A stretch of 64,000 bases of DNA, taken from NCBI GenBank assembly GCA_963774325.1, contig CAVZEF010000004.1, forward strand, positions 222,958-286,957. Reading direction: 5' to 3'. This DNA comes from an uncultured Pseudomonadota bacterium (lineage in GTDB: Bacteria > Myxococcota_A > Polyangia > Fen-1088). The position numbers and the translations under genes were made by a program. The notes under the pieces are model-generated. The model saw nothing but the letters and a program-made list of their open reading frames with translations. It made no database searches and had not been told where the DNA came from. Positions 1 to 64,000 of this stretch are shown here, one piece after another (positions within the stretch are counted from its first letter, which is position 1; every line of letters starts with the position of its first letter).

Positions 1-593
1 CGTCGCTCGTCGAGCGCGACGCGGGCGGCGAGCTCGTCGGCCCGGACGCGCGAGCGCTTCGCCACCAGCGCGGGGCCGTACCCCTTGGCGCGAAGCTCCT
101 CGTCGCCATCCGCCTCGATGCGCACCACCTCGAGCTGCGAGCGCAACGTGGCCAGCAGCGATTCCTGCGCCAGCCGATCGCTCTCGATCTGGAGCTTCAG
201 CCGCTCGAGCCGGGCGGCGGCGGCGCGCGCCTCCCACTCGAGCTCCACGACCACCTGTTCGAGCTCGGGGTTGCTGAGCTCGACGACGACGGTGTCGGCC
301 GTGACCGCCACTCCCGGCAAGAAGGGGATGCGCTCCACACGGCCGGCGGTGGCGGCGGTGACCCAGCGGATCTCCTCGGGCACGAGGCTCCCGCTGCCGC
401 GCACCTGACGCATCATCAGACCACGCCTGACCGTATCGATCGACAGCGCGGCGCGCTCCACGGCCGGCGCGGCCGGGCGCGCGCGCGACAGCGCCACCAT
501 CCCCGGCGCCAGCGCGGCCAGCGCCGCGCCGGCCAGCGCCAGCCGGTGCCGCCCGCGCCGGCGATGTCGGGGGCGTGCAACGTCCATGCTCAT
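1..593 (-). CDS. HlyD/RND efflux periplasmic adaptor subunit (5' part; runs off window start)
   Basis: Manual minus-strand translation: MSMDVARPRH...N-terminal TM...SIDTVRRGLMMRQVRGSGSLVPEEIRWVTAATAGRVERIPFLPGVAVTADTVVVELSNPELE, typical of this adaptor family. ATG overlaps the PadR stop (ATGA). Confidence 0.85.
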   Translation of the reverse strand, partial: MSMDVARPRHRRRGRHRLALAGAALAALAPGMVALSRARPAAPAVERAALSIDTVRRGLMMRQVRGSGSLVPEEIRWVTAATAGRVERIPFLPGVAVTADTVVVELSNPELEQVVVELEWEARAAAARLERLKLQIESDRLAQESLLATLRSQLEVVRIEADGDEELRAKGYGPALVAKRSRVRADELAARVALDER

Positions 594-925
594 GCCGACT
601 GCATCACCTTCTGGATGGCGAAGCGCAGCTGCTCCCAGCCGGCCTCCTCCTTCTCGAGCTGCCGGCGGCCCGCCCGAGTCAGGCTGTAGTACTTGGCGCG
701 CCGGTTGTTCTCGGACTGCCCCCACTCCGACTCGAGCCACCGCCTGTCCTGCATCCGGTAAAGGGCCGGGTAAAGCGACCCCTCCTCGACGGTGAGGAGG
801 TCGTCGGAGCGGTCGTGGATCTGCTGCGCGATCTCGTAGCCGTGCAGCCGCCCCCTCGCCAGCACCTTCAGGATCAGCATGTCGAGCGTCCCTTGCAGCA
901 GCTCGACCTTCGACGGGTTGGACAG
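590..925 (-). CDS. PadR-family transcriptional regulator
   Basis: ELLQGTLDMLILKVL...LHGYEIA...VEEGSLYPALYR...WGQSENNRRAKYYSLT. The in-frame extension to CTG at 925 follows a GAGAGG; the ATG at 880 is the alternative start. Confidence 0.9.
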   Translation of the reverse strand: MSNPSKVELLQGTLDMLILKVLARGRLHGYEIAQQIHDRSDDLLTVEEGSLYPALYRMQDRRWLESEWGQSENNRRAKYYSLTRAGRRQLEKEEAGWEQLRFAIQKVMQSA

Positions 926-940
926 GGGCCACCTCTCTCA

Positions 941-988
941 CCTAGATGTTCTAGGGATATGGTACGCGGCTCACCTAGACTGTCAAGG
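941..988. promoter_or_regulatory. Putative PadR operator pair: CCTAGA-N3-TCTAGG (941-955) and degenerate CCTAGA-N3-TCAAGG (974-988)
   Basis: One perfect inverted repeat and one near copy 33 bp apart, immediately upstream of padR. Confidence 0.55.
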
Positions 989-1214
989 GGAGAGGGACCG
1001 CCGTTCGTCACGGTCACGCTCGACCTCTCGCCGCCGAGCTTCGATCTCTTCGAGGTCGCGGACGGCACGCGACAGGTGACCTCCGGAGGCAGTTCACCCT
1101 TCGACGTGTACGCCGCGAATCAGATCTTCGCCTTCGACGGCACCGGCCTGTCTCGCAATGCGGGACACGAACGCTGATCGAAGGTCCGGACACATTGAAA
1201 TCACCCTTCGAATC

Positions 1215-1619
1215 CTAACGCCTGCGCAACTCGGCCAGGATCGCGTCCAGCTTCTCGGCCAGCAGCGCGGTGCCGGCGCCGTCACCGTCGGCGGCACCGC
1301 GCGGCGCCTGCGCGCGTTCGTGGTCCAGGGCGCGCGCGGACAGCGCCGGACCGATGGTCATCACCATGGCGCCGATCGCCTTGCCGAGCGGGGTGACGGG
1401 AAAGATGTTGGCGTAACCGACCGACAGCGCCGTCGAGACGTAGTGCAGACCGTCCCAGTAGCTGCGCACCATTGGGTTTGCGCCGGACTCGGCCCAGTAA
1501 AAGAGCGCGGCGCCCCAGCCGACGAGCAAGCCCAGCTCCTCACTGGGCGAGGCGACGTAGGGCGCCGGCGGCGCATGATGCGCCGCCGCACCCAGGGCGA
1601 TGTCAGCCGCATCAACCAT
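1215..1619 (-). CDS. Two-TM potassium-channel-like protein (Ion_trans_2 type)
   Basis: TM - ESGANPMVRSYWDGLHYVSTALSVGYANIFPVTPLGK - TM pore architecture. Start overlaps the flotillin stop. Confidence 0.8.
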   Translation of the reverse strand: MVDAADIALGAAAHHAPPAPYVASPSEELGLLVGWGAALFYWAESGANPMVRSYWDGLHYVSTALSVGYANIFPVTPLGKAIGAMVMTIGPALSARALDHERAQAPRGAADGDGAGTALLAEKLDAILAELRRR

Positions 1620-3477
1620 CGGCGGTCACCCGACCCGCCTGGGTCACGATCGGCGGAGGCGGCACGGCAGCGGCCGGAGGAGCCATCGTGATCGCGGGCG
1701 GCACGGCGGCCGCCGGGGGCGCCGCCATCGCTATCGCGGGCGGCGCGCCGGAGTCACCCGCGAACGACTGGAACGCCGCCTTCAGCTTGTCGGCGTCGGT
1801 GAACTTCATGACCTCCTTCAACATCGGCAGCACAGCCGACGCCTCGATGATGCTCTTGGTGACGGGGCCAAGCGCCCCACCGAGCAGCGGGAACTGCGCG
1901 CCCGCCGAGACACCGTTTCCGTTCGAGCCCGCGCCACCGCCCGACATGCCGCCAAACTGCAGCACCTTGATCTCGCTGATCTTCTCGGCAGGCTTGACCA
2001 GCTCGCGCAGCATCGCGGGGGCGCCCTGGAGAAAAGTCAGGATCGCCTCTTGAAGTAGAATCTCCTTGGACTTCGAGTTCGCCGCCGCGTTCTTCTGGCG
2101 CAGCACCTCGGCCTCCTTGAGGCCGGCCTCCCGATTCGCCTCCGCGAGCTTGGTGATCGACAGGGCCTGCATCTCGGCGGCGTCCGCGTCCGCCTTGGCG
2201 CGAATCTTCACCGCCTGCGCCGCGCCCTCGGCCGACGCCTGCTGGGCCGCCGCCGACGCCTCCGCCTCGAGCCGCTTCTTGAACGACTCGACCTCGGCGG
2301 CGATCTTTTGCTGCTCGGACTCTCGCTGAGCGGCGACGATCGCGACCTGTTTCTGCCGCTCCGCCTCCGCCACCTGACCGACGGTGATGACCTCCTGGTC
2401 AGCCCGCTCTCTCAGCGCCAGCGCGGCCGCCTTCTGGGCGTCAGCCTCGGCCGACTCCTTGGCCTTGAGCGTGAGCGTGATCTGCTTGTCGACCAGCGCC
2501 GCCTCGATGGTCCGTTCCTTGTCCACCTTCGCGGCCTCGACCACCTTCTCCTTGCCGATGGCGGCGGCCTGCTCGGTCTGCTCCTTGCGCGAGCGCTCGA
2601 CGGCGATGTTGGCCTGCCGTTGCAGATCGCGGGCTTCGATGGCTTCGTTCTTGGCCAGGTCGGCCTTCGCCCCCGCCTCCTCTTCCTTGGCCTTGCCCTC
2701 GCGCATGATGCGGGTCTGCTGGGCGACGGTGATTCCCTGTTCGCGCGCGATCTCGGCGGTGCGCTCCGCCTCCTCCTGCATCTTGCGCTTCACCGCGATG
2801 TTCTTCTGCACGACGGTGTTGGTCACCGTTTCGCGACCCGACGCGCCGAAGATGTCGTCGCTGCGCAACTCCGAGAGCGGCGTCTGCGTGAGCTCGGTGA
2901 TGGTCACCGACTCGAGGGTGAAGCCGTTGCGCCCGAGGTCTTCGCGCAGCGCGTTCGAGACCTCTTGCCCGAAGTGCTCGCGGTTGAGGTGCAGCTCCAG
3001 AAAGTCGTTCTGCGCGGCCACCGCGCGGATGGCGCCGATCAGCTTCGGTTCCAGCAACTGCTGCGCCTTGGTCCGGATGGCGTCAGTCGAGGCGCGCCCC
3101 TCGTCGATCCCGATGGTGCGCGCCGCCTTCTTGATGTCGTCTTCGTTGGGCTCGACGCGGATGTAGAACTCCGCCGACAGGTTTGTCGAGATGAAGTCCT
3201 TGGTGACCAGGGCTTCGTGTCCCTCGCGCCGGATCGTGAGACCGATGGTCGACAGCGACATGGTCGCCGCCCGGTGCAGCACCGGGACGATCCAGCAGGC
3301 GCGGCCGATGAACACGTCGGTCGTGGCGCGCCCGATGCGCATGATGGCCTCGGAAGGTGAGGGTCGCTTGAGAAAGCGGGCCATCGCCCCGACGAACAGC
3401 AGCGCAAACACGGTGACGGCACCCACCAGCGCGAGCGCCATCTGCCACACCTCGACTCCCTTCAGTAGACCACTCAT
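1612..3477 (-). CDS. Flotillin/SPFH (YqiK/FloT-like) membrane scaffold protein
   Basis: N-terminal TM, SPFH domain (PSPSEAIMRIG...LVTKDFISTNLSAEFYIRV...NGFTLESVTIT), long Ala/Glu coiled coil, EKISEIKVL flotillin motif. Confidence 0.9.
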   Translation of the reverse strand: MSGLLKGVEVWQMALALVGAVTVFALLFVGAMARFLKRPSPSEAIMRIGRATTDVFIGRACWIVPVLHRAATMSLSTIGLTIRREGHEALVTKDFISTNLSAEFYIRVEPNEDDIKKAARTIGIDEGRASTDAIRTKAQQLLEPKLIGAIRAVAAQNDFLELHLNREHFGQEVSNALREDLGRNGFTLESVTITELTQTPLSELRSDDIFGASGRETVTNTVVQKNIAVKRKMQEEAERTAEIAREQGITVAQQTRIMREGKAKEEEAGAKADLAKNEAIEARDLQRQANIAVERSRKEQTEQAAAIGKEKVVEAAKVDKERTIEAALVDKQITLTLKAKESAEADAQKAAALALRERADQEVITVGQVAEAERQKQVAIVAAQRESEQQKIAAEVESFKKRLEAEASAAAQQASAEGAAQAVKIRAKADADAAEMQALSITKLAEANREAGLKEAEVLRQKNAAANSKSKEILLQEAILTFLQGAPAMLRELVKPAEKISEIKVLQFGGMSGGGAGSNGNGVSAGAQFPLLGGALGPVTKSIIEASAVLPMLKEVMKFTDADKLKAAFQSFAGDSGAPPAIAMAAPPAAAVPPAITMAPPAAAVPPPPIVTQAGRVTADG

Positions 3478-3481
3478 CGTC

Positions 3482-4183
3482 TCAGCTCCTTTTGTCGTGC
3501 TCGAGCTCGGGGCAAGCCGTCGCCCAGAAGAGCTGCTTGTCCCCGTCGTAACTGACCAAGAGCACCTTGGTCCCACGTGGCAGCGGCGCCTCACCAGCGC
3601 GCACGCAGCCGTGCAATAGAAGCTCGTTCCCGCGATCGTCATGGACCCGGATCTCGCCGAAGCGAGCGTCCAACGTCGCCGATGCCACGACGCCGACCTT
3701 GCCCTCGAGATCGCGCTTGGCGACAGCGCCGCGGCCACCTACGTCGACCAAGCGCGCCGCCAGCCGCGAGAACAATCGTACGCTGGCCAGGCCCACTACC
3801 AGCGACGACAGCGATACGGCGACGAACCACCACCCGTGGTACGCCCCGGCCGCGCGCACGAACAGCACGCGGTTGACGAAGATCCCGCTGAAGCCGCCGA
3901 AGAGGAACAAGGTCACCCAGACCACCATGAACGGAACGCGACCCACGCCCAGGAACGCGAGCGCGTCGTGCCACGCGGCGGTCATTCCGCCGCCAACGGC
4001 GTCGGCGTCGGCGTCGGCAGGCACATCCGCGTCGACGTCGTGATCAACGTCGGCATCGACGTCATGGTCGGCGTCGCCGCCCAGGAGGCCGATCGCCTGC
4101 AGGACGAAGAACACCCCGCACAGGCCCAACATCACCAGGAACGGCAAGTTCCACCAGTGATTCAAGAACGCCAGGAAACTCAA
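3482..4183 (-). CDS. YqiJ/NfeD-like membrane protein (flotillin partner, C-terminal OB fold)
   Basis: WWNLPF, acidic DHDVDAD repeat, LGVGRVPFMV TM hairpin, C-terminal GKVGVV...FGEIRV...GTKVLLVSYD. TTG start after GGAGG. Confidence 0.8.
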   Translation of the reverse strand: MSFLAFLNHWWNLPFLVMLGLCGVFFVLQAIGLLGGDADHDVDADVDHDVDADVPADADADAVGGGMTAAWHDALAFLGVGRVPFMVVWVTLFLFGGFSGIFVNRVLFVRAAGAYHGWWFVAVSLSSLVVGLASVRLFSRLAARLVDVGGRGAVAKRDLEGKVGVVASATLDARFGEIRVHDDRGNELLLHGCVRAGEAPLPRGTKVLLVSYDGDKQLFWATACPELEHDKRS

Positions 4184-4343
4184 TTCCCAACCTCCTCCCG
4201 GTGAAAGGGTACTCGAAAAAAAGAGCGGCGCCGCGCAATCGGGCAACCCCGCGCGAGCGTTGGGATCTCAGTCCGTGATAGCGTGCGGCCCGCTTGCGTG
4301 TGGCACTGCGCACCTGTAACCGTACGCGACCGAGGAGCACGCC

Positions 4344-5567
4344 ATGACCGAGACCCCCGAGGCCCAGAGGAGAGCGCGGCTGATCCGCGAGCATCGCGAG
4401 TTGCTCGCGCGCAAGAACGAGCTCGACCCGACCTTCTCCAATGGCTTGTGCGATCGCTATCGCTTTCCGGTGCTGACCGCGGCGCACACGCCGATCTTCT
4501 GGCGTTACGACCTCGACCTCGACGACAACCCGTTCCTCCTCGAACGGCTGGGCGTCAACGCCGTCTTCAACGCCGGCGCGATCGAGCACGCGGGCAAGAT
4601 CTTGGTTGTCTGCCGCGTCGAGGGCGTCGACCGCAAGTCGTTCTTCGCCGTCGCTGAAAGCGCCAACGGTATCGACGCGTTCAGATTTTGGGACTACCCG
4701 ATCCTGCTGCCGGAGACCGACGACCCCGACATCAACGTCTACGACATGCGCCTCGTGCGGCACGAGGACGGCTACATCTATGGTCTGTTCTGCACCGAGC
4801 GAAAAGACCCGGCCGCGCCTTCCGGCGACACCTCGAGCGCGATCGCGCAGTGCGGGATCGCGCGCACGCGTGACCTCGTCACGTGGGAACGGCTCGCCGA
4901 CCTGCGAAGCCGCTCGGCGCAACAGCGCAACGTCGTGCTGCACCCGGAATTCATCGACGGAAAGTACGCGTTCTACACGCGCCCGCAGGACAGCTTCATC
5001 GAGGCCGGCAAAGGCGGCGGGATCGGCTGGGCGCTGTCCGACTCGATCGAGCGCGCCACGATCGGCGACGAGCTGATCATCGACGAGAAGCGGTACCACA
5101 CGATCAAGGAGGCGAAGAACGGCCAGGGGCCGGCACCGCTCAAGACCGCGAAAGGCTGGCTTCATATCGCACACGGCGTGCGCAACACGGCCGCGGGCCT
5201 GCGCTACGTCCTTTACGCGTTCCTCTCCGACCTCGCGCACCCCGAGCGCGTCACGCACAGCCCCGGCGGCTACCTGCTGGCGCCGATCGCAGACGAGCGC
5301 GTGGGCGACGTCTCGAACGTGCTCTTCTGCAACGGCGCGGTGGCGCGCGCGAACGGCGAGATCCTGATCTACTACGCCTCGTCGGACACGCGCCTTCACG
5401 TCGCGACGACGACGGTCGACAAGATGCTCGACTACGTCACCGGGACGCCGCCCGACGGGCTTCGCTCGCACGCGTCGGTCGCGCAGCGCCATGCGCTCAT
5501 CGACAAGAACCTGGCCCTCATCGCCCGCGCGACGGACAGCGATCCGCTCCGCCGCGCACGAGGCTGA
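4344..5567 (+). CDS. GH130 4-O-beta-D-mannosyl-D-glucose phosphorylase-like glycosidase
   Basis: [76 protein letters not shown]. Confidence 0.9.
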
Positions 5568-5582
5568 GCGACCGAGCCAGCG

Positions 5583-6062
5583 TTACATCGACAGTGCCAG
5601 GTCGAAGCTGCCGTTCGTGATGCTCTTCGTGCCGCCGCTCGGCAGATCGAACACCACCTCGAACGTCCCGACGATCGGCGCACCACCGACGGCGCCGATC
5701 TGCGTGAAGGCCACCGTGCAGCTCTCGGCCTTGATCGTCGGCCCCGCGGGATTGTCGTTTCTGTAGCTGAGGAGCAGCGGCTTGTCGGGCGTCGTCTGGC
5801 CGCAGACGAACGTTTGCGCCGTGAACGGCGTCGGCGCCGCGGCGTAGATCGTGACGGCCGCGCTGTCGTTGACGCCGAGCATGTCGACGGAGTCCCTCCC
5901 CCCCATCGACAACCACGTCGCCTGTCCCCCGGTCGCGGTCATCATCACGCCGTCGTCGAGCCAGGTGAAGTGGTGGGCGCCGCCCAGCACGTTGCCGCCG
6001 CTGACGCAGCCGCCGAGCAGCGCCGACGCGGCGACAACCCACGCTCCGATTCGTGCCGTCAT
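5583..6062 (-). CDS. Hypothetical lipoprotein
   Basis: ATG at 6062, signal ending LLGG-C, beta-rich C-terminus (GTFEVVF...ITNGSFDL). Confidence 0.65.
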   Translation of the reverse strand: MTARIGAWVVAASALLGGCVSGGNVLGGAHHFTWLDDGVMMTATGGQATWLSMGGRDSVDMLGVNDSAAVTIYAAAPTPFTAQTFVCGQTTPDKPLLLSYRNDNPAGPTIKAESCTVAFTQIGAVGGAPIVGTFEVVFDLPSGGTKSITNGSFDLALSM

Positions 6063-6088
6063 CCGCTCAGCATAACCCTGTCCGCGGG

Positions 6089-6508
6089 CTACAGGTACCG
6101 CTGCTCCGCCGACCGGTCCCAGGCGTTGGCTCGCCCGTCCGCGTAGTGGATGGGGGCGCTGGCAAGCTCGTCGTCGCTCGCGTCGTCGAGGCAGGCGACG
6201 TTCACCGCGTGAAAGCTGCCGCCCATCTGGGGGAGCACCCCGCCCTCGGAGAAGGCGCGGACGCCGCACTGGTTGCAGAAGAACAGGTGCAGGAAAGGCT
6301 CGGCCCTGGTGGGCGGCGTGTGCCGGTAGTCGGTGAGCGACTCCTGGCCGCGCAACAGCCGAAACTCACCCTCTCTCGCGAACGCCATCCAGAACCGAGC
6401 CTTGCGGCAGAATGAACAGTTGCACCGGGTCGTCCCGGCCGCGAGGTCGAGCTCGCACTCGAACGCGACCGCTCCACAGTGACAGCTCCCGTGATAGGTC
6501 TTTTTCAT
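6089..6508 (-). CDS. GFA/CENP-V family protein
   Basis: YHGSCHCGAV, CNCSFCRK, FCNQCGV. Confidence 0.9.
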   Translation of the reverse strand: MKKTYHGSCHCGAVAFECELDLAAGTTRCNCSFCRKARFWMAFAREGEFRLLRGQESLTDYRHTPPTRAEPFLHLFFCNQCGVRAFSEGGVLPQMGGSFHAVNVACLDDASDDELASAPIHYADGRANAWDRSAEQRYL

Positions 6509-6584
6509 GACCGCTCCTACTGATTTCGTTTTACAACCAGTTGTCTTTTAAGATCGAACCGCCCAGACTGCAAGCAGGAAGTCG

Positions 6585-7007
6585 ATGGCGCCGCGCTCCT
6601 ACTGTCCCATCAACCTCGGCCTCGAGATCTTCGGCGACACGTGGACGCTCCTCGTGCTCCGCGACCTGATGTTCGGCGGCAAACGTCACTTCCGCGAGCT
6701 CTTGCAGTCCGACGAGGGGATCTCCTCGAACATCCTCGCCAACCGGCTCAAGCGCCTGGTCGACCGCGGGATCCTCACCAAGCGCGACGACCCGACCCAC
6801 AAGCAGAAAGCGATCTACAGCCTCACCGATCGCGGCATCGCCCTCCTGCCGATCCTGCTGCAGGTCGGAGCCTGGAGCCGCGTTCACCTGCCCGAGACGC
6901 GACGGTCCGATCCCCGGGTCCTGGCGATGAACCGATCGCTCGTCGAGAGTCGGGGAGCGATGCGGCGAAAGATGGCCGAGCTGCGCAAGGTCCACGTCGG
7001 CCGCTGA
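6585..7007 (+). CDS. HxlR-family winged-helix regulator
   Basis: CPINLGLEIFGDTWTLLVLRDL...HFRELL...ISSNILANRLK...YSLTDRG; divergent from the GFA gene. Confidence 0.9.
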   Translation: MAPRSYCPINLGLEIFGDTWTLLVLRDLMFGGKRHFRELLQSDEGISSNILANRLKRLVDRGILTKRDDPTHKQKAIYSLTDRGIALLPILLQVGAWSRVHLPETRRSDPRVLAMNRSLVESRGAMRRKMAELRKVHVGR

Positions 7008-7035
7008 CGGCGGTCGCAGGGGTCGGAGCTGGACT

Positions 7036-8659
7036 TCATCTCCGCGGGCGCGTGCGCAGGCCGTGCCGATCCAGGAACGCCTCCAGGCGTCCCGGATCGG
7101 CGTCGGGATCGGCCCAGGCGACGTAGCCGTCGGGGCGCACCAGGTAGAGCGCATCGCGACGCAGGCCCGCGCGATGCCGGCGCGATGCCGGCAGCGCGAA
7201 TTCGTGCAGCGGCAGCGCGCGCCGCGCACACGCCTCGCGCAGCGGGTCGCGCGCCCGCCCGTACACATGCACCTGCCAGTCGAGCGCCGCCAAAGGGGCG
7301 TGGTTGTCGGCGCCGGGCCCCGAACCCTCGGCGGGGCGGAGCCAGGGCAGCCGGTCGCCGCCGCGCACAGCGCCCGCGCGGCCCGCGCTGATCGCGCTCT
7401 GCCGGTAGTGGATCCCGATCTGCGCCACCGTGCGGAACATCAGCCGGCGCGTGAGCGCGAAGCGAAACAGCAGAGGGACCAGCGGCCGGCAACAACGTGA
7501 GGCGCACGAAACGCGACCACCGCGTCGGGCTGGTCGCGGCCGTGAAGGCGCGGTCGGTGGTGGCGACCAGGCGGCGCGCGAAGGCGATGCGTTCCGGCTC
7601 GTAGGTGTCGAGCAGCGCTTCATCGGCGCGCCCATCCAGCACGGCTGCCAGCTTCCACGCCAGGTTGACCGCGTCGCCGAGGCCGGTGTTCATGCCCTGC
7701 CCGCCCACGGGACTGTGCACGTGCGCCGCGTCGCCGAGCAAGAACGCCCGCCCGCGGCGAAACTGCGACGCGACCCGGTGGTGCACCCGGTAGGTCGAGA
7801 ACCAGCGCACCTCGGCGACGTCGATGTGCAGGCGGCGCAGCAGGTCCGGGCTGACGTCGTCCCAGCCGAGCGCGCGGCTCCCCGCCTCGGCCTCGACCGC
7901 GGCCGGCATGGTGCCGATGAGCCGCGCGCGCCCCACTTGCCGGCTGCCGGCGCCGCCCGCCGCGTCGACGTCGGCCAGCGGGAACACCGCGATCAGATCC
8001 TCACTGTCCAGCGCCACGTGCAGCTCGCCGTTCATCATCGGCCCGTGCGCGCGCACGTCGGCGACGTAGAACAGATGATCGTAGGTCCCGCCCACGAAGC
8101 CCTCTCCCAGCGCGGCGCGCACCGCCGAGTGGGCGCCGTCGCAGCCGGCGATGTAGCGCGCCGTCACCGGCGACGTCGCGCCGTCGGGCAGCCGCAGCTC
8201 GGCGCGCACGCTGCCGGTCTCCTGGACGAAGCCGACCAGCTCGACCGGCCGCTCGACGGTGACGCCCTCGCGCCCGAGCAGATCGATGAGCAAGCGTTCG
8301 TGCTCGTCCTGCGGGTACGTCGTCACATAGGGGAACGGGCTCAGCTCGCCACCGAGATCGCCGAGCACGACGTGACCGCGCTGGACGCCACCGGCCCACA
8401 GGTTGACCGCGGCGAACTTCAACCCGCGCGCGACGATCGGGTCGGCGACGCCCAGCTGCCGGTACTGCTCCAGCGTGCGCGCCTGCACCGCCAGCGCGCG
8501 CGAGGTCGTGCCCGGCTCGGCCGCCTTGTCGACGATGCGCACGCGCCGGCCGAGCCGCCGCAGCCACAGCGCCAGAAGGAGGCCGGTTGGGCCTGCGCCC
8601 ACAATCAGGACGTCCAGCACGTCAGGTGCGTCAGGCGCGTGCGTGTGGGGCCTATCCAT
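7036..8659 (-). pseudogene. FAD-dependent monooxygenase (PheA/TfdB-like) with one frameshift near 7485
   Basis: GAGPTG, GCDGAHS, LLGDAAHVHSPVGGQGMNTG in one frame; C-terminus (FRTVAQIGIHYR...GDRLPW...LYLVRPDGYV) in another. Real lesion versus assembly error is undecidable here. Confidence 0.8.
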
Positions 8660-9905
8660 GGTGGGGCCCTCGGCGGGCCTCCTTCGCGGCCACGCGCAGC
8701 GATCGACGGAGCTGCGTTTCGAGGAGGGTTCCACGCCGGGACTCCGCCTCGCGACGTTTGAGCAGCGCCAGGACCGCCGTCTCCGCGGGTCGCAAGTCCC
8801 GATTCGAGCGCGCGGGCAGCGCCATCGCACGCGCGAATGCGGTGCCGCGGGCCAGCGAGCCATCGAGGAATGCGCCTATCACCTCGGGGTGAACGTAGCA
8901 CTTGCGGCATACCGACGCCGTATTGCCCAGGCGCCGCGCGACCTGCTCGATCGCGCGCACCACGTCTCGCTTGCTCGGCGGGCGGTGGCCGGGCCGGACC
9001 CGCGCGCCGGCGGCCGCGCGCGCGTTGTCGTTGGCGCACATGGCGCACAGCGCGGTCGCCGCCAGCACGGTGCCGGCCCAGGTGCGGAAGTCCTTGGCGG
9101 TGAACTCGTCACCCGCGATGTCCCGGATGTATTCGTTGACCTCGGCCGAGGTGATCGTCGCCGGCTGGCCATCCTCGTCCAGGTACTGAAACAGCTCCTG
9201 TCCCGGCAGGTCGCGGCAGCGCCGGACGGTGCGCGCGATCGCGGTGTCGTGGATCGAGATCTGGTGGAAGACGCCGCTCTTGCCCCGAAAGTGAAATCGC
9301 ACCTCGGCCGGGCCGAAGGCCACATGCCGATCCTTCAGCGTCGTGAGGCCAAAAGATTGGTTGGCGCGCGCGTACTCCTCGTTGCCCACGCGGATGAACG
9401 TGATCTCCAGCAGGCGCACGACCGTCGCCAGCACTTTGCGGTGGGACAAACCCGGGGCGCGCAGATCGGCGGCCACGCGCCGGCGAATCGCCGGCAGCGC
9501 ACGCGCGAACGCGATCATCTTCGCGTACTTGGTCTCGTCACGGTGCTCGCGCCAGCGTGCGTGATAGCGGTACTGCTTTCGCCCGCGGCCGTCGCGGCCG
9601 GTGGCCTGGATGTGCCCTGCGGCGTGCGGGCAGATCCAGACGTCTCGCCACGCGGGTGGAATCGCCAGGCGGCGGATCCGGTCGAGCTGTTCTCGATCGC
9701 GTACGACGCGGCCCTGCGCGTCCAGGATCTCGAACGGCTCGACCCGGCGCTTGCCCTGCCGCGACGTCTTGCCGTTGCGCCGCCGCCGCAACCCCGGCTG
9801 CGAATCCTCGACGTGGCGCAACCCCGCCGCGCGGGCGGCCGCCAGCGGATCGTTCGCCTCGATCAAGGCGTCGGCGACCGGGCGCAAGGCGAGTGCGGGT
9901 GCCAC
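8652..9905 (-). CDS. DNA topoisomerase IB (bacterial, poxvirus-like)
   Basis: IPPAWRDVWI, GRKQYRYH, IRVGNEEY, FGLTTL, FRGKSG, AKDFRTW, LGNTASVCRKCYVHP (catalytic Tyr). Confidence 0.93.
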   Translation of the reverse strand: MAPALALRPVADALIEANDPLAAARAAGLRHVEDSQPGLRRRRNGKTSRQGKRRVEPFEILDAQGRVVRDREQLDRIRRLAIPPAWRDVWICPHAAGHIQATGRDGRGRKQYRYHARWREHRDETKYAKMIAFARALPAIRRRVAADLRAPGLSHRKVLATVVRLLEITFIRVGNEEYARANQSFGLTTLKDRHVAFGPAEVRFHFRGKSGVFHQISIHDTAIARTVRRCRDLPGQELFQYLDEDGQPATITSAEVNEYIRDIAGDEFTAKDFRTWAGTVLAATALCAMCANDNARAAAGARVRPGHRPPSKRDVVRAIEQVARRLGNTASVCRKCYVHPEVIGAFLDGSLARGTAFARAMALPARSNRDLRPAETAVLALLKRREAESRRGTLLETQLRRSLRVAAKEARRGPHHG

Positions 9906-9908
9906 CGC

Positions 9909-10214
9909 CTAGCGGTGACGCCAGCCGCCGTCGTGCCAGTCGTAGTGATCTTCGTGGCGGTCCCAACGCCCCGGCTCGTAGTCATATCCGCGACGCTCGC
10001 GCACGTAATGGCCGCGCGACCACACGTAGTGGTTGTGACGCCAGCCGTGGTGCCCACCCACCCAGACATATCCGCGCCGCGGAGCGTAGTGCTCCTCGAC
10101 AGGCGGCGGTGGGGCGTCGTGCCCGCCGTGAATGACGATGACTGCCGCCATCGCCGTCGGGCTGACGAGCCCAATCAGCAACAGACCCAAGAGTCCACTT
10201 TTCCATCTGGTCAT
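9909..10214 (-). CDS. Secreted YXWGXW/WXXGXW-repeat protein
   Basis: Signal peptide, APPPP, GYVWVGGHHGW...YVWSRGHY...YEPGRW repeats. Confidence 0.85.
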   Translation of the reverse strand: MTRWKSGLLGLLLIGLVSPTAMAAVIVIHGGHDAPPPPVEEHYAPRRGYVWVGGHHGWRHNHYVWSRGHYVRERRGYDYEPGRWDRHEDHYDWHDGGWRHR

Positions 10215-10376
10215 GTGTTGTTGGTAATCACCACCTGAAGCGCAGGTAGTGCTTGCCGTCGCTTTTCGCCTCTTCGCCGGTGGAGGCGGGGTATGCCCGG
10301 GTACGTCCTCAGGCCGCGCGACGGCGCGTTCGCCGCACGGCCGGCGCCGCGGACGATCGGGCGCGCGGAGTCTTCA

Positions 10377-11021
10377 TCAAGTCGCGCTCCGATAAATCTC
10401 GAGCTCTCCGCCCCGCCCAGGCTCGCACGTGAGCCACGACCGCGGCGGGAGAGGGAGGTGGACGCAGCAGACGCTGAGCTGCCTCGTGCGGGCGATGGGT
10501 TCGAGATCGTCGAGCACCTTCGCGAGGCGGGCGCCGCTGAACGGACAGTTGAAGAAGAACACCGAGCCGATGACCATGAAGGCCGCGATCGTCGCGGCGT
10601 CGCCTTCGATGCACGGTATGCGCGACAAGCCGAGTCGTGCCGAGAGGCCCTGGGCCGCGTGGACGAGCTCCGGTTGAATTTCGAGGCCGATCGCGCCGGC
10701 GCCCGTGAGCAGGTGCACGAGCGCGATCGCCCTCCCCGGCCCGGCGCCGACGTCGACGAACACGTCGGTCGATCGGACGGGCGCCTCGTCGACGATGCGC
10801 AGGAGGACCTCGACCGAGCACGGGAGATAGGGGACGCCGCCTGCCGGGAGCGCGGGACCGTCGCTGGGCAGGTCGTCGAGTCCGAGCACCAGATCGACCC
10901 AGGCGTCGCGCTCGCCCACGGGGACGCCCAGCAGGACAGCGCGGAACGCCGGCGGATCGTGGAGCCCGCGCTCGATCGATCGCCGCGCTGCCTGCGCCGA
11001 AGTCAGGTGTCGCGCTTCCAT
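10377..11021 (-). CDS. Class I SAM-dependent methyltransferase
   Basis: YLPCSV, VFVDVGAGPG motif I, GLEIQPEL, IEGDA, FFFNCPF; start uncertain. Confidence 0.8.
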   Translation of the reverse strand: MEARHLTSAQAARRSIERGLHDPPAFRAVLLGVPVGERDAWVDLVLGLDDLPSDGPALPAGGVPYLPCSVEVLLRIVDEAPVRSTDVFVDVGAGPGRAIALVHLLTGAGAIGLEIQPELVHAAQGLSARLGLSRIPCIEGDAATIAAFMVIGSVFFFNCPFSGARLAKVLDDLEPIARTRQLSVCCVHLPLPPRSWLTCEPGRGGELEIYRSAT

Positions 11022-11043
11022 GGCAGCCAACTTCTCGAAGGAT

Positions 11044-11433
11044 TCAATCCGCCGGCGCGTACTGTGCGATCCCGCCGCCGAAAGACCAGTCGATGGGCTC
11101 GTTCTCACTCAGGACCACCATCACGTCCTCGGCGCGCGTTCCGGTCGCGGCGTTCACATTGTCAGCGATGGCGCGGTAAAGGGCGCGCTTCTTCTCCGGT
11201 GCCCGCCCGCGGCGAAGCGTGATGTGCACCGCCAGGAAGCTCGGCGTGCGTGCGACGTCCAGGTAGCCGGGATCGAAGATGAGATCCTCCGGGCCGTGGG
11301 CCGTGATGATGTGAAACCGATCGGCGGGCGGGATGCCGATGGCGTCGACCAACGCCTTGTGGACCGCGTCGGAGACGTTGCGGCGGTAGCCAGCGTCACA
11401 ATGGGCGGGAACAGCAATCCGGACGAGAGGCAT
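11044..11433 (-). CDS. Tautomerase family protein
   Basis: N-terminal MPLVRI (catalytic Pro), GRAPEKKRALY, DWSFGGG. Confidence 0.9.
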   Translation of the reverse strand: MPLVRIAVPAHCDAGYRRNVSDAVHKALVDAIGIPPADRFHIITAHGPEDLIFDPGYLDVARTPSFLAVHITLRRGRAPEKKRALYRAIADNVNAATGTRAEDVMVVLSENEPIDWSFGGGIAQYAPAD

Positions 11434-11512
11434 GCGGCGACTCCTTTCGGCGAGGTGGAGACGCGGCCGATTCTAGCTCTGGCAGGCTGCGACGGCGGCA
11501 CGATAGTGCGCG

Positions 11513-12040
11513 CTATGGGACGTCGGGCGGGTTCGGAGGGTGGTTCAGCAAGTGGTGCACGACGTCACCGGTGAAATAACTGTCGGGATACTTCGAGAGC
11601 ATGATCCGGGCTTCGGCCTCGGCGTCCTCGAGCCGCCGCAGATTGAACAGGGCCTTGACGACGTTCCATTCGAATTCAGGAGCGTTCGGGCTGTCGGGAA
11701 ATCGCTTGACTGCCTCTCTTGCTATTTTGAGCGACAGATCCGGGTTCGACGCCGCCAGCTCATGAAGCTGCGCAAGCATCGATTCATCATCCGGCGGCTT
11801 GCGGGCGTCCGGTTCCGCCCGCGCAGCGGGTCGTGCCACTACGGGGGCGGGTGGGCGAAGCGCGACCTTCCGGTTGCCCAGCGTGGGCTCTGACGAGGCC
11901 GGCGTGGTGAGCGCGTCAGGCTCATCGGGTGGAGCTGAAACCGGCTGCTTGTGTTTCTTGAAGGCGAGGACGACCAGGAGCCCGATCACGCCGACGCAGG
12001 CGGCGGATATCGCGAACGTCACGGGTCTGGGCATCGCCAA
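11513..12040 (-). CDS. Membrane-anchored hypothetical protein with TPR-like C-terminus
   Basis: N-terminal TM, Pro-rich linker, helical repeats with RFPDS/KYPDS. Confidence 0.65.
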   Translation of the reverse strand: MAMPRPVTFAISAACVGVIGLLVVLAFKKHKQPVSAPPDEPDALTTPASSEPTLGNRKVALRPPAPVVARPAARAEPDARKPPDDESMLAQLHELAASNPDLSLKIAREAVKRFPDSPNAPEFEWNVVKALFNLRRLEDAEAEARIMLSKYPDSYFTGDVVHHLLNHPPNPPDVP

Positions 12041-12056
12041 TCGTGCGCGCCTGATC

Positions 12057-13421
12057 CTACTTGAGGCTCGGGATTTCGTCGCGCGTGACGGTGTACGAGC
12101 TCGCGTAGGCCGCTTGCATGCTGGCCACCGTGTTGAACGTAAAGCCGCTGATCACGGTATTTTCATAGGTGGCCCAGACATTCCACATGATCCAGGGCGT
12201 CGCGCCGCCCGGGAAAATAGAGCTCGGCTGCAACGCCGACCCGGTTTCGTGCAGGGCGATCGGCATGGTGCTGCCGAAGATGCTGGCGGCGGGGCTGTAA
12301 TTCCCCGATGCGGTGAAGGTCAGCAAGTCGGCTGGATGCGAGTATTCATCCGGTCCCCCGACGTCCACGTACGCCTTGCCTGGATAGTAAGCGGCGTTGG
12401 GACTGCCGCTGAATGGCATGAGCCAGACGATATTGGTGAGACCCTTGGTGCTGGTCAGATAGTTGAACGTGTACTTCCACAGGTTGACGAATTGAGGCCC
12501 GGTGGAGTTCTCGGCCCACCAGAACCACCCGTTCGGCTGGGTCTCATGAAAGATCGCCAATATCACCGGCACGTTGGCCGCTTTCATCGCACTGATCTGA
12601 ACCGCCACGTAGTCGAGCTTGGCATTGAGCGACGTGTTCTCTGGCGTGCCCGGCGTGATCACGCTGGTGAAGAAAGCGGCGCTGGGGTGAGTTGTCGGCT
12701 CGGCGCAGTTGGCGCCCGAGAAGCAGTCGTTTGCGCAGGTGAGACCGGACCCCGGCAGGCCCATGTGGTACCGGAACATGGTGATCCCGCCCGCGTTCCA
12801 GTAGGCGATCGCACGCGTCGTGGAAGCGCTCACGGTCGTGCACGACGAGCTGCTGCGGTACAGAAAATCGCTCCCCAGAATCGCCGGGGACTTGAGGCCG
12901 TTGTTGGCATACCAAGCAATGTCGGTGGGGTTGGCGTTCCAGTTCGCTTCCTGTTGGCCCGAAAGGATGTGGTTGCCTTTGATTCTGTAAAGGTAGCAAA
13001 GCAGGTTTTGCGCTTGCGGGGTCGCGTTCGGGCTCACCGGAGATACGCCGCACGTCGTGCCACTGCTTCCACCGGTGCCGGGCGAACCAGCGGCGCCACC
13101 CGTGCCCGACGCACCACCCACGCCCGTTGCCCCCGCCGCGCCCGTCGCTCCGCCCGTCGCACGACCTCGGCCCCCGGTGCCCGTGACACCACCGTCCGTG
13201 CCCGGTATACCGCCGGAACCGGTCGTTCCGCCGCTTCCGGTCGTGCCGCCAGAGCTCGTCGCTCCACCCGAACCCGTCGTCCCGCCGCCGCCAACGCTGC
13301 CTCCACTGCCGCTGGTCGGGGCACCGCCCGATCCGCCGGCGTCGTTTTCCGTCGACTCCGGCACTCCACAGGCACTGGCCACGAAGATGAGAACCAGGGG
13401 AATCAGGGGGCGTACTGTCAT
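12057..13421 (-). CDS. GH26 beta-mannanase-like lipoprotein with Gly/Thr linker
   Basis: FVASA-C lipobox, long GGTT linker, ILSGQQ, IFHETQPNGWFWW (acid/base Glu), YYPGKAYVDVGG, ALHETG (nucleophile). Confidence 0.85.
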   Translation of the reverse strand: MTVRPLIPLVLIFVASACGVPESTENDAGGSGGAPTSGSGGSVGGGGTTGSGGATSSGGTTGSGGTTGSGGIPGTDGGVTGTGGRGRATGGATGAAGATGVGGASGTGGAAGSPGTGGSSGTTCGVSPVSPNATPQAQNLLCYLYRIKGNHILSGQQEANWNANPTDIAWYANNGLKSPAILGSDFLYRSSSSCTTVSASTTRAIAYWNAGGITMFRYHMGLPGSGLTCANDCFSGANCAEPTTHPSAAFFTSVITPGTPENTSLNAKLDYVAVQISAMKAANVPVILAIFHETQPNGWFWWAENSTGPQFVNLWKYTFNYLTSTKGLTNIVWLMPFSGSPNAAYYPGKAYVDVGGPDEYSHPADLLTFTASGNYSPAASIFGSTMPIALHETGSALQPSSIFPGGATPWIMWNVWATYENTVISGFTFNTVASMQAAYASSYTVTRDEIPSLK

Positions 13422-13664
13422 GCGTGTTCTCCTTCGGGAGCGAAAGCGCGTCGTTGACTGACCTGGCGCGCCACGACAGCGCCCGGCAAGTCAGAAAAGG
13501 GCGCCGCCTGGCGGTGACCTTCAAAAGAGAAACGCCGATGTTCGCCTTTTGTGGTTTTACGACGCTGCCGTCTCATCCGTGGGTCACCGCCGGCACGAAT
13601 ACTTTGAAGGTTTCGCCCCTTCCGCGACCTATTACGGGCGCCCTCTTTGGGCCGGTGCATATCC

Positions 13665-14993
13665 ATGAAAACGATCTGGCGAATCCTCCCGGCACTTCTC
13701 CTCGTCGCGTCGGCCGGTTGCGACGACGGGAGCTCCGCGCCGCAGACCAATGCCGGCGACGCTTCGATGGAGCCCGGTGACGGCAGCTCCGGGGGCAGCG
13801 CGGGACAGCAAGCCGGAGGAGCGACCGGTGCCGGCGGCGTCGCCGGCGCCGGCATGGGCGGGATGACGAGCACCGGCACCGGCGGGATGACGAGCGGGGG
13901 CGCGGGCGGAATGACGGCCGCCGGCGGCGCGGGTGGCCGCGGCGGCGCGGCAGGAGCCGATGCGGGGATGGGAGGAGTCCCGGGTTCAGGAGGCGCCGGT
14001 GTCGGCGGCATGGGCTCGCCCTCCGTGCGCGTCGTGGGGAGAACCGTAGTGGGTCCGGGGATCGGGTCGCTCCAGTACGCGTGGCCGGGAGTGAACATTC
14101 ACGCCAGCTTCACGGGGACGCAGGCGTCCATGATGGTCAACAACGCCAGCGGCAACAACCGTGTGACCGTCGTCGTCGACGGCGGCGCACCGAAGACTCT
14201 CGCCCTGGTGTCCGGCCAATCGACGATCTCACTGGCGTCGGGGCTGGCCAGCGGAATGCACGAGCTCCTCATTTGGCGAAACACGGAGGCGTCGCCCGGC
14301 GACCTCACGACTTTCAGCGGCCTGACGGGCTTCGGCGCCGCGGGAGGTCTTCTGGCGCCGCCGGCCGCCCCGACGAGGCGCATCGAGATGGTGGGCGACT
14401 CGCTCTCGGTCGGCGCGGGCGTCGAGGGCGACGCGACCTGCACGGGCGGTATCGACGCCTACACCAACAACTATCTCGCCTATGGCTCGGTGGCCGCGCG
14501 GGCGCTCTCCGCAGATGTGGTCACCATTGCGTATTCGGGGATCGGCGTGTATCGCAACTTCGGCGAGACGATCCCGACGGCTGCTTCGTTGACCATGCCG
14601 AGGCGGTATCCATACGCCATCCCCGACACCGTGCTCTGGGACTTTTCGCTCTATCAGCCGCACGTGGTGGTCATCAACCTGGGGACGAATGACTTCGGAC
14701 CGGGCGATCCCGGCACCCCGTTCGAGACCGCCTACGTCTCTTTCGTGCAGAGCATCCGCGTCAAGTACGCGGGCGCTTACTTCATTCTGATCGACATGTA
14801 CGGGGGCATGCGTCTGACGCGACTCAACGACATTCTCACCACGCTGAAGAACGGCGGCGAGTCGAAGGTCGAGGTGCTGAGCCTCAATGCCGTGCAAAAC
14901 AATCTGGGCTGCAACCAGCACCCCAACGTCGCTGGCCAGCAAGGCATGGGGAACACTCTGGCCGCGCGCATCCGCGTGGTGATGGGCTGGTAG
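13665..14993 (+). CDS. CE2-like SGNH acetyl esterase lipoprotein
   Basis: ASAG-C lipobox, Gly linker, WPGV..F.GT jelly-roll, RRIEMVGDSL, INLGTND, CNQHP. Confidence 0.85.
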   Translation: MKTIWRILPALLLVASAGCDDGSSAPQTNAGDASMEPGDGSSGGSAGQQAGGATGAGGVAGAGMGGMTSTGTGGMTSGGAGGMTAAGGAGGRGGAAGADAGMGGVPGSGGAGVGGMGSPSVRVVGRTVVGPGIGSLQYAWPGVNIHASFTGTQASMMVNNASGNNRVTVVVDGGAPKTLALVSGQSTISLASGLASGMHELLIWRNTEASPGDLTTFSGLTGFGAAGGLLAPPAAPTRRIEMVGDSLSVGAGVEGDATCTGGIDAYTNNYLAYGSVAARALSADVVTIAYSGIGVYRNFGETIPTAASLTMPRRYPYAIPDTVLWDFSLYQPHVVVINLGTNDFGPGDPGTPFETAYVSFVQSIRVKYAGAYFILIDMYGGMRLTRLNDILTTLKNGGESKVEVLSLNAVQNNLGCNQHPNVAGQQGMGNTLAARIRVVMGW

Positions 14994-14995
14994 TC

Positions 14996-16045
14996 ATGCG
15001 TGGTCGTTTCGGCCTCTCCCAGGTTTTGATTTTGGGCGCGCTCGCTCTCGTAGCAGCCTGCGGAAGCAATCCGGGGCCAGGCAGCCCGGGAACCGGTGGC
15101 TCGGGCGCCGGTGGCTCGAGCGCTGGCGGTTCGGCCGCTGGCGGCTCGGCCGCTGGCGGCTCGGCCGGCGCCATGTCGAACGGCGGCACCATCGGAAGCG
15201 GCGGCGCCGCGGGATCGGGGGGAGCGGTCGGTGGAGGGATTGGCGGCAAGAGCGGCGAAAGCGCCAGCGGCGGACAATCGGGCGCTGGCGGTGTCACAGG
15301 GTCGGGCGGTGCCGCCGGAAAGGCCGGCACTGGCGGAGCCACCGGTGCTGGCGGGACCGCCCACACGGGGGCCTGGAACGTCATGATGCTGGGCGATTCG
15401 GTGACCGAGTCTACTTGCTACCCGCAGCTCACCTACCAGCAACTGAAGGCCGGGAATCACGCCAACTTCCAGTTGGTCGGGATGGAGACCACGAACCAGT
15501 CCTGCGGCGCCGGCGCTCCCGGCTCGGTCAAGGACGAGGGACACGCCGGCTACGGCGTGACGTACCTTCCCCAGAACAGCACCCGAAGCGCCTGCACAAA
15601 GAGCAGCGGATGCGGAAGCTATGCCGAGCTACAGAGCTGGGCTGCCGAGAAGCCTGACATCGTGCTCATGCACTACGGGACCAACGATGTCTGGGACGGC
15701 ATCGGGACCTCGACGATTCTGTCGGCATACGTGGCGGTGATTGCCGAGTTCCGCAAGCAGAACCCGAACGTCATCTTCTTCATCTCGAAGATCATCAAGC
15801 TGAGTCCGTCGGGCTGCACGGGCTGTCTCGCCAACGTGGCGGTGCTGGCCGCAGCGTTGACGCCGAGCTGGGCGTCGACCAACTCGACGGCCACGTCGCC
15901 GATCCGCATCATCGACCACTACGACAGCGCCTTCAATCCGACGAACAGCGCCGATACTGCCGACGGTGTTCACCCCACACCGGCTGGGGCCACCATCATG
16001 GCGACCGTCACCTTTGACGCGATCGCTGCCAGCGGATACTTCTGA
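14996..16045 (+). CDS. SGNH/GDSL hydrolase lipoprotein
   Basis: LVAA-C lipobox, linker, MLGDSVT, EGHAG, HYGTND, DGVHP. Confidence 0.85.
   Translation: MRGRFGLSQVLILGALALVAACGSNPGPGSPGTGGSGAGGSSAGGSAAGGSAAGGSAGAMSNGGTIGSGGAAGSGGAVGGGIGGKSGESASGGQSGAGGVTGSGGAAGKAGTGGATGAGGTAHTGAWNVMMLGDSVTESTCYPQLTYQQLKAGNHANFQLVGMETTNQSCGAGAPGSVKDEGHAGYGVTYLPQNSTRSACTKSSGCGSYAELQSWAAEKPDIVLMHYGTNDVWDGIGTSTILSAYVAVIAEFRKQNPNVIFFISKIIKLSPSGCTGCLANVAVLAAALTPSWASTNSTATSPIRIIDHYDSAFNPTNSADTADGVHPTPAGATIMATVTFDAIAASGYF
15121..15165 (+). repeat. 3 x 15-bp tandem repeat (CGCTGGCGGYTCGGC) encoding a GGSAA linker
   Basis: Read directly from the sequence. Confidence 0.85.
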
Positions 16046-16087
16046 GCGCGCTGGCCGTTCGGCTGGTGTCCGAGGACGCTGGGCGAA

Positions 16088-17689
16088 TCAGCCGAAGACG
16101 CCGGGCAGCGCGCCGGTGAACTGGTTGCTGTTGCCGAGCGAAGGCAGGGTCACACCGAAGACGGGCGCCAGCGCCAACCAGAAATCGTTGAACGGGCGAT
16201 TGCCCGTGCCGCCTGCCGAGCCGACGCCGGTCTGCATCGGTAGCGCCCCATTGGTCACCTTCAGGAACGTGCCGCCCTTGAGCCCGGTGTTCTTGCCGCC
16301 GAACACGAGCAGCGGCATGCCCATCTGGTTGTGGTCCCAGGCGCGCGCGACCTCCGTGAGATAAACCACGACGGTGTTGTCGAGCAGGGTGTTGCCGTCG
16401 ATGTCGGTGGTGGCGTCGAAGGCCTGCAACGCCGTCGCGGTCTGCTGCGAGTAGAAAAGGTTGATCTGGTTCAGCCAGTCGCGCGTCATGGTGTCGCCTG
16501 ACGGATCGCTGTGACTGGGCGGATGGTGCGGCGTCGATTGCAGATTGCCCTTGATGGTGGCGCCGTTGAAGGTACCGGGAAACACCACCCAGTTGGTTCC
16601 CGAGGACCACATGAACGTCGACACCCGCACCAGATCGCAAGCGAACGCCGCGCGAATCAACGACAGGTGGGCCTGGCCGAGCAACTGATGGGGGTGATTG
16701 TTGGGGTCGCTCGGCAAGTAGTAGTCGACGCCGCTCAGCTTGGTTCCGCCCGCCGGCGCGAGACCGCTGCTGGAGCCCGGGCCCGCGCCCGACTGCGTGA
16801 AGTAGGCCGGCGCCGCCGGCTTCATGCAACTCGAGCCGGTGGTTCCCGTACCGGTCCCGGTCCCGAGCGACGCGCGGATGCTCGCCTCCAGTTGCTGGAT
16901 CGCGGCGGCGTGGGTGTCCAGCTTGGGCTTCTCGCTGGCGGGAATCAGCGTCTGCATGCGCGCCAGGTCGCTGCGCATGAAATCCAGGATGCTCAGCCGG
17001 TTGGCCAGCAGCGCGGCGGTGTTGGTCCCGGTCGGCAAAGCGCCGCCGAAGATCCGGGTGAACGTGGTCAGCGGCTCGGTCTCCGCATACAGCGGCTGGC
17101 GCGCCAGGCTGATGTCCGGGTTCGCCGTCGGCGGCAGGTACGAGAGAACGCGCGGTGCGATCTCGTCGCGGTCCGACCGGATGTCGGCCGCCAGTTGCAG
17201 CGAGCCGAACATCGTCTGCTTGTTGGCCGGCGTCGCGGGGCCGCCCAGCGTCGGCGAGCGCGCGAGCAGGAGCTGGTCCATCGACGGTCCGCCGGCGCAG
17301 TGGTCTTGCTGGCCGATCTGCCCGAGAGTGGGGACACCGGACATGAGCGCGACCATGCCGCCTTCGTGGGTGTTCGGTCCCCCGCTGTTGCCCGCCGTCT
17401 TGGACGCGGTGACCAGGTTGAGGCCGTCAATCATCATCATCTTCGGCTTGAGGAGCGTGAACGGCGCGCTCTCGGCGGGCAAGGTGAACGACGTCGTGGT
17501 TGCGGTCGCGGCTGGACGCCAGGTGGAAAGGCCGGGCGCCGCGCCCAGCGGATGGTGAATCACCAGGAAGCGCAGCGGGGCCGAGATACCCTGCGCCCTC
17601 GCCTCGATGCTACGCAACAGCGGCAACAGCAGCGCCGCGGAGCCGCCGCAACTCTGCAAGAAGGATCGGCGCGCCATCTTGTAAGACAT
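16088..17689 (-). CDS. DUF1552-type protein with Tat-like signal
   Basis: MARRSFLQ twin-Arg signal, LRFLVIHHP, GGPSMDQLL, KLDTHAAAIQQLE, AAFACDLVRV, LLDNTVV, EVARAWDH. Confidence 0.8.
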   Translation of the reverse strand: MSYKMARRSFLQSCGGSAALLLPLLRSIEARAQGISAPLRFLVIHHPLGAAPGLSTWRPAATATTTSFTLPAESAPFTLLKPKMMMIDGLNLVTASKTAGNSGGPNTHEGGMVALMSGVPTLGQIGQQDHCAGGPSMDQLLLARSPTLGGPATPANKQTMFGSLQLAADIRSDRDEIAPRVLSYLPPTANPDISLARQPLYAETEPLTTFTRIFGGALPTGTNTAALLANRLSILDFMRSDLARMQTLIPASEKPKLDTHAAAIQQLEASIRASLGTGTGTGTTGSSCMKPAAPAYFTQSGAGPGSSSGLAPAGGTKLSGVDYYLPSDPNNHPHQLLGQAHLSLIRAAFACDLVRVSTFMWSSGTNWVVFPGTFNGATIKGNLQSTPHHPPSHSDPSGDTMTRDWLNQINLFYSQQTATALQAFDATTDIDGNTLLDNTVVVYLTEVARAWDHNQMGMPLLVFGGKNTGLKGGTFLKVTNGALPMQTGVGSAGGTGNRPFNDFWLALAPVFGVTLPSLGNSNQFTGALPGVFG

Positions 17690-19455
17690 CACAACGTACC
17701 TCCCGAGCGAGCACGAACGAATGGAGCCAGCGCAACGCGACTCAGCAGTGACGAGACTGTGCCGTCCGACTGGTCGAAGTCCGCGCGCAAGGCTTGCAGC
17801 TCGCAGGTGTTGGAGACGCGGATCATCGTGCCGATCGCGTAGCTGGACATCTTTTGAACTGCGCAGCCAGCCAGCACCTTGGTCGACTCCAGCCCCTGCG
17901 CCAGCTCCGGTGCGCCGTTCACGGTCATGGGCGCGAGGGGACCCACCTTGAACGTCACGGATGGCACGACGGGGCGTCCCACCTCGTCCACCGTGCGGTA
18001 GTTTCCGACGGGACCGAAGTTCTGCAGCACGCGCGAGTAGGGATCCATCTGGGAGTGGCACGCGGAGCAGACCACTGTCGGTGACATGCGTGCATCCGAT
18101 TTGGTGATCTCGCTGTCGCCCATGGCAATGACCGCCAGCGCGGTGGGCGTGGTCAAGTCAATGGGCGGCGGCAGCGGATCCTGGCAGACGACATCGTCGT
18201 GAATGAATTTTCCTCGCTTGACGATGGAGTTCGCGGCGGGGTCCGATGCCGCCCATAGAAAGGCCGGCTGGGTCAATATTCCGGCCCGAGTCTCGGCCGC
18301 GGGAAAGGTCGCCGCCGAGAATCCGGTGCCGGTGCCGGTGAACGGCAACCCGTACAGCGTCGCCAGCCGCCGGTTCACGAACATCTTCGGCGAGGTCACG
18401 AGGTCGGTGACCTTTCCTCCACTGGTGAACAGCACATCGGTGACGAACTGCTGCGCCGAGGTCAGCAGGTCCCCGACCAGGACCGTCTGGTCCTGATCGG
18501 CCGGCGCCAGCGCGGCGAGCAGCGTCGTGTCCTTGTTGGCCTTGTCGACCAGCTGCCCGACGTTGAACCAGTTGACGACGACGTCCGTCACGCTGGCTTT
18601 GGTCTCGGGAAGCGCCAGTAGCCGCGTGACCTCGGCCGCGATACCGTCGTCGGTCGCCAGACTGTTGGCCGCGGCCGCAGCCAATAGCGCGTCGTCGGGC
18701 GTCGAGTCGAGAAACAGGAACCCGAGCTGCGTCGCCACCTCGTACGACGTCAGCGTCGTATCGGGGAACCTTCCGCTGGCGTCGGCCACCAGCGTGCTCG
18801 GGCCGAGCTCGGTGCGGTAGATGAACGACGGGGAGAGGATCAACGCCTCGATCATCAGGCTGACGCCGGTGTTGAAGTCTTGCGTGGCGCCCTGGGTGTA
18901 GACCTTCATGAGGTTGGTCACCTCGGCGGCCTCCAGCGGTCGCCGAAAGACCTTGGCGCCGAACCGCTGCGCAAAGCGTGTGGCGCAGGCCGCCGGCGCC
19001 TCTCCGCTGCTGCAAGCCGCGATGGCCGTCAATCGCGGCCCAATCTGGGCCATCACGTTCTCAGCGGTCTGGTAGAGACCACCGAACAGGTACCCGGGCT
19101 GGACGGTCAGGTCGGCGCCGTTGATGAACGCGTAGGCTGACGAGCCGTCGGTGGTCGTCTCGCTGAGCGTCGGCGCAGCGCTCAGGCCCAGCAAATCACG
19201 CGTGGCATTGGCATACTGTTGCGACGATAGACGCCAGATGCGCCGCGGGATGGCCGGCAGCGCCGTGCAGGGCGCGGTACCGCTGCCGCCGCCGACCGAA
19301 CCGGCTCCCGTCCCGTTGCCGGTGCCACTCCCACCGTTGTCGCCGCCGGCAGCCCTGCCCACCATGTCCTGACTCACGGCACCAACGCACCCCGCGGCAA
19401 ATGAGAGCATTGCCGGCATTGCCACCAGGAGCCAAACGACACGACGTGGTTTCAT
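17689..19455 (-). CDS. DUF1592/DUF1588-type lipoprotein with one CxxCH haem motif
   Basis: FAAG-C lipobox, RRIWRLSSQQYAN, FRRPL, SPSFIYRTE, YEVATQLGFLF, RAGILTQ, IVKRG, CSACH, DPYSRVLQNF. Confidence 0.8.
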   Translation of the reverse strand: MKPRRVVWLLVAMPAMLSFAAGCVGAVSQDMVGRAAGGDNGGSGTGNGTGAGSVGGGSGTAPCTALPAIPRRIWRLSSQQYANATRDLLGLSAAPTLSETTTDGSSAYAFINGADLTVQPGYLFGGLYQTAENVMAQIGPRLTAIAACSSGEAPAACATRFAQRFGAKVFRRPLEAAEVTNLMKVYTQGATQDFNTGVSLMIEALILSPSFIYRTELGPSTLVADASGRFPDTTLTSYEVATQLGFLFLDSTPDDALLAAAAANSLATDDGIAAEVTRLLALPETKASVTDVVVNWFNVGQLVDKANKDTTLLAALAPADQDQTVLVGDLLTSAQQFVTDVLFTSGGKVTDLVTSPKMFVNRRLATLYGLPFTGTGTGFSAATFPAAETRAGILTQPAFLWAASDPAANSIVKRGKFIHDDVVCQDPLPPPIDLTTPTALAVIAMGDSEITKSDARMSPTVVCSACHSQMDPYSRVLQNFGPVGNYRTVDEVGRPVVPSVTFKVGPLAPMTVNGAPELAQGLESTKVLAGCAVQKMSSYAIGTMIRVSNTCELQALRADFDQSDGTVSSLLSRVALAPFVRARSGGTL

Positions 19456-19574
19456 GGCGAGTGAATCGACTATGCTCGCGCCAGCGCCAGATCCAAGGAG
19501 GGAACCAACTGATGTTTGTAGGATTCCAACATCCGCGTTGATTGCGTTACGCAACAACGCGCCAGGAGCGGCGT

Positions 19575-20891
19575 TCACCACGTTGCCGTGATGCCGGCGC
19601 TGGCGAAGTTGACGTTCTGCTTCTCGCCCAGGTACCAGACGAATTGGCCGCGGAAGAAGTCCAGGCTGAAATGAAGGTGGTCGCTGTGATGAAACACCAG
19701 TGCCGCCGACAGGCCGACCTGGTTCTTCACCAGGCTGGAGGTCGCGTCCGCGCGCTCCGAGTCGAGCAGGAATACACGGGAGATCCCGGCACCAACGTTG
19801 ACATCGAATCGCCCGACCAGGACCTGGGCCAGCGCCGAATAGCCGTCGAACGTTCGCAAGTTGAAGTTCTGATCGAACGTCGTGTTCGTGTCTTCGAGCG
19901 CGTAGCTCAAACCGAGGCCGCGCCCGTAGTGACCGGCGAGGCCCAGGTGGAAACGCCCCAGCTCGAGGCGGCCGCCGTAGCCGACGCCAGCCATGGTCGC
20001 GGTGCGCGTATCGGCGGGGCGGTACAGGCGTTGCGCCCCGCCGTTGACGAACAGGTGCAGCTTCAAAGAACCAGAGGAGTGGTCGAACGTCAGCTCCGAC
20101 TCCGGTCTGAAATCGCGAGTCGCCTCCCAGGCGCCGGCGATGGTCACCGGGTCGTACACGCCCACCGAGAGCCGCAGGCCCCCGATCTGCGGGGTGGCGT
20201 ACACCACTCCCGGCGAGAAAAAAGCGGCCAGAACGCCGAAACCAATCATTCCGCGGGTGGGGCCCGTGTTGTTGATGTTCCCGGGGAAGCCCAGCGAGAA
20301 TCCGTGTCCGTAGAGGAAGTCGTTTTCGGTCGCGCCGCGCGAAAAGAGATCCAGCGCACGACCGACGAGGAGGCTGCCCCAGCGACCGTCGAGCTGCAGG
20401 TATCCCTCGCGCGCGTCGGGGTAGACCGGCGTGGTCTTTCGCTGTGCGAGCTCCTCGATCGTGGTCCACAGGCTCAGGTGAACCAGGAGTCGCGTGTCTT
20501 CGCTGATCTGCGACCGAAGGCCGATGGCGAATACGTTCGGCACGAAACCGCTGCGCACGCGCATGCTGCGGAACGTCCCCTGTGCGCCCGCGATCGGCAT
20601 GCCGTCCGGTCCCAGCGACGGAATGCTGTCGCTGCCGACGTCCAGCCCGCCGCCGGGGCGGATGGTTTCGTTCGGTCCGTTGATCGGTTGCGGGTATCCG
20701 TCACCCCAACCATAGCTGAGGAAGCCGTTGACCCGGCCGCTGGTGTAGATCTCCCAGTCCTGGGTCTTCAGCAGGACCACCTCCGCGGAGGCGACGGCGC
20801 CGTATGAGACGATCGCGACCAGCGTGACGACGGCAACCAGGAGGCGGGGCACGCAGACCTCGGGCCTCCGAAACCAGCTGTTTCGGTTCAT
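19575..20891 (-). CDS. Outer-membrane porin (beta-barrel)
   Basis: Signal peptide, IYTSGRVNGF, RSGFVPNVF, REGYLQLDGRWGSLLVGR, alternating strands, C-terminal W. Confidence 0.8.
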   Translation of the reverse strand: MNRNSWFRRPEVCVPRLLVAVVTLVAIVSYGAVASAEVVLLKTQDWEIYTSGRVNGFLSYGWGDGYPQPINGPNETIRPGGGLDVGSDSIPSLGPDGMPIAGAQGTFRSMRVRSGFVPNVFAIGLRSQISEDTRLLVHLSLWTTIEELAQRKTTPVYPDAREGYLQLDGRWGSLLVGRALDLFSRGATENDFLYGHGFSLGFPGNINNTGPTRGMIGFGVLAAFFSPGVVYATPQIGGLRLSVGVYDPVTIAGAWEATRDFRPESELTFDHSSGSLKLHLFVNGGAQRLYRPADTRTATMAGVGYGGRLELGRFHLGLAGHYGRGLGLSYALEDTNTTFDQNFNLRTFDGYSALAQVLVGRFDVNVGAGISRVFLLDSERADATSSLVKNQVGLSAALVFHHSDHLHFSLDFFRGQFVWYLGEKQNVNFASAGITATW

Positions 20892-20913
20892 GTGTTACCA
20901 ATTGCAGTCGCGC

Positions 20914-21981
20914 TTACATCGCCGCGACTGAGTTGACCGTGATGTGAATGATCTGGGCGTGGTACGGCTGATTGGCGCCGTTGAGCAGGTTGATGCTCGA
21001 GACGGGCTTGCCCATGTACATCGTGGGCACCTTGAGAGCCGGTTCACTGGGAACGCTGCGGCTCGCCGTGCACACGCCGGCGTATACGCCTGGGCCGCAG
21101 TTGTCGACGGCATGACAATTCGAGTCGCCCATGAACAGATCGACGCTGCCGCCGCCAGGCACGGGGATGGTCTTCGTGTAGTGCAGGAGGAACGTCTCGT
21201 GGTCCTCGTACGGCGTCGTGGTCTGCGGGAAAGAGTTCAGGTAGTAGTGGTTGAGCTCGGCGCCCCCCGGGTTCCTGACCACGAGCTTGTAGACGTTGTA
21301 GAACTCCTGCGCGACCGGCATGCCGCCCCGATAGAAGGTGTCGGTCCCCGCGGGGCCCTGCGCGTTCGCAACCACGCCGGTCCCGGCGTCGCGCATACCA
21401 CCGGTGTAGTACTTCGCTTCGGCCACGCCGTTGACCGTGAAGGTCATGTTGTACAGGGTTCCCTGCGTTCCACCCAGCGTGAAGGTTTCGGTCTGAGTGA
21501 AGCCGCGCGCCTCGAAGCTAGCGGCGTTCTGGTTGGGGCACTGCGTGCCGGTGGGAATCGTGATGCAGTCCTGAGCGGCTTGCTGATAACAGGGCACCAG
21601 GAAGAACGAGCTGGCCAAAGTTTCCCCGAATTGATTGGGAATGCCCGCAACGCCGGTCACGGTGACCGACCCGCCCGCGCCGGAACCACCCATGCCAGTG
21701 GTGCCGCCGCTGCCGCTGTTGCCGCCCCCGCCTGCGCCGCCGGCGCTGGAGCCACCGCTGCCGGAGCTGCCACCCGTGGTGCCACTGCTACCGCCCACGC
21801 CCGCGCCGCCCGTACCCGCCACGGTCCCGCCGCCTGCGCCGGCGGTGGTGGCGCCACCGCTGCCGGTCGCGCCGCCCTGGCTGGTGGCGGCGTCCGTCTT
21901 GATCACGTCCGGTTGCGAGCAAGCGATGATGCCCGCCGTCAATGACGGAAGCAGTAATTGGACGAATATCCGTGGTTTCAT
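20914..21981 (-). CDS. Hypothetical lipoprotein with Gly/Ser linker
   Basis: IIA-C lipobox, linker, Cys-containing beta-rich C-terminal domain. Confidence 0.7.
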   Translation of the reverse strand: MKPRIFVQLLLPSLTAGIIACSQPDVIKTDAATSQGGATGSGGATTAGAGGGTVAGTGGAGVGGSSGTTGGSSGSGGSSAGGAGGGGNSGSGGTTGMGGSGAGGSVTVTGVAGIPNQFGETLASSFFLVPCYQQAAQDCITIPTGTQCPNQNAASFEARGFTQTETFTLGGTQGTLYNMTFTVNGVAEAKYYTGGMRDAGTGVVANAQGPAGTDTFYRGGMPVAQEFYNVYKLVVRNPGGAELNHYYLNSFPQTTTPYEDHETFLLHYTKTIPVPGGGSVDLFMGDSNCHAVDNCGPGVYAGVCTASRSVPSEPALKVPTMYMGKPVSSINLLNGANQPYHAQIIHITVNSVAAM

Positions 21982-22128
21982 GGGGGAATCCTCCTCGGCG
22001 GCGGATTGGCCGGTTCGCGATGACACTCGTCGATACGGCAACAATCGCACTCGCGACAATCTCCGCCCGGGGCCTCGCAAACAAGGACGATTCCCGCCTA
22101 TCTTCGTAGGATTCCGGTACGAACCCAA

Positions 22129-23370
22129 TCAAGTGGTGCGAATTCGCCGTTTCTTGCGCGTTCGGAGCGCGCCAGGCGTGATTCCCAATCGTTGGCGAAA
22201 CACCGCGCCCATGTACTCCTGATGGCGAAAGCCAGCTCGTTCGGCGATCTCGATCAATGGCAGGTCAGTCTCTTGCAGCAATTGGCGTGCGCGGCTGAGC
22301 CGTACCCGGATGATCTCGTCGTGGATGCTTCGCCCGAGCAGGTCGCGGAACAGGCGCTGCAACACGCTGCGCGAGATGGGCACCGTTCGCACGACGTCAT
22401 CCACCTCGATCTCCTCGCAGGCATGCTCGCGGATGAAGCGCAGCGACCGGGCCACATTGCGGTCGTCGACGGCCAACGAGTCCGTCGAGACGCGGGCGTG
22501 GATACCCTTGGGGGGCAGCAGAATCGGAGCCACGGGGGGCGAGCCCTGGTGCATCAACGAGTCGAGCAGCCGCGCCGCCTCGTAACCAACCTGACGGTGG
22601 CTGGGCCACACGCTCGACAGAGGTGGGTCACTCACCTCGCACAGCGGTTCGTCATTGTCGACCCCGACCACCCCCACGTCGTCCGGCACGATGATGCCGT
22701 TGCTGCGACACGCTTCCAGGGTGTGCGGGCCGAGCTGGTCGGAAGCAATCATCAAGCCCGTCGGCCTGGACAGACCGACCAACCACGCAGCCAGCTCCGG
22801 CCCGCTGTCTTCCCAGCTCTCCTGCCGAGCGGTTTGACGGGACACGAAGTGAGTTTCACAAGGAAACCCCGCGTCGCCGACCCGTCTGGCAAAGGCCAGA
22901 GCCCGCCTGTCGGACCAGTTTTCGCCACGGATTCCCAGGAAGGCAAAGCGGCGATAGCCTTGATCCAGCAGATGCTCGGCGCCGACCTGTCCGATGGCCT
23001 GGTCGTCGACGTGGACGATGGGGAATGGCAACCCATCCACAACGCCCAGCACGTCGATGGTGGGAACACCCGCCATCGCGATGGCGCGCGCCACCCGCGG
23101 GTTCTGGACCCGCGCGATGATTCCGTCGCCGCGCCATCCCCTCAGCCAGCGCGGGACCGATTGCTCCAGCGAGCGCGGCTCGTGCGCGATTGACCAGGGC
23201 CCCTCCTCACGCAGGTAACTCGCGATACCGCGCAGGATCTCCCGTCCCGGCGCCAGCGACGTCTCGATGATCAGAGCGACTCGCTTGCGACCGGGCGTGG
23301 GAAGGACACGAGGAAGCGGGCGGCGCACGGCCGCGTGAGCGTAAGCGACTTCGGTGGCCTCAATCGTCAT
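22129..23370 (-). CDS. XylR-type regulator (periplasmic-binding-like domain + AraC HTH)
   Basis: GREILRGIA, WRGDGIIAR, VGAEHLL, VPDDVGVVGVDND, PPLSSV, C-terminal AraC (IRLFIREHAC-like helix, LIEIAERAGF...FRQRLGITPG). Confidence 0.9.
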   Translation of the reverse strand: MTIEATEVAYAHAAVRRPLPRVLPTPGRKRVALIIETSLAPGREILRGIASYLREEGPWSIAHEPRSLEQSVPRWLRGWRGDGIIARVQNPRVARAIAMAGVPTIDVLGVVDGLPFPIVHVDDQAIGQVGAEHLLDQGYRRFAFLGIRGENWSDRRALAFARRVGDAGFPCETHFVSRQTARQESWEDSGPELAAWLVGLSRPTGLMIASDQLGPHTLEACRSNGIIVPDDVGVVGVDNDEPLCEVSDPPLSSVWPSHRQVGYEAARLLDSLMHQGSPPVAPILLPPKGIHARVSTDSLAVDDRNVARSLRFIREHACEEIEVDDVVRTVPISRSVLQRLFRDLLGRSIHDEIIRVRLSRARQLLQETDLPLIEIAERAGFRHQEYMGAVFRQRLGITPGALRTRKKRRIRTT

Positions 23371-23555
23371 GTTGCCGGCTTTCTACAAAGATTGCTGTGA
23401 ACCCTCTAAGCAAGCCTCGAAGAACGATCAATCGGCGAGCGACTATTACGTGTGATCCAGAGGTCTTGGAGTCCAGATGCGCCGATGGTGGCAAATGCTC
23501 TCAATGCGCCATTGATGGCACCGAGCGGTCTCTTTGACGGCTGATTCCGTATTGC

Positions 23556-24695
23556 ATGACCTGTCGGCGATCTTTGGTCTGTGCTACCCAATGGCGCATG
23601 ACTCAGCATCCACGACATGACGCTCGGACGGTGGGACGCTGGATGAGGTTCGGAGCGGCAATTCTTTTCGCGGTCTCGGGTTGCGCGGGGGCAGCAACGG
23701 GCTCGCCAGCGGCAAGCGGGGGCGCGAGCGGCTCCGGTGGCGCGAACGGAGCCGGAGGTGCGGCGGCGACTGGAGGCTCGGGGGCCGGCGGCCTTGCTGC
23801 TGGCGCAGGCGGAGCCGTGGCCGGAACCGGTGGCAACGCCCTGGACGCGGGCAGCGACGCGGGACTGGGCGCAAGGACGGATGGGGGCATGGGCGGTGCG
23901 GCAGGGTCGGGTGCCGGAGGAGGCGCCGGTGGGCTCGGTGGTGCCGCGGGAACGACCAACTGCGCCGGTCATGCGGTCGCTTTCAACGCGAACGTCCCCG
24001 GCAACAACGATCCGGCGATGGCGCGTGTGATGGTCGACTTCATGAACAGCGCCGACCTGCCGATCGGGAACGCCAACCGGACCATCGAGCTCTGGGCGTT
24101 CGTCAGGACCTCGAGCTGGGTAGGCGACGCCAACACGCTGTTCTTCTACGGCACCAACAATCGCGTCGCCGACGGGTTCGGTCTCGACTTCGGCGGGGTC
24201 CCGGGAACCATCGATCCGTTCACGAACGCGATCTTCGACAACGACAATCAGCCGAGCGGGCTCGGCACCTCCAGCGACCAGTGGGCGCACTTCGCCATGA
24301 CGTGGGACGGCACCACCGTTCGGGCATTCGTCAACGGGGTGGAGAAGGCGAGCAAAACCTCGACCGTCGCACAGAAGACGCTGATGACGGGGCGTACGCC
24401 GCTGACGATCGGAGGCTATGCCCCCGCATTCTTCAACGGCTACATCGATGAGCTCCGGGTCTGGAACGTGGCCCGCGCGGCGGCCGACATCGCCCGCACG
24501 ATGCATACGACGCTGGCCGGCAGCGAGCCGGGACTGGTCGGCTACTGGAAGTTCGACGAGAGCAGCGGCACCACCGCCGCCGATTCCACGTCCGCCGCCG
24601 GTCATACGCCGCACCCGGGCGTGTTGATGGCGAATAGCATCGGCAACTTGCCGGCATTCGTTGTCTCGACGGCGCCGATCAGCTGTATTCCATGA
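23556..24695 (+). CDS. LamG/concanavalin-like domain lipoprotein
   Basis: AVSG-C lipobox, linker, RTIELW, WAHFAMTWDG...FVNG, FNGYIDELRVWN, GLVGYWKFDE; start may be later. Confidence 0.8.
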   Translation: MTCRRSLVCATQWRMTQHPRHDARTVGRWMRFGAAILFAVSGCAGAATGSPAASGGASGSGGANGAGGAAATGGSGAGGLAAGAGGAVAGTGGNALDAGSDAGLGARTDGGMGGAAGSGAGGGAGGLGGAAGTTNCAGHAVAFNANVPGNNDPAMARVMVDFMNSADLPIGNANRTIELWAFVRTSSWVGDANTLFFYGTNNRVADGFGLDFGGVPGTIDPFTNAIFDNDNQPSGLGTSSDQWAHFAMTWDGTTVRAFVNGVEKASKTSTVAQKTLMTGRTPLTIGGYAPAFFNGYIDELRVWNVARAAADIARTMHTTLAGSEPGLVGYWKFDESSGTTAADSTSAAGHTPHPGVLMANSIGNLPAFVVSTAPISCIP

Positions 24696-25166
24696 CCTCC
24701 ACGCGCGGGCACGAATCATCCCTCATGTACAAGGGAGGCCCTCCGTCAAACCGGTACACGAAATCGAGGCGTGCTTCCGCGCATGGCGGTTCGCGTCGTG
24801 CGATGTAATTTTTTTGCGGGGGAAATCCTCAGAGATCACCGGTGCATCGATTCTCTTCACCGCGCGCTTCAACGTGCGACCAAACAAATTCACCCTTGAC
24901 TGTGTCAACGCAAAAGATCACCCTGATTGGGCAATGACAAGGTTGTGCACATGGTCGATTTGCCGGACGGGATGCGAATCCCTTCGGGCGGTCGTGTGCG
25001 TGCGTTTGGCCGGTCGCCAGGGTCAAAAGCACACCCCCGGATCAGTCCCGTGCTCGTATTCCCAAGAGTCCGGGACCTTGAATTTTGGGGATAGCACCGG
25101 CGATAGCAATATCGCTATGGGGTGGCCAATCGGGTAGCTCGAACTGACTGTTCGCAGCCCGAGACG

Positions 25167-25195
25167 AGGCCGCCCCCCAAAAGGGCGGCCTTTTT
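25167..25195 (+). terminator. Intrinsic terminator 10 nt upstream of the tRNA array
   Basis: AGGCCGCCC-cccaaaa-GGGCGGCCT followed by TTTT. Confidence 0.75.
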
Positions 25196-25204
25196 GCGTT
25201 TCTG

Positions 25205-25283
25205 GCCTCTCGCGCTGGGACGCAACGGTGCCTGTAAAGCACTGGCCCTTGGGGTTTGCCTGGTTCGATTCCAGGGAGGGGCA
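25205..25283 (+). tRNA. trnY: tRNA-Tyr(GTA), shortened D-arm, no encoded CCA
   Basis: Acceptor GCCTCTC/GAGGGGC, loop CTGTAAA, long variable arm, T-arm CCTGG-TTCGATT-CCAGG. Confidence 0.8.
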
Positions 25284-25331
25284 CGACTGCCTGAAGCCGA
25301 GGAGAACGACGAATGACAGACGGCCAATTGC

Positions 25332-25401
25332 TCGGGGATCGCTAATGGCAGGCAAACCGCCTTTGAAGCGGTTGGTTGAGGTTCGAATCCTCATCCCCGA
25401 A
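25332..25401 (+). tRNA. trnQ: tRNA-Gln(TTG), no encoded CCA
   Basis: Acceptor TCGGGGA/TCCCCGA, ACCGC-CTTTGAA-GCGGT, TGAGG-TTCGAAT-CCTCA. Confidence 0.88.
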
Positions 25402-25405
25402 CGCC

Positions 25406-25436
25406 TGGCGCTCGCGACGCCACTGATCTTTGACAA
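25406..25436 (+). promoter_or_regulatory. boxB-like hairpin + boxA-like antitermination site
   Basis: TGGCG-ctcgcga-CGCCA then CTGATCTTTGACAA, resembling rrn boxA. Confidence 0.55.
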
Positions 25437-25491
25437 CCAAATAGTCGACGTGAAGGAGGCGGGACGCCATTCCCGCCGACATCGCCAATAC

Positions 25492-25564
25492 GCCCTCGGC
25501 GAATGGATCGCGGCCAGCGCTACGAACGCAGGCTTCGGAGGTTCGAGTCCTCTCGGGGGTACCA
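25492..25564 (+). tRNA. trnR: tRNA-Arg(ACG) with CCA
   Basis: Acceptor GCCCTCG/CGGGGGT, loop CTACGAA, GGAGG-TTCGAGT-CCTCT; atypical D-arm connector. Confidence 0.82.
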
Positions 25565-25565
25565 C

Positions 25566-25634
25566 GCCGGCGAGCTTCGGCAGCCCGGCGCCCTCATGAG
25601 GCGCGCGGAGATGGTTCGACTCCCTCCGCCGGTA
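25566..25634 (+). tRNA. tRNA with CAT anticodon (Met or Ile2), degenerate, 69 nt
   Basis: Acceptor GCCGGCG/CGCCGGT, GCGCC-CTCATGA-GGCGC, T-loop TTCGACT with one stem mismatch. Confidence 0.65.
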
Positions 25635-25648
25635 CGGCACGCACGCAC

Positions 25649-25722
25649 GCACGATTGTCCGAGCGGATAGGACCCGGTCTTCCAAACCGGAGAGGCGAGT
25701 TCGACTCTCGCATCGTGCTCCA
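25649..25722 (+). tRNA. trnG: tRNA-Gly(TCC) with CCA
   Basis: GCACGAT/ATCGTGC, CCGGT-CTTCCAA-ACCGG, GCGAG-TTCGACT-CTCGC, T-CCA. Confidence 0.92.
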
Positions 25723-25729
25723 AGCAGAA

Positions 25730-25798
25730 GGCCGCCGCGGCTGCTGGTTGCTCCGCCGGGACTGGGGGTCCCGGCGTTCCAGCGGAAGGGCGGCGGCC
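25730..25798 (+). other. Long nested stem-loop between tRNA-Gly and tRNA-Thr
   Basis: GGCCGCCGC/GCGGCGGCC, CTGCTGG/CCAGCGG and CGCCGGGAC/GTCCCGGCG nested pairings. Confidence 0.55.
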
Positions 25799-25806
25799 GA
25801 ACACGT

Positions 25807-25881
25807 GCCCTCGAAGCGTTGCTGGCGACGCGCCGGTTCCGTAAACCGGAGAACGCGGTTCGATTCCGCGCGGGGGCTCCA
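25807..25881 (+). tRNA. trnT: tRNA-Thr(CGT) with CCA (C33 instead of U33)
   Basis: GCCCTCG/CGGGGGC, D stem GCGT/ACGC, CCGGT-TCCGTAA-ACCGG, CGCGG-TTCGATT-CCGCG. Confidence 0.85.
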
Positions 25882-25882
25882 T

Positions 25883-25958
25883 TCCAGGGTGGCAGATCGG
25901 TTCATGCGCTCGCCTGTTGAGCGAGACGAGGCAGGTTCGATTCCTGCTCCTGGAGCCA
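25883..25958 (+). tRNA. trnN: tRNA-Asn(GTT) with CCA
   Basis: TCCAGGG/TCCTGGA, CTCGC-CTGTTGA-GCGAG, GCAGG-TTCGATT-CCTGC, G73. Confidence 0.92.
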
Positions 25959-25989
25959 CGCGCCCGCCGGTTCGCCGGCCGTACTTTCT

Positions 25990-26064
25990 GCTCACGTACG
26001 CATCTGGTGAGGCGGGCCGGTTGTCTCCCGGCTGAGAGGAGTTCGATTCTCCCCGTGGGCGCCA
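25990..26064 (+). tRNA. trnD: tRNA-Asp(GTC) with CCA (pyrimidine at 37)
   Basis: GCTCACG/CGTGGGC, GCCGG-TTGTCTC-CCGGC, T-loop TTCGATT, G73. Confidence 0.87.
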
Positions 26065-26092
26065 CCGCCTTTTTTTCGTTCGTCAGTGCAAC

Positions 26093-26166
26093 TGGCCCGT
26101 AGCTCAACGGGTAGAGGCAGACCGCTCAAGTCGGTCGGGTTGCGGGTTCGAATCCCGCCGGGCCAA
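26093..26166 (+). tRNA. trnL: tRNA with CAA anticodon (Leu) but short variable loop
   Basis: TGGCCCG/CGGGCCA, TA-GCTC D-arm, GACCG-CTCAAGT-CGGTC, 5-nt variable loop, GCGGG-TTCGAAT-CCCGC. Confidence 0.8.
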
Positions 26167-26184
26167 CAACCAAGGAGATCCGTC

Positions 26185-26459
26185 ATGTCCGCCGCCGCCG
26201 TCCTGTTCCTGGATGCGCAATACCGTCCCCTTCGCGTCGAACCCTGGCAGCGAGCGATCGCCGACTTCTTCCTCGGCAAGGTCGAGGTGGTGGCGTACAG
26301 CCGCGATCGGACCATCCAGGGAGTCGACCGCCAGCTGGTCTCACGCTGGCATCGAGACCCATCAAGCCACGCTACTTGCCCGCCGTCACCGTTCGGATCG
26401 GCCGGGGCTCGATCCCGGAGGAGTGGAGGCCGTACTGGTCGACGACGATCGATGCCTGA
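26185..26459 (+). pseudogene. HNH endonuclease remnant with internal deletion of the nuclease core
   Basis: AAGGAG RBS. N-terminus VLFLDAQYRPLRVEPWQRAIADFFLGKVEVV; after a frame change AGLTLASRPIKPRYLPAVTV...IPEEWRPYW-stop. No CxxC/HNH motifs in between. Confidence 0.7.
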
Positions 26460-26517
26460 AGCCTCTGCACCCGACCGTCACGTCGACTCGCGACCCGCGG
26501 CAGCGTAGGTTGTTGCG

Positions 26518-27336
26518 ATGGCCCTGCGCAGCGTCTTCCTGGACGAGCTGGCGATCGACGACGAACGCTCGTTCGCGCATGTCGCGCTCTACGGCCGCCT
26601 CAAAGAGGCGCTGATCCGTTCGCGGCACCGGTTCTGCATTCCGCAGGCGGACACGCAGCTCGGCTGGGACCGGGCGCTGTTTCTGAACCTGACGTACTGG
26701 AACAGCGAGGCGAGCACAGACGTGCTGTGCGACCGGAGCATCCCGGCAGACGTCGTCGCGCACGTGGCGTGGCATCACCTGGTAGGCCAGGAGCTCGGCC
26801 GGCGAGCCGCAGCCGTCACGGAGGCGGGCTCACCGGTGCCGCCGTCGGCGGCGGCGTTGTTCTTCGCTGAATCAATCGCCAGCGCGTTCGATCTCTATCT
26901 CGTGGGCCGCTTGATCCCGAACGCGCCGGATTCGGGCTTCGTCACGACGCAGGTGCCGCTGATGGCGGAGCGCGCGCAGGAGGCGGGCTTGTCAGAGACG
27001 GCGTTCGCGGCTTTGCTCGAAGACGTCACTGCCGAGCCGGAGCGCGCGTTCGAGGACATGCGCGCCCTGCTCCTGGACACGGCCGGCGCGCTGCTGATCT
27101 GCCGCGGAGCCGAGGAGGCGGAGGCCGCGCTCGCCAGCTTCGACGGCCACCGCTTCGCGCCCCTGCTGCACCACTTCGAGCTGTCGAACTGGATCCTCTA
27201 CGCGCGCGCCTATGCGCCCCCGCCCTCGCGCCCCGACCCCGTGGTGCAACCGCTGGACGCGCTCCTCCGCAGCGCCCCCGTCGCGCTCGACTGGCTCGCC
27301 GACAACTGCATCGACGCGGCCCACGAGCGCCCGTAG
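26518..27336 (+). CDS. Hypothetical protein (helical; HVAWHH...E motif)
   Basis: 272-aa ORF with coding-like codon usage. Confidence 0.75.
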   Translation: MALRSVFLDELAIDDERSFAHVALYGRLKEALIRSRHRFCIPQADTQLGWDRALFLNLTYWNSEASTDVLCDRSIPADVVAHVAWHHLVGQELGRRAAAVTEAGSPVPPSAAALFFAESIASAFDLYLVGRLIPNAPDSGFVTTQVPLMAERAQEAGLSETAFAALLEDVTAEPERAFEDMRALLLDTAGALLICRGAEEAEAALASFDGHRFAPLLHHFELSNWILYARAYAPPPSRPDPVVQPLDALLRSAPVALDWLADNCIDAAHERP

Positions 27337-27433
27337 ACGGGCGGCGCCGGCGCCGGTCGAGCGCTCGGATGGGGGCATCGCGGAAGAGGACGGGCTGCTC
27401 GTAGCCGTGACGCCGGTTGATGCCGCCGAGCCT

Positions 27434-27745
27434 TCATCGGTTGGCGGGCGCGCCTTCGCCCTCCAGATCCTTTTCGATGCGCCGCATGTGCTGCTCCTGC
27501 TGGTGCTCCACTTCCTGGCGAACCCGGTCGGGCGTCACCTGCTGATCCGGATGGGTAAAGGCGGCGCTCTTGCGCGTGTCGTAGCAGCGCTGCGCGAGAC
27601 AAGCCCACCCGTCGTCGCAGTCCTGGTTGGACGCGCAGGCCTTCGGCGCCGGTGCTTCATGCGGCTTCGCGCGCGGGCAGGCCGCCGCGCCGAGCGCCGC
27701 CGCGAGGACCAACGAGACCAGGAGCGCGCTGGGCCGAGACGTCAC
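27434..27745 (-). CDS. Small Cys-motif lipoprotein
   Basis: LGAAA-C lipobox, CASNQDCDDGWACLAQRC. Confidence 0.7.
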   Translation of the reverse strand: MTSRPSALLVSLVLAAALGAAACPRAKPHEAPAPKACASNQDCDDGWACLAQRCYDTRKSAAFTHPDQQVTPDRVRQEVEHQQEQHMRRIEKDLEGEGAPANR

Positions 27746-28064
27746 GTGCGCGATTTTATCGGACGGCGACGGCGATTGGCAAACCGGCCGTCGGTTTTGT
27801 GAACCGAGGAGCAGCAGCTAGTTAGAAACCATGCTCTGCTCCGCATAGGTGATCGACGTCATGCGGAGCTTTGCCACCTGTGCGATATCGGGCTCGCGCT
27901 CTGGCGTCGATCTTCTTCCATCTCGCCTCGCCCACGATGCCGTGCTCGGTCAGCTTCCGCGCGACGTGCTGCTAGTGTCCTGTCTCAGAAATCCGCCTGC
28001 ATTCGGGCGCGCCTGCGGCCCGCTCGCTTCGTTGCTCGTCGCTTACGCTGGCGCTTCACGGTGA

Positions 28065-28358
28065 CGCGCGGGGGCCGAATGCCTGCGTTTCGAAAGCACC
28101 GACAACGACAACTTCAAGCTGGTCGTCAACGGTGCCGCCGTCACACAGACGCTGCCGCGGCCTGCCAGCACGAACGTCACCATCACCTGCCCCGACCGCA
28201 CCAGCTATTCCAATTCGAACCCGATCTCGCTGCTGTCCTGCGATCCGGGCGGGCCGCTTTCGGAGGGCTACAGCTCCAACGCCACCAGCGTGAGCCTCGT
28301 GCTCCAACTCTTTCGAAACAGCGCCGCCCCTCTGTCGATGTTCGACTGCACGCGGTAG
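28065..28358 (+). pseudogene. Start-less gene fragment (C-terminus of a probable secreted protein)
   Basis: Open frame LRFESTDNDNFKLVVNG...TITCPD...LLSC...MFDCTR-stop, preceded by an in-frame TGA at 28062-28064. Confidence 0.35.
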
Positions 28359-28712
28359 CGAAGTCGAACGAACCTATCTGCGAAGGCGACGGCGGCGCCG
28401 GTCGTCCTTGCCGACGGTCGATGATTTCGAGCTCGACGGCGCGCCGTACGCTGACCTCACCGCGGACGGGAATTCTGACGGCGGCCGTTCTTGGGAATCA
28501 GCAGGCGCATCGCCTTGAAAAACGCCTTCGCGGACTTGCTGTCATTCTTTGAAACCCATGTTTTTGCCATCGGATGAGCGTGCGCGTTCTCGACGGATAA
28601 CGCCATCTTTAGTTGTTTCCATGGCGCGGGCGGTCGGGACCAGTGCTTGTCGGACAGCTCGAGTCATCTAGACAGCCCGCGGATGAGATCCATCCTATAC
28701 TCGGCAAAAGCG

Positions 28713-31700
28713 ATGAAGCGCCCAGACAAGCTCGATCGGGAGCCGTTCAGCCCGCGCACCGTCGACAAGGGCTCGCGCCTCCGCGGTGCGCAGGTCACCA
28801 AGGGGGTCTGCCCCTATTGCGCGGTCGGCTGTGGCCAGCTCATCTACACCAAGGGCGGCCAGCTCATCGACATCGAGGGCAACCCCGACAGCCCCATCAG
28901 CGAAGGCACGCTCTGTCCCAAAGGGGCCGACACCTTCCAGCTCGCCGTGAATCCGCACCGGGTCACGCACGTGCTCTATCGCGCGCCCCACTCCGACCAC
29001 TGGGAGAAGAAGCCGCTCGAATGGGCGGTCGCCGAGATCGCGCGCCGGGTGAAGGACGTGCGCGACGCCGACTTCATCGAGCGGGGCTCCGACGGGCGGC
29101 TGCGGAATCACGTCCGCACCATCGGTAGCCTCGGCGGCGCCACCATCGACAACGAGGAGAACTACCTCATCAAGAAGCTCCTCGGCGGCGGCCTGGGCGT
29201 GGTGTCGATCGAGAACCAAGCTCGAATATGACACAGCGCCTCGGTGCCCGGTCTGGGCGCCTCGTTCGGCCGCGGAGCCGCCACCAACTACCAGCAGGAT
29301 CTGGCGAACAGTGACTGCGTCTTGATCATGGGCTCCAACATGGCGGAGGCGCACCCGGTCGGCTTCCGCTGGCCGATGCTCGCCAAGGAGCGCGGCGCGA
29401 CGATGATCCACGTCGACCCGCGCTTCACCCGCACCTCGGCGCTCGCCGACTTGCACGTCCAGATCCGCGCCGGCAGCGACATCGCTTTCCTCGGCGGCCT
29501 CGTCAACTACGTCCTCGCGAACGAGAAGTGGTTCAAGGAGTACGTCGAGAGCTACACCAACGCGTCGTCGATCATCGACGAGGCGTTCAAGGACACCGAG
29601 GATCTGGACGGCGTCTTTTCCGGCCTCGGCGACCGCGCCTACGACACGCAGGCCGGCCACTGGGCCTACGCCAAGGTGCCCGGCCAGGACGGGGGCGGCG
29701 GTAGCGGCAGCGGCGAGTCGTCGGCCGGCCATGGGCACGAGGGCGCCGCCCCGGGGATCGGACCGCCCGGCAGCGTGCCGAAAGACCCGACGCTCAAGGA
29801 TCCGCGCTGCGTGATGCAGATCTTGCGACGCCATTTCTCCCGATACACGCCGGAGATGGTGTCGAAGGTGACGGGCTGCCGCCCGGAAGAGCTCCTTCGC
29901 GTCGCCGAGCTCCTGTGCGCGAATTCGGGGCGCGAGCGGACCTCATCGATCGTCTACGCGCTCGGCTGGACGCAGCACTCGACCGGCGTGCAGATCATCC
30001 GCACCGCCGGGATCCTCCAGCTGCTCCTCGGCAACATGGGCCGCCCGGGCGGCGGCATCATGGCGATGCGCGGCCACTCGACCATCCAGGGCTCGACCGA
30101 CATCGCGACGCTCTACGACGTCCTGCCCGGCTACCTGCCCCAGCCGACCACCGACGACAAGCACCAGACCCTCGGCGAGTACTGCGAGAGCGAGGGAATG
30201 CCGACCGGCTACTGGGCGAACTTCAAGAAGTTCACCGTGAGCCTGCTCAAAGCGTGGTACGGCGACGCGGCGACCAAGGACAACGACTTCGGCTACTCGT
30301 TCCTGCCGCGGATCGACGACGACTATTCGCAGCTCCCCTACTTCAACCGGATGGCCAACGGCGAGATCAAAGGCTACTTCCTGTTCGGCCAGAACCCCGC
30401 CGGCGGCGCGCCCAACGCCGTCCTGCACCGCGCCGGCATGCGCAAGCTCGACTGGCTGGTGTGCGTCGATTGGTTCGAGACCGAGAGCGCGGTGTTCTGG
30501 AAGGACGATCCGAACGCGCCGCCGCCGTCGGAGATCAAGACCGAGGTGTTCTTCATCCCCGCCGCGGCGTCGCCCGAGAAAGAGGGCTCGCTCACCAACA
30601 CGCAGCGCATGCTCCAGTGGCACGACATCGCGCTCGACCCGCCCGACGACTGTCGCTCCGACGCCTGGTTCCTCTACCAGCTCGGCAAGAAGCTGAAGGA
30701 GCTCTACGCCGGCTCGACGCTCGCGCGCGACCAGGCGCTGCTCGCGCTCACCTGGGACTACGAGCGCAAGCACCGGCACGTCCTGCCCGACGGGACACCG
30801 AGCCGCATCGAAGGCGAGCCCGATCTCGAAAAAATTCTGCGCGAGGTCAACGGGTGCAAGCTCGATGACATCGACGAGCGCACCGGCGAGCCGCGGTTGC
30901 TGTCCGGCTTCGGCCAGCTCGCCGACGACGGATCGACGGCGAGCGGCTGCTGGATCTACTGCGGGGTGTACCCGGAGCCGGGGCGAAACCGCGCGCGCGA
31001 GCGCAAGCGCACCGGCCACCCGCTCGAGCCGGAGTGGGGCTACGCGTGGCCCGACAACCGCCGCATCATGTACAACCGCGCCTCGGCGGATCCCGAGGGC
31101 AAGCCGTGGTCGGAGCGGAAGAAGCTGGTGTGGTGGGACGAGACGGAGAAGAAGTGGGTGGGCCTCGACCGCCCCGACTACGACCCGCTCAAGCCGCCGA
31201 GCTACCGCCCGCCGCCCGACGCCAAGGGCATGGCGGCGATCGCCGGGAACCAGCCGTTCATCATGAAAGGCGACGGCCTGGGCTGGCTGTACGCGCCGAG
31301 CAAGGTGAAGGACGGGCCGCTGCCGGCGCACTATGAACCGATCGAATCGCCGGTGGGGAACCTGCTCTACCCGCGGCAGACGTCGAGCCCGACGGTGCGC
31401 ACCTTCGACGGGCCGCTCAACCAGCTCTCGTACGCGCCGACTGACGCGTATCCGATCATCGCGACGACGTTCCGCCTGACGGAGCACTATCTCAGCGGCC
31501 CGATGAGCCGGTTCAATAGCTGGCTCAACGAGCTGCAGCCGGAGATGTTCGTGGAGCTCGGCCCCGAGCTCGCCGCCGAGCGCGGCATCGAGCACGCGGG
31601 CTGGGTGACGGTGTCGACGCCGCGCGGAACCATCGAGGCGCGCGCCATGGTCACGCGGCGGCTGCGTCCGGTGCCGCTCGGCGGCGGCGTCGTCCACCAG

Positions 31701-31958
31701 ATCGGCCTGCCGTTCCACTGGGCGTTCGCGGGCGAGAGCGTCGGCGGCAACGCCAACGACCTCACCGCGCTGCTCGCGGACCCCAACGTGTCCATGCACG
31801 AGGCCAAGGCGTTCACTTGCCAGATCGCTCCCGGCCGCCTGCCCGCCGACAAGCGCCCGCACGCGACCAAACCGCTGGCCCTGCGGCCGACCGAGGAGCC
31901 GATCCCGGACACGCCCGAGTCGGCGCAACCCGAGGGGAGGTTCCGTCGTGGCCGTTAG
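28713..31958 (+). CDS. fdnG: Selenocysteine-containing formate dehydrogenase alpha subunit (Mo/W-bisPGD); UGA=Sec at 29229-29231
   Basis: CPYCAVGCG...LCPKG cluster; ENQARI-TGA-HSASVPGLGASFGRG continues in frame; GSNMAEAHPVGF, MRGHSTIQGSTD, TTFRLTEH; exact start uncertain. Confidence 0.93.
29232..29262 (+). promoter_or_regulatory. Bacterial SECIS element
   Basis: GTGCCC-GGTCT-GGGCGC hairpin 13 nt after the UGA, with the GGUCU apical motif seen in fdh SECIS elements. Confidence 0.8.
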
Positions 31959-32781
31959 ATCGCCGATCCTCGATCAGCTCATGCGCGGCATGGAAAAGGC
32001 GACACCGCCGCCGGCCAAGGCCGAGACCGGCTTCTACACCGACACGACGGTCTGCATCGGCTGCAAGGCGTGCGAGGTGGCGTGCAAGCAGTGGAACCAG
32101 CTCCCCGCCGACGGCCTCGAGTGGACCGGCAACAGCCACGACAACACCGGCGCGCTGTCGGCGCAGTCGTGGCGGCACGTGAAGTTCATCGAGCAGTTCC
32201 CCGAGAGCGGCGGGCCCGGCCGCTGGCTGATGATGAGCGACGTGTGCAAGCACTGCGTGAACGCGCCCTGCCACGAGGCGTGCCCGACCGGCGCGATCGT
32301 CTACAACGAGACCGGCAACGTCTACATCCAGCAGGACGTTTGCAACGGCTGCGCTTACTGCGTCGCCGCCTGCCCGTTCGGCGTGATCACGCGCAGCCTG
32401 TTCGACGGCCACGCCCACAAGTGCACGCTGTGCTACGACCGGCAGCGCGATGACATGGTCCCGGCCTGCGCCAAGACCTGCCCGACGGCATCGATCCAGT
32501 TCGGGCCGATCGAGGAGCTGCGCGAGCGCGCGCGCAAGCGGGTCGACACCCTCCACGAGCGCGGCGTGACCTCGGCCTATCTTTACGGCGATCGCGAGAC
32601 GGAGACGTACTCGGCGTTGAACTCGTTCTATCTGCTCGTCGACAAACCGTCGATCTACGGCCTCCCCGACACGCCCGTCCACCCGTGGTTGCACATGAAG
32701 GGTGACTACGTGCGCGCGTTCTCGAGCGGCCTGGTCGCCTTGCTGGTCGCTCTCGTCGCGCTCGTGGCCTTCCGGGTGTGA
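31948..32781 (+). CDS. fdnH: Formate dehydrogenase iron-sulfur (beta) subunit with C-terminal TM
   Basis: CIGCKACEVAC, CKHCVNAPCHEACP, CNGCAYCVAACP, CTLCYDR..PACAKTCP. Confidence 0.9.
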   Translation: MAVRSPILDQLMRGMEKATPPPAKAETGFYTDTTVCIGCKACEVACKQWNQLPADGLEWTGNSHDNTGALSAQSWRHVKFIEQFPESGGPGRWLMMSDVCKHCVNAPCHEACPTGAIVYNETGNVYIQQDVCNGCAYCVAACPFGVITRSLFDGHAHKCTLCYDRQRDDMVPACAKTCPTASIQFGPIEELRERARKRVDTLHERGVTSAYLYGDRETETYSALNSFYLLVDKPSIYGLPDTPVHPWLHMKGDYVRAFSSGLVALLVALVALVAFRV

Positions 32782-33587
32782 TGCGCGGCTACGCCGATTC
32801 ACCCTCCGTGAAGGCGCCGAACTGGCACGGGCTGGTCGTCGCCGATATCCTGCTCAACAACCTCTGCACCGGCCTGTTCCTGGTTGCGGCGCTGGGCGAG
32901 CTGGCCGCGCCGGCCACGTTCGCCGCCACCGCACGCGTCGCCTACCCGGTGGTCCTCGGGCTGCTGATCCTCGACCTCGTGTGCCTGGTGCTCGACCTCG
33001 GCGATCCGCTGCGCTTTCATCATATGCTGCGGGTCTTCAAGTTGCGCTCGCCGATGTCGGTCGGAGTGTGGTCGCTGGTCGCGTTCTCGCCGGTAGGTCT
33101 CCTCGGGGTGATGACGATCCTCGGCTTCGGCCCGGCGTGGGACGGCGTGCGCCGCGTGCTGGCAGCCGCCGGACTGGTCCCGGCGCTGGTGGCGGCGATG
33201 TACAAGGGCGTCCTGTTCAGCACCACCGCCCAACCGGGGTGGCGCGACGCGCGCTGGCTGGGCGGGTACCTCACGACGTCGGCGGTGCTCCTCGGCTGCG
33301 CCGAGCTCCTGGTGCTCGCGCTCGTTCTGGGTCAGCTCGCGGCGACCACCGCGCTCCGCAACGCGACCCTGGCCCTGCTGGTGGTGAACGGAATCGGCCT
33401 GGCGCTGGTCGTCAAGGACGTGCCTCTGCTCCGGCGCGCCGCCGCCGTCGCCGGCGTGGTGGGCATCGCGGCGCCGCTGCCGCTGCTCTGGTGGTCAGGC
33501 CCGGCGCCGTTCGCGGCCGCCACGGCGCTGATCGTCGCCGGCGCGCTGGTGGTTCGCCGCGCGCTCGTGCACCTGCCGCACCAGTAG
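32778..33587 (+). CDS. nrfD: NrfD/PsrC-type membrane anchor
   Basis: VKAPNW, LVLDLGDPLRFHHMLRVFKLRSPMSVG, YKGVLFSTTAQPGW; multiple TM; GTGA/ATG overlap. Confidence 0.85.
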   Translation: MMRGYADSPSVKAPNWHGLVVADILLNNLCTGLFLVAALGELAAPATFAATARVAYPVVLGLLILDLVCLVLDLGDPLRFHHMLRVFKLRSPMSVGVWSLVAFSPVGLLGVMTILGFGPAWDGVRRVLAAAGLVPALVAAMYKGVLFSTTAQPGWRDARWLGGYLTTSAVLLGCAELLVLALVLGQLAATTALRNATLALLVVNGIGLALVVKDVPLLRRAAAVAGVVGIAAPLPLLWWSGPAPFAAATALIVAGALVVRRALVHLPHQ

Positions 33588-33742
33588 CGTTTCGCGCCTT
33601 CCCGATCTCGCCGTCCATGCGGGCTCGAGGGGGGCGGGACTGACGCGAGAAGGACTCACGCGAGGGGGGACTCCCGACGGGCATCGCAATGATTAAGGTC
33701 GAGACAACCTACAGTCTTCTTCCCTTGATCAAGGAGTGCGCG

Positions 33743-34483
33743 ATGAAACGAGTACATCTAGGACTGCCTGTGACGGTGGCCATGATTTTTCTTGGCGGCG
33801 CTTGCAGCAGTAACAACAACGGTGGCGTCGGCGGTGCCGGCGGAAGCTCAACCGGTGGCCACGATGGCGGCGCGGGAGGTGCGGCGACCGGCGGCGCGGG
33901 CGGCGCAGGCACCGGCGGTGTCGGAGGCGGCGCGGCCGGCGGTCGACTGGATGCCGGACCCGACGTCCCCGCTGACGGCAATACGGATGCGCCAGTCGGA
34001 GACGCGCTCATTCCCGCGACCTTTACTCAGGTCTTCAACCAGATCCTGAACAACACCACCATGCCGACGGCCGCTACGTCACCGGGTTGCGCCAACTGTC
34101 ACGACGGCATGGCGGTCGATGGGGGAAACGCCAACCAGATCATCGTCCATTCGTTGAACTACCGGGACAAGGCCGGCGCTTATACGACGCTGGTGGGAAC
34201 GCAGATTCCGGCGGTGGGTGTGGACTCACTGCGCTGCCCGGGCATGGATGGCGGCGCCGCCATCAAGCGCGTGCGTCCTGGCAATCCCGATGAAAGCGTC
34301 CTGGTGCAGAAGCTGCGTCAGGGGTTAGGGATCGGCACCGCCTGCGACGGCGTCGGTATGCCACTCAACATTCCGCTGCCCAACGACGGCGGCGCGGATG
34401 CGGGGTTCACCACGCACGCGATCACCACTGACCAGCTGAACCTGGTGATCAGCTGGATAAACGCCGGCGCGATCAATAACTAG
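33743..34483 (+). CDS. Monohaem c-type cytochrome lipoprotein with Gly linker
   Basis: LGGA-C lipobox, CANCH, RVRPGNPDESVLVQKL, GMP, LVISWINAGA. Confidence 0.75.
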   Translation: MKRVHLGLPVTVAMIFLGGACSSNNNGGVGGAGGSSTGGHDGGAGGAATGGAGGAGTGGVGGGAAGGRLDAGPDVPADGNTDAPVGDALIPATFTQVFNQILNNTTMPTAATSPGCANCHDGMAVDGGNANQIIVHSLNYRDKAGAYTTLVGTQIPAVGVDSLRCPGMDGGAAIKRVRPGNPDESVLVQKLRQGLGIGTACDGVGMPLNIPLPNDGGADAGFTTHAITTDQLNLVISWINAGAINN

Positions 34484-34552
34484 GCGCCCGACAGCCTGCG
34501 GGCCGATCGTCATCGAGCGAGCCGGGAAATCTCCCGGCTCGCGAGGAGCCTC

Positions 34553-35212
34553 ATGAGAAGACTTGCTTTGCTGATCGTGATGATCGCCGCCCCGTCGGGT
34601 TGTTATGGACATCGTCATGGCCGCGGCTACGGGGGACCCGGCTACGGGCCCCCGGGCTACGGAGCGCCGGGGTCTGGGCCCGGCTCCGGGTATTACGGCA
34701 TGGCCGGCTGCGGCCTCGGCTCATTGCTCTTCTGGGGCGACAACGAACCAGTTGCCCAGGTACTGGCGGCGACCACCAACGGCACGTTCGCCACCCAGAC
34801 CTTTGGCATCAGCTCCGGCACGTCCAATTGCGTCTCCGGCGGCGTGCTGCGCGCTGAGCATGAGCAGGCGGCTTTCGCCGAGGTGAATTTCGAGGATCTC
34901 AAACGGAACATGGCCGCGGGAGGCGGTGAATACCTGCGCTCGTTCTCGACGCTGCTCGGCTGCGAGGAGTGGGCAAAACCGGCCTTCTTCAAGATGACCC
35001 AGGAACGATTCGACAGGATCTCACCCTCGGAGAAGGCCGGCCCGATCGAGCTGGTCGTGGCCACCAAGGCCGAGATCCGCGCCAATCCCGCCCTCGCGCT
35101 CGCTTGCAGCGACGAGCACGCGATCGCGCGCGCCAGGAACGTCCCCGCCCCCCGCAGCATATCGTCGCCGGTGGCGCGCCCCTTGTGGATGGCGGGCCGG
35201 GTCTCATTTTGA
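34553..35212 (+). CDS. DUF3015-like secreted protein
   Basis: YGMAGCGLGSLLF, QVLAATTNGT...TFGISSGTSNC, AAGGGEYL; GYG-P repeats at the N-terminus. Confidence 0.8.
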   Translation: MRRLALLIVMIAAPSGCYGHRHGRGYGGPGYGPPGYGAPGSGPGSGYYGMAGCGLGSLLFWGDNEPVAQVLAATTNGTFATQTFGISSGTSNCVSGGVLRAEHEQAAFAEVNFEDLKRNMAAGGGEYLRSFSTLLGCEEWAKPAFFKMTQERFDRISPSEKAGPIELVVATKAEIRANPALALACSDEHAIARARNVPAPRSISSPVARPLWMAGRVSF

Positions 35213-35216
35213 GGAG

Positions 35217-36362
35217 ATGACGCGCGCGGCGAAAAAGAAGCAAGCGAGCAAGGCCGGCCCGCTGCGGTTCGCGGTGATTGGGCAGGGGTACTTTGCCCAG
35301 GCTGCGGTGCTGCCTGCCTTCGCACAGGCGCAGGGCTGCCAGCTGCGCGCTCTTTTCTCCGAGGACCACACGAAGTTGCGCGCGCTCAAGCGGAAGTACG
35401 GCCTGACGGCGGCTTTCGGCTACGACCGGTACGATGAGTACCTGCGCAGTGGCGAGGTCGACGCCGTTTACGTAGCCGTACCCAACGACCAGCATCGCGA
35501 GTACGTGGAGCGCGCCGCGCGGGCCGGCGTGCACGTGTTGTGTGAGAAGCCCCTCGGCGTCGACGCGGACGACGCGGAGCGCATGGTCGCTGCCTGCGAG
35601 AGCGCCCACGTTCGTCTCATGACTGCCTATCGCTTGCACTTCGAGGCTGCGACGCTCGAGGCGATCGAACGCGTGCAGAGCGGAGATATCGGTCGCCCGC
35701 GCTTCTTCGCCAGCACATTCGCCCTGCAGGTGCGAAAGGACAATATCCGCACCAGCGCCGCGCGCGGTGGTGGTCCGCTTCTCGACCTGGGCATCTATTG
35801 CGTGAATGCGGCGCGATCGCTCTTTCGCGCCGAACCAACGGAAGTCATGGCGACCGCGGCCTCACGCGAGAGCGACCCGCGATTCAAAGAGGTCCCCGAA
35901 CAGGTCGCAGCGACGTTGCGCTTCCCAGACGACCGACTGGCGCAATTCACCTGCAGCTTTGGCGCCTACGATCACTCGTCCCTGACGGTGGTCGGTCAAA
36001 AGGGCCGCGTCTGCTTGGATCCGGCCTATGACTACGCCGTGCCTCTGACAGTCATGACCGACGTCGAGGGAAAGAAGCCGCGCGAGAAGACATTCGCAAA
36101 ACGCGATCAAGTCGCGGCGGAGCTCGTCATGTTCGCGCGCTCGGTGCGCGAAGGGCGCGATCCCGAGCCCTCGGGCCGGGAGGGATTGGCTGACCTGCGC
36201 GTCCTCGACGCGATCGCTCGTGCGATCGACAGCCGCCGCGTCGAGCGCGTCGTCTCTGGTCGAGACCTGGCGCTCGAGCGCCCGAAAAAGAATCAGCGCA
36301 TCGAGCGTCCGGCCCACGGCATGCCTGGGCTCGTGCACGCGCAGTCACCGGGTCGCGGCTGA
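35217..36362 (+). CDS. Gfo/Idh/MocA family oxidoreductase
   Basis: RFAVIGQGYFA, VDAVYVAVPN, HVLCEKP, GGPLLDLGIYC. Confidence 0.92.
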   Translation: MTRAAKKKQASKAGPLRFAVIGQGYFAQAAVLPAFAQAQGCQLRALFSEDHTKLRALKRKYGLTAAFGYDRYDEYLRSGEVDAVYVAVPNDQHREYVERAARAGVHVLCEKPLGVDADDAERMVAACESAHVRLMTAYRLHFEAATLEAIERVQSGDIGRPRFFASTFALQVRKDNIRTSAARGGGPLLDLGIYCVNAARSLFRAEPTEVMATAASRESDPRFKEVPEQVAATLRFPDDRLAQFTCSFGAYDHSSLTVVGQKGRVCLDPAYDYAVPLTVMTDVEGKKPREKTFAKRDQVAAELVMFARSVREGRDPEPSGREGLADLRVLDAIARAIDSRRVERVVSGRDLALERPKKNQRIERPAHGMPGLVHAQSPGRG

Positions 36363-36420
36363 GCGAAGGCCGCCGCGACAAATACGCCACGTCGTGCCAC
36401 GAAGACCGCACGAGGGAGCG

Positions 36421-36453
36421 ACGAACGCCGACCCCAAAAGGACCGGCGTTCGT
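36421..36453. terminator. Stem-loop between convergent genes
   Basis: ACGAACGCCG/CGGCGTTCGT 10-bp stem. Confidence 0.4.
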
Positions 36454-36467
36454 CGCGAAGAGTGATT

Positions 36468-36656
36468 CTACTTTTCCGTCTTGGTCTCGGACTTGGTCTC
36501 GCTCTCGGTCTTGGAACCGTCGGCATTCTTCTTCGATTTCTTCGTCTTCTTGGTGGTCTTCGTCTCGGTAGAGGGAGCGTCGTCAGCCTTCGCGATGGTC
36601 CACGTGGCGGGCAGCAGAAAGGCCAGGCCGAGGAAGATGGTGCGAACGAGATTCAT
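36468..36656 (-). CDS. Small secreted Lys/Thr/Glu-rich protein
   Basis: Signal peptide (AKA), TETKTTKK repeats, GGAGAG RBS. Confidence 0.75.
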   Translation of the reverse strand: MNLVRTIFLGLAFLLPATWTIAKADDAPSTETKTTKKTKKSKKNADGSKTESETKSETKTEK

Positions 36657-36794
36657 TGGTCTCTCCTTGATGTTGGGGAATGACAGCCGAGCAAGCTAGT
36701 GTCGAATCCCTACTCCGGAACCCCCCAGCCGTCGATCTTGCCGAGGGCGGAGGCTGCACTGGCGTCACCCGTGGGGGTGGATACTTTCTGAGCC

Positions 36795-37319
36795 ATGACA
36801 ACAGGCGATGCAGTCAAGGTATCCGACGAAGAGAAACGCGAGCACGTCAGGAAGCTCGTGGCGGGGTTCGATACCGCCATGCTGGTCACGACCGGCCTCG
36901 CGGGTGGCCTCCGCTCACGTCCGCTGAGCATTGCGAAGAATCGCGAGGACGACACGCTGTACTTTGCGACCGCGTTCGATTCGGAGAAGGTGCACGAGAT
37001 CGAGCGGAATTCGAATGTGAACGTGGTCTTGCAGGATGGCCGCCGATTCGTGTCGTTGACCGGTCGAGCGCGGATCGTTCACGATCGCGCGCTCATCCAC
37101 GAGCTGTGGTCCGAGTCGTGGAAGATCTGGTTTCCCGAGGGAGAGACCGATCCGTCGTTGTGCCTGCTGGCGGTCGAGCCGCTCGAGGCGGCTTACTGGG
37201 ACGGCGCGGGCGCGATCGGACTGAAGTACCTCTTCGAGATGGCGCGCGCCTACGTGACGAATACCCGCCCCCAATCTGACGACGACGAGCACCACACCGG
37301 CCACGTCAAGCTCCGATAG
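36795..37319 (+). CDS. Pyridoxamine-5'-phosphate-oxidase-like general stress protein
   Basis: MLVT..LRSRPLS, LYFAT, KVHEIE, LWSESWKIWFPEG..DPSL, AAYWD. Confidence 0.88.
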   Translation: MTTGDAVKVSDEEKREHVRKLVAGFDTAMLVTTGLAGGLRSRPLSIAKNREDDTLYFATAFDSEKVHEIERNSNVNVVLQDGRRFVSLTGRARIVHDRALIHELWSESWKIWFPEGETDPSLCLLAVEPLEAAYWDGAGAIGLKYLFEMARAYVTNTRPQSDDDEHHTGHVKLR

Positions 37320-37391
37320 GCGTTCCTATCTCGAATGCGTAGACTCACTCCGGAACGCAGCGCTTCGCTGGAGAGATGGAGGAGTCCCGCA

Positions 37392-37946
37392 ATGAACCGT
37401 AAGAGTCTGCTCGCGATCGGTACGACGATGGTGGGACTCGCTGTCCTGGGCGGCGTCGCCGCTTCTGCTCAGGACAAGTACACCGTGAAAGTGCCGGGCG
37501 GGCTCGCGTTCTCTGACTTCAGAGGATACGAAGCCTGGCAGGCCATCTCGATGAGCCGAAACGAAAAGGCGGTCGCTGTCATCCTCGGCAATCCGACGAT
37601 GATCGCCGCCTATCAGGCCGGCATTCCCGGCAACGGCAAGCCCGTGCCCGACGGGGCCAAGATGGCCAAGGTCCACTGGATGCCGAAGCCGAACGAGTTC
37701 TTCCCGGATGCGACGGTGCCGGGAAACCTCCTCAACGTCGACTTCATGGAAAAGGACAGCAAGAGGTTCGCGGACAGCGGCGGGTGGGGATACGCCGTGT
37801 TCGACTACGACGCTTCGTCCGACGCATTCAAGCCGGGCACCACATCTGGCAAACCGCCGCAGGGAAACGACGCCAGGTGCGGGTTCGCGTGCCACACGAA
37901 GGCAAAGGCGAAGGACTACGTCTTTACGGAGTACGGGAAGCGCTGA
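37392..37946 (+). CDS. Cytochrome P460-family protein (CX3CH motif)
   Basis: Signal peptide, FRGYEAWQ, VPDGAKMAKV, VDFMEKDSKRF..SGGWGYAVF, CGFACH..AKAKDYVF. Confidence 0.8.
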   Translation: MNRKSLLAIGTTMVGLAVLGGVAASAQDKYTVKVPGGLAFSDFRGYEAWQAISMSRNEKAVAVILGNPTMIAAYQAGIPGNGKPVPDGAKMAKVHWMPKPNEFFPDATVPGNLLNVDFMEKDSKRFADSGGWGYAVFDYDASSDAFKPGTTSGKPPQGNDARCGFACHTKAKAKDYVFTEYGKR

Positions 37947-37991
37947 GCCGCGGGCTCCTCCAGAGGACACTGGATCTGCCTCGGAGGTTCC

Positions 37992-39494
37992 ATGAGGCTC
38001 GCCCCCGCCTTTCCGAAGCCGTCGTTGCCGGTCGCTCTGGCTGAATGTGCGATGATCGCGCTGATGATGTCGGCGTGCGCCGGCGTGAAGGCCCCTCCGC
38101 CTCCCGCCGGGAGCGGCGATGCGTCAGGTGGCGCGGGTGGTGCGACGAGGCCGCCGACCGGCGCCGGCGGGACCGGCGTGACACTTCCGCCAACCGGCAA
38201 CGGCGCCTGCACCAACCTGCGCTGCCGCCAGGGGAGCTGCACCGGCGCCGGCTGCACGGCGACTCCGTGTCCCGGGGGTGGGACCACCTCGTTGAGCGGC
38301 ACCGTCACCGACCCGGCCGGCAAGGTCCCGCTCTACAACGTTGTGGTCTACGTCCCCAACGAACCCTTGCAGCCGCTGCACGAGGGCGCCGCCTGCGAGA
38401 CCTGCAACGGGAACGTCTCTGGCAAGCCGATCGCGGTGACGCTGACCGACACCGCCGGCCACTTCGAGATCGACGACGTCCCTGTCGGCGCCGATGTCCC
38501 GGTGGTCATCCAGATCGGCAAATGGCGCCGACAGCTCGTGGTGGCCAACGTCTCGGCCTGCGCCAACACCCCGATCACCAACGCGGACCTGACGCGACTG
38601 CCGCGCAACCAGAGCGAAGGCGACATCCCCAAGTTCGCCATCGCCACCGGGGGCTCGGACGCGCTCGAATGTTTGCTGCGCAAGATCGGCGTCGACGAGG
38701 CCGAGTTCACGAGCGACACCGGCGCCGGCCGCGTGCACCTGTTCCAGGGCTACCGCGCGTCGCCGACCGTCGCCACCAATGGCGCGAGCACGCCGCTCGA
38801 GCCCGTCGACCAGCTCTGGTCCAGCGCCGCCAGCATGATGAGGTACGACATCGTGCTGATGGCGTGTGAGGGGGACTCCGGCCAGTCCGAGGGACGCACC
38901 GCCGCCCAGTACCAGGCCGTGCGCGGCTACGGCGACATGGGCGGCCGCGTCTTCGGATCGCACTACCACACCAACTGGGTCCGCTCCGAGGACGGCGAGC
39001 CCAACGCCGGGTACCCGATGGTCGCGAAGTTCTCGTCCGGTGAAGGCACGTTGCCCGACGGATTTCTGTCCAACGTCGACACCAGCTTTCCGAAGGGAGC
39101 AGCGCTGCGCGACTGGCTGGTCAACGTCGGCGCGACGCCCACGCCGGGCCAGCTCGCGGTCAACGGCACCAAGCACCTGGTCGACGCCACCGTGCCCGGC
39201 GTGTCACAGCAGTGGCTCTACGGCCTGGACACCGCGAAGAAGACGAACGCCGTGCAGTATTTCTCTTTCACCACGCCCGTGGGCCAGAAAGAGTGCGGCC
39301 GGATGATCTTCAGCGACGTCCACGTCTCGCAGGGCGGCGGCGATCTGGCGGCCGTTCCGTTCCCCACCCGCTGCGGTCCGGCCGGCGGCGAGCTCTCGCC
39401 GCAGGAGAAGGCGCTCGAGTTCATGCTCTTCGACATCTCGTCCTGCGTGCAGAAAGACGACGCGCCGGTCCAGCCGCCGACGATCATCCCGTAG
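37992..39494 (+). CDS. Myxobacterial-type lipoprotein with carboxypeptidase-regulatory-like domain
   Basis: MMSA-C lipobox, SLSGTVTDPAG..PLYNVVVYVP, QIGKWRRQ, DALECLLRKIG, CGRMIFSDVHV, QEKALEFMLFD; start may be a few codons later. Confidence 0.8.
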   Translation: MRLAPAFPKPSLPVALAECAMIALMMSACAGVKAPPPPAGSGDASGGAGGATRPPTGAGGTGVTLPPTGNGACTNLRCRQGSCTGAGCTATPCPGGGTTSLSGTVTDPAGKVPLYNVVVYVPNEPLQPLHEGAACETCNGNVSGKPIAVTLTDTAGHFEIDDVPVGADVPVVIQIGKWRRQLVVANVSACANTPITNADLTRLPRNQSEGDIPKFAIATGGSDALECLLRKIGVDEAEFTSDTGAGRVHLFQGYRASPTVATNGASTPLEPVDQLWSSAASMMRYDIVLMACEGDSGQSEGRTAAQYQAVRGYGDMGGRVFGSHYHTNWVRSEDGEPNAGYPMVAKFSSGEGTLPDGFLSNVDTSFPKGAALRDWLVNVGATPTPGQLAVNGTKHLVDATVPGVSQQWLYGLDTAKKTNAVQYFSFTTPVGQKECGRMIFSDVHVSQGGGDLAAVPFPTRCGPAGGELSPQEKALEFMLFDISSCVQKDDAPVQPPTIIP

Positions 39495-39594
39495 TCGCCC
39501 ACCGGTGCGCCTCCCTTCGGTGCCCCGGCCCGCGCGACCGCTCGCTTCTCGACCAATGAGCCTTAGGTTGGTGGGCGCCACCAAAGGAGGCAAA

Positions 39595-40188
39595 ATGAAA
39601 ACCAAGCAACTGGAAGAGCTCTTGTTGCAATCGCTCGAGCACGAGATGGGCGGAGTCAAGATCTACGCGGCTGCGTTGACCTGCGTACAGAACGCCGACC
39701 TCAAGAAGGAATGGACCGAGTACCACGAGCAGACCCGCACCCACGTGACCGCGCTCGAGGGGGTCTGCAAGGCGCTCGACATCGACGCCAAGAAAGAGAC
39801 GCCCGGAAGAAAAGTCGTGCGCACCGTCGGCGGAGCGCTGGTCGAGGCCATGAAGCTCGCCAAGGACGCCGGCAATCCCGCCGCCGCCGAGCTGGTCGCC
39901 TGCGAGTGTGTGGTCCTCGCCGAGGTCAAGGATCACGCCGACTGGGAGCTCCTTGGTAAGTGCGCCGAGCACCTGGAAGGCGCCCAGAAGAAAGCCCTGA
40001 AGGACGCCTACGACGAGATCGAGGATCAGGAGGACGAGCACCTCTATCACACCAAGGGATGGTGCCGGGAGCTATGGATCCAGTCGCTGGGCTTGAAGGC
40101 CGTCCTGCCTCCACCGGAGGAGGTCAAGGAGGTCAAGACCGCCATCGGCGCGGCGCGGGCCGAACAATCGGCGGGCAGCCACCGCTGA
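39595..40188 (+). CDS. Ferritin-like (DUF892-like) protein
   Basis: GGAGG RBS, EHEMGG, ECVVLAEVKDHADWE, EDQEDEHLYH. Confidence 0.8.
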   Translation: MKTKQLEELLLQSLEHEMGGVKIYAAALTCVQNADLKKEWTEYHEQTRTHVTALEGVCKALDIDAKKETPGRKVVRTVGGALVEAMKLAKDAGNPAAAELVACECVVLAEVKDHADWELLGKCAEHLEGAQKKALKDAYDEIEDQEDEHLYHTKGWCRELWIQSLGLKAVLPPPEEVKEVKTAIGAARAEQSAGSHR

Positions 40189-40340
40189 CAATCACACGAA
40201 ACCGGATCGGCGTCCGACGCGCGGAGGTGTCTCATCCCCCGCGCGTCGCTCGCTATCGCGTCGACGAGCGACGGCGCGCGAAACGCCGGACGCGGACGAT
40301 TGTCGGCCGGCGTCCCCGAGTTAGAGCTCGGGCCGTAGCG

Positions 40341-40691
40341 CTACGGAGACGGAGGCGACTGGCAGGCCATGTCCGCCGGAAACGCCACCGCGGCGTCCGT
40401 CCCGGTGCCGGTGCACGTCGCTGCCTGGACCAGCGGCAGACAGGCGGCGGCGTCGTTGTACGCCTTGTCGCCCTGGGAGCACCCGAGCGTCACGAAGAAT
40501 CCACGGCAATCCGCGTCGGTATCGAAGGACACCGTCAATCCTCCTTGCGACACGGCGCACATGGGCCCGTCGAGGCACGAACACGCTTTCTGACAGACCA
40601 TCGTTCCGATCTGCTGGCAGACGCTCTCCGAAGAAGAACCGCAGGTCACCTGCAAGAGGCTGGCGATCACCAGCACGAGGAATTTGCGCAT
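40341..40691 (-). CDS. Small Cys-rich lipoprotein
   Basis: LQVT-C-GS signal, about 10 Cys in 116 aa. Confidence 0.6.
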   Translation of the reverse strand: MRKFLVLVIASLLQVTCGSSSESVCQQIGTMVCQKACSCLDGPMCAVSQGGLTVSFDTDADCRGFFVTLGCSQGDKAYNDAAACLPLVQAATCTGTGTDAAVAFPADMACQSPPSP

Positions 40692-40831
40692 GGCGCATTT
40701 TCAACCCCATTGCGGCCGGCCGTCAATTTGTCGTCGCCGGACTTCCCCTCCCGGTATGCGATCGCGATATTTCAGGACGTAAGGGTCTTTGACCGTCGCA
40801 GGCGCCACGCCGGAAGAACAAGGAGGTCGCC

Positions 40832-41290
40832 ATGTCCACGATCCATCTTCACCAAACGACCACCGCGACGCCCCAGCAGTTCATCGCGGCGCTCACGGAC
40901 TTCGGGCCCGGCCGCGGGAAGCTCTTCGGGAACAGCACCGACGACTACCTCGAGGTGCATGAGCGCGGCGTCAGCGAAGCCGACGTCACCGAAGGCTCGA
41001 GCGGTATCTGGGAACGCCTGCACTACGACTGGTCGGATCCCAACCACGTGGTCATGAAGACAATCGACTCCAACATCTGGGGAGGAAACTCGGGTCACAC
41101 GTATACCTTCACGCGCAATCTCGACGGAACGACCGACCTCGACGCGGTCGTGGTTCGCGACGGCAAGAACCTCAAGGGGCGCCTGCTCGGCGCCCTCGTC
41201 GGAAGCATCGGCAAAGGTCATCTGGCAAAGGCGCTGGCCAACACCGTCAAGGCCGTCGAGGCCCGCAATCACGGAATGACAGCCGGGTAG
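40832..41290 (+). CDS. SRPBCC/polyketide-cyclase-like protein
   Basis: GGAGG RBS, ALTDFGPGR, VTEGS..IWERLHYDWS, DSNIWG. Confidence 0.75.
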   Translation: MSTIHLHQTTTATPQQFIAALTDFGPGRGKLFGNSTDDYLEVHERGVSEADVTEGSSGIWERLHYDWSDPNHVVMKTIDSNIWGGNSGHTYTFTRNLDGTTDLDAVVVRDGKNLKGRLLGALVGSIGKGHLAKALANTVKAVEARNHGMTAG

Positions 41291-41363
41291 TCGGATCCGT
41301 TCGCGGTCGCGTTCGAAGACCGTGACGAGGACTCGGTCCTCGTTCACCTGCTAGGGTTGGGGA

Positions 41364-41948
41364 ATGGCGGCTCCACGACTCGCGACCATGGCGCGGCAGC
41401 TCACGCTGAGGCCCGACGGGACGTTGCGCCTCGCGGTGGTCGCGGACACGCACTCGGAGCCTCACCCGCAAGCAGCCGAGCACCTGGCGGCGCGCACGCC
41501 CGACGCCATCCTGCACGCCGGGGACATCGGCGATCGCGAGGTGCTCGACCACCTCTCACGCATCGCCCCCGTGCATGCCATTCGGGGCAACATCGACGTC
41601 CACGCGCCCGACCTGCCGGACGTGCTCACGCTCGATCTCGTGCGCAGCGCCGAGGATCCGCAACCGCTGCTGCGAATGCTTCTGGTTCACATCGGCGTTT
41701 ACGGCCCCAAGCTGCGCGCCGAGGTCGCGGCGATGGCCCGTGCGCACGGCGCGCAGGTCGTGGTGTGCGGGCACTCGCACGTGCCATTTCTCGGGCGCGA
41801 CCGCGGCCTCACGGTCTTCAACCCCGGATCGATCGGGCCGCGTCGGTTTCACCTGCCCATCGTCTTCGGCACCATCGACGTGACTCCCGCCGGCTTACGG
41901 CTCGCTCACGTCGATTGCGAAACCGGAGCGCCCTGGACCCCGCCGTAA
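41364..41948 (+). CDS. YfcE-like metallophosphoesterase
   Basis: [32 protein letters not shown]. Confidence 0.9.
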
Positions 41949-41997
41949 CAGGTCTCGTCGAGTTTGACCGCGCAAACGGAGCGCTCACCTTTCACTT

Positions 41998-43431
41998 GTG
42001 GGCACACAGGTGGAGCACTCGGGCTATGCACTTCCCGCACCTGGCGTGGCCGCGCCGCTCGATTTGCAGTTCCGGCCGGCGGCGCTGGGCAGGCGCGACT
42101 TCGAACAGCGCGCGAACGAGACCGGGCATCCGGTACACGTTCGCTTCGCGCTCGAGCAGGACGGGGGCGCGGTTTCGCGGTTCGAGGTGCAGCTCATGCC
42201 GGAGAGCCACCCCGACGCGACGGCGAACTTCCGCATGCTCGAGCGTCTGGTCAAGCTGGCGGTCTGGTCGCGCGGCGGGTACCGCATCACCCTCGACGCA
42301 CCGGAGGCTCTGGTCGAGCAGCTCCGCGTCCACTATCGCGACAGCGCGACCGGCTGGTTCGACTCCGAGATCGTCGGCTGCCGTGTCTACAATCATCCGA
42401 TCGAGATCGTGGCGGCGCACGAGCTGCCGCCGGAGCGGGCCGCGACCACGACGCTCGGCGGCCACCTCGACGGCTGCCGCATCGGCTTCGACCTGGGCGG
42501 CAGCGATCGCAAGGTGGCGGCGATCATCGACGGCCGCGTCGTCTGGAGCGAGGAGACCGAGTGGGATCCGTACTACCAGCCCGACCCCCAATACCACTGG
42601 GACGGGATCATGGACTCGCTTCGTCGGGCCGCCGACCACTTGCCGCGCGTCGACGCGATCGGGGGCAGCGCCGCCGGCGTCTACGTCGACAACCAGGTGA
42701 AGTTCGCCTCGCTGTTTCGGGGCGTGGCGCCCGACGTGTTCGAGGAGCGCGTCCGAAACATCTTTCGCGATCTCAAACATGCCTGGCACGACATCCCGTT
42801 CGACGTGGTGAATGACGGAGACGTCACCGCCCTCATGGGATCGAGGTCGATGAGCAGCGGCGGCGTCCTCGGGATCGCGCTCGGCACCAGCACCGCCGGT
42901 GGTTTCGTCACCGCCGACGGCCACATCACGCCCTGGCTCAACGAGATCGCCTTCGTGCCGATCGACTATCGCGCCGACGCCCCCCGCGACGAATGGTCGG
43001 GCGACATCGGCTGCTGCGTGCAGTACCTGTCCCAGCAGGCGGTGGGCCGGCTGCTGACCCCGGCGGGTATCATCCTCCCCCCTTCATTGCCGCTGCCCAC
43101 CAAGCTCAAGGAGCTGCAAGCGATGATGAAGGCGGGAGAGCCGCGCGCGCGCCGGATCTACGAGACGATCGGCGTGTACCTCGGCTACGCGCTGCCCGAG
43201 CTGGCGGCGGTCTACGATTACCGTCACGTGCTGCTGCTCGGACGCGTCACCTCGGGGCCGGGCGGCGACGTCATGCTGGACATGGCGCGCCAGGTGCTGC
43301 GCGTCGACTTCCCCGAGCTGGCGACCCGGCTGGATCTCCGCATGCCCGGCGAGCAGGACAAGCGTCATGGGCAGGCGATCGCCGCCGCCAGCCTGCCCGA
43401 GCGAGGAGAATCGGCGCTGGTGCACGCCTGA
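41998..43431 (+). CDS. ROK family protein with N-terminal extension
   Basis: IGFDLGGSDRK, IGGSAAG, VVNDGDVTAL, GIALGTS; start uncertain. Confidence 0.85.
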   Translation: MGTQVEHSGYALPAPGVAAPLDLQFRPAALGRRDFEQRANETGHPVHVRFALEQDGGAVSRFEVQLMPESHPDATANFRMLERLVKLAVWSRGGYRITLDAPEALVEQLRVHYRDSATGWFDSEIVGCRVYNHPIEIVAAHELPPERAATTTLGGHLDGCRIGFDLGGSDRKVAAIIDGRVVWSEETEWDPYYQPDPQYHWDGIMDSLRRAADHLPRVDAIGGSAAGVYVDNQVKFASLFRGVAPDVFEERVRNIFRDLKHAWHDIPFDVVNDGDVTALMGSRSMSSGGVLGIALGTSTAGGFVTADGHITPWLNEIAFVPIDYRADAPRDEWSGDIGCCVQYLSQQAVGRLLTPAGIILPPSLPLPTKLKELQAMMKAGEPRARRIYETIGVYLGYALPELAAVYDYRHVLLLGRVTSGPGGDVMLDMARQVLRVDFPELATRLDLRMPGEQDKRHGQAIAAASLPERGESALVHA

Positions 43432-43487
43432 CGGCAATCGTCACCACGTCATCAGGCAAGCAACAGGCCAGGACGCATGTTGCGCGG

Positions 43488-45106
43488 TCAAGCAGCCTGG
43501 ATAGCCTGCAACGTGAGACCGAACCGGGCGAGGTACTTGCGAAGGCGATCGGCGTCGTTCGTCGTGGCGCGCGCGGAGCGCGACGCCGCGAACAGCGCGC
43601 GGCCTGCCTCGGATAGCGAGCGCGCGGTCCGGCAGATGCGGACGACCTCCTCGAGCTGGATCCGATCGAAGCGATCGAGGGCAGAAAGGTGCGCGCTGTC
43701 GAGCAAGCGGTCGAGGATGCCGTCGGGTTCCTCCGCATGCTTCGCCGCATCCGGCTCGACGCGCCAGAGCGCGCGCAGGCGCTCGATCTCGTCGTCGACC
43801 TCGGAAGTGCTGATGCGGCCACCCTCGCAGAGAGTCGCCATGCGGCGCAGCGACGCGCCGAAGTCGCGAAAGTTCCCGCTCCAGCGCGCCTCCGCGGAGC
43901 GCGCGAAGGCGAGATAGCGCTCCCGCGCCTCGCGGCTCAGCGTCAGGCGCTGCTTGAGGTCGTCGCCGACGCGTTCCAGCTCGAACTCGAGGTTGGTCTC
44001 GATGTCTTCTCGGCGGTCCCGGAGCCCGGGGAGCAGGAAGGTCCACAAGTTGATGCGCGCCAGGAGATCCTCGCGAAACCGGCCGCTCGCGACCCGATCG
44101 GCGAGATCCCGGTTGGTGCCCGCGATCAGCTGAAAGTCGCTGTGCACCTCCTTGTCGGAGCCGACCGGGAAGAAGGTCTTGTCCTCGATGGCGCGCAAGA
44201 GCATCGCCTGTTCGTCGAGACCGAGCTCGCCGATCTCGTCGAGGAACAGGACGCCCTTGTCGGCCTTGCGTAGCATCCCGCCGCGCCCTCGGCGGCCCCG
44301 GTATAGGCGCCGCGCACGTGTCCGAACAGCGTCGACATCGCGGCATCTCCGCGGACCGTCGCGCAGTTGATCTCGACGAGCTCTCCGGCGACCTGCCGCC
44401 GGGTCTTCTTGAGCTCGTAGATGCGCCGCGCGAGCTGTGACTTGCCCGAGCCCGTCGGTCCGCACAGCAGCACTGGATCGCGAGACGCGATCGCAACCTG
44501 CTCGACGCGCTCGATGAGGCGGTTGTACGCCGCGTTCTTGGTATCGATGCCCGCCTTCAGGAACGACAACCCCTCCGTGCGCTCCTTCTGAAAGCGTCGG
44601 GCGATGCTGTCGTACCGGGAGAGATCGAGGTCGATGATCGTGTAGGAGCCGGCTGCGTTCCCGTCGGGCGTGGGCGGAGGCGACGTCTGGATGAGGCGCG
44701 CGGGGATGTGTCGCGACTCGACGAGCAGAAACAGCGAGATCTGCGCGATGTGCGTTCCCGTCGTGATGTGGGCCAGGTAATCCTCTCGCGTCGGATCGAA
44801 CGAGTAGCGGCGCGCGAAGTCGCGGAGCGCGCCATAGGTCTCCTCCAGGTCCCAGGGGTCCGCGATCTCGATGACGTCGAGCTCCACGGTCGTCTCGGGC
44901 GACACCTGCACCACGTCCGCTGCGATGGCCCGGGCGAGACCCGCGTAGCGCGAACCGTGTAGCAGAACGAGCCGATCGACCAGCAGATCCTCGTGCTGGC
45001 AGAGCGACACCGTCGGTCGCCAGCGTTCCCAGCGGGCAGGCCCGCGCTTTCCCTGGTCGAGGGTCGATCCGAGGAAGCCGATGACCGTGAGCCGGCGGCG
45101 CGACAT
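43488..45106 (-). pseudogene. rtcR: RNA-repair sigma54 activator RtcR with a single-base frameshift near 44288
   Basis: N-terminal GFLGSTLD..RWERWRPTVSLCQ, HITTGTHIAQI, GPTGSGKS, LFGHVRGAYTGA; other frame continues LFLDEIGE..DEQAMLLRAIE, NFRD, NDADRLRKYL. Confidence 0.88.
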
Positions 45107-45126
45107 TTATAGCATATCAATAGATA
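45102..45126. promoter_or_regulatory. AT-rich putative RtcR upstream activating site overlapping the rtcR start
   Basis: ATTTATAGCATATCAATAGATAAG containing TATC-N4-GATA, about 70 bp upstream of the sigma54 site. Confidence 0.45.
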
Positions 45127-45188
45127 AGCTGGGCCAGGAAGCCGGCGGTCGGGGCCGGCAGCCCGCGCTTCAGAAGCAGCGGTGCTCG

Positions 45189-45204
45189 TGGCACGTTCGC
45201 TGCA
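45189..45204 (+). promoter_or_regulatory. sigma54 -24/-12 promoter of rtcBA
   Basis: TGGCACGTTCGCTGCA versus consensus TGGCACG-N4-TTGCW. Confidence 0.85.
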
Positions 45205-45217
45205 AACTGGGTGGCTC

Positions 45218-46468
<1,251 letters not shown>

Positions 46469-46482
46469 GAGGACAAAGGACA

Positions 46483-47505
46483 ATGATCGCGCTCGATGGA
46501 TCGCAGGGCGAAGGCGGCGGCCAGATTCTCCGGTCGGCGCTCTCGCTCTCGCTGGTGACGGGGACGCCCTTCCGGATCGACAACATCCGGGCCGGGCGTC
46601 CCCGTCCGGGGCTGATGCGCCAGCACCTCACGGCCGTCGAGGCAGCCGCGGCTGTGGGCGGAGCCCGGACCACCGGTGCGGCCGTCGGCTCGCGCAGCCT
46701 CACGTTCGAACCGACCGGCGTACGAGCCGGCGACTATGTGTTCTCCGTCGGGACGGCTGGCAGCGCCACGCTCGTGCTCCAGACCGTGCTGCCGGGCCTG
46801 CTCACCGCCGATCGCCCCTCATCGCTGGTGCTCGAAGGCGGCACGCACAATCCGAGCTCGCCACCGTTCGACTTCCTCGCGAAGGCGTTTCTGCCTCTCG
46901 TCGCTCGCATGGGTCCCCAGGTCGAGGCGACGCTGGAGCGACCCGGGTTTTACCCGGCCGGCGGCGGCCGCTTTCGCGTCACCGTCGCGCCGACGACGGC
47001 TTTGACCCCGCTGGCTCTCGAGCAGCGGGGCGAGCTCCGTGCGCGACGTGTGCGCGCCGTCGTGGCGAGCCTGCCTCGCGCGATCGGTGAGCGCGAGCTG
47101 AATCGGTTCGCCGCGCGAACGCACTGGGACTCGTCGGCGTTCTCACTCGAGGCTGTGCCGAACTCGGTTGGGCCGGGCAACGCGCTAATCGCCGAGGTCG
47201 AGAGCGAGCACGTGACCGAGGTCTTCACGGGTTTCGGCGAAAAGCAGGTCCGCGCCGAGACCGTCGCCAACGTGTGCGCCGACGAGGTCCTCGCCTACCT
47301 CGCGACCGACGCACCCGTCGGCTCGCACCTCGCAGATCAGCTCGTGCTCCTGGTGGCCCTTGCGGGCGAGGGTATCTTCCGAACGACGACGCCGACGAAG
47401 CACACGCACACGCAGCTCGACGTCATCGCCCGCTTCCTGAGCACGTCGATCTCCTGTACCGAGGAAGCCGGGGGCACGTGGCGGATCGAAGCGCGGAGGG
47501 GATAG
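46483..47505 (+). CDS. rtcA: RNA 3'-terminal phosphate cyclase
   Basis: IALDGSQGEGGGQILRSAL, GLMRQH, GTHNPSSP, GFYPAGGG, HLADQL. Confidence 0.96.
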   Translation: MIALDGSQGEGGGQILRSALSLSLVTGTPFRIDNIRAGRPRPGLMRQHLTAVEAAAAVGGARTTGAAVGSRSLTFEPTGVRAGDYVFSVGTAGSATLVLQTVLPGLLTADRPSSLVLEGGTHNPSSPPFDFLAKAFLPLVARMGPQVEATLERPGFYPAGGGRFRVTVAPTTALTPLALEQRGELRARRVRAVVASLPRAIGERELNRFAARTHWDSSAFSLEAVPNSVGPGNALIAEVESEHVTEVFTGFGEKQVRAETVANVCADEVLAYLATDAPVGSHLADQLVLLVALAGEGIFRTTTPTKHTHTQLDVIARFLSTSISCTEEAGGTWRIEARRG

Positions 47506-47682
47506 GCGCGCGATGTGCACGATGATCTCGGTGTTCGTGCCGCGCACCGCGGACGTGGACGGGCGCGAGCAGATGACTCTCGCGTCCCTGGAGCCGCCGG
47601 CGCTCGCCCGCCTGGAGGAAGGTGTCATCTACGAGTTCGTCACCGGGCGCTGAGACACCTTGGTACGCGCGCGCTCACGTCA

Positions 47683-50463
47683 TCAGTGAACCGTGACCGC
47701 GGCGTTCACTGATACGACCGCGCTCGCGCGACAGACCTTCATTGCGGCTTCGAGCTCAGATGCCCCGATGGTCGCCAGATGATTCGGGACCTCATCCAGC
47801 GCCGAGGGGGGCCATCCGGCCTTCCATGCCGTGAACAGGGCGCGAGCGACCTCGGCGTTGGTTCCGTACCGCGCCGCCGTCGCCAGCGCCAGTCGCCAGC
47901 GTACGCGCTCGATCGCGGCCTCGTCGGCGATCGATTGACCGCCTGCCGTGAGATACGACTCGATCAGCGCCGTCCCGTCGACCACGGATTGGTCCTCGAT
48001 GTCGAAGATGCCCTTCAGGATGTTGCTACCGCCCCAGAGCTGGGTGTGGCGAACGTTGTGCCCGTAACTTTTGCCCTCGTGAATCCGCAGGTGCTCGAAC
48101 AATCGTTCTTCCATGAGCTCGCCCAGGAAATCGCCGACGACGGCGTCGCGCGGCGTACGCGCCGGCGGCAACAGACAACCGAAGGTGATCGATGCCGCCC
48201 GCTGTTCGCGCATCTCGTTGAACTGGATGGGCAGCGGTCCGACCCTGGGCCGCGGCTCGGCAGCAGGCGGCGCCGTCAACCGCGCGCGCGGCGCCGGGCG
48301 ATCACTCCACGACCCGCGAAGCTTCCAATCGGCCAGCGCGAGCGCCTCGCCCGGATCGACGTCGCCGACGATGATCAGCGCGCCGTTCTCGGGGCGTTCG
48401 ACGCGATTGATCCACGCCTCGACCTCCGCCTGCGATCGCTCCATGACATCGACGATCGGGATCGCGAGGCCGTACGGGTTGTCGCCCCAGAGGGCCGCCG
48501 CGAACCGCCGCCGGGCCCAGCTTCCCCGCGTCTTCTCGTCGACCATCACCGTCGACGACCACCGTTCGAAGCGTTCGTCCGGCCATTTGACCTGTAACGC
48601 CTTGGTCTTGTCGGCGAGATAGGTGAGCGCAGCGCCCGTGAGCGACGCGTACGTCGACAGCTCGTCGCGAACGTCGTCGTCGTCGGTCCGCTCCTGCGAC
48701 AGGAGGTCGTACTCGAGGGGCCCCCAGATGTTCTCGTACTGACGTCCGAACCGCGCCGCGAGCCAGATGCCAGGCGGCGCGTCCCGCGTGGGTGTCGAAC
48801 GGAACCCCAAGGTCACCGAGACGAACGGCAACCCCGGCCGGCGCATGGCGATGACCGTGAGCCCGTTGGCAAGCGTGGCCGCACGCGCGGATCCCGCCGG
48901 CGGTGTCGCGGCCGCAGCACGGACCTCGTCTGGTGAATGAGTCGCTGGCGCTGGGCGGGGACCGGCGTCGGCCGGTCGCGCTGACGGGGTCTCGTTCCTC
49001 TCGGGCGGGGCGCTGCCGTTCGCCAACGACGCCGCGGCCATCTGGGCCGGCGCCCGCGGAGGCAAGGACCATTGAAACAGGATCGAACGAGCGGCTGCCG
49101 GCGTCAGGTATCGGTCGGCCAGATCGGAGAGCTGGCCGACCGAGACGCGATTGACGGCCTCGATCAGCGGCCCCAACCCGGCGTCCCCGCCGGGTTGCGC
49201 ATGCGCCAGCTCCGCGCGCGCGATGGTCCGCGCCTGCAGCGCCTGCAGGCCCAGGACTTCACTCAGCGTGACCCACTTCAGCGAGGCTTGTTGAACGGCG
49301 CCGTAAAGACGGAGGCTCGACAGGGCTCGTTTGGACACGATCTCCACGGCGCGCTCACGCACGGTGTCGGCGCGCCCCGCCTCGCGCAGGACGACGATAC
49401 ACTCGAGGACGCTCCCGCGATCCTCGATCGAGGTGTTCACGATGCTGAACAGGGCGTTGGGCAACTCCCCCTGCTCGATCGCCACGGCGAGGGCCAGACT
49501 GATGACCTCGCCCAGAATCTTGATGGGCACGGCGTCGACAGCTCGCGTTCCCGGAAGCCACCAGCCGATCCGGAGATAGGGTTTGTCGTTGATCGTGCGC
49601 GCCCGCGCCATCGCCGGGCTGCCGTCGAGCGGCGGGAGGGTCGCGACCATGGGTCGCCGTTCCGGCGCGCGCGGCGCGGCGCGATCCCCGGCCAGCGCCG
49701 CCGGCATCATCTCGAAGAGGTGCGCGTCCCAGGCCCTGGGGATCGCGCCGCTCAGAACCAGCGTCATCTTCTGCGGCTGGTAGTGATTGCGTACGAATGC
49801 TCGGACCGCGGCCGCCGGCCACGCCGGGGCCGCCGCATCCAGATCGCCCGACACGGCCGCCGCGTAAGGATGCGGCGCCGGGAAGATGCGCGCCCAGAGC
49901 AGGCGCTGCTCGGCGAGCGCCATGTCGTCGCGGACGTTGCGCTCCTCGCGCAGGACCACGCGCTGCTTGGCCAGCTCGGCGGCCAACGTGTCGTCGTCAG
50001 CGGCTCCGAGCGGGTCGGCCATGCGCGAGAGCTCGACGGCCACCAGGCGATCGAGCTGGCTGCGCGGACCGAACGTCTGGAACTGGGTTTTCTCCAGCGA
50101 GGTGAAACCGTTGACGTCAATCCCGCCCAGATCGCGCAGGCGTTCCCAAGGAGCATTGGACGCAGCATCGGGAGCAGAGTCGCGCGCGCCCCGGTGCAGC
50201 TCGAACGCCAGGTGCTCGACCACGTGCGGAAGCGATCCGTGGAAAGCCGGGTCGTCGACCGCGCCGGCGTCGACCACCCAGACCACGCCCACAAGGCCGG
50301 CGCTCGGGTCTTCGTCGATCACCACCCGCAAACCGCTCGGCAATGTGTACTGCCGCGCCGGAAACGTGCGCGCCACGTCGCGCGGGCTCATCGTCGCACA
50401 CGGCGTCGAAAGAACGAGGAACGCACCCAAGGCCAGAAATGATCCGCGCCCTCCCACCATCAT
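47683..50463 (-). CDS. M16 (insulinase-like) zinc peptidase, tandem-domain
   Basis: TLPSGLRV, HVVEH inverted zinc motif, VNGFTS, second unit TLANGLTV; N-terminal lipobox-like STP-C. Confidence 0.85.
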   Translation of the reverse strand: MMVGGRGSFLALGAFLVLSTPCATMSPRDVARTFPARQYTLPSGLRVVIDEDPSAGLVGVVWVVDAGAVDDPAFHGSLPHVVEHLAFELHRGARDSAPDAASNAPWERLRDLGGIDVNGFTSLEKTQFQTFGPRSQLDRLVAVELSRMADPLGAADDDTLAAELAKQRVVLREERNVRDDMALAEQRLLWARIFPAPHPYAAAVSGDLDAAAPAWPAAAVRAFVRNHYQPQKMTLVLSGAIPRAWDAHLFEMMPAALAGDRAAPRAPERRPMVATLPPLDGSPAMARARTINDKPYLRIGWWLPGTRAVDAVPIKILGEVISLALAVAIEQGELPNALFSIVNTSIEDRGSVLECIVVLREAGRADTVRERAVEIVSKRALSSLRLYGAVQQASLKWVTLSEVLGLQALQARTIARAELAHAQPGGDAGLGPLIEAVNRVSVGQLSDLADRYLTPAAARSILFQWSLPPRAPAQMAAASLANGSAPPERNETPSARPADAGPRPAPATHSPDEVRAAAATPPAGSARAATLANGLTVIAMRRPGLPFVSVTLGFRSTPTRDAPPGIWLAARFGRQYENIWGPLEYDLLSQERTDDDDVRDELSTYASLTGAALTYLADKTKALQVKWPDERFERWSSTVMVDEKTRGSWARRRFAAALWGDNPYGLAIPIVDVMERSQAEVEAWINRVERPENGALIIVGDVDPGEALALADWKLRGSWSDRPAPRARLTAPPAAEPRPRVGPLPIQFNEMREQRAASITFGCLLPPARTPRDAVVGDFLGELMEERLFEHLRIHEGKSYGHNVRHTQLWGGSNILKGIFDIEDQSVVDGTALIESYLTAGGQSIADEAAIERVRWRLALATAARYGTNAEVARALFTAWKAGWPPSALDEVPNHLATIGASELEAAMKVCRASAVVSVNAAVTVH

Positions 50464-50566
50464 CGACCCGCGCACACGCCGACTGTCGCTGGACGAGCAC
50501 CGGCCGTCAAGCCACACGGTCGCAACGCGGATGACTCGCGACGATTGGAAGCGCCCGGCCGCGGGG

Positions 50567-51004
50567 CTAGCGCGGCTGGCGCGAGCCGCGCTGGTTCAAC
50601 ACCGACTGAGGGGCCCACTGCGGGAACTGCGGTAGGCCGTCGGCGATCCGGTCCCACGCCGCCTTGTCCGAGACCCAGGTGTGGGCGCGCGGCTCGGCGG
50701 TCAACGGCGTGTCGAGGCTGCCGAGGCGGATGCGGAGGACGTCAGGGGTCGCGGTCAGGTACGCGTAGATCGGCGACCCGCACGCCGCGCAGAAGGCGCG
50801 CAGCTTGCCGGGCGACGACTCGTACTCGCGCAGGGTGTCGCCCCCGCTCAGAAGCCGGAACCGCCCCCGCTCGACCGGCGCGTTGGCGGCGTGCGCGCTG
50901 CCGCTCGCCTTGCGGCAGCTCCGGCAGTGGCAATAGCCAAACTCACCGAGCTCGCCGTCGATCTCGTAGCGCACGCTCCCGCAGAGACAGCTCCCGTTGT
51001 GCAT
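50567..51004 (-). CDS. GFA family protein
   Basis: GSCLCGSV, CHCRSCRK, FCAACGSP. Confidence 0.9.
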   Translation of the reverse strand: MHNGSCLCGSVRYEIDGELGEFGYCHCRSCRKASGSAHAANAPVERGRFRLLSGGDTLREYESSPGKLRAFCAACGSPIYAYLTATPDVLRIRLGSLDTPLTAEPRAHTWVSDKAAWDRIADGLPQFPQWAPQSVLNQRGSRQPR

Positions 51005-51019
51005 GCCGCGATCCTAGCG

Positions 51020-52063
51020 CTAGAAGACGTCGAAGTCGCCGGAGCTGATCTGATAGCTCATGGCTCTGTACTGGCGGTGAATCATGCCCTTTTGCGAATC
51101 GAAGATGGTCACGAACTTGTCGGCCGAGCTCTGAACGTAGTCAAAGACGTAGATGGGTCGATCCCCGGCCGCGGCCAGCAACTGGTCCAGCTGGTACGGC
51201 GTCACGACGTAGTATCGATGGCGATAGTCCGCGAGCAACTCTTTCGGGACGTGGGTGCCAATGTACGGGCCGCCCCCGGACTCGAACTTGTACAACGTAT
51301 AGTCCGGGACGTACAACGTCGACGCCTTGAGCTGTTTCAGGGCTTCGTCGTCGTCGAATTCGTCGAAGAGCCAGCGGCGCCGCGACTGCTCCAGATCCCG
51401 CTGGACGGCGGTCAGGTAGAGCGCCAGTTGCGGAGGTGTCCAATTGAGGAACCGCGCCCCCGCGTAGAGCGGAATCAGATTGTCGTCACCGTTGGCAATC
51501 GAGGTGTTCAGGGTGTTGCGATCGGGGTAAAGCTCGATCCGACAGAACGTCGTCGGCTCGAGCTGTCCGTGCTCATCCGGGATCGAACGCTCCAGCGTCA
51601 GGTAGAAATGGGTATTGACGTAGGAGACGTGCGCGTCGTTGGGCCTGGCGACATTCAGAGTCGAGTGGAACTTTTCGACGCCGCCGATCACGAAGTACGA
51701 ATAGCGGCCGCGATCCGCATACGCGGCTCGCTCGCGATAGGGCACGAACAGAACCTTCGTCAGCCGCCACACCCGTCGAACGTCGGCCTCCAGTGCCGCG
51801 CGCCACCGCTCGTCGTCGTCCTTGAGGAAAAATACCGTCTCGCTCTGCTTCAATGCCGCGAGCTCGGCCGGCGAAAACTGGCGTTGGCTCATGTGCTCTG
51901 TGTCGCCTGGGTCGTTCCAGCCATGTCGCGACATGAACGCCAGCGCGAAGCAGCCCGGACACACAACCAGCAGCACACCCAGAACACCGAACCGCACCCA
52001 ATGGCGAAGGCGGCCCGGGGATGGCGCAGTGGACATTCGAGGCATCTTGTCTCGCCGCATCAT
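51020..52063 (-). CDS. Hypothetical exported protein
   Basis: 347-aa ORF with hydrophobic N-terminal segment (VCPG-C) and coding-like codon usage. Confidence 0.7.
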   Translation of the reverse strand: MMRRDKMPRMSTAPSPGRLRHWVRFGVLGVLLVVCPGCFALAFMSRHGWNDPGDTEHMSQRQFSPAELAALKQSETVFFLKDDDERWRAALEADVRRVWRLTKVLFVPYRERAAYADRGRYSYFVIGGVEKFHSTLNVARPNDAHVSYVNTHFYLTLERSIPDEHGQLEPTTFCRIELYPDRNTLNTSIANGDDNLIPLYAGARFLNWTPPQLALYLTAVQRDLEQSRRRWLFDEFDDDEALKQLKASTLYVPDYTLYKFESGGGPYIGTHVPKELLADYRHRYYVVTPYQLDQLLAAAGDRPIYVFDYVQSSADKFVTIFDSQKGMIHRQYRAMSYQISSGDFDVF

Positions 52064-52191
52064 TCGCCGATCCAGGGCAGAGCTGTCAACTTTTCCTCAC
52101 GCGCACCCTCCCGTCTCGGTCCCCACCCCCGCGCCACCCGCGCGCGCCCCATGAGTGGGTGCGCGCGGGTGGCCCCCGCCGCCCGCCGCCA

Positions 52192-53580
52192 TCAAAACAA
52201 GGGTGGGCTCGCCAGCGTCGCGAGCTCGAGCGCCTGCTGCGCGAACCAATCGCCCGCCGCGGGATCGACGATCCCACCCCACTCGGGATCGGTGGTCGAT
52301 CCGGAGACGCCGCGATTGCACGAACCGTCCGACTCGCCGGGAATCTTGATCCAGAGCTCGGCGTCGGCGAGCGGGATGCCGGTCGCCGCCGTCGGCCGCG
52401 GCCCCACGCCCCGACCGGGCGGGTTGCACCAGTTCTGCGCGTCCGGGTAGATCACCGCCGGCGTCCAGGGCCCCTGGCCGTTGCGGCTGGTGTCGATCAC
52501 GAAGTGCGTCGTCGCCGTCGCGCCGCCCATGAGTGCTGCCAATCCCGCGGTCACGCCCGCTGCAAAGTCGGGCGTGTAATTCACGGTGCTGTAGTTGGTG
52601 GCCGGGTCGTATTGGCTCGGGCAATAGTCGAAGTGACCGGCCGCCCAGGGCGCGCCCGCTGTCGCTGCGGTGATGCAGTCCGAGACCCACGTCCCGAACT
52701 GAGCATTTTGATCGGTCGGCTGATAGTTGGACACGTTGAGGAAGAATCCCTGGGCGCGCTGAACACCCGCGGTCACCAGCCGAAACGCCGCATCACCGGG
52801 GCTCAGCCAGGCGCTGTGCGTACCGTCGAGATAGACAGCCGTGCGCGGCGCCTTGGCCCCGATGCTGTCGACGGCGTAGTTGAGCTGCGCATAGCGCTCG
52901 CTCGGGCTGGCGCCCGGCGCGGCGACGACGTTGCCTTGCGCGTCGGTGATCGTCGGCTGGCACGAATCCGCCGCGCCGAAGATGGTCTTGTTGTACGGGA
53001 TGATGCCCAGGCTGTCCGGCTCGAGGATCACCACGGCTTTCCCGTCTCCGATGCCGCGCGCAAAGCCGTCGATCCAGGCCTCATACGCGACCGTGTCGAC
53101 GGCGCCGCCCGCCGAGAAGCCCGCGCAGTCACGAAACGGGACGTTGTACGCGACCAGCACCGGCACCCGTCGTTCCTGGGACGCCGCCCGCATGGTGTTG
53201 CGCACCCCCCGCTCGACCTCGACGGGTGAGCCCGAGGTGAACCACACCGCTTGTGGTATCGCCTCCATCGTTGCCAGACGGCGCGCATCCGCGAGGCGCC
53301 GTGCGCGAAGCAGCTCGACGAGCTGCGTCTCCGCGCCGGCGTCCGGCGGGCGCACGAAGAAGCGCGTGTCGGGCGCCAGACCGCGCGGGTCGCCGCACGA
53401 GGACTGCGATGTCGATTGCCCGTCCGTCGAGGTGAGCGCGGCGGTGCGCTGCCCCTGCGTTTCGATCGCCGTCGGGTCACCGCCGCAGGCGCCGATCCCG
53501 CATGCGACCAGCGCCGACAACGCCGTGGGAAAACGCCCTGCTACCTTTGTCCTCGCCCGACTCTCGTTGTTCATGTCCAT
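52192..53580 (-). CDS. GH6 cellulase lipoprotein (catalytic residues intact)
   Basis: GAGGAG RBS, GIGA-C lipobox, VAYNVPFRDC, ILEPDSL, YLDGTHS, IDTSRNG, WCNPPGRG, WIKIPGESDGSC. Confidence 0.92.
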   Translation of the reverse strand: MDMNNESRARTKVAGRFPTALSALVACGIGACGGDPTAIETQGQRTAALTSTDGQSTSQSSCGDPRGLAPDTRFFVRPPDAGAETQLVELLRARRLADARRLATMEAIPQAVWFTSGSPVEVERGVRNTMRAASQERRVPVLVAYNVPFRDCAGFSAGGAVDTVAYEAWIDGFARGIGDGKAVVILEPDSLGIIPYNKTIFGAADSCQPTITDAQGNVVAAPGASPSERYAQLNYAVDSIGAKAPRTAVYLDGTHSAWLSPGDAAFRLVTAGVQRAQGFFLNVSNYQPTDQNAQFGTWVSDCITAATAGAPWAAGHFDYCPSQYDPATNYSTVNYTPDFAAGVTAGLAALMGGATATTHFVIDTSRNGQGPWTPAVIYPDAQNWCNPPGRGVGPRPTAATGIPLADAELWIKIPGESDGSCNRGVSGSTTDPEWGGIVDPAAGDWFAQQALELATLASPPLF

Positions 53581-53633
53581 GGGTCTCCTCGTTTTCGTTT
53601 CCCCTCGCGGGATTGCGAAGCGAGCAGACGAAC

Positions 53634-53649
53634 AGCAACGAACGGACCA
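53634..53649 (-). promoter_or_regulatory. Putative sigma54 -24/-12 promoter of the GH6 gene
   Basis: Minus strand TGGTCCGTTCGTTGCT (GG-N10-GC, TTGCT), about 54 nt upstream of the ATG. Confidence 0.65.
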
Positions 53650-53711
53650 ACGCCGAGACGGCGGGATCGCGGTCATTCATGCCGCTACCGGCACCCGAAT
53701 CGGTGTCGGCC

Positions 53712-53739
53712 GACGTCTCGGACGTCCGCCGCGGACGTC
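53712..53739. promoter_or_regulatory. Three GACGTC palindromes, candidate enhancer for the adjacent activator
   Basis: GACGTC at 53712, 53721 and 53734, 63-90 bp upstream of the -24 element. Confidence 0.5.
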
Positions 53740-53764
53740 CACTCGGTCGCCGCGTGCCGGACCG

Positions 53765-56287
53765 CTACTTCTTCACGAGGGATGTCGGCGCGCTCGCGTC
53801 GATATCGAGAGGCGGGTTTGCGTTGCGGGCCAGCTCCAGGGCTTGATCCGGGAACCATTCGCCGATCGGTTCGCCGCTGCTCGGGAGGACACGCCCCCAG
53901 AGCGGATCGAACTGGTTCCGCGAGTCGCCCGCGATACCCCACGGGTTGTAGCGGCTGTAGTCCCAGGCCCGTGCCCCGCCGGCGATGTCACAGGATGCGT
54001 TGCAGATCCCAGGCATCTCTGCCCAGAGGTAGGCGTCGACCAGCGGCACGCCCGTGCTGGGCGTGGGAGGAAGGCCAACCCCGCGGCCGGGCGGCATGCA
54101 CCAGGCCCCGTAGTGCAGCACCTCGATGACCGGCGGCGGCTGATTGTACGGCGCGTGCCCGTAAACGCTGACGTCGAGCGGGCCGCGCCCATTGCGGTTC
54201 GTGTTGATGACGAAGTGGGTGAGCGCGTCGGTCGACGGCGGGTGAGCGGCCCGATCCACGTGCTCGACGTACCAGGCCTCCACCTTGGCCCAATCGGCTT
54301 CTTCGATCGGGGCGCTCGGTTCGGGTTCGCGCTCGTAGTGGGGCTGTCTGGGGCAATCTGCATAGCGGTTCGCCCCGGCGGGGGCCGAGGGCGCCGTGCG
54401 CACGTAGTAGATGCACTTCGCGATCGCGGTGCCGTACTGGATCGAGCGCCGCGTGGCCTGGAAGTTGCCGACGTTCAGGAAAAATCCCGCGGTTCGGCCC
54501 ACGCCGGCGCGCACCAGCCGATAGGCCGCGTCGCCGATCGGCAGCCAATCACTGTGTGTCCCGTCGAGATAAACTTCCGCGTTCGGGGCCTTGGCGGCGA
54601 GGACGTCGACGGCGTAGTTGAGCTGCAGGTAGCGATCCTCCGGCGTCGCGCCGGGAGAAGGGACTCGCCTGCCATCGGGACGCGCCTGCATCGGTTTGCA
54701 CTCGTCCTCCCCTCCGTTCAACCACCTCCCGTGGGGCATGAGACCGAGCCCGTTCGGTTCGAGCAGGACGATGACCGGCTCGTTACCGATTCCAGCGACG
54801 AACCCATCGATCCAGGCTTTGTAGGCCGCGGTATCGACCGCCCCCATGATCTCGTATCCGGCGCAGTTGCGAAATGGGCGCTGGGACGCCACCAGGACCG
54901 GCATCCGCCCTCTGCGTTCCGCTCGGGTGATGACCTCGCCGACCTGCGCGCGCACCTGCTCGGGCGAGCCGCTCACGAACCAGATCCCCGCCGGCGTGGC
55001 AACCATCGCGCTCAGCAGCGCGGCGTCGCGTGCGTCGTTGGCTTTCCGGAGGCTCGCGATCTGCGCGACCGCGCCCGGCGGCGGATCGGAGCTCAGGAAC
55101 CGCGTGTTCGGATCGAGCCGGTGGATCCGGCGCGCGGGCTGCCGCGCGACCGGGGGAGCGGCGGGGGCCGCGGCCTTCCGCACGGCCACGACCGCCACGG
55201 CCAACACCGCGACGAGCAATCCGGCGCCGAGCAACGCGCGGGAACGAAGGCGCCCGCTCGGCGCACGGGGCGTCGATGCGCGATTCTCAGCAGCCGGGCC
55301 GATGCGCATCGAACCGCTCGCCGATGCCGCGGCCTCGTGGTCATCACCCTCTGCTACCAACGTGGAGATCCTGTCGAAGCGGGCTCGTCCGGAATCCTCG
55401 GGCGGCGGCGGCCAGACCTCGCGGCGCGCGAACGGCGCCAGCGCGCGGCCCAGGGCCTCCGCCGATGAAGGTCGCAGCGCGAGATCCGAAGCCAGTACGC
55501 AGTCGACGATCTCTGCGAGGCCCGCGGGCAGGTCCGGCCGCACCGACGCGATCGGAACGGCTGCATGCGTGGCGATGTGATGCAGGATCGCGTTCTGCGA
55601 CCCGCCCGGGTGCGGCCGTTGCTGCGACACCAGCTCGTAGAAGATCGCGCCCAGCGCGTAGATGTCCGCCCGCGCATCGACCGTCTTTTCGCCGCGCGCC
55701 TGCTCCGGCGACATGTATACGACCGTGCCGATGAGCGACCCGGTGCGCGTTGCCGCGCTCGCTTCTTCCAGCGCTTGCAGCTTCGCCACGCCGAAGTCGA
55801 GGACCTTGACCAGATCGGTGCCGTCGTCGCGCCGGCTCACGAACAGGTTCTGCGGCTTGAGATCGCGGTGGACGATGTCGGCGGCGTGAGCCGCCGCGAC
55901 CCCGCGACAAGCCTGCAGGATGAGATCGGCCGCGCGTGTGACCGGCAGGCGGCCCTCGCGCTCCAGCAACGCCGCCAGGCTCTCACCGACCAGGTACTCC
56001 ATCACGATGTAAGGTGTGCCGTCGTCGGCGATGCCGAAGTCGACCGCCGCCGCGACGTTCTCGTTCTCGAGCGCGCCCGCTGCTTCGGCCTCGCGCTGAA
56101 ACCGCGCGAGGATGTCGCGACGTTCGGCGAGCTCCTGGCGCAGCAGCTTGATCGCGAAGCGCCGGTGCACGACCGTGTGCAGCGCTTCGTACACGAGGCC
56201 CATTCCGCCGCTGGCGAGCAGCCGGACGATGCGGTACTTCCCGCCGATGATTGCGCCGATCCGGCTCGTCTCCGCCAGGGCCTTCAT
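53765..56287 (-). CDS. Hanks-type Ser/Thr kinase - TM - degenerate GH6 domain fusion
   Basis: Kinase LASGGMG, AIK, HRDLKPQN, DFG, MSPEQ, DIYALG; TM LLGAGLLVAVLAVAVVAV; GH6 fold with PFRNC, EPNGL and PGICNASC. Confidence 0.92.
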   Translation of the reverse strand: MKALAETSRIGAIIGGKYRIVRLLASGGMGLVYEALHTVVHRRFAIKLLRQELAERRDILARFQREAEAAGALENENVAAAVDFGIADDGTPYIVMEYLVGESLAALLEREGRLPVTRAADLILQACRGVAAAHAADIVHRDLKPQNLFVSRRDDGTDLVKVLDFGVAKLQALEEASAATRTGSLIGTVVYMSPEQARGEKTVDARADIYALGAIFYELVSQQRPHPGGSQNAILHHIATHAAVPIASVRPDLPAGLAEIVDCVLASDLALRPSSAEALGRALAPFARREVWPPPPEDSGRARFDRISTLVAEGDDHEAAASASGSMRIGPAAENRASTPRAPSGRLRSRALLGAGLLVAVLAVAVVAVRKAAAPAAPPVARQPARRIHRLDPNTRFLSSDPPPGAVAQIASLRKANDARDAALLSAMVATPAGIWFVSGSPEQVRAQVGEVITRAERRGRMPVLVASQRPFRNCAGYEIMGAVDTAAYKAWIDGFVAGIGNEPVIVLLEPNGLGLMPHGRWLNGGEDECKPMQARPDGRRVPSPGATPEDRYLQLNYAVDVLAAKAPNAEVYLDGTHSDWLPIGDAAYRLVRAGVGRTAGFFLNVGNFQATRRSIQYGTAIAKCIYYVRTAPSAPAGANRYADCPRQPHYEREPEPSAPIEEADWAKVEAWYVEHVDRAAHPPSTDALTHFVINTNRNGRGPLDVSVYGHAPYNQPPPVIEVLHYGAWCMPPGRGVGLPPTPSTGVPLVDAYLWAEMPGICNASCDIAGGARAWDYSRYNPWGIAGDSRNQFDPLWGRVLPSSGEPIGEWFPDQALELARNANPPLDIDASAPTSLVKK

Positions 56288-57657
56288 CGGCCCTTGTCCC
56301 CGTCGCTGCGCAGGCTGTCGAGGTCGACGCCCTGCCCCTCCATGAGGCGATAGGCGCGCTGCCGGCTGATGCCGAGAACCGCCGCCGCGCGCGCGACGTT
56401 TCCGCCCGCGGCCCGCAGGGCCGAGATCAGCACGGGCAGCTGCATCGGTTCGGTTGCAGCGGAAACCGGCGGTGACCTCTCCGGCGTCTGGGCGCTGGCC
56501 TGCACAGGCGCAGCGGCCACGCTGGATCTTTCGGTCATGCGTTCGGGCAAATGCTGGGCCGTGAGAGTGACGCCCGATCCGTGCACCGCCATGAGCCGCC
56601 GCGCGAGCAACGCGAGCTCGCGCACGTTGAAGGGCCAGTCGTAGATGCACAGCCGCTCAGCGAGATCACTCTCGAAGGCGGGCACCCGATCGGGAGCGGC
56701 CGCCTCCAGCAAGCGCGCGAACAGCGGCAGGATGTCCTCCCGCCTTTGCCGCAGCGGCGGCAGGCTGACCGTGAGCCCGTCGAGCCGCGCGAACAAGTCG
56801 CTGCGGAAGCGTCCGGCGCGAACGGCGTCCATCAACGATTGCTGGCCGGCGACCACGACGCGAACATCGATCGGCACGGGCCGCGCCTCGCCGAGCGGTT
56901 GCACCTCGTGCTCCTCGAGCACGCGCAGCAGCTTGGCCTGCAACGGCATTGGCAGGTCGGAGACCTCGTCGAGCAGCAACGTTCCCCGGTCGGCGCTGCG
57001 GAAGAAGCCCGGGCTCGCCCGATCGGCGCCCGTGAAAGCGCCGCGGCGATAGCCAAACAGCTCCGCCTCCGCGAGGGCTTCGGGGAGCGCCGCGCAATTG
57101 ACGGCGATGAACGAGCCCTGGCGTCCGCTCCAGCGATGGAGGGCGTCGGCGACGCGCTCCTTCCCGGTACCGGTCTCACCCTCGATGACCACCGGCAGAT
57201 CGGTGACCGCCACGCGTCGCAGGGGCGCGAGCGCACCGATGAGCGCTTCGCCGCCCCAGAAGCCAGGCACGATCTCGACCACGTCGCCGGGAGCGGCGGT
57301 GACCACGCCGATCCAGCCGCCGAGCCGCAGCACGTCCTGCGGCGCGAGGGGCGCAAGCGGGATCTGGCGACCATTGACCCGGACGCCGTTCCGGCTGCCG
57401 AGGTCCACGATGGTCGTCACCGCTCCGGCACCCGGGCGCAGAACCGCATGCCGTCGCGAAACATCGTGTCCTCCCAGCTGAACGGCGCAGCCGGGATCTC
57501 TTCCCAGCGTGGTCTCGCCGTCGCGGTCCGATTTCAGCGCGACCGCCGGGACGCCGCTGTGCGGGTACCGCCAGGCGATCGAGAGCGCGTGCGTGGCTGC
57601 CGCCGTGGGCCCCGAGACCGCCTGGGTGATCGTCGTCGTGCCGCCCCCGTCGCTCAT
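56284..57657 (-). CDS. FHA-domain sigma54 enhancer-binding protein
   Basis: FHA (LGRD, VSRRH, GSRNG), GETGTGKE, GAFTGA, LLDEV, WPFNVREL, Fis-type HTH; stop overlaps the kinase ATG (ATGA). Confidence 0.93.
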   Translation of the reverse strand: MSDGGGTTTITQAVSGPTAAATHALSIAWRYPHSGVPAVALKSDRDGETTLGRDPGCAVQLGGHDVSRRHAVLRPGAGAVTTIVDLGSRNGVRVNGRQIPLAPLAPQDVLRLGGWIGVVTAAPGDVVEIVPGFWGGEALIGALAPLRRVAVTDLPVVIEGETGTGKERVADALHRWSGRQGSFIAVNCAALPEALAEAELFGYRRGAFTGADRASPGFFRSADRGTLLLDEVSDLPMPLQAKLLRVLEEHEVQPLGEARPVPIDVRVVVAGQQSLMDAVRAGRFRSDLFARLDGLTVSLPPLRQRREDILPLFARLLEAAAPDRVPAFESDLAERLCIYDWPFNVRELALLARRLMAVHGSGVTLTAQHLPERMTERSSVAAAPVQASAQTPERSPPVSAATEPMQLPVLISALRAAGGNVARAAAVLGISRQRAYRLMEGQGVDLDSLRSDGDKGR

Positions 57658-57755
57658 GCCCAACCGCCTTGATACCACGGTGCGGCCGCGCCGCTCAAAG
57701 GACGCCGGCGAGCCGATGCTATACTCGAGTCGTGTCCGCCCGCAGCACCGACCCC

Positions 57756-57944
57756 GTGATCAAGGGCCGTGATGGCCTATCGGACAGGATCGGACGGCGG
57801 CGGTTTGCTGAGGAAGTGGCGCGGAAACACGATGTCGACGCAGGCGACGTGGAACATGTACTCTCGAACTTGACCCTGCTGCCGATCGAGCGACTGCGGC
57901 GGAGCCTGAAGCGTGCCCGACTCGGACAGCCTGCCGGTAAGTGA
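57756..57944 (+). CDS. Small hypothetical protein upstream of a nucleotidyltransferase
   Basis: 62-aa helical ORF (NLTLLPIERLRRSL) overlapping the next gene. Confidence 0.45.
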   Translation: MIKGRDGLSDRIGRRRFAEEVARKHDVDAGDVEHVLSNLTLLPIERLRRSLKRARLGQPAGK

Positions 57945-58383
57945 GCAGGAGATCGAGCTCCTGCGCGAGCTCACGGACACCGGAGTCCCGTTCATGCTGG
58001 TCGGGCTCGGAGCTGCCGTCGTCCAGGGAGCAGATGCCGTCACCAAGGATCCAGACCTGTGGTTTCGCTCGATCTCACACCCTGGTCTCGACGAGGCTGC
58101 ACGCAAGGTCGGTGCGGTGTTCGTTTCGAGGAACAGCCCACCTCTGTTTTCGGGTGCGGGACTCGATGACATTGACGTCGTCATCCGCTGCGATGGTCTT
58201 CAGGACTTCGACGCCGAATACGCCGCGGCCATCGAAGTGGAGTTGACACCGAATCTCGTAATCAAGGTTCGACCCATCGAACGCGTGCTCGCCAGTAAGC
58301 GGGCGGCGGACCGCCCCAAGGACCGCGCAGTGATCCCGGCGCTCGAAGCGGCGATCGCTGCCATCAAAGAATCGTCCAGCTAG
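57913..58383 (+). CDS. Minimal nucleotidyltransferase-fold protein
   Basis: FMLVGLGAAVVQG..VTKDPDLW, IDVV, VLASKRAADRPKDRAVIPAL. Confidence 0.75.
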   Translation: MPDSDSLPVSEQEIELLRELTDTGVPFMLVGLGAAVVQGADAVTKDPDLWFRSISHPGLDEAARKVGAVFVSRNSPPLFSGAGLDDIDVVIRCDGLQDFDAEYAAAIEVELTPNLVIKVRPIERVLASKRAADRPKDRAVIPALEAAIAAIKESSS

Positions 58384-59225
58384 CGATCGATCACCTGCGG
58401 AGCCTGGATCCCGCGAATGATCAGCCGGCGTTCGTCCGCCGATACCTTGTCGAGGCCCTGCCCGAGCGCCTTGAAAGCAGCGCACGCCTCATCGTCGGTA
58501 GGGGCGCCGTTGCTGGCGACCTCGAGGTACGCAGCGCGCGGCTCCGGGTCCAGCGCGGCGATCATGTGAGTGATCGCCTGGTCGACGACGGCGCCGGGAA
58601 GGTGCGCCGGCGGCGAGCTGGCGTGCAGCTCCAGCTGGGCCGAGAGCGCGCTCGATCGGATCCAGATCAGCTGCTGGTCCTCTGGCAGACGCCGGAGGGC
58701 CGCCATCATCACCTCGGGCCGGATCCGCCCGGTCCAGAATCCGGCGCACAGCTCGGGCGAGGCTCCCGCGACGGCACGCTTGGTCGCAAAGAAGTCGCCG
58801 AGCGCCGCGTCCGGCAGGCGAGCCAGCCCGCCAGCGGACAGCTCGGCGAACAGCGCTTGCTGATTGTTCGCGAGCCCCTTGCCCGAAGCCGTCTGCGCGA
58901 GCGTGGACGCGCGTTCCTTCTCTAGCCGCGCGATGAGCGGGCGATCGCGCATGAACGCCTTCATCTCCTCCGCGAACACCTGGGCTGCGCGCTCGTTCCC
59001 GTAGAGTTGCAAGCCCGCCGTGCGCAACTCCCGATTGGCGCTCCACTCGTCCAGCCTGGGCGAGAGAAGCGGACCTCCCGCCCCGATGATCCCCGCCACC
59101 AGCACGACCGTGGTGAGGTTGGCCGCCTGTGGTTTCATGGGGACGATCCGCCGGGTGAGAAGCCATCCCAGCAGGCCGGCCGCCCCTCCCAGGACCCCGT
59201 AGACAGCCAGATGAAGAAGGTCCAT
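58380..59225 (-). CDS. Hypothetical membrane protein
   Basis: Two N-terminal TM helices followed by a helical domain with Cys pair. Confidence 0.65.
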   Translation of the reverse strand: MDLLHLAVYGVLGGAAGLLGWLLTRRIVPMKPQAANLTTVVLVAGIIGAGGPLLSPRLDEWSANRELRTAGLQLYGNERAAQVFAEEMKAFMRDRPLIARLEKERASTLAQTASGKGLANNQQALFAELSAGGLARLPDAALGDFFATKRAVAGASPELCAGFWTGRIRPEVMMAALRRLPEDQQLIWIRSSALSAQLELHASSPPAHLPGAVVDQAITHMIAALDPEPRAAYLEVASNGAPTDDEACAAFKALGQGLDKVSADERRLIIRGIQAPQVIDR

Positions 59226-59529
59226 GCAGTGCCGATCTAGGCCCGGGGCAGCGCCCGCGTAAAGCGCAATTCTGACATCCGATTCACTGGGCTTCCGGGA
59301 CGCGAGGTCACCGGCACGCGCTTCGATGCTGCCCGCTGGCGCACCGACCTGCCCGAGCGCGAAGCCGCCGCCAGCGCGCGCGACGATGCCGGTTGGGCGG
59401 GGTGAGTCGTGACCCGTGGAGGTGTCGCCTTTGGCAACGCCGGTGTCCTGATCGAGGTCGACCTTCACGGGGCGCGAGGCGACGGTCGTGGCATCCGCCG
59501 GCGGCGCGAGAATTGCTGGACCGGTCCCC

Positions 59530-60683
59530 ATGGCGCGGCGGTCGATCCTCCTACTCTTGCTGCTGATGGGCCTCCTGACGGCGTCCTGCCTGGACGACGG
59601 CCCGGTGTGCCCCGCGGGCTACGTGGACCAGGGTGACGCGTGCGTGGACGTCGACGAATGCGCGGCCGCCAGCGCCACGGCCATCTGCGGTCCTCACGCG
59701 GGCTGCGTCAACACGATGGGTTCATATCGATGCGTCTGTCTCGCGCCGCACTGGCAAGCGCGCGGCATCACCTGCGTGCCGGCCGACTGCGAGACGGAGA
59801 ACGGGGGTTGCGACGCGGCGTCCACCTGCAGCGGCGCCGGCGCCGACATCGTGTGCAGCTGCCCGCCCGGCGAGCTGAATATCGCCGGGAGGCTGCAGGC
59901 TCATCACCTGTTCGATGAACAACGGCGGCTGCGACGCCACGGCCACCTGTTCGGGCAGCGGTCCCGGAATCCAGTGTCGATGCCCCGACGGCTACAGCGG
60001 TGATGGCACCCGGTGCGTCTTCACGCTCTGCCAGACCAACAACGGTGGCTGCGATCCGAACGCCACCTGCGCCGGCTCGTCGTCGGGCGCCGTGTGCACC
60101 TGCCGCGCCGGCTATGTCGGCGACGGCATCACGTGCAATGAGCGCACGTGCGCGGTCAACAATGGCGGCTGCGATCCTCACGCCGCCTGCGCGGGCTCGG
60201 GCGCGCAGATCACCTGCACGTGCGACGCCCGGCTACGTCGCGAGCGGCAGCGGCTGCGAGCCGTGCGGGACGAAGTCGTGCCAGAAGTGCAACGATTGCG
60301 GTGACTGCTCGTCGGGGACGCTCGATACCTGCGCATCAGGCCAGTGCAGTGCCGTCGCGCCGCCCGATCCCGGCGCGCAGTCGTGCGAGGTGTGCAGCCT
60401 TTGTGGCTGCGCCTTGGGCACCACCGACGCCTGTGGCAGCGGCTGCAACGCGACTCCGCCCCCCGACGTCGGCTCGTCATGCGAGGCGTGCAACAGCTGT
60501 GGGGGTTGCAGCTGGGGCTTCACCGACGCCTGCGGCGCGGGCTGCGACGCCATCGCGCCGCCCGAACCGGGCACGCAGTCGTGCGAGGCGTGCAACAGCT
60601 GCGGCGACTGCGACCAGGGCTGGAGCGACAGCTGCGGCAACGGCTGCAACGCCATCGCCCCCGACGAGTGGGAGTGCAGCTGA
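59530..60683 (+). pseudogene. EGF-repeat / Cys-rich lipoprotein with two frameshifts (~59890, ~60230)
   Basis: LTAS-C lipobox, calcium-binding EGF (DVDEC..C.NTMGSYRC.C), CxxNNGGC repeats, CPDGYSGDG; repeat register continues across three frames. Confidence 0.75.
60280..60680 (+). repeat. Four ~33-34-aa Cys-rich repeats (CxxCxxCGxC...DxCxxxCxAxxPPxxGxxS)
   Basis: Visible in the translation of 60000..60683 and as DNA-level repeats (tcgtgcgaggcgtgcaacagc). Confidence 0.8.
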
Positions 60684-60762
60684 CACCCAAGCTCTGCCAC
60701 ACGAAGGCGGGGAAATGTGGGTGCTCTTGCAAGTTCGTGGGTGATCTGCCGATGATCCGGAG

Positions 60763-63723
60763 ATGCCCGAGCGTGCTGTTGACGCTCTCGACCCCGCACG
60801 AAAAAACCAGGAGGGGAATCCACCGCATCGCCTTCGCATCGCGGCGCTGCTCGATCACCTGAATGCGTTCAGCGGCGGCTATGAAGCGCAGCTGCGCGAT
60901 GCCCTGCACGCCAAGTGCAGCGAGGCGGGCCATCATCTGCTGCTGGTCTATGGCGGGCCGGTCGAGGCGCCGCAGCCGAGAGACGCGGCGGACAACGCCA
61001 TCTACGAGCTGCTTCGACCGGAGTCCGTCGACGGCATCATCGTCGTCTCGTCGTTGCTGTCGACCCACTGTGGCCCGAGCGGGGTCGCGAGGCTGGTCGA
61101 GCGATTCGGGCACGCGAAGGTGTGCAGCGTCGGCATCGAGCTGCCGGGGGTTCCGAGCCTGGTGCTCGAGAATCGGCCCGGCATGGAGGCGGTGGTCGAG
61201 CATCTGGTCCGCGATCATGGCCGTCGCAAGATTGCGTTTCTCGCGGGAACCCCCAACAACCCGGAAGCGAACGTTCGTTTCGACGCCTACCAGACGGTGC
61301 TGGCACGCCACGGCATCGCCTGCGATTCGACACTGATCGCGAGGGGCTACTTTCGCACCAACTCCGCCAAGGTTGCGATGCAGGAGCTTCTCGCGCGCGG
61401 CGTGGAATTCGACGCCGTCGTCGCGGCGAACGACGAGATGGCGACCGGGGCCATCGATGTCCTGCGCAAGCACGGCCTTCGCGTGCCCCAGGACATTCCG
61501 GTGACCGGCTTCGACGATCTCACGCTGGCGCGCCTGGGGAACCCACCGTTGACGACCGTCGCGCAACCGTTCGACCAGGTTGCGGACTGGGCCGTGCGTG
61601 CGATCGATGAGCTGATCACCGGTCGCGCGGTGCCGGCGTGCACCCGGGTGGCGGCGCGGTTCGTCCGGCGTGAGTCATGCGGGTGCGGATACGAAGCGTA
61701 CCGGGGCGACTCGCAGGCCTCTCACCCGATTCATTCCCCGGACACGGGGACCATGGTCGATCGCCTCGAGACTCTGCGGCCGGTCCTGGCGGGGCTTCTC
61801 GGCACCGGATTCTCGAGCGGCGCGGCGGCGGCGGAGCGCCTGCTCGATGGGCTTCGCGCCGAGATCGGCGGGCGGCGCGACGCGTTCCACCAGGCCATCG
61901 TCGGCCTCCTCGACAATGCCGGCACGGACAACGAGCGCCAGAGGATGCTCCACAGCGCGATCTGTTACCTCCACGACGAGCTGCGGGGCTGGTCGAGCGT
62001 CCAGGTCGAGAGCGTCCTCTTCAATGGACTGAACCTGGTCGCGCTCTCCAACACGACCAGCCAGATGGAGCATCGCTTGCTGCTCGACGAGAACTATCTG
62101 CGCCTGCTCGGAGTGGGCGAGCAAGCGTCGATCGCGTTCGATCTCGCGTCGCTGCGAGACGCGCTGGTGAAAGGGCTGCCCAACGCGGGCGTTCGCACCG
62201 CGTACCTGTCGTGCGTGGCCGGCTCGAACAGAAGCGTGCTGCGATCCGCTATGTGCCTCCGCGGCGGCGAGCTCCTGGACAACGAGAACCTCGAGTACGC
62301 GGCCAGCCGGCTGCTCCCGCCCGGCGCGCTGACCGACGACACCCGGGAGACTTTTCTGGTCCTCCCTCTCGCGTTCGAAGATCAGCTGCTCGGGATCATT
62401 GCGTTCAACTATTCCGATGGGATCAACGCCTATGCCGCGTTTCGCAATGAAATCGCGGCGGCGCTGAAGAGCATTCGCCTGCGAGAGGAGCTGGTGCAGA
62501 CCAGCATGCTGCACGAACGCAGCGTGCAGGAGCGATTGGCGGCAACCCGACGCATGGAGGCCCTGAGCGTGCTCGCGGGCGGTGTCGCGCACGATCTCAA
62601 CAACGCCCTCGGACCGCTGGTCGCCCTGCCGGACGTTATCCTCGCGCAGCTCCGCGAGATACCGATGGGCGGGGAAGCCGCGCGCGACCTGCGCGCCGAC
62701 ATCGAAGCCATCAAGGTGGCGTCGCTCCGTGCCGCCCAGACCATCAAAGACCTCCTCGCGCTCGGCCGCCAGGGGCGGATGGCCATGGAGAATCTCGACA
62801 TCAACCGCGTGATCAAATCGTGTTGCGCCAACAGTACCCTTCGCTTCCTCGAGGAGGGCAGGTCTCGAATCAACATGATCACGGACCTCAACCCCACGCC
62901 GCTCGTCGTCCGGGGATCGGAGTCGCAGCTGGCCAGGGCTGTCGACAACCTGATTCGCAACGCGGTCGAGGCCATCGGCGGCAACGGCGAGGTCGTCGTC
63001 AAGAGCGCCAAGGTCGACGTGCTCGAGCCACGCGTGGGCTATGAGACCGTTCCGGCCGGACGGTACGCGACGCTCTCTGTTTCGGATGACGGCTGCGGCA
63101 TCGAGCCGCACGAGCTCGGGCAGGTGTTCGAACCCTTCTTCACCAAGAAGCGCGCCGGTGAAACCTCGGGGTCCGGCCTGGGCCTTGCGATCGTTCACGG
63201 CGTCGTCAAGGAACACGAAGGTTTCATCGACATCTCCAGCACGCCGGAGGTGGGGACGACCATCACGCTGTACCTCCCGCACGTCGACGGCCTGGAGCGC
63301 CGCGAGCGCGTGCTGGCGGCGCCACGGGGAGACGCGCGCATCCTCATCGTCGACGACGAACCGATTCAGCTGCGGACCGGACGGCGCGTGCTCGTGCGCC
63401 TCGGATACCAGGTCGAGATCATGGAGAGCGGCCTGCGCGCTCACGAGCTCTTCAGCCGCGCGGCCAGCTCGGGTCAGAGCCCCTTCGACCTGGTCATCAT
63501 GGACATGGTGCTGGGCGAGGCGCTCGATGGCCTGCAGGTCATCGAACAGATCCAGCGTCTGTTCCCCGCGCAGAAGTTCATCGTCGTCAGCGGTCACGCG
63601 CCGACTGAACGTGTGGAGCTGGCGGTCAAGCGGGGCCTCACCTGGCTCGCCAAGCCGTACGACATGGAGAGCCTCGCCAAGGCGGTGCAAGGGGTCCTGC
63701 GAAGCGACGGCGAAGCCGAATAG
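60763..63723 (+). CDS. Hybrid sensor: LacI-type ligand-binding domain + histidine kinase + receiver
   Basis: RKIAFLAG, FDAVVAANDEMA, VPQDIPVTGFDD, PPLTTV; LAGGVAHDLNN, NLIRNA, DDGCG, FEPFFT, GLGL; ILIVDD, DLVIMD, KP; no evident TM; start uncertain. Confidence 0.9.
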   Translation: MPERAVDALDPARKNQEGNPPHRLRIAALLDHLNAFSGGYEAQLRDALHAKCSEAGHHLLLVYGGPVEAPQPRDAADNAIYELLRPESVDGIIVVSSLLSTHCGPSGVARLVERFGHAKVCSVGIELPGVPSLVLENRPGMEAVVEHLVRDHGRRKIAFLAGTPNNPEANVRFDAYQTVLARHGIACDSTLIARGYFRTNSAKVAMQELLARGVEFDAVVAANDEMATGAIDVLRKHGLRVPQDIPVTGFDDLTLARLGNPPLTTVAQPFDQVADWAVRAIDELITGRAVPACTRVAARFVRRESCGCGYEAYRGDSQASHPIHSPDTGTMVDRLETLRPVLAGLLGTGFSSGAAAAERLLDGLRAEIGGRRDAFHQAIVGLLDNAGTDNERQRMLHSAICYLHDELRGWSSVQVESVLFNGLNLVALSNTTSQMEHRLLLDENYLRLLGVGEQASIAFDLASLRDALVKGLPNAGVRTAYLSCVAGSNRSVLRSAMCLRGGELLDNENLEYAASRLLPPGALTDDTRETFLVLPLAFEDQLLGIIAFNYSDGINAYAAFRNEIAAALKSIRLREELVQTSMLHERSVQERLAATRRMEALSVLAGGVAHDLNNALGPLVALPDVILAQLREIPMGGEAARDLRADIEAIKVASLRAAQTIKDLLALGRQGRMAMENLDINRVIKSCCANSTLRFLEEGRSRINMITDLNPTPLVVRGSESQLARAVDNLIRNAVEAIGGNGEVVVKSAKVDVLEPRVGYETVPAGRYATLSVSDDGCGIEPHELGQVFEPFFTKKRAGETSGSGLGLAIVHGVVKEHEGFIDISSTPEVGTTITLYLPHVDGLERRERVLAAPRGDARILIVDDEPIQLRTGRRVLVRLGYQVEIMESGLRAHELFSRAASSGQSPFDLVIMDMVLGEALDGLQVIEQIQRLFPAQKFIVVSGHAPTERVELAVKRGLTWLAKPYDMESLAKAVQGVLRSDGEAE

Positions 63724-63773
63724 CTTCGCGCGAAGCGGCGTCGCAACGCAGAACGTACCGTCTCATTCCCGGG

Positions 63774-64000
63774 TCACTGCAGTCCGAACGCTGCCTTGAC
63801 CCGATTCAATCCCGACGCATTGGTCACGGTCAGCGACAGATTCGTGCCGGTTCCGCTCAGCGTCGTCAGCGACCAGGGATCGGCGGTCCGCAGCACCGGC
63901 CAGTAGCAATTGCCAATCCCGTTGTCGTGCAGGTACGTCGACAGCGCTGTGATGAAGGACGCGTTGTGGTCGCCGTCTCCCGCTCCGCTGTAGTCGCTGC
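63774..64000 (-). CDS. C-terminal end of a probable GH5-like glycoside hydrolase (partial)
   Basis: Manual translation: SDYSGAGDGDHNASFITALSTYLHDNGIGNCYWPVLRTADPWSLTTLSGTGTNLSLTVTNASGLNRVKAAFGLQ-stop. Confidence 0.55.
   Translation of the reverse strand, partial: SDYSGAGDGDHNASFITALSTYLHDNGIGNCYWPVLRTADPWSLTTLSGTGTNLSLTVTNASGLNRVKAAFGLQ

Follow-up and report, generated by a model that had tools for sequence, protein, structure and literature searches.

How can a tight array of nine tRNA genes be transcribed when an intrinsic terminator ends directly in front of it, and under which circumstances would it be read? The locus that raises this question lies in the 64,000-nt stretch of DNA analysed here (hereafter the window), which belongs to an assembly of 8.57 Mb in six contigs with a G+C content of 69% and a completeness of 78%. 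The first tRNA begins 10 nt past the T-run of the terminator, which leaves no room for a promoter of its own, and the array is thus transcribable only through the terminator. To our knowledge, it is largely unknown how horizontally acquired tRNA arrays are kept silent in bacteria and at what times they are used, Anabaena being the one studied case. We argue here that the interval 24896-25204 (Table 1) is likely to be a ribosome-mediated (leader-peptide) transcription attenuator that gates this accessory tRNA array.

Table 1. Features of the leader, the tRNA array and their surroundings, in window positions.
Feature	Position	Strand	Source or remark
LamG-type secreted protein gene	23556-24695	+	gene 5' of the leader
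Terminator-like hairpin and T7 run	24780-24815 (hairpin 24780-24802)	+	terminator scan; 85 nt past the LamG-type gene
Predicted -35 element, TTGACT	24896-24901	+	comparison of leaders
Predicted -10 element, CACCCT (family consensus CAnnnT)	24919-24924	+	17 nt 3' of the -35 element
Leader ORF, 67 codons and TAG (MTRLCTW...NIAMGWPIG*)	24934-25137	+	homologous frame open in 22/22 leaders with a promoter
Early hairpin inside the leader ORF	24947-24999 (core 24960-24991, loop GCGA)	+	candidate RNA-polymerase pause hairpin
X, antiterminator 5' strand, GGGGTGGCC	25119-25127	+	pairs with Y; equivalent of attenuator region 2
Inner hairpin enclosed by X:Y	25130-25162	+	contains the leader stop codon TAG, 25135-37
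Intrinsic terminator hairpin	25166-25192	+	terminator scan; 5' arm holds Y
Y, terminator 5' arm segment, GGCCGCCCC	25168-25176	+	9 pairs with X, one of them U-G
Z, terminator 3' arm	25183-25190	+	pairs with Y
T-run	25191-25195	+	3' of the terminator stem
Conserved tail, GCGTTTCTG	25196-25204	+	between T-run and first tRNA
Nine-tRNA array	25205-26167	+	ARAGORN; predicted regulated cargo

The array comprises, in this order, Tyr-GTA, Gln-TTG, Arg-ACG, Met-CAT, Gly-TCC, Thr-CGT, Asn-GTT, Asp-GTC and Leu-CAA, packed into 963 nt; the Rfam tRNA threshold is passed by five of them. Arrays of 12-30 tRNAs stand behind this leader in relatives, the shared gene order being Tyr-Lys-Lys-Gln-Phe, and so on. 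The gene order in the window is a subset of that found in these arrays of up to 30 tRNAs, and the window array looks like a reduced copy of them. The tRNA-Gln(UUG) at 25332-25402 is the sole copy in the assembly, in which the other tRNA-Gln has the anticodon CUG; since the assembly is only 78% complete, a housekeeping tRNA-Gln(UUG) may simply be missing from it. The tRNA-Leu genes called by ARAGORN in the arrays (26093-26167 in the window, as well as those of L033, L038, L048 and others) are nearly all 74-81 nt long, two being 84-85 nt, and most of them thus do not have the long variable arm that is usual in bacteria.

As to the surroundings, the interval 24696-25204 shows no third-position G+C bias and has a lower G+C content than its flanks, and in both respects it is unlike ordinary coding sequence. 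The terminator-like hairpin near its left end probably shields the leader promoter against transcription that arrives from the LamG-type gene side. Downstream of the array lies a core gene, which is located elsewhere in the genomes of relatives; the left flank of genome G001 is not syntenic and contains no tRNAs, and comparison of synteny and empty sites with congeners did not yield a clean insertion boundary of the array.

An earlier reading of the letters alone (the sequence-only reading) had proposed that a 9-bp pairing of X with Y, closed around an inner hairpin, competes with the terminator. All of these elements are indeed present at the positions given there, and the antiterminator is both the minimum-energy and the centroid fold of 25117-25200 (-41.4 kcal/mol, z = -2.95; 4 of 200 shuffles fold as well), the terminator hairpin alone amounting to -20.3 kcal/mol. 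When X is masked, or a ribosome footprint is placed at the stop codon, the minimum-energy fold of the window sequence flips from the antiterminator (-43.2 kcal/mol) to the terminator. The window holds an ORF in the leader, an intrinsic terminator before the genes, an antiterminator that is mutually exclusive with it and a suitably placed stop codon, which are among the features by which leader-peptide attenuators are recognised. In the window alone, however, the complementarity is suggestive and not decisive, as a 9-bp stretch complementary to the terminator arm also turned up, in the 100 nt that precede the arm, in 54 of 5000 dinucleotide shuffles; the weight of the pairing evidence comes from its conservation in 30 further leaders.

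These leaders were collected as follows. A DNA query with the whole array retrieved long tRNA arrays in the same family, and the leader plus the first two tRNAs, used as a DNA query against 60 relatives, gave tRNA-Gln matches only. Alignment of the regions upstream of the relatives' first tRNA revealed a shared element composed of X, inner hairpin, Y, loop, Z and T-run, followed by GCGTTTCTGG, and the covariance models R1 and R2 that were built from the aligned leaders served to collect homologues. This yielded 31 non-redundant leaders, all in Myxococcota MAGs of the class Polyangia. Within the family the distribution is patchy: the leader occurs in 23 of 89 genomes, including that of the window, and in none of four congeners. 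Among 401 genomes sampled from the class, it is also carried by five that belong to four other families. When the 185,579 bacterial and archaeal species of the genome_contigs collection were scanned with a strict Y-loop-Z pattern, it matched 17 times, exclusively in Myxococcota MAGs (Polyangia, Kofleriaceae, Polyangiaceae).

In 28 of the 31 cases tRNA genes or arrays follow on the same strand within 0-564 nt. In two of the other families the cargo is a single tRNA gene, His-GTG in L083 (G313, a Polyangiaceae MAG) and Arg-ACG in L088 (G224). Of the remaining three leaders, one is at a contig end, L089 precedes an AAA_33 P-loop kinase gene, which was not found near other arrays, and L100 precedes an ABC-2 exporter operon. 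In this last case (L100:1696-4370, Kofleriaceae MAG SMAG_U9370), a 28-codon leader ORF ending in PWRGG-stop lies directly before genes for a DrrA-like ATPase (ABC_tran) and two permeases, with no tRNAs.

Further peculiarities of the relatives deserve a record. One array (G022:C246) is preceded by two tandem leader/terminator units, L050:1376-1459 and L050:1607-1691. Most relatives have, past the terminator, a GGAGG-N6-ATG that is absent from the window and opens a short ORF (MQAGSY..., MEPKSYSGSPSGER...); this ORF, seen in L044, L045, L039, L038, L043, L034, L037, L040, L047 and L046, often has Tyr as codon 6 or 7 and continues into tRNA-Tyr. At its start it is similar to the N-terminus of the L089 kinase (L089:3484-4014, - strand), and it may be that the arrays were inserted behind what was once the start of a kinase gene.

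Both competing helices are conserved across this collection. In an alignment that was itself fitted to X:Y, and in which many leaders are closely related, so that the counts are inflated, 87.7% of the X:Y cells of the 31 leaders are paired, whereas sliding the partners by 1-3 columns leaves 28-57% paired; both sides have changed in five of the nine pairs (15 cells), and the covariation score lies above those of all 500 shuffles. The Y:Z helix was predicted by RNAalifold from the 31 leaders with no structure supplied, likewise with compensatory changes, its closing pair being AU in 16, GC in 10, GU in 3 and CG in 2 leaders. Some substitutions in Y are mirrored in its partner strands: where Y reads GCCACCC (L084, L085), a matching U is found in X (GGGU.GC) and in Z (GGUGGC), and where it reads GGCUGCCC (L042, L046), X has a matching A. 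Covariation in orthologous leaders was one of the checks that the sequence-only reading had called for. Another, co-transcriptional folding, came out in the same sense: when nascent RNA was folded to the end of Y, all of the 27 leaders formed X:Y with the inner hairpin inside it, the hairpin being always there and variable in both sequence and loop, and when the full-length RNAs of the same leaders were folded, most adopted the terminator. For two sequences, those of the window and L042, the minimum-energy fold remains the antiterminator even at full length, so that termination would there hinge wholly on masking by the ribosome.

Every family leader has, some 200 nt 5' of X, a promoter-like block in which an A-rich stretch is followed by an invariant TTGAC and, after a spacer of 17 nt, by CAnnnT. 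The pattern TTGAC-N17-CAnnnT was located in the leaders by script, and in each of the 22 leaders whose promoter is recognisable TTGAC occupies the same position; a relaxed form of the pattern was mis-sited in L038, L046, L088 and L103, the first two of which were correctly assigned by a separate scan. Across the 15 sequences of alignment A5 the TTG is invariant, the C, the A and the final T of the -10 element are also conserved, and no obvious repeats are seen in the promoter. A generic sigma-70 scan of 23500-27500 called no promoters, and it missed the predicted one because its -10 element, CACCCT, is non-canonical. The start site is predicted near 24931-24934.

Past the promoter, an open reading frame begins almost at once. 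Its ATG at 24934 lies 9 nt past the -10 element, and across the 22 leaders an ATG or GTG is conserved 9-12 nt past it, with no Shine-Dalgarno sequence between the -10 element and the start codon in the leader alignment; the transcript is thus probably leaderless. GTG, a weak start on leaderless RNA in E. coli, is used in two of the 22. Two leaders of the other families have AGGAG or AAGGA followed by ATG in place of the leaderless start, and in the other-family leaders open frames of at least 55 codons end at X.

The ORF comes in 15 distinct lengths (28-67 codons) among the 22 leaders with a promoter and its frame is open in every one of them, which means that all length differences are multiples of three. 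By our own estimate, at least 14 frame-preserving length changes would arise by chance with a probability of about 3^-14. Counted together, the two alternative frames of these stretches contain about 60 stops, a contrast tempered by the fact that the window frame is open from 24661 onwards, that few stops occur in the +2 frame of many leaders and that long chance open frames are to be expected in a genome so rich in G+C (69%). The end of the ORF is fixed as well. Its stop codon lies 30-34 nt 5' of Y in 22 of 22 leaders, be it in X, directly after it or up to 8 nt past its 3' end; a stop directly after X reads GGC GGC TAA/TAG/TGA, and window-type leaders stop 6-8 nt later. The encoded peptides are poorly conserved, with some groups sharing an MLIVRQ-like start and a WRGG-like end, the latter being X read as codons.

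In the window, the leader ORF has a GC3 of 0.69 versus 0.91 in the long ORFs and coding sequences of the genome, and 14 of its 67 codons are rare. The ORF shows no enrichment of the codons that the nine array tRNAs can read (22 of 67, versus 27% in the coding sequences of the genome, p = 0.27), and the hallmark of trp- and his-type attenuators is thus missing. Nearly all leaders, when folded one by one, form a strong tetraloop hairpin some 30-65 nt past the start codon, whose arms differ from leader to leader (GGGAU/AUCCC, GCCGC/GCGGC, ACCGC/GCGGU, GGCC/GGCC); RNAalifold on MAFFT-aligned leader ORFs was uninformative.

A promoter, an ORF and a terminator make up a complete transcription unit by themselves, and one could therefore imagine that the terminator simply ends a small gene or an sRNA transcribed from the conserved promoter, that the array is read by leak-through or from an unrecognised promoter and that X:Y is merely structural. 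Between terminator and first tRNA some relatives have 300-560 nt, in which another promoter would find room; in the window and L042, however, the first tRNA lies within 10 nt of the T-run, where none would. Moreover, it is the frame and the position of the stop codon that are conserved and not the peptides, and Y has stayed complementary to two partners through three-way compensatory changes. Given also that the unit is always accompanied by cargo downstream on the same strand, we regard this explanation as improbable.

The proposal that a translating ribosome sets the switch can instead be spelled out as a sequence of events. Transcription would start from TTGACT-N17-CACCCT, near 24931-24934, and the RNA would open almost directly with the AUG of the 67-codon leader ORF, so that a ribosome could load once the 5' end emerges. 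The early hairpin at 24947-24999 may then, by analogy with the trp leader, pause RNA polymerase and allow the ribosome to catch up. A ribosome that keeps pace would reach the stop codon at 25135-37 and cover X while Y and Z are being made; with X covered, Y and Z would pair, the terminator would form and the array would stay silent. If, on the other hand, translation were slow, stalled or absent, X would be free as Y emerges, X:Y would form first, and the polymerase would read through and make the tRNAs. As no particular codons are enriched, the leader would sense the overall speed of decoding rather than the supply of one amino acid. Since no conserved region 1 was found in the leaders, absence of translation is also predicted to result in read-through. 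This is in essence the switch logic of the sequence-only reading, of which the masking of X by a ribosome in favour of the terminator is supported by the conserved X:Y and Y:Z helices and by the ORF end at X, and of which only the identity of the sensing ORF has had to be replaced.

Many leaders with alternative terminator and antiterminator structures are operated by something other than a ribosome, and the choice between X:Y and Y:Z could likewise be set by a trans-acting factor, be it an antiterminator protein, an uncharged tRNA as in T-box leaders or a small molecule, the open frame being incidental. The G-rich X (often GGAGGGGCGGC) could conceivably bind a protein or the anti-Shine-Dalgarno sequence of 16S rRNA. 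We give this view little credence on several grounds. An Rfam scan (cmscan, E <= 1) of 23000-28000 returned only tRNA-related and chance matches, none of them in 24696-25204 and none to the T-box or any other riboswitch family. The freely varying inner hairpin and its loop speak against a conserved aptamer or specifier and, together with the lack of an Rfam T-box match, place the leader outside the T-box class. No regulator gene is conserved beside the arrays, the window array being flanked by the LamG-like protein gene and the core gene. A frame kept over 15 length classes with its stop fixed at X would also be left unexplained by a trans-acting factor.

Even less probable, in our opinion, is that a G+C-rich mobile sequence with a strong terminator has given rise to open frame and alternative pairing incidentally and would serve solely to insulate the array from upstream transcription. 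Chance ORFs are common at 69% G+C and, as noted, about 1% of the shuffles of the window alone yield the 9-bp complement; yet the same architecture persists through extensive sequence turnover in at least five families, a pure insulator would silence the array permanently, and it would need no dedicated conserved promoter 200 nt upstream aimed at the array. Finally, the 6-codon frame that the sequence-only reading had taken for the sensor (ATG 25117-19, then GGG TGG CCA ATC GGG TAG, MGWPIG*) was correctly placed, has both a start and a stop codon and overlaps X, but it can safely be set aside, as its ATG is unique to the window (30 other leaders have GGA, GAG, AGG and so on there), is preceded by no Shine-Dalgarno sequence and merely opens the in-frame 3' tail of the conserved 67-codon ORF.

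Between tRNA-Gln and tRNA-Arg of the window array, at 25427-25436 (+ strand), there is a boxA-like 10-mer, TCTTTGACAA (context CTGATCTTTGACAACCAAATAGTCGACG), for which 0.03 chance matches are expected in the window, and the same 10-mer is found near the 5' end and on the array strand of seven more non-redundant arrays (L037, L039, L040, L087, L091, L092 and L103). It suggests rrn-type Nus antitermination after the polymerase has moved past the attenuator.

If a ribosome-coupled attenuator indeed governs these arrays, it would provide a direct and self-contained feedback in which slow decoding leads to the making of tRNAs, and it would extend leader-peptide attenuation from genes for enzymes and transporters to the translation machinery's own substrates. 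More tentatively, and with rather less confidence than we have in the attenuator itself, it can be speculated that Polyangia possess a portable translation-speed sensor cassette, consisting of a promoter, a leaderless test ORF and an antiterminator/terminator, that has been placed before various rescue cargoes and thereby defines a translation-stress regulon. Its cargoes would be mostly back-up tRNA sets, and also the polynucleotide-kinase-like P-loop kinase and the ABC exporter, which by analogy with BmrB-bmrCD (PMC4191407) are the types of cargo that one would expect of a translation-stress switch. Such a regulon would counter tRNA-cleaving toxins, ribosome-targeting antibiotics of competitors or phage attack with fresh tRNAs, and it would represent the first attenuator in which the ribosome gauges overall decoding capacity and tRNA itself is the output. 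The element is short, sharply defined and available in many variants, which makes the hypothesis directly testable with reporters, and covariance model R2 offers a search handle for translation-stress-controlled genes in Myxococcota.

How does this leader compare with what has been described before? In agreement with the sequence-only reading, which knew of no such switch on a tRNA array, a full-text literature search returned no paper in which tRNA arrays are connected to attenuation, leader peptides, antiterminators or myxobacteria. What would be new is a leader-peptide attenuator with an accessory tRNA array as its cargo, conserved across Polyangia; the switch logic itself is classical. In the attenuators of amino-acid operons (trpL, hisL, leuL, thrL, pheL, ilv), whose leader peptides have 14-32 codons, a ribosome that has arrived at the stop codon hides region 2, with termination by 3:4 as the result, and a lagging ribosome permits 2:3 to form. 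The Polyangia leader shares with them (see also PMC1183508) the leader ORF, a possible pause hairpin, regions 2 (X), 3 (Y) and 4 (Z) and the U-tract. Unlike them, it has a longer ORF (28-69 codons) with no cluster of cognate codons and no identified conserved region 1, and its output would be tRNAs and not biosynthetic enzymes.

With regard to the cargo, the arrays resemble the so-called L-arrays (PMC8421152; surveys PMC4758250 and PMC5966550) in being supernumerary, patchily distributed and densely packed tRNA genes with a shared order, although with nine genes the window array is small when set against the definition of an L-array as a horizontally spread group of about 20 or more tRNAs (PMC8421152). 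The trn operon of Anabaena sp. PCC 7120, an L-array, is silent and is induced by translation inhibitors or translational stress (PMC8421152), and this is by analogy the very response that the Polyangia leader would produce. Its control is attributed to direct repeats that overlap the promoter and presumably form a repressor site, and neither this paper (PMC8421152) nor the tRNA-array survey (PMC4758250) mentions a terminator, attenuator or leader.

The closest functional analogue is, in our view, BmrB-bmrCD of Bacillus subtilis (PMC4191407), in which a leader peptide and three alternative stem-loops, including an intrinsic terminator, respond to ribosome-targeting antibiotics by induction, and in which rare codons influence the read-through decision. 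The two have in common a longish leader ORF in which no single regulatory codon is repeated in a run, a set of alternative stem-loops with an intrinsic terminator among them, and read-through upon impaired translation, which for the Polyangia leader is a prediction; even the transporter cargo of BmrB-bmrCD has a counterpart in the one relative, L100, that precedes an ABC exporter operon. They differ in that the Polyangia leader has no sequence relationship with BmrB-bmrCD, belongs to another phylum and is predicted to start leaderless, and in that its stop codon is set at the antiterminator strand itself and its usual cargo is tRNA genes rather than a transporter.

Follow-up and report, generated by a model that had tools for sequence, protein, structure and literature searches.

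The nine tRNA genes that lie together in the 64-kb stretch of DNA analysed here (hereafter the window) most probably represent the decayed chromosomal remnant of a long tRNA array ("L-array"), acquired horizontally from viruses or other mobile DNA of Polyangia. The locus has been reduced by internal deletion to a nine-gene subset, the HNH endonuclease gene that follows it has lost its catalytic core, and mobility genes are absent. The result that we consider the most interesting is that this remnant carries the sole tRNA-Gln(UUG) gene of the genome, in a lineage whose core seemingly has no such gene. The source genome is a metagenome-assembled genome (MAG) of 8.57 Mb in 6 contigs, with 69% GC and an estimated completeness of 78%; the window spans positions 222958-286957 of its contig C4. 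Like its relatives, it belongs to the class Polyangia of the Myxococcota.

ARAGORN detects exactly nine tRNA genes between positions 25205 and 26167, all on the plus strand, with the anticodons that the preliminary description had listed: Tyr(GTA), Gln(TTG), Arg(ACG), CAT, Gly(TCC), Thr(CGT), Asn(GTT), Asp(GTC) and Leu(CAA). The 3' ends read from the sequence bear out the further claim that five of the nine encode CCA (Arg, Gly, Thr, Asn and Asp). The genes share one orientation and are separated by spacers of 1 to 87 nt, an operon-like closeness without any repeated unit. Nine genes in 963 bp amount to 9.3 genes per kb, compared with 45 canonical tRNA genes in the rest of the 8.57-Mb genome. 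The genome-wide inventory was made with ARAGORN and with Infernal scans using RF00005, and the two agree. Five of the nine array genes (Gln, Gly, Thr, Asn and the CAA tRNA) reach the Rfam tRNA gathering score and fold into perfect or near-perfect cloverleaves. Their scores of 46.7 to 53.9 bits fall at the low end for this genome, in which the 45 canonical tRNAs score 52 to 76 bits. The Tyr, Arg, CAT and Asp genes remain below the gathering score. The absence of an adjacent rRNA or integrase gene, also noted previously, holds over a wide region, since the whole window is devoid of rRNA and the flanking open reading frames carry no integrase domain. Coordinates are collected in Table 1.

Table 1. 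Features of the tRNA array, its flanks and the rtc locus in the window
Feature	Position	Strand	Remarks
Intrinsic-terminator-like hairpin and T-run	25166..25198	+	10-bp stem with 8 GC pairs, TTTGCGTTT tail
tRNA-Tyr(GTA)	25205..25284	+	80 nt, poor D arm, no encoded CCA
tRNA-Gln(UUG)	25332..25402	+	Well formed, no encoded CCA
Hairpin followed by boxA-like CTGATCTTTGACAA	25406..25436	+	Within the spacer after Gln(UUG)
tRNA-Arg(ACG)	25490..25564	+	Compact variant, encoded CCA, Rfam 19.7 bits
tRNA(CAT)	25566..25635	+	70 nt, G37, one T-stem mismatch, no encoded CCA
tRNA-Gly(UCC)	25649..25722	+	Encoded CCA
tRNA-Thr(CGU)	25807..25881	+	C33, encoded CCA
tRNA-Asn(GUU)	25883..25958	+	G37, encoded CCA
tRNA-Asp(GUC)	25990..26064	+	U37, 4-bp T stem, encoded CCA
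tRNA with Leu anticodon CAA	26093..26167	+	75-nt class-I, A73, no long variable arm
HNH N-terminal remnant	26186..26337	+	About 50 codons, 72% identity to intact relative
HNH C-terminal remnant	26364..26460	+	Same gene, other frame
rtcR	43488-45106	-	Pfam, split over two frames
rtcB	45182-46468		Pfam
rtcA	46336-47505		Pfam

Related loci were found by a search with the intact HNH protein and were then scanned for tRNAs upstream. The HNH family is present on four viral contigs of IMG/VR as well as in genomes of Polyangia, Nitrospirota and Acidobacteriota. Of those loci in which tRNAs were looked for, only the ones on viral contigs and in Polyangia-type MAGs, labelled variously as Polyangia, Myxococcales or uncultured proteobacterium, showed an upstream array. 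The HNH gene was rejected as a marker of such arrays, because in Nitrospirota and Acidobacteriota the same family is frequent and has no tRNAs close by. HNH-linked arrays hold 5 to 33 tRNAs per locus, the intact relatives 20 to 33, and they follow a common order: Tyr-Lys-Lys-Gln(UUG)-Phe...Glu-Glu-Arg(ACG)-CAT...Gly(UCC)-Thr(CGU)...Asn...Asp-Ile(UAU)-Leu...HNH. The nine genes of the window and the HNH remnant are collinear with the arrays of two IMG/VR contigs (L171 and L172) and of five loci in Polyangia MAGs (L095-L098 and L105); nine genes would fall into an identical order by chance about once in 9! cases. Gene by gene, eight of the nine tRNAs are 76-96% identical to their orthologues in related arrays, the exception being Tyr at about 66-67%. 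Their best matches elsewhere in their own genome reach only about 66-79%, where the upper value is that of Gln and the others attain at most about 70%. Deletion breakpoints could be placed by blastn: positions 25328-25481 correspond to 1039-1187 of viral contig L172, and 25492-25594 to 2235-2335 of the same contig.

The distribution of the array is patchy. The closest sister genome (G001) has no match to it, further genera of the host family have larger arrays, and another relative (G003) keeps a solitary remnant of the CAT tRNA of the array, with 95% identity, at a different locus. The link to viruses comes from genes near the arrays of IMG/VR contigs, a Phage_Mu_F-like gene downstream of the array in L171 and endolysin-like and other PHROG matches near those in L172 and L173; for these high-GC contigs, viral status depends on few marker genes. 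Comparison by blastn with INPHARED phages and PLSDB plasmids gave single-tRNA matches of 70-80 nt only, and no phage or plasmid in these collections has the whole array. In the window, the left flank is syntenic with two relatives (G001 and G004) up to about position 24700. To the right of the array synteny is not regained, and the region from 29 to 49 kb maps to scattered loci. Synteny within the genus is thus too scrambled for island borders or attachment sites to be defined. The accessory origin proposed for the locus is nevertheless confirmed by its absence from the closest sister genome, its divergence from the tRNAs of its own genome and the presence of orthologues in viral contigs. That the locus is akin to the HNH-linked arrays carried by mobile elements, as had been suggested, is confirmed as well.

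The HNH remnant reported 3' of the array is indeed there, in two pieces and in different frames. Set against an intact 176-residue HNH endonuclease of a relative (P0001), the pieces correspond to residues 1-53 and 137-171, and about 300 nt coding for the catalytic core have been deleted between them. The gene is intact in related arrays. Pfam and PHROG scans of the flanking open reading frames disclosed no phage, integrase or transposase domain, and a tyrosine-integrase query of the genome matched another contig only, with nothing near the array. On the 5' side, a strong terminator-like hairpin ends 7 nt before tRNA-Tyr, and a search for a sigma-70-like promoter that could serve the array found none. 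It is therefore uncertain whether the remnant is expressed, and it may be silent. To the left of position 25328, blastn finds nothing similar to related arrays, and the locus lacks the upstream region native to this array family. In the 87-nt spacer after Gln(UUG), a hairpin precedes the sequence CTGATCTTTGACAA, one mismatch away from the boxA-like consensus TGCTCTTTGACAA; the host rrn spacer carries GGCTCTTTGAAAA. The whole spacer, with its hairpin and boxA-like element, is conserved in seven arrays, which suggests that the parental arrays were subject to antitermination of the rrn type.

These observations can be assembled into a plausible history. Mobile DNA of Polyangia, including viruses or proviruses, carries arrays of the parental type. 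These comprise up to 33 tRNAs in fixed order, with a conserved spacer containing a hairpin and a boxA-like element, which suggests that they are made as one long RNA under rrn-type antitermination. The homing-type HNH endonuclease encoded at their 3' end probably spreads or reshuffles the arrays. At the window locus, the comparison shows that several internal deletions have left a collinear nine-tRNA subset of about 30 genes, that the HNH gene has lost its catalytic core and that no mobility genes are left.

Several of the tRNAs are unusual, and the orthologues help to separate family traits from decay. The Tyr gene occupies the first position in related arrays as well. Among the matches listed for it at E <= 10 there is none to RF00005, the only one being to tRNA-Sec with 21.7 bits; its anticodon is redundant, a canonical counterpart being found at C6:2002162. 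The start given by ARAGORN for tRNA-Arg(ACG) is two bases too early, the alignment of orthologues placing the true 5' end at about 25492, and the cloverleaf of this tRNA is kept among orthologues through compensatory changes. The Arg(ACG)-CAT gene pair is kept in viral arrays. The tRNA-Gly(UCC) and its counterpart in contigs L171 and L174 of IMG/VR share 96% identity, and the acceptor-stem differences between them are compensated. U33 is nearly universal in tRNAs; the C33 of tRNA-Thr(CGU) is also found in L172 and in another related array (L006). Likewise, the U37 of tRNA-Asp(GUC) is common to most of the orthologues listed. The class-I tRNA with a CAA anticodon is the final gene ahead of HNH, as in related arrays. 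In six of the eight array tRNAs for which a comparison can be made, the anticodon loop differs from that of the housekeeping counterpart at position 32, 33, 37 or 38. The compact Arg(ACG), the 70-nt CAT tRNA, the U37 of Asp, the C33 of Thr and the class-I tRNAs with Leu anticodons all recur in relatives, and stem co-variation is seen for the Arg and CAT tRNAs, the two that were tested. This argues that the odd forms are unusual tRNAs which the element family has conserved, rather than the products of random decay. Two features belong to the window copy: the T-stem mismatch of tRNA(CAT) is unique to it, and the G37 of tRNA-Asn(GUU), at which the host counterpart and the closest orthologues have A37, is found in none of the orthologues listed. 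We infer that these two changes represent damage.

The preliminary description had considered the array redundant with the housekeeping set, and had allowed for the opposite case, in which its genes were the only copies in the genome. Redundancy holds for eight of the nine anticodons, which are duplicated by canonical copies elsewhere, and these eight tRNAs are probably dispensable. The opposite case applies to tRNA-Gln(UUG) alone: according to ARAGORN and Infernal, the 45 canonical tRNAs outside the array cover the standard bacterial anticodons completely apart from Gln UUG. The array copy is the sole Gln(UUG) gene found in a MAG about 78% complete, so that a housekeeping copy could conceivably have been missed. 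Its acceptor stem and discriminator base are identical to those of the host tRNA-Gln(CUG), with an overall identity of 79%. Comparison with relatives suggests that the gap is a property of the lineage. The housekeeping locus reads Gln(CUG)-Glu(CUC) in five genomes (G000, G001, G003, G004 and G011) and Gln(CUG)-Gln(UUG)-Glu(CUC) in two others (G006 and G024). The array-free closest sister genome, in 7 contigs, has a tRNA inventory that is complete but for Gln(UUG); candidate sites produced by a pattern scan in this genome and in G002 were rejected, as they are not tRNAs. A 97% complete genome of another genus (G019) is also without Gln(UUG), three further tRNAs being absent from it too. When 89 genomes of the family were searched for a Gln(UUG) whose acceptor stem is that of the host, a housekeeping-type gene was found in six (in three genera), an array-type gene in nine, including the source genome, and none in the remaining 74. 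Core genomes of the host lineage thus appear to lack tRNA-Gln(UUG). According to a review, UAU is the only UNN anticodon ever lost among bacteria, while CNN anticodons in these boxes are commonly lost (PMC8007984). By this rule, a lineage without Gln(UUG) looks exceptional.

The cognate codon is in use. CAA occurs 3.0 times per 1000 codons in the source genome and makes up 9.8% of its Gln codons, and accounts for 8-13% of them in small samples from two relatives (G001 and G004). Since sister genomes without Gln(UUG) use CAA about as often, this tRNA is not strictly required in the lineage. In the tuf-rpl-rpoBC region, only 6 of 165 Gln codons (3.6%) are CAA, while GAA and AAA are barely lower there; this drop is consistent with CAA being a poorly decoded codon. 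Because it is intact, has a host-type acceptor stem and is the only cognate CAA decoder of the genome, tRNA-Gln(UUG) is the part of the array most likely to have been retained by selection, to which we would give not quite an even chance. We put forward more tentatively, as a proposal that may well prove wrong, a wider scenario in which most of this Polyangia family lost the core U34 tRNA-Gln and yet continues to use CAA, viral arrays carry a Gln(UUG) with a host-type acceptor stem, and the decayed array described here was domesticated as the sole cognate CAA decoder.

Three other readings have to be weighed against that of a decayed mobile array. The preliminary description favoured a maintained, inducible set of backup tRNAs, directed against anticodon nucleases or antibiotic-induced ribosome stalling and possibly acting with RtcB and RtcA. 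Its premise of an RNA-repair locus about 17 kb away is correct, Pfam matches identifying rtcR, rtcB and rtcA 17.3 kb from the array, and there are parallels elsewhere: in Anabaena, translation inhibitors induce the L-array, which yields charged tRNAs (PMC8421152), and changes in the anticodon loops of phage tRNAs are predicted to evade tRNases (PMC10264068), which recalls the altered loops of the window array, among which the U37 of Asp and the C33 of Thr recur in related arrays. Moreover, an RtcB gene encoding a protein 53% identical to the RtcB of the window lies directly 3' of HNH in one related array (L098), and a Ro60/TROVE gene occupies this place in another (L096). Such neighbours, found at two of about a dozen related arrays, indicate that array elements sometimes travel with genes of RNA repair or quality control. 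At the level of the family, as distinct from the window remnant, this pairing would agree with the view that phage tRNAs counter defences that target tRNAs (PMC10264068). The union of rtc locus and array in a single island is unsupported, however. The 17-kb interval is filled with unrelated genes, including those for a molybdopterin oxidoreductase complex and cytochrome P460, rtcR is itself broken by a frame change, and rtc is unlinked to arrays in relatives, with rtcB orthologues placed elsewhere in G002-G004 and no more than a weak match (65% identity) in G001. In addition, the gene set looks like a random leftover of deletions, nine of about 30 genes, the HNH gene is dead, a terminator stands immediately ahead of the array and no promoter was matched. 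The G37 of the Asn and CAT tRNAs, readers of ANN codons for which A37 is expected, and the T-stem mismatch resemble damage rather than adaptation. A purpose-built backup set is therefore not borne out, and we regard this reading as unlikely.

The opposite view holds that the whole locus, including Gln(UUG), is an inert relic, not transcribed or not charged and merely not yet deleted. The terminator just upstream, the want of a promoter-like site, the four genes below the Rfam threshold, the HNH pseudogene and the fact that array-free sister genomes do without Gln(UUG) all agree with it, as does the weak expression of many L-arrays (PMC8421152). It accounts less well for the perfect or nearly perfect cloverleaves of the Gln, Gly, Thr, Asn and CAA tRNAs, for the compensated differences between their stems and those of orthologues, for example in the acceptor stem of Gly and the anticodon stem of Gln, for the preservation of the boxA-like spacer and for the coincidence that Gln(UUG) closes the sole gap in the anticodon set. 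We see this as a real possibility that stops short of being probable. As to an ordinary, vertically inherited housekeeping operon, the single-copy Gln(UUG) anticodon is the one feature that recommends it, and we consider it highly improbable. The array is absent from the closest sister genome and has no conserved site in G002-G004, so that no common position in close relatives is found, nor does it resemble the canonical isoacceptors; the 45 canonical tRNAs are encoded elsewhere and score better (52-76 bits against 47-54 for the array), the orthologues lie in viral contigs and an HNH pseudogene is attached.

A decayed mobile array agrees in many respects with systems already described. L-arrays are known to spread horizontally, to be usually redundant and to be linked to homing endonucleases (PMC8421152, PMC5966550, PMC4758250). 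The array units of mycobacteria, of mycobacteriophages (clusters M and C1) and of mycobacterial plasmids (Morgado & Vicente 2018, PMC5966550; PMC12803027) are likewise dense, same-strand and patchily distributed arrays, covering most amino acids and shared between phages and chromosomes; there too, HNH is the commonest linked gene and chromosomal remnants derive from prophages. The window array differs in its host group, Polyangia (Myxococcota), in its unrelated gene order, in its small number of genes, in its destroyed HNH gene and in that one of its tRNAs brings an anticodon absent from the host. The trn operon of Anabaena sp. PCC 7120, with all8564 (Santamaria-Gomez et al. 2021, PMC8421152), is similarly a horizontally acquired and mostly redundant array beside a homing-endonuclease gene, and arrays of this type show frequent insertions and deletions between relatives and contain some pseudogene members. 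The Anabaena array is intact, however, with 26 genes, 23 of which give charged tRNAs, and is induced by translational stress, whereas that of the window is truncated. Judged by the features used to define L-arrays (PMC8421152), it has a single orientation, an operon-like and non-periodic arrangement, a sprinkled distribution and a foreign origin. Its tRNAs are supernumerary isodecoders in eight cases out of nine, Gln(UUG) being a new anticodon, and of the linked HNH gene there remains a pseudogene devoid of the catalytic core.

Array units of Acidithiobacillus and other prokaryotes (Tran et al. 2016, PMC4758250) share the high density, the horizontal acquisition and the later deletions and rearrangements; unlike the Gln(UUG) of the window, they add redundancy only. 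Tran et al. define a tRNA array unit by at least 20 genes and at least 2 tRNA genes per kb. The remnant, with nine genes, falls short of the former value and, with 9.3 per kb, exceeds the latter. Phage tRNA clusters whose loop variants have been proposed to escape the tRNases of the host (van den Berg et al. 2023, PMC10264068) offer a parallel for the C33, U37 and G37 changes relative to the host, as well as for the viral parental elements, but some of the loop changes seen in the window may be decay. With the Polyangia virus-type family the locus shares the conserved order ending in class-I tRNAs with Leu anticodons and HNH, together with orthology of tRNAs and spacer.

The locus is thus a decayed, HNH-linked, horizontally spread long tRNA array in a host group that is not named in the earlier studies (PMC8421152, PMC5966550, PMC4758250); the survey of Tran et al. 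names Firmicutes, Cyanobacteria, Actinobacteria, gamma-proteobacteria and a few others, without Deltaproteobacteria or Myxococcota (PMC4758250). The host range of HNH-linked long tRNA arrays thereby extends to Myxococcota (Polyangia) and to their viruses. The related loci form a decay series, from viral arrays of about 30 genes through chromosomal ones of 13-27 to the nine genes of the window and the solo tRNA of a sister genome. The occurrence of RtcB or Ro60 beside two related arrays hints at a pairing of tRNA supply with RNA repair. Finally, a decoding gap in the host, set against a host-compatible Gln(UUG) on mobile arrays, prompts one to ask whether such arrays can permanently mend a hole in the anticodon set, and how array-free relatives read CAA. 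If the scenario of domestication were true, the loss in this family would reverse the bacterial rule by which U34 is kept and C34 is dispensable.

RNA-repair genes adjoin two related arrays; in the window, the rtc locus is 17 kb from the array (Table). The array-HNH module is followed immediately by an RtcB gene in one further Polyangia MAG (L098) and by a Ro60/TROVE gene in a second (L096); the L098 RtcB shares 53% identity with the RtcB of the window, and its gene is spread across two frames. The rtcR gene of the window is itself split between two ORFs that overlap but are not in the same frame; either the gene is a frameshifted pseudogene or the split is an indel error in a long-read assembly.

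Table. Location of the RNA-repair genes and of the glutamine tRNA gap
Feature	Location	Strand	Remark
rtcR, entire	window 43488-45106	-	two overlapping ORFs, different frames
rtcR ORF	window 44126-45106	-	RtcR domain and first half of AAA+ domain
rtcR ORF	window 43488-44465	-	the remainder
RtcB gene	L098 4556-5743		directly 3' of array-HNH module; other Polyangia MAG
Ro60/TROVE gene	L096 4883-6685		directly 3' of array-HNH module; other Polyangia MAG
Gln tRNA gap, place cited in the source genome (G000)	C5:391362-391536

Members of the HNH family of the arrays are also frequent in MAGs of Nitrospirota and Acidobacteriota (L100-L170; 45-53% identity). None of the subset of these loci scanned for tRNAs has an adjacent tRNA, which indicates that the HNH protein is not array-specific.

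Within the array, a run of seven Ts immediately 3' of tRNA-Asp and 5' of the CAA tRNA (window 26057-26080) forms a terminator-like site. Further downstream, at window 27972-28046, lies a 75-bp interspersed repeat that is 94-99% identical to full-length copies elsewhere in the source genome, where it gives 63 blastn matches in total, fragments counted. Its copies, frequently inverted pairs about 100 bp apart, look like a MITE or an IS end, and the repeat is also found in the closest sister genome (G001) and in the related G002.

The Ile(UAU) anticodon is normally absent in bacteria. A tRNA-Ile(UAU) is carried by the intact arrays L093, L095, L098 and L171-L174, the last four being IMG/VR viral contigs, and L173 has Ile(AAU) besides. 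A lone copy of the array's 70-nt CAT tRNA (95% identity, T stem intact), accompanied by array spacer fragments, lies in the related genome G003 (C50:5000-5070) at a site unrelated to the window locus; the genus therefore contains another array remnant, independent of the one in the window.

A tyrosine-integrase homologue less than 1 kb from the housekeeping tRNA-Leu(CAA) of G000 (C2:2040935-2041883) probably marks an integrated element at that gene. The anticodon/T-arm sequence of tRNA-Pro(UGG) is present in two extra copies in G000 (C3:478181 and C3:499085) and in five, at several loci, in G001; some of these copies give no full tRNA call.

In this Polyangia family, tRNA-Gln(UUG) seems to be missing from the core genomes, which seem to retain Gln(CUG) alone (G000, G001, G003, G004, G011 and G019). 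Despite this apparent gap, CAA accounts for about 10% of glutamine codons, its share falling to 3.6% in the tuf-rpl-rpoBC region; the array holds the sole tRNA-Gln(UUG) gene of G000.

Follow-up and report, generated by a model that had tools for sequence, protein, structure and literature searches.

The locus and its relatives

Does a Ser/Thr kinase fused to the fold of a GH6 cellulase act as a receptor controlling the intact cellulase gene beside it? The question is raised by three genes on the minus strand of a 64,000-nt stretch of DNA (hereafter the window) from an uncultured soil myxobacterium of the class Polyangia, coding for an FHA-sigma54 activator (enhancer-binding protein, EBP), a Hanks kinase-transmembrane (TM)-GH6 protein and an intact GH6 lipoprotein. 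A preliminary description had taken them for three co-directional genes of a cellulose-sensing circuit. Each element was found on the minus strand, at the coordinates given below, and every part of the circuit interpretation accessible to computation (architecture, operon, promoter/enhancer and rpoN) held. We consider it likely that the three genes constitute a dedicated circuit sensing beta-1,4-glucan.

The EBP gene occupies positions 56284–57657 (457 aa from the ATG at 57657, with an alternative GTG start at 57678) and its stop overlaps the ATG of the 840-aa kinase-GH6 gene (53765–56287). This overlap reads ggccgATGAagg, bearing out the ATGA coupling of the two genes that had been proposed. 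Elsewhere in the genome we located rpoN (G000:C2:3103964) and further GH6 genes (C3:57-66 kb; C3:1.0 Mb), the latter without kinase linkage. Pfam analysis of the flanking genes of the window returned no match except one M16 peptidase.

An architecture search for Pkinase, TM and Glyco_hydro_6, as suggested in the preliminary description, uncovered a large family with more than 80 protein clusters of 48–86% identity, and within a single family of Polyangia the fusion is carried by 16 species-level genomes. An assembly chimera is thus ruled out, since the same fusion occurs in independent assemblies. The EBP gene adjoins the kinase-GH6 gene in 19/22 loci, mostly with a 4-nt overlap, and this operon is kept while the gene order around it varies. 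A standalone GH6 gene is found nearby in about 13 of the 22 loci. Neighbourhood conservation, also put forward initially as a check, was therefore observed: the EBP/kinase-GH6 operon and a nearby glycanase gene are kept in relatives of 50–86% identity. In four to six loci no target adjoins the kinase gene, and at some loci a TPR/PEGA protein or a small lipoprotein, not a glycanase, stands under the same promoter. The system is absent from three further species in the genus.

The kinase and its topology

The kinase domain lies at 55451–56236 on the minus strand (Pfam Pkinase, aa 18–279, E 2e-40). Its motifs are intact, namely the G-loop (GGMGLV), AIK, the alphaC glutamate E66, HRDLKPQN, DFG and SPE, and they are conserved across 44 relatives; the activation-loop residues T180/T182 are encoded at 55742–55750. 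The predicted structure of the domain matched Mycobacterium tuberculosis PknB with TM-scores of 0.78–0.88, the top structural match being the PknB-GarA complex entry 6i2p. Pfam, motifs and fold match together place the protein among the Hanks-type (eukaryotic-like) Ser/Thr protein kinases. It does not belong to the PknB/Stk1 PASTA kinases: its score with the NF033483 model was 273.9 bits, below the equivalog cut-off of 450, the match did not extend beyond the kinase and juxtamembrane part, and in place of PASTA repeats the ectodomain has a GH6 fold.

A single hydrophobic segment was detected (55181–55237, minus strand; aa 351–369; Kyte-Doolittle 2.85), overlapping a helix at aa 355–372 in the AF2 model. 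The order initially described, with catalytic kinase motifs, one TM helix and a C-terminal GH6-fold domain, was thus recovered by Pfam, motifs and hydropathy. Because the charge bias flanking the helix is weak (4 vs 3 basic residues), the assignment of topology rests on three features: the kinase needs ATP, the protein has no signal peptide, and the cysteines are conserved. These point to a kinase inside the cell and a GH6 domain that would face the periplasm of a diderm cell.

The GH6-fold ectodomain is a predicted pseudoenzyme

The ectodomain (53984–55045, minus strand; Pfam Glyco_hydro_6, aa 415–768, E 3e-35) clearly has a GH6 fold: PF01341 scored 123 bits against a cut-off of 27, PDB sequence matches were to GH6 enzymes, and Foldseek aligned the model to M. 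tuberculosis Cel6 (1up0) and Thermobifida fusca E2 (1tml) with TM-scores of 0.83–0.84. It is a close paralogue of the target enzyme (41–50% identity; 43% between the two proteins of the window).

Alignment to T. fusca Cel6A/E2, whose numbering is used here, revealed the changes Y73S, D79N, D117N, K259E, E263I and D265N. D117 is the catalytic acid position, and among D117, D79, D156, D265 and Y73 only D156 is kept; replaced catalytic positions of the window protein are N474 (54866–54868), N512 (54752–54754) and N763 (53999–54001), all on the minus strand. Residue comparison thus confirmed that the ectodomain lacks catalytic residues, and we predict a pseudoenzyme. D117 is N, S, G or H throughout the nearest clade, and no member of the degenerate clade keeps K259, E263 or D265, all of which lie on one side of the cleft. 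In a residue census H159, W162, N190, W231, R237 and W257 were retained, and the six cysteines are invariant. Ratios of dN/dS were 0.18–0.38 for the ectodomain vs 0.46–0.66 for the linker, indicating that the ectodomain sequence is still under purifying selection.

Degenerate GH6 domains are confined to the clade nearest the window. More distant fusions retain every catalytic residue, and therefore the architecture does not require loss of activity. Since K259, E263 and D265 are changed in addition to the catalytic acid, the sugar-binding cleft appears partly remodelled, and the ligand could accordingly differ from cellodextrin. As the sensor would lie in the periplasm of a diderm, a soluble cello-oligosaccharide is a likelier ligand than insoluble cellulose, and is the one that we regard as likely.

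The FHA-sigma54 activator

Pfam recognised FHA, Sigma54_activat, AAA_lid_14 and HTH_8 in the EBP. The FHA domain (57319–57513, minus strand; PF00498, E 2.3e-14) keeps the pocket residues GR (GRDPG), SxxH (SRRHA) and NG, and is on this basis a phosphothreonine-binding domain whose binding is predicted. The sigma54-interaction AAA+ domain (56767–57231, minus strand; PF00158, E 1.9e-56) carries Walker A (GETGTGKE), Walker B (LLLDEV) and GAFTGA at aa 206 (57025–57042), and a Fis-type HTH, the DNA-binding domain (PF02954), follows at 56359–56436 on the same strand, with 66–80% identity among EBP orthologues. The intact FHA, GAFTGA and HTH announced in the preliminary description are therefore all in place, and the protein is by these features a bacterial sigma54 enhancer-binding protein. 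A -24/-12 target, enhancer sites and rpoN complete the picture at the sequence level, binding and activation being predicted.

Ahead of the FHA core, by 35–45 aa, sits a TT(I/V)T tail, a candidate phospho-acceptor (TTTIT, aa 7–11; 57625–57639, minus strand). Its motif G-x-(T/N/S)-T-T-(I/V)-T is kept in 18/18 EBP orthologues that retain the N-terminal region.

The target gene, its promoter and its candidate enhancer

The target GH6 gene (52192–53580, minus strand; 462 aa; Glyco_hydro_6, E 4.4e-64) encodes an enzyme retaining all catalytic residues. It is preceded by a ribosome-binding site (GAGGAG, 53585–53590, ahead of the ATG at 53580), and a lipobox LVAC at 53500–53511, which fits the pattern [LVI][ASTVI][GAS]C, designates its product as a bacterial lipoprotein by motif alone (MDMNNESRARTKVAGRFPTALSALVAC, Cys27). 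Pfam, catalytic residues and lipobox thus agree with the intact downstream lipoprotein first described. In the predicted 5′ leader a small conserved hairpin was noticed by eye (53603–53620, minus strand; CTTCGC-AATCCC-GCGAGG), one stem pair being T-G, T-A or C-G depending on the locus.

The gene had also been credited with its own -24/-12 site. Such a site, TGGTCCGTTCGTTGCT, is present at 53634–53649 on the minus strand (GG 53647–53648; GC 53635–53636), with 2 mismatches to the consensus. Within the window this lone site is not above chance, 22 sites being found vs 22 expected, and it gains significance only because it is conserved at the same position in relatives. In the nearest relative TGGTCCGTTCGTTGCT is 16/16 identical despite diverged flanks, and in the 86%-identical relative intergenic conservation is confined to the upstream activating sequence (UAS, 21/21) and the -24/-12 block (23/23). 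More generally, a -24/-12 site of at least 9/11 was found within 350 nt after the kinase gene in 14/20 loci, vs about 0.05 expected per locus (background 0.136 per kb per strand), and each upstream-placed GH6 neighbour likewise has one. One candidate 3′ of the kinase gene, TGGTACGCCGATGGCA at locus L136, was rejected as chance: it lies ahead of a panB-like gene and lacks an enhancer.

The candidate enhancer (53712–53740, minus strand) consists of the 8-bp palindrome GGACGTCC in tandem upstream of the -24/-12 site (53733–53740 and 53720–53727) and of GACGTC at 53712–53717. At 16/20 sites at least two GGACGTCC-like motifs were present 57–132 nt upstream, vs 2.8% of random windows. Taken together, sequence conservation supports the reading of the target promoter as a sigma54 promoter that has been conserved along with its enhancer.

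This UAS is unique in the 8.57-Mb genome, as the sole GGACGTCC pair followed by a -24/-12 site of at least 9/11, and a whole-genome search for more enhancer targets found none; judged from these sites, the regulon in this genome seems to consist of the adjacent GH6 gene alone. Arrays of GGACGTCC with a 12-nt period, possibly coding repeats, were seen elsewhere in the genome and lack promoters. No sigma54 site of at least 9/11 precedes the EBP operon (best 8/11, 248 nt upstream), and autoregulation of the operon is not supported. Between 52000 and 58000 neither a sigma70-like promoter nor a convincing terminator was found.

As an independent test, we searched other genomes using the UAS pair alone. 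It occurred in 2–4 places in each, and 7/11 of these places had a -24/-12 site of at least 9/11 vs an expectation of about 0.09 per place. Among the genes behind such promoters are those for GH6 (350 bits), CBM4_9-CelD_N-GH9 and a lipoprotein distantly GH79/GH44-like; a divergent GH8 gene has an 11/11 promoter. The same enhancer and promoter signature is therefore present at unlinked cellulase genes in other genomes. Enhancer-marked promoters also drive some proteins without glycanase similarity.

Proposed circuit and competing explanations

In our model, whose ligand, phosphorylation steps and regulatory sign are inferred, an inner-membrane Hanks kinase would expose its GH6-fold domain in the periplasm, where it probably binds cello-oligosaccharides without cleavage. 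Binding would alter the activity of the kinase, which would autophosphorylate on the conserved TRTG of its activation loop, and the signal would be read by the co-translated FHA-sigma54 activator. By analogy with PknB-GarA, the FHA domain may dock on the phosphorylated kinase loop, and the TTTIT tail may be phosphorylated and then bound by the FHA domain, controlling assembly of the AAA+ ring. The activator would bind the tandem GGACGTCC palindromes, which lie about 80 nt upstream of the -24/-12 site, and fire sigma54-RNA polymerase, so that the adjacent gene for the catalytically intact lipoprotein would be transcribed; here the sequence architecture is observed. The enzyme's own products might then reinforce the signal. 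We lean slightly towards extending this scheme to a family of uncultured Polyangia, in which a kinase with a dead GH6 cellulase would be the cello-oligosaccharide receptor, a GarA-like FHA switch would act within the sigma54 activator, and GGACGTCC enhancers would define a GH6/GH8/GH9 regulon.

The sign of this regulation could be the reverse. The unliganded kinase would keep the EBP inactive, through membrane sequestration by FHA-phosphothreonine binding or through GarA-like inhibitory phosphorylation, and ligand would switch the kinase off and free the EBP. The FHA domain of GarA and OdhI is indeed shut off when their N-terminal Thr tail is phosphorylated. That PknB-GarA (6i2p) is the top structural match speaks for such a scheme. 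The conserved TT(I/V)T tail is compatible with either sign, and sequence evidence does not separate the two. Most receptor Hanks kinases (PknB, PknD) are, however, activated by ligand-driven dimerisation, and we hold a reversed sign to be rather unlikely. A similarly low probability is given to an ectodomain that senses a cue other than the products of cellulose breakdown. This cue might be a different beta-glycan, an exopolysaccharide made by the cell itself, a glycan from the wall of prey or of a fungus, or the partner GH6 protein. Replacement of K259, E263 and D265 along one side of the cleft would suit a different ligand, as would the sharing of the promoter type with non-glycanase genes (TPR/PEGA, small lipoproteins) and the frequency of predators among myxobacteria. 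Yet the enhancer-marked promoters drive GH6, GH8 and GH9, the classical beta-1,4-glucanase families, and the sensor is closely paralogous to its own target, both of which favour a beta-1,4-glucan signal.

Adjacency might instead be a relic of duplication, the kinase-GH6 protein being a decayed anchored enzyme without link to the GH6 gene and the EBP having its targets elsewhere. Paralogy of the sensor and target domains means that tandem duplication could explain their neighbourhood, but it leaves aside the purifying selection on the ectodomain, the persistence of the operon amid changing gene order, the conservation of enhancer and sigma54 promoter at the target and only there in the window's genome, and the recurrence of this signature at unlinked cellulase genes of other genomes. 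We find this explanation very improbable. Scarcely any weight, and less still, goes to a fused GH6 domain that remains an enzyme by means of alternative catalytic residues, as a membrane-bound cellulase with an unrelated kinase role. The more distant fusions, with their full catalytic set, may be active; in the window protein, however, D117, D79, D265 and Y73 are all replaced, and the substitution of D117 extends over the whole nearest clade. Asp-to-Asn at the acid position is moreover the standard inactivating change in GH6 enzymes.

Relation to known systems

A literature search for kinase-GH6 or kinase-glycosidase sensors found no paper describing such an architecture, in agreement with the initial statement that no described kinase-GH6 receptor was known. 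The circuit resembles in its logic the RsgI/SigI systems of Clostridium thermocellum, membrane sensors of plant polysaccharides that control cellulolytic genes (PMC10328401, PMC6852018, PMC4711584), without being a member. Both combine an extracytoplasmic carbohydrate-binding or glycoside-hydrolase-like module with the switching on of matching genes via an alternative sigma factor. Whereas RsgI proteolysis frees the sigma70-family SigI, the present system comprises sigma54, a Hanks Ser/Thr kinase and an FHA AAA+ activator. The sensor modules of RsgI, in a monoderm Firmicute, are of the CBM3, PA14 or GH10/GH5-like type, in contrast to GH6 in a diderm myxobacterium. RsgI/SigI systems are defined by an N-terminal anti-SigI domain, an autoproteolytic periplasmic domain and a cognate sigI gene; in the sensor protein described here Pfam shows only Pkinase and GH6.

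If true, this would be a fourth bacterial mode of cellulose sensing beside RsgI/SigI, LacI-type CebR/CelR repressors and the hybrid two-component/ECF systems of Bacteroidota, and the first fully traceable Ser/Thr kinase to sigma54 route controlling polysaccharide degradation. Every link, from the enzyme-derived sensor to a cellulase regulon of one or a few genes, is legible in the sequence of this locus and of its relatives. The system is compact, could be tested in a heterologous host and lends itself to the study of how an AAA+ activator is driven by Ser/Thr phosphorylation. It would also represent a hydrolase turned receptor for its own substrate class, with intact and degenerate fusions coexisting. 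Two applications suggest themselves, with the ectodomain as a candidate module for binding cellodextrins and the circuit as a candidate cellulose-responsive switch.

A glycoside-hydrolase-fold ectodomain without its catalytic residue is known from CHRK1, a chitinase-related receptor-like kinase of plants. CHRK1 differs in being eukaryotic, in its GH18 fold and in its downstream pathway, and ancestry is common only at the level of the kinase superfamily. With the endoglucanases T. fusca Cel6A (E2) and M. tuberculosis Cel6 (1tml, 2boe, 1up0) the ectodomain shares the GH6 fold, the disulfide cysteines, H159, W162, W231 and R237; unlike them, it carries long insertions, follows a kinase and a TM helix in a fusion protein, and has lost the catalytic acid and three other active-site carboxylate/tyrosine residues.

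The EBP shares with the FHA-EBPs of Myxococcus xanthus the FHA-AAA+-HTH order, the replacement of the receiver domain by FHA and a presumed control by Ser/Thr kinases; those of M. xanthus act in development. They were reportedly described by Jelsbak, Givskov and Kaiser in 2005. To our knowledge, the kinases, signals and DNA sites that go with them are for the most part undefined, and FHA-domain sigma54 activators have been catalogued for some twenty years without a defined input. Likewise, among the abundant Hanks-type kinases of myxobacteria, we know of almost none with a known ligand, direct transcription-factor partner and target promoter. In the present system, unlike in M. xanthus, a single locus reveals the sensor, the kinase, the EBP, the enhancer, the promoter and the target. 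FHA-EBPs are also mentioned in PMC4320627 and PMC2875238.

With the PknB-GarA and PknG-OdhI pairs of Actinobacteria (PDB 6i2p, PMC2784874) the system has in common a kinase domain resembling that of PknB, with TxT in its activation loop, and an FHA partner with a short N-terminal tail of adjacent threonines. PknB differs in sensing muropeptides through PASTA repeats, and GarA and OdhI are small metabolic regulators without AAA+ or DNA-binding domain. The EBP thus resembles the GarA/OdhI phospho-switch in its tail only, which does not amount to membership, and its phosphorylation is predicted. Similar TTI motifs were seen in FHA-EBP paralogues of the same genome.

The three genes of the window

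The region (G+C ~70%) carries three genes, all on the minus strand, and reading of their domains and motifs bore out the coordinates and description given for them in the preliminary description. The gene at 56284-57657 encodes the FHA-sigma54 enhancer-binding protein (EBP), 457 aa with FHA, Sigma54_activat, AAA_lid_14 and HTH_8 domains. It retains the phosphothreonine-pocket residues of the FHA domain, GR (GRDPG), SxxH (SRRHA) and NG, as well as the AAA+ motifs Walker A (GETGTGKE), GAFTGA and Walker B (LLLDEV). Its stop codon shares an ATGA overlap with the start codon of the kinase-GH6 gene (53765-56287), whose 840-aa product comprises a Pkinase domain (aa 18-279) with the full set of kinase catalytic motifs, a single strongly hydrophobic segment (aa 351-369) and a Glyco_hydro_6 domain (aa 415-768). 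The target GH6 gene encodes a 462-aa protein with an LVAC lipobox; it most likely starts at ATG 53580, with a GAGGAG ribosome-binding site ahead, and ends at 52192.

The fused GH6 domain

We aligned the fused domain to T. fusca Cel6A/E2, the numbering being checkable through the Y73S mutation of entry 2boe. The ectodomain carries Y73 to S, D79 to N, D117 (the catalytic acid) to N, K259 to E, E263 to I and D265 to N, and retains D156, H159, W162, N190, W231, R237 and W257 together with cysteines aligning with C80, C232 and C267. The target enzyme has lost none of the residues compared. Judged by these residues, the fused domain is a pseudoenzyme.

An AlphaFold2 model of the kinase-GH6 protein built with 44 homologues had a mean pLDDT of 74.5, with the cores of both domains mostly above 85, and gave TM-scores of 0.78-0.88 against M. 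tuberculosis PknB and of 0.83-0.84 against the GH6 endoglucanases 1up0 and 1tml. We infer a cytoplasmic kinase and a periplasmic GH6 domain from the need of the kinase for ATP, from six ectodomain cysteines, invariant throughout the family, which fit periplasmic disulfides, and from the absence of a signal peptide at the N-terminus. The charge bias flanking the TM helix is weak (4 vs 3 basic residues).

A conserved family with a degenerate clade

The Pkinase + GH6 fusion, for which an assembly chimera had been considered beforehand, is a real and conserved family. The ectodomain query returned 505 significant proteins; most of the best 120 are Pkinase + GH6 proteins of 48-86% identity, and metagenomes or MAGs labelled Polyangia bacterium are the source of nearly all of these 120. 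Existing annotation calls the fusions merely "glycoside hydrolase family 6 protein" or "endoglucanase". In a class-level sample of 401 genomes, matches occurred in 47, of which 41 belong to the window's family, and fusions (open frame of at least 770 aa) were present in 16 of the matching genomes. A phylum-wide genome sample gave no further fusion genomes.

The clade closest to the window (56-86% identity) has N, S, G or H in place of D117, and has also lost K259, E263 and D265; remoter fusions (~50% identity) keep all catalytic residues. The GH6-domain tree shows the degenerate clade as monophyletic and places close-paralogue standalone enzymes, the window's target among them, inside the fusion family with support of 84-95. 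A fused ancestor may have given rise to these enzymes when its kinase was lost; alternatively, the fusion may have arisen more than once. Omega was 0.18-0.38 for the degenerate ectodomain; the intact clade gave a similar range (0.17-0.30) and the cytoplasmic linker a much higher one (0.46-0.66). The degenerate ectodomain is thus under purifying selection, as a functional and not a decaying domain.

Other GH6 genes were seen in the same group. A 685-aa protein from the window's genus (L132:8439-10496, genome G240) lacks a kinase domain; it combines a membrane anchor at the N-terminus with a GH6 domain and, C-terminally, an unassigned domain of ~190 aa. It too carries D117N (LEPNG), so that loss of the catalytic acid is not confined to kinase fusions. 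Elsewhere in the window's own genome (G000), a GH6 gene (C3:57393-58158; L141:7340-8141) is split over two reading frames, with profile positions 8-149 in a 714-aa frame and the remainder in the other; it is either a frameshifted pseudogene or a long-read assembly indel error. Near-complete long-read assemblies of the window's family (5-20 contigs) reach only 67-89% in the completeness measure, which suggests that the marker set is poorly suited to this lineage.

Gene neighbourhood in relatives

Neighbourhood conservation, proposed beforehand as a check, was borne out by domain maps: an FHA-AAA-HTH gene lies immediately 5' of the kinase-GH6 gene in 19 of 22 independent loci, usually with a 4-nt overlap, and a standalone GH6 gene adjoins the pair in ~13 of the 22. 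The placement of this neighbour is variable (upstream, downstream or divergent), and it is of two types, a paralogue of 41-50% identity beside degenerate sensors and a canonical GH6 of 22-25% identity beside intact ones.

At two loci, L123:10091-13420 (= L007) and L130 (= L009), the partner of the FHA-EBP is a paralogous kinase of 468-473 aa without GH6 ectodomain (67-73% identity over the kinase domain), and the kinase-GH6 gene adjoins this pair, divergently transcribed. This suggests that two kinases may feed one EBP in these genomes.

Enhancer and promoter at the target

The candidate -24/-12 promoter of the window, TGGTCCGTTCGTTGCT, lies at 53634-53649 (minus strand); alone, this element is not above chance within the window, and it gains weight by comparison with relatives. 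Counting matches of at least 9/11 with invariant GG and GC, we found a -24/-12 element on the same strand, up to 350 nt 3' of the kinase-GH6 gene, at 14 of 20 evaluable loci, for a measured background of 0.136 per kb per strand. Each GH6 neighbour placed upstream is likewise preceded by an element of at least 9/11.

Upstream of the -24/-12 elements lies a tandem palindrome, GGACGTCC, with a spacing of about one or two helical turns. With one mismatch allowed, at least two copies stand 57-132 nt upstream of the -24 in 16 of 20 promoters; among 250-nt windows drawn at random from these loci, 2.8% have them. In the window itself, copies occupy 53733-53740 and 53720-53727 (minus strand), with a third repeat, GACGTC, beside them at 53712-53717 (minus strand). 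The intergenic DNA of the nearest relative (86% protein identity) has diverged save for two identical islands, the 21-nt UAS and a 23-nt block spanning the -24/-12. In the 8.57-Mb genome of the window, where rpoN was also found, GGACGTCC occurs 183 times, exact pairs no more than 60 nt apart are present twice, and the target promoter alone has both a pair and a good -24/-12.

The predicted 5' leader contains a small hairpin (CTTCGC-loop-GCGAGG; 53603-53620, minus strand) just past the sigma54 start site. It is conserved in the equivalent leaders of four other loci (L008, L123, L125 and L126), with one stem pair being T-G, T-A or C-G depending on the locus, and could be an mRNA-stabilising or regulatory stem-loop.

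The predicted regulon in other genomes

The enhancer pair alone was searched in genomes whose kinase-GH6 locus has no adjoining target. It occurred at 2-4 places per genome, and at 7 of 11 places a -24/-12 element of at least 9/11 followed within 320 nt, the chance expectation being ~0.09 per place. The genes behind these unlinked promoters encode a canonical GH6 (Pfam 350 bits), a CBM4_9-CelD_N-GH9 cellulase, two lipoproteins with distant similarity to GH79/GH44 enzymes, a TPR/PEGA membrane protein, a 143-aa lipoprotein homologous to small lipoproteins encoded 3' of kinase-GH6 genes elsewhere, and a 260-aa lipoprotein without Pfam match. At one further locus a divergent GH8 lipoprotein gene has an 11/11 promoter along with two GGACGTCC copies. 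Thus, the DNA signature linked to the EBP family marks mainly beta-1,4-glucanase genes.

TPR+PEGA membrane proteins (346-386 aa), which are not glycanases, stand under GGACGTCC and a -24/-12 at L122:9521-10561, L128:9405-10565 and L149 (G349:C44, ~55 kb), the -12 being merely 13-16 nt ahead of the start codon. The same protein type also follows the GH6-less paralogous kinases of L007 and L009, and may be a further pathway component. Lipoproteins of 143-155 aa without Pfam match (L008:11106-11573, L125:6895-7356, L126:6566-7027 and L146:933-1364), encoded directly 3' of kinase-GH6 or under an enhancer/sigma54 promoter unlinked to it, seem to belong to the regulon.

A probable receptor-kinase circuit and its relation to known systems

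The preliminary description had proposed that the GH6 ectodomain senses cellulose or cello-oligomers and, through the kinase and the EBP, switches on the cellulase. This reading is supported by the conserved operon, the enhancer and promoter, the cellulase regulon elsewhere and selection on the dead domain; the regulon is its strongest support. Our analysis adds to it the family-wide census of catalytic residues, the evidence of selection, the conserved enhancer and promoter, the regulon and a candidate phospho-acceptor tail. As far as the sequence tells, the ligand is most likely a periplasmic cello-oligosaccharide; since the cleft is remodelled on its K259/E263/D265 side, another glycan is conceivable.

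A full-text literature search, with most subscription journals outside it and absence therefore no proof, gave no account of a kinase whose sensor derives from GH6 or another glycosidase. Closest in logic are the RsgI/SigI biomass sensors of Clostridium thermocellum, in which an extracytoplasmic carbohydrate-binding or GH-like module is coupled to expression of the matching enzyme (PMC10328401, PMC6852018, PMC4711584), although they have no signalling component in common with the present system, whose parts are a PknB-like receptor kinase, an FHA-EBP of the Myxococcus xanthus class and the GH6 fold. The proposed circuit combines known kinds of parts and is unusually complete and easily testable.

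Probable signal transfer from kinase to EBP

The activation loop T180-R-T182-G-x-hydrophobic is near-invariant among kinase-GH6 relatives (n = 44) and resembles the TxT loop of PknB. On the EBP side, a motif G-x-(T/N/S)-T-T-(I/V)-T, which reads MSDGGGTTTITQ in the window, lies close to the N-terminus and 35-45 residues ahead of the FHA core in 18 of 19 orthologues, the exception being the L011 gene, without N-terminal region and FHA domain. In GarA/OdhI, the phosphorylated loop of the kinase is a docking site for the FHA domain; N-terminal threonines also become phosphorylated, whereupon the protein's own FHA domain binds them. The Thr tail and FHA domain of the EBP, with the TxT-like loop of the kinase, resemble this arrangement, and the top structural hit of the kinase model was 6i2p, the PknB-GarA complex. 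By analogy, the signal probably passes via the phosphorylated loop and the Thr tail. A GarA-like phospho-switch could govern hexamer assembly of the EBP; in NtrC, assembly is controlled by receiver-domain phosphorylation. Phosphorylation may activate or inhibit the EBP, the sequence fitting either sign.

By tblastn, the window's genome has ~57 hits to EBP-like AAA+ sequences and 141 to kinases. Three FHA-EBP paralogues there have an N-terminal TTI-type motif (C6:1343119, STTIP; C5:654671, DTTIP; C3:130738, TLTIE), two of them followed by a kinase gene; FHA-EBPs in general may carry such a Thr tail.

What the first reader, a model, noticed from the sequence alone, without database searches (positions are those of the whole stretch)
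53634..53739. sigma54 promoter with triple GACGTC enhancer in front of the active GH6 gene
Seen: minus-strand TGGTCCGTTCGTTGCT with correct GG-N10-GC spacing, and three GACGTC palindromes 63-90 bp upstream (two as GGACGTCC). Known: EBPs bind repeated upstream sites and activate sigma54 promoters. Inference: this is the output element of the adjacent FHA-EBP, and the motif could reveal a wider CAZyme regulon.
Basis: partly seen in the sequence, partly recalled or inferred. Interest (0 to 1): 0.72.

Follow-up and report, generated by a model that had tools for sequence, protein, structure and literature searches.

The report
Sigma-54 promoter and enhancer for cellulase gene
The short DNA stretch in front of this soil myxobacterium's cellulase gene is very likely a real sigma-54 promoter with its upstream activator-binding sites, because the same layout recurs beside the same activator gene in dozens of related genomes, where it also precedes other cellulase genes.

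Summary
On the minus strand lie TGGTCCGTTCGTTGCT (53649-53634, GG-N10-GC), two GGACGTCC palindromes (53740-53733, 53727-53720) and a third GACGTC (53717-53712). All sit in the 185-bp gap between a Ser/Thr kinase with a dead GH6 domain and an intact GH6 lipoprotein gene.

Evidence:
- The two palindromes are the only GGACGTCC pair within 40 bp in the 8.57-Mb genome.
- In 20 loci from relatives that carry the orthologous FHA-sigma54 activator, GGACGTCC is 12-fold enriched. It comes in tandems spaced 11-13 bp.
- In those loci, 84% of copies have a correctly oriented -24/-12 site 30-200 bp away (about 0.75% expected by chance).
- Alignments conserve only the palindromes and TGGYCC-N5-TTGCT.
- Palindrome-to-promoter distances keep helical phase.
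- Tandem sites co-occur with the activator ortholog across 89 genomes (Fisher p = 7e-9).

Downstream genes in relatives include GH6 and CBM4-GH9 cellulases. In this genome the GH6 gene is the only detectable target.

Refinements: the site is GGACGTCC, not GACGTC. The third copy is off-phase and doubtful. A conserved 5' leader stem-loop follows the promoter.

No transcript data could be obtained, so the start site and activator binding remain inferred. This is a new cis-element and regulon of a known kind.

The parts
53733..53740 (.). UAS site 1: palindrome GGACGTCC. Its centre is 89 bp upstream of the -24 GG, about -113 from the predicted start.
   Evidence: Sequence. It belongs to the only GGACGTCC pair within 40 bp in the genome. 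The motif is conserved at orthologous loci.
53720..53727 (.). UAS site 2: palindrome GGACGTCC, 13 bp from site 1. Its centre is 76 bp upstream of the -24 GG, about -100 from the predicted start.
   Evidence: The closest relative, L215, has the same 13-bp spacing. Across 20 ortholog loci the spacings are 11-13 bp in 15 of 19 neighbouring pairs.
53712..53717 (.). Third GACGTC (context AGACGTCG). Doubtful or degenerate site, 9 bp from site 2.
   Evidence: GACGTC alone occurs about once per kb. The 9-bp spacing does not fit the 11-13 bp ladder.
53644..53649 (-). -24 element TGGTCC (GG at 53648/53647).
   Evidence: TGG and CC are invariant in all 12 cassettes. TGG(C/T)CC is kept in six of the eight GH6 promoters from relatives, and TGG in all eight.
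53634..53638 (-). -12 element TTGCT (GC at 53636/53635).
   Evidence: TTGCT is invariant in the eight GH6 promoters, while the 5-nt spacer varies.
53621..53625 (-). Predicted transcription start (about 53623), giving a leader of about 43 nt.
   Evidence: Inferred from the usual -12 to +1 distance of sigma-54 promoters (established knowledge). Not measured.
53603..53620 (-). Conserved leader stem-loop CTTCGC-AATCCC-GCGAGG, starting about +4.
   Evidence: It folds at -12.1 kcal/mol. It stands at a fixed 15 nt after TTGCT in 12 or more cassettes. Three of 6 pairs covary and 93% of cells are paired; 0 of 500 shuffles reach the covariation score. Part of the stem was fixed by the search pattern.
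52192..53580 (-). Target gene: GH6 lipoprotein with intact RDC and EPD motifs and a lipobox (LVAC).
   Evidence: Pfam Glyco_hydro_6, E = 3.5e-64. Translation.
53765..56290 (-). Ser/Thr kinase with one transmembrane segment and a C-terminal GH6-like domain whose signature Asp residues are Asn (RNC, EPN).
   Evidence: Pfam Pkinase and Glyco_hydro_6. Translation.
56284..57678 (-). FHA / sigma-54 AAA+ / HTH_8 enhancer-binding protein. It has GAFTGA and Walker A/B motifs, and its stop overlaps the kinase start.
   Evidence: Pfam. Translation. Orthologs at 58-74% identity occur in about 39 of 89 genomes of the order.

Best explanation
The gap between the kinase gene and the GH6 gene holds a sigma-54-dependent promoter: -24 TGGTCC, -12 TTGCT, start near 53623. 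Its upstream activating sequence is two GGACGTCC palindromes 13 bp apart, centred about 100 and 113 bp upstream of the start.

Proposed mechanism:
1. The adjacent FHA-domain enhancer-binding protein (EBP) binds these palindromes through its C-terminal Fis-type HTH.
2. It is switched on through its FHA domain by the co-transcribed Ser/Thr kinase, whose periplasmic dead-GH6 domain presumably senses cellulose fragments.
3. It oligomerises on the same face of the helix as the promoter, loops the DNA, and uses ATP to open the sigma-54 closed complex.
4. The GH6 lipoprotein gene is then transcribed with a roughly 43-nt leader that begins with a conserved stem-loop.

Shown here by sequence and comparison: the elements, their uniqueness in the genome, their conservation, their phasing, and their co-occurrence with the EBP ortholog. 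Inferred: EBP binding, sigma-54 dependence, the start site, and the signal path from kinase to FHA domain.
For: 1. The genome has rpoN. The neighbouring EBP has FHA, a sigma-54 AAA+ domain with GAFTGA, and HTH_8.
2. The site has exact -24/-12 geometry. A canonical sigma-54 promoter for rtcB in the same window (TGGCACGTTCGCTGCA) shows that the genome uses this promoter class.
3. No sigma-70-like promoter and no terminator-like site are found in 53400-53900.
4. These two palindromes are the only GGACGTCC pair within 40 bp in 8.57 Mb, and the only copies with a sigma-54-like site nearby.
5. Phylogenetic footprint: in alignments of window, L215, L002 and L233, only GGACGTCCG..CGGAC and CTGGYCC..TC.TTGCT are conserved. 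The 60-75 bp between them is not. In eight GH6 promoters from eight genomes, TGG and TTGCT never vary while the N5 spacer does.
6. In 20 loci with the EBP ortholog (191 kb) there are 49 GGACGTCC copies: 256 per Mb against 21 per Mb in this genome. Forty-one of them have an oriented sigma-54-like site 30-200 bp away (about 0.75% expected). Neighbour spacings are 11 (8 times), 12 (5 times) and 13 (2 times).
7. Distances from palindrome to -24 keep helical phase: Rayleigh R = 0.76, p = 0.003 at 10.5 bp for 9 loci excluding the window, with the maximum of the period scan at 10.5.
8. Across the 89 genomes of the order, tandem GGACGTCC co-occurs with the EBP ortholog (30/9/8/42, odds ratio 17.5, Fisher p = 7e-9).
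9. The orthologous EBPs share an invariant HTH (GGNVARAAAxLGISRQRAYRLMEGQ). A paralogous module in this genome has a different tandem repeat (TGTCCGGGCAC twice, 11 bp apart) upstream of its own sigma-54 site.
Against: - There is no transcript or binding data.
- The sigma-54 matrix was written from memory and is approximate.
- The -24 element TGGTCC departs from the TGGCAC consensus at two positions, and 173 genomic sites score as well or better.
- The genome-level and locus-level statistics are not corrected for shared ancestry. Several loci are close relatives.
- Eight genomes have tandem sites without a detected ortholog and nine have the ortholog without a strict tandem. The genomes are incomplete MAGs.
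- In the window alone, the two palindromes can also form a strong RNA hairpin 25 nt after the kinase stop.
- About 9 of 20 distal tandem sites in relatives lack a good -24/-12 site.
Confidence: 0.78

Rival explanations
1. The GGACGTCC repeat is an RNA hairpin that terminates or stabilises the EBP-kinase transcript, not a protein-binding DNA site.
For: In the window, GGACGUCCGCGGCGGACGUCC folds into a 10-pair stem with a 3-nt loop, starting 25 nt after the kinase stop.
Against: - There is no U-tract and no terminator call.
- The fold of the region is no better than shuffles (z = -0.66).
- In orthologs the second copy is often GGACAC, or lies 22-33 bp away, so the hairpin is not conserved while the palindrome is.
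- The same tandems occur between divergent promoters and far from any kinase gene.
Confidence: 0.07
2. The promoter is real, but the GGACGTCC sites are bound by a regulator other than the adjacent FHA-EBP.
For: No binding data exist. Eight genomes have tandem sites but no detected EBP ortholog. Some distal tandems lack a clear -24/-12 site and sit next to a conserved AT-rich stretch.
Against: The EBP is the only DNA-binding protein consistently encoded beside the sites. Co-occurrence is strong (p = 7e-9). Position (46-180 bp upstream of the -24 GG; 76-108 bp in 11 of the 13 sites) and helical phasing fit an EBP.
Confidence: 0.1
3. Both motifs are chance matches. GH6 is transcribed from an unrecognised sigma-70-type promoter or by read-through.
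For: The -24/-12 score is moderate, with 173 equal or better sites in the genome. Myxobacterial sigma-70 promoters are poorly captured by consensus scans.
Against: Both motifs, their order and their spacing are conserved across genera while flanking sequence diverges. The tandem is unique in the genome.
Confidence: 0.04

Closest known systems
NtrC/glnAp2-type sigma-54 promoters (enhancer about 100-140 bp upstream, tandem dimer sites on one helical face)
   Same: GG-N10-GC core promoter. Two or more palindromic activator sites about 100 bp upstream. Helical-phase constraint. An AAA+ activator with GAFTGA and a Fis-type HTH.
   Different: The site is an 8-bp GC-rich palindrome (GGACGTCC) repeated every 11-13 bp, not a 17-bp dyad. 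The activator has an FHA domain instead of a receiver domain, so the input is presumably phosphothreonine from a Hanks-type kinase rather than a histidine kinase.
FHA-domain enhancer-binding proteins of Myxococcus xanthus (Jelsbak, Givskov and Kaiser 2005, listed in the references of PMC12288465; content from my own knowledge)
   Same: Same domain order (FHA, sigma-54 AAA+, HTH) in a myxobacterium with many Ser/Thr kinases. A link between Ser/Thr kinases and these proteins has been proposed.
   Different: Those proteins act in fruiting-body development, and to my knowledge no binding motif or polysaccharide-degradation target has been defined for them. Here a cis-motif and cellulase targets are predicted.
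Nla28 and Nla6 EBP regulons of M. xanthus (PMC9765219; bioRxiv 10.1101/2021.11.28.470282)
   Same: Myxobacterial EBPs whose targets were found through short GC-rich palindromic or tandem sites upstream of -24/-12 promoters.
   Different: Different input domains, different motif, and starvation or development targets rather than cellulases.
RsgI/SigI polysaccharide biosensors of Clostridium thermocellum (named in earlier finding e1-5238755)
   Same: An extracytoplasmic carbohydrate-active-enzyme-like module senses polysaccharide and switches on cellulase genes through an alternative sigma factor.
   Different: That is an anti-sigma/ECF-like mechanism, not a kinase, FHA-EBP and sigma-54 with a remote enhancer.

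Membership tests
sigma-54 (-24/-12) promoter | GG and GC dinucleotides separated by exactly 10 bp, within a TGGCAC-N5-TTGCW-like context | tested here: met
   TGGTCCGTTCGTTGCT at 53649-53634. It matches 10 of the 12 consensus positions that are specified. Approximate matrix score is 13.3, against 18.4 for a perfect consensus.
sigma-54 (-24/-12) promoter | Intergenic position, oriented towards a gene at a workable distance | tested here: met
   The -12 C at 53635 lies 55 nt upstream of ATG 53580, with a GAGGAG Shine-Dalgarno between. It sits inside a 185-bp gap.
sigma-54 (-24/-12) promoter | The genome encodes sigma-54 and a GAFTGA-bearing activator | tested here: met
   rpoN DNA-binding domain hit, E = 3.2e-64. 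The adjacent EBP has Sigma54_activat at E = 1.9e-56 and GAFTGA.
sigma-54 (-24/-12) promoter | Conservation of the -24 and -12 elements but not the spacer in orthologous promoters | tested here: met
   Eight GH6 promoters and 12 or more cassettes show this pattern.
sigma-54 (-24/-12) promoter | Transcription start about 11-13 nt after the GC, and dependence on rpoN | not testable with these tools
The organism is an uncultured MAG.
bacterial enhancer (UAS) of an EBP | Repeated or palindromic sites roughly 70-200 bp upstream of the core promoter | tested here: met
   Two GGACGTCC copies centred 76 and 89 bp upstream of the -24 GG. In relatives the distances are 45-175 bp.
bacterial enhancer (UAS) of an EBP | Sites conserved with, and co-distributed with, the cognate EBP | tested here: met
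   Forty-one of 49 palindromes in EBP-ortholog loci are paired with a promoter. Co-occurrence gives Fisher p = 7e-9. Not corrected for phylogeny.
bacterial enhancer (UAS) of an EBP | Face-of-helix dependence | tested here: met
   Rayleigh R = 0.76, p = 0.003 at a 10.5-bp period. The sample is small and the loci are partly related.
bacterial enhancer (UAS) of an EBP | Direct binding by the EBP's HTH | not testable with these tools
   Needs EMSA or footprinting.

The most novel reading that the evidence does not exclude
The tandem-GGACGTCC/sigma-54 cassette marks a dedicated cellulase regulon in one family of uncultured soil Myxococcota. The regulon would include GH6, CBM4-GH9, a ~145-aa lipoprotein family without a Pfam match and other secreted proteins of unknown fold. 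A Ser/Thr kinase with a pseudo-cellulase sensor domain would drive it through an FHA-domain enhancer-binding protein. That would be the first polysaccharide-sensing route from a kinase through phosphothreonine to sigma-54. The cassette would be portable: it appears in front of different genes, in different orientations, and carries its own conserved 5' leader stem-loop.
Probability: 0.5. Interest if true: 0.72.

Novelty: new member of a known kind. Interest (0 to 1): 0.55.

Why it matters
The finding supplies the output end of a proposed cellulose-sensing circuit: dead-GH6 kinase, then FHA-EBP, then sigma-54, then cellulase. That turns the circuit into something testable.

It provides three things:
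- A defined 8-bp site that can be mutated.
- A defined promoter that can be fused to a reporter.
- A motif that already recovers GH6 and GH9 cellulase genes in related genomes.

No FHA-domain EBP has, to my knowledge, a defined binding motif or a carbohydrate-degradation regulon. The tandem 11-13 bp arrangement and the helical phasing also say something about how this EBP class assembles on DNA.

Tried and rejected
- **Known RNA families.** Rfam gave no hit in 53450-53850.
- **Simple promoter and terminator scans.** None were found near the element or after the GH6 gene.
- **First metagenome pattern scan.** It returned mostly chance hits. Only 5 of 80 loci had TGG in the right place, and all 5 were in the exact-spacing class.
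- **L009/L230 site.** I first dismissed TGGCACGCGATCTGCT there as coding. It later turned out to belong to a recurrent second promoter class directly after kinase genes.
- **Another site in the window.** TGGCGAGCCCGTTGCT at 23693 lies antisense inside a lipoprotein ORF and is rejected as chance.
- **Paralog module on C3.** Its candidate promoter lies inside an ORF, so I did not use it.
- **Literature.** A search for GGACGTCC gave only primers and unrelated uses. Jelsbak et al. 2005 is not held.
- **Wider regulon in this genome.** None was found. The GH9 ortholog on C6 has only degenerate motifs.

Full report
**What is there**

All features lie on the minus strand.
- The kinase gene stops at 53765.
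- GGACGTCC lies at 53740-53733 and again at 53727-53720.
- A third GACGTC lies at 53717-53712.
- TGGTCCGTTCGTTGCT lies at 53649-53634, with GG at 53648/47 and GC at 53636/35.
- The stem-loop CTTCGC-AATCCC-GCGAGG lies at 53620-53603.
- GAGGAG lies at 53590-53585, and the ATG of the next gene at 53580.

**Gene context**

Three co-directional genes flank the element.
- An enhancer-binding protein (EBP, 57678..56284) has FHA, sigma-54 AAA+ (GAFTGA, Walker A/B) and HTH_8 domains.
- A Ser/Thr kinase (56290..53765) has a start that overlaps the EBP stop. It has one membrane segment and a C-terminal GH6-like domain. In that domain the two signature Asp residues are Asn (RNC and EPN).
- An intact GH6 lipoprotein gene (53580..52192) keeps RDC and EPD and has a lipobox.

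The genome has rpoN. It holds roughly 55 or more EBP-like and about 100 kinase-like matches, as expected for a myxobacterium. The related contigs carry Myxococcales or Polyangiaceae MAG titles.

**Is it more than chance within this genome?**
- The loose pattern TGGNNNGNNNNTTGCW has 3 matches in the window against 0.70 expected.
- I wrote an approximate sigma-54 weight matrix from memory of the published consensus, so it is only a yardstick. The site scores 13.3. In 8.57 Mb, 173 sites on both strands score at least as well, which gives about 0.002 expected per 185-bp gap per strand.
- The rtcB promoter in the same window is canonical (TGGCACGTTCGCTGCA, score 15.5). It serves as an internal positive control.
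- GGACGTCC occurs 183 times in the genome, an ordinary count for a palindrome of that composition. The only two copies within 40 bp of each other are the two here.
- Those two are also the only copies with an oriented sigma-54-like site 30-200 bp away.
- No sigma-70-like promoter and no terminator-like site were found in 53400-53900.

**Comparative evidence, first round**

Loci encoding relatives of the kinase showed a shared layout in L002, L003 and L004. A GGACGTCC lies 86-101 bp upstream of TTGG(T/C)CC-N5-TTGCT. The same leader stem-loop follows at a fixed distance, and the sequence between these elements is unrelated.

I then searched with a pattern that fixed only the -12 element and the stem-loop.
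- In the 89 genomes of the order it found 9 cassettes, against 1 hit for the reversed control pattern.
- In metagenomes it found 5 more. All 5 were in the exact-spacing class, and all 5 had TGG at the -24 position, which the pattern did not require.
- All 12 core cassettes carry GGACGTCC upstream, usually as GCGGACGTCCGC, often with extra GGACAC half-sites.

**Comparative evidence, second round**

The EBP has clear orthologs (58-74% identity, against 57% or less for paralogs) in about 39 of the 89 genomes. I fetched 20 of these loci and scanned them without reference to the stem-loop.
- They hold 49 GGACGTCC copies in 191 kb. That is 256 per Mb, against 21 per Mb in this genome.
- The copies come mostly in tandems of two or three. 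Start-to-start spacings are 11 (8 times), 12 (5 times) and 13 (2 times), plus single cases of 24 and 30 and two of 33.
- Forty-one of the 49 have a sigma-54-like site (score 12 or more) 30-200 bp away and pointing away from them. About 0.75% would be expected by chance.

The closest relative, L215 (EBP 74% identical), has the window's layout exactly:
- a kinase with a dead GH6 domain;
- two GGACGTCC copies 13 bp apart;
- TGGTCCGGTCATTGCT;
- a GH6 gene 69% identical to the window's.

Eight GH6 genes in eight genomes have such promoters. Six read TGG(C/T)CC-N5-TTGCT. One has TGGCGC and one, in front of a distant GH6-like gene, has TGGTAC. TGG and TTGCT never vary, while the five spacer bases vary freely.

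A four-way alignment of the GH6-type gaps conserves only the palindrome block and the -24/-12 block.

**Phasing and co-occurrence**

The distances from palindrome centre to the -24 GG are 46, 76/89 (window), 77, 77, 87, 88, 88, 99, 101, 108, 108 and 180 bp.
- For nine non-redundant loci excluding the window, the Rayleigh statistic at 10.5 bp is R = 0.76, p = 0.003.
- The period scan peaks at 10.5.
- Some of these loci share ancestry, so the p-value is optimistic.

Strict tandems (GGACGTCC-N3-5-GGACGTCC) occur in 38 of the 89 genomes, and the reversed control in 7. Crossing these with the presence of the EBP ortholog gives 30/9/8/42: odds ratio 17.5, Fisher p = 7e-9. This is not corrected for phylogeny or MAG incompleteness.

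**Specificity**

The orthologous EBPs share an invariant HTH, GGNVARAAAxLGISRQRAYRLMEGQ.

A paralogous module elsewhere in this genome (C5) has an FHA-EBP, a kinase and a TPR-like gene, followed by TGGTACGGTGGTTGCT. It carries a different tandem repeat, TGTCCGGGCAC twice at 11 bp, about 100 bp upstream. Same architecture with a different word is what paralog-specific enhancers would look like.

**Regulon**

In this genome, which is 78% complete, the GH6 gene is the only detectable target. The GH9 ortholog on C6 has only degenerate motifs.

In relatives the cassette precedes several gene types:
- GH6 genes;
- a CBM4-Ig-GH9 cellulase in five genomes (Pfam GH9 E = 1.7e-97, CelD_N, CBM_4_9);
- a roughly 145-aa lipoprotein family with no Pfam match;
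- a 709-aa protein with no Pfam match that looks to me like a clan GH-A hydrolase (by eye only);
- the gene directly after short kinase genes.

About 9 of 20 distal tandems lack a good -24/-12 site. Some of these sit next to a conserved AT-rich stretch, and one is a coding repeat.

**Rival reading: RNA hairpin**

In the window the two palindromes would fold as a strong RNA hairpin 25 nt after the kinase stop. It has no U-tract. The fold is not better than shuffles. The hairpin is not conserved in orthologs, whereas the DNA palindrome is. I therefore rank a terminator role as secondary at most.

**Mechanism proposed**

Steps 1-3 and 5 are inferred. The sequence elements in step 4 are shown.
1. 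Cellulose fragments bind the periplasmic dead-GH6 domain.
2. The kinase autophosphorylates on Thr.
3. The FHA domain of the EBP reads this, or the EBP itself is phosphorylated. The EBP then assembles on the tandem palindromes at about -100 and -113.
4. DNA looping brings the EBP to sigma-54 RNA polymerase bound at TGGTCC-N5-TTGCT. ATP hydrolysis opens the complex, and transcription starts near 53623.
5. The roughly 43-nt leader begins with a stem-loop that may stabilise the mRNA or bind a factor.

**Leader stem-loop**

The stem-loop shows covariation in 3 of 6 pairs, and 0 of 500 shuffles reach the score. The inner pairs were fixed by my search pattern, so only the outer pairs count as evidence.

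**Verdict**

- the unit is GGACGTCC;
- the third copy is doubtful;
- the wider regulon is seen in relatives only.

This is a new cis-element and regulon for an uncharacterised FHA-EBP orthogroup. It is a known kind of system with an unusual input. Earlier findings on the kinase-pseudoenzyme module agree with this reading. A search of the scan's findings by words found nothing further.

Noticed in passing
window 53603-53620 (-): A conserved 5' leader stem-loop, CTTCGC-AATCCC-GCGAGG, starts about +4 from the predicted start. It stands at a fixed 15 nt after TTGCT in 12 or more cassettes and has a conserved loop, AAUC(A/C)C. The outer pairs covary (C-G, U-A, U-G). Its function is unknown; possibilities are mRNA stability or a factor-binding site.
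   Followed up: partly
own genome C5:650900-655181 (outside the window): A paralogous module runs FHA-EBP, Ser/Thr kinase, TPR-like membrane protein, then TGGTACGGTGGTTGCT and a Gly-rich lipoprotein gene. About 100 bp upstream lies a different tandem repeat, TGTCCGGGCAC twice at 11-bp spacing.
   Followed up: partly
L235, L239, L240, L246, L252 (relatives G071, G073, G074, G061, G066): Tandem GGACGTCC plus TGGCGCG-N4-TTGCT precedes a secreted CBM4-Ig-GH9 cellulase, far from the EBP locus. The predicted start codon lies only 15-23 nt after the promoter element.
   Followed up: partly
L216, L218, L221, L227, L229, L230, L233 (relatives): A second promoter class, TGGCA(C/T)-N5-(G/C)TGCT, lies directly after the kinase gene, with GGACGTCC tandems 120-160 bp upstream in six of the seven loci (none found in L221). 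A conserved Met-Arg start lies about 17-22 nt after the -12 element, so the mRNA would be nearly leaderless. In L230 the palindromes lie inside the kinase's C-terminal tail coding sequence.
   Followed up: no
window 53765-53800 versus L002, L003, L004 and L009: The window's kinase ends soon after the GH6-like domain. The orthologs carry an extra tail of about 80-110 residues ending in a conserved FDPxNPY(R/G). The window's intergenic UAS may derive from former tail-coding sequence.
   Followed up: no
L004:7069-7529, L011, L237, L244 (relatives): A lipoprotein family of about 145 aa with no Pfam match (MNKMIF...GCS...) is the most frequent first gene behind the cassette in one genus. This genome has no homolog. 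Several regulon proteins share an unassigned C-terminal domain ending ...V.N(V/L)...(Y/K).
   Followed up: partly
own genome C6:903142-905363 (outside the window): The GH9 ortholog (62-72% identity, apparently frameshifted) has only degenerate GGACGCCC and GGACAC motifs and a weak TGGTGATCTTTTCGCG upstream. It is either a decayed or a weak regulon member.
   Followed up: no
window 51020-52063 (-): The 347-aa ORF after the GH6 gene has no Pfam match. It lies in a stretch of lower G+C (0.58-0.62, against about 0.69 elsewhere). No terminator-like site separates it from GH6.
   Followed up: no
window 23693-23708 (-): The sigma-54-like match TGGCGAGCCCGTTGCT lies antisense inside a plus-strand lipoprotein ORF. 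It is most likely chance.
   Followed up: yes
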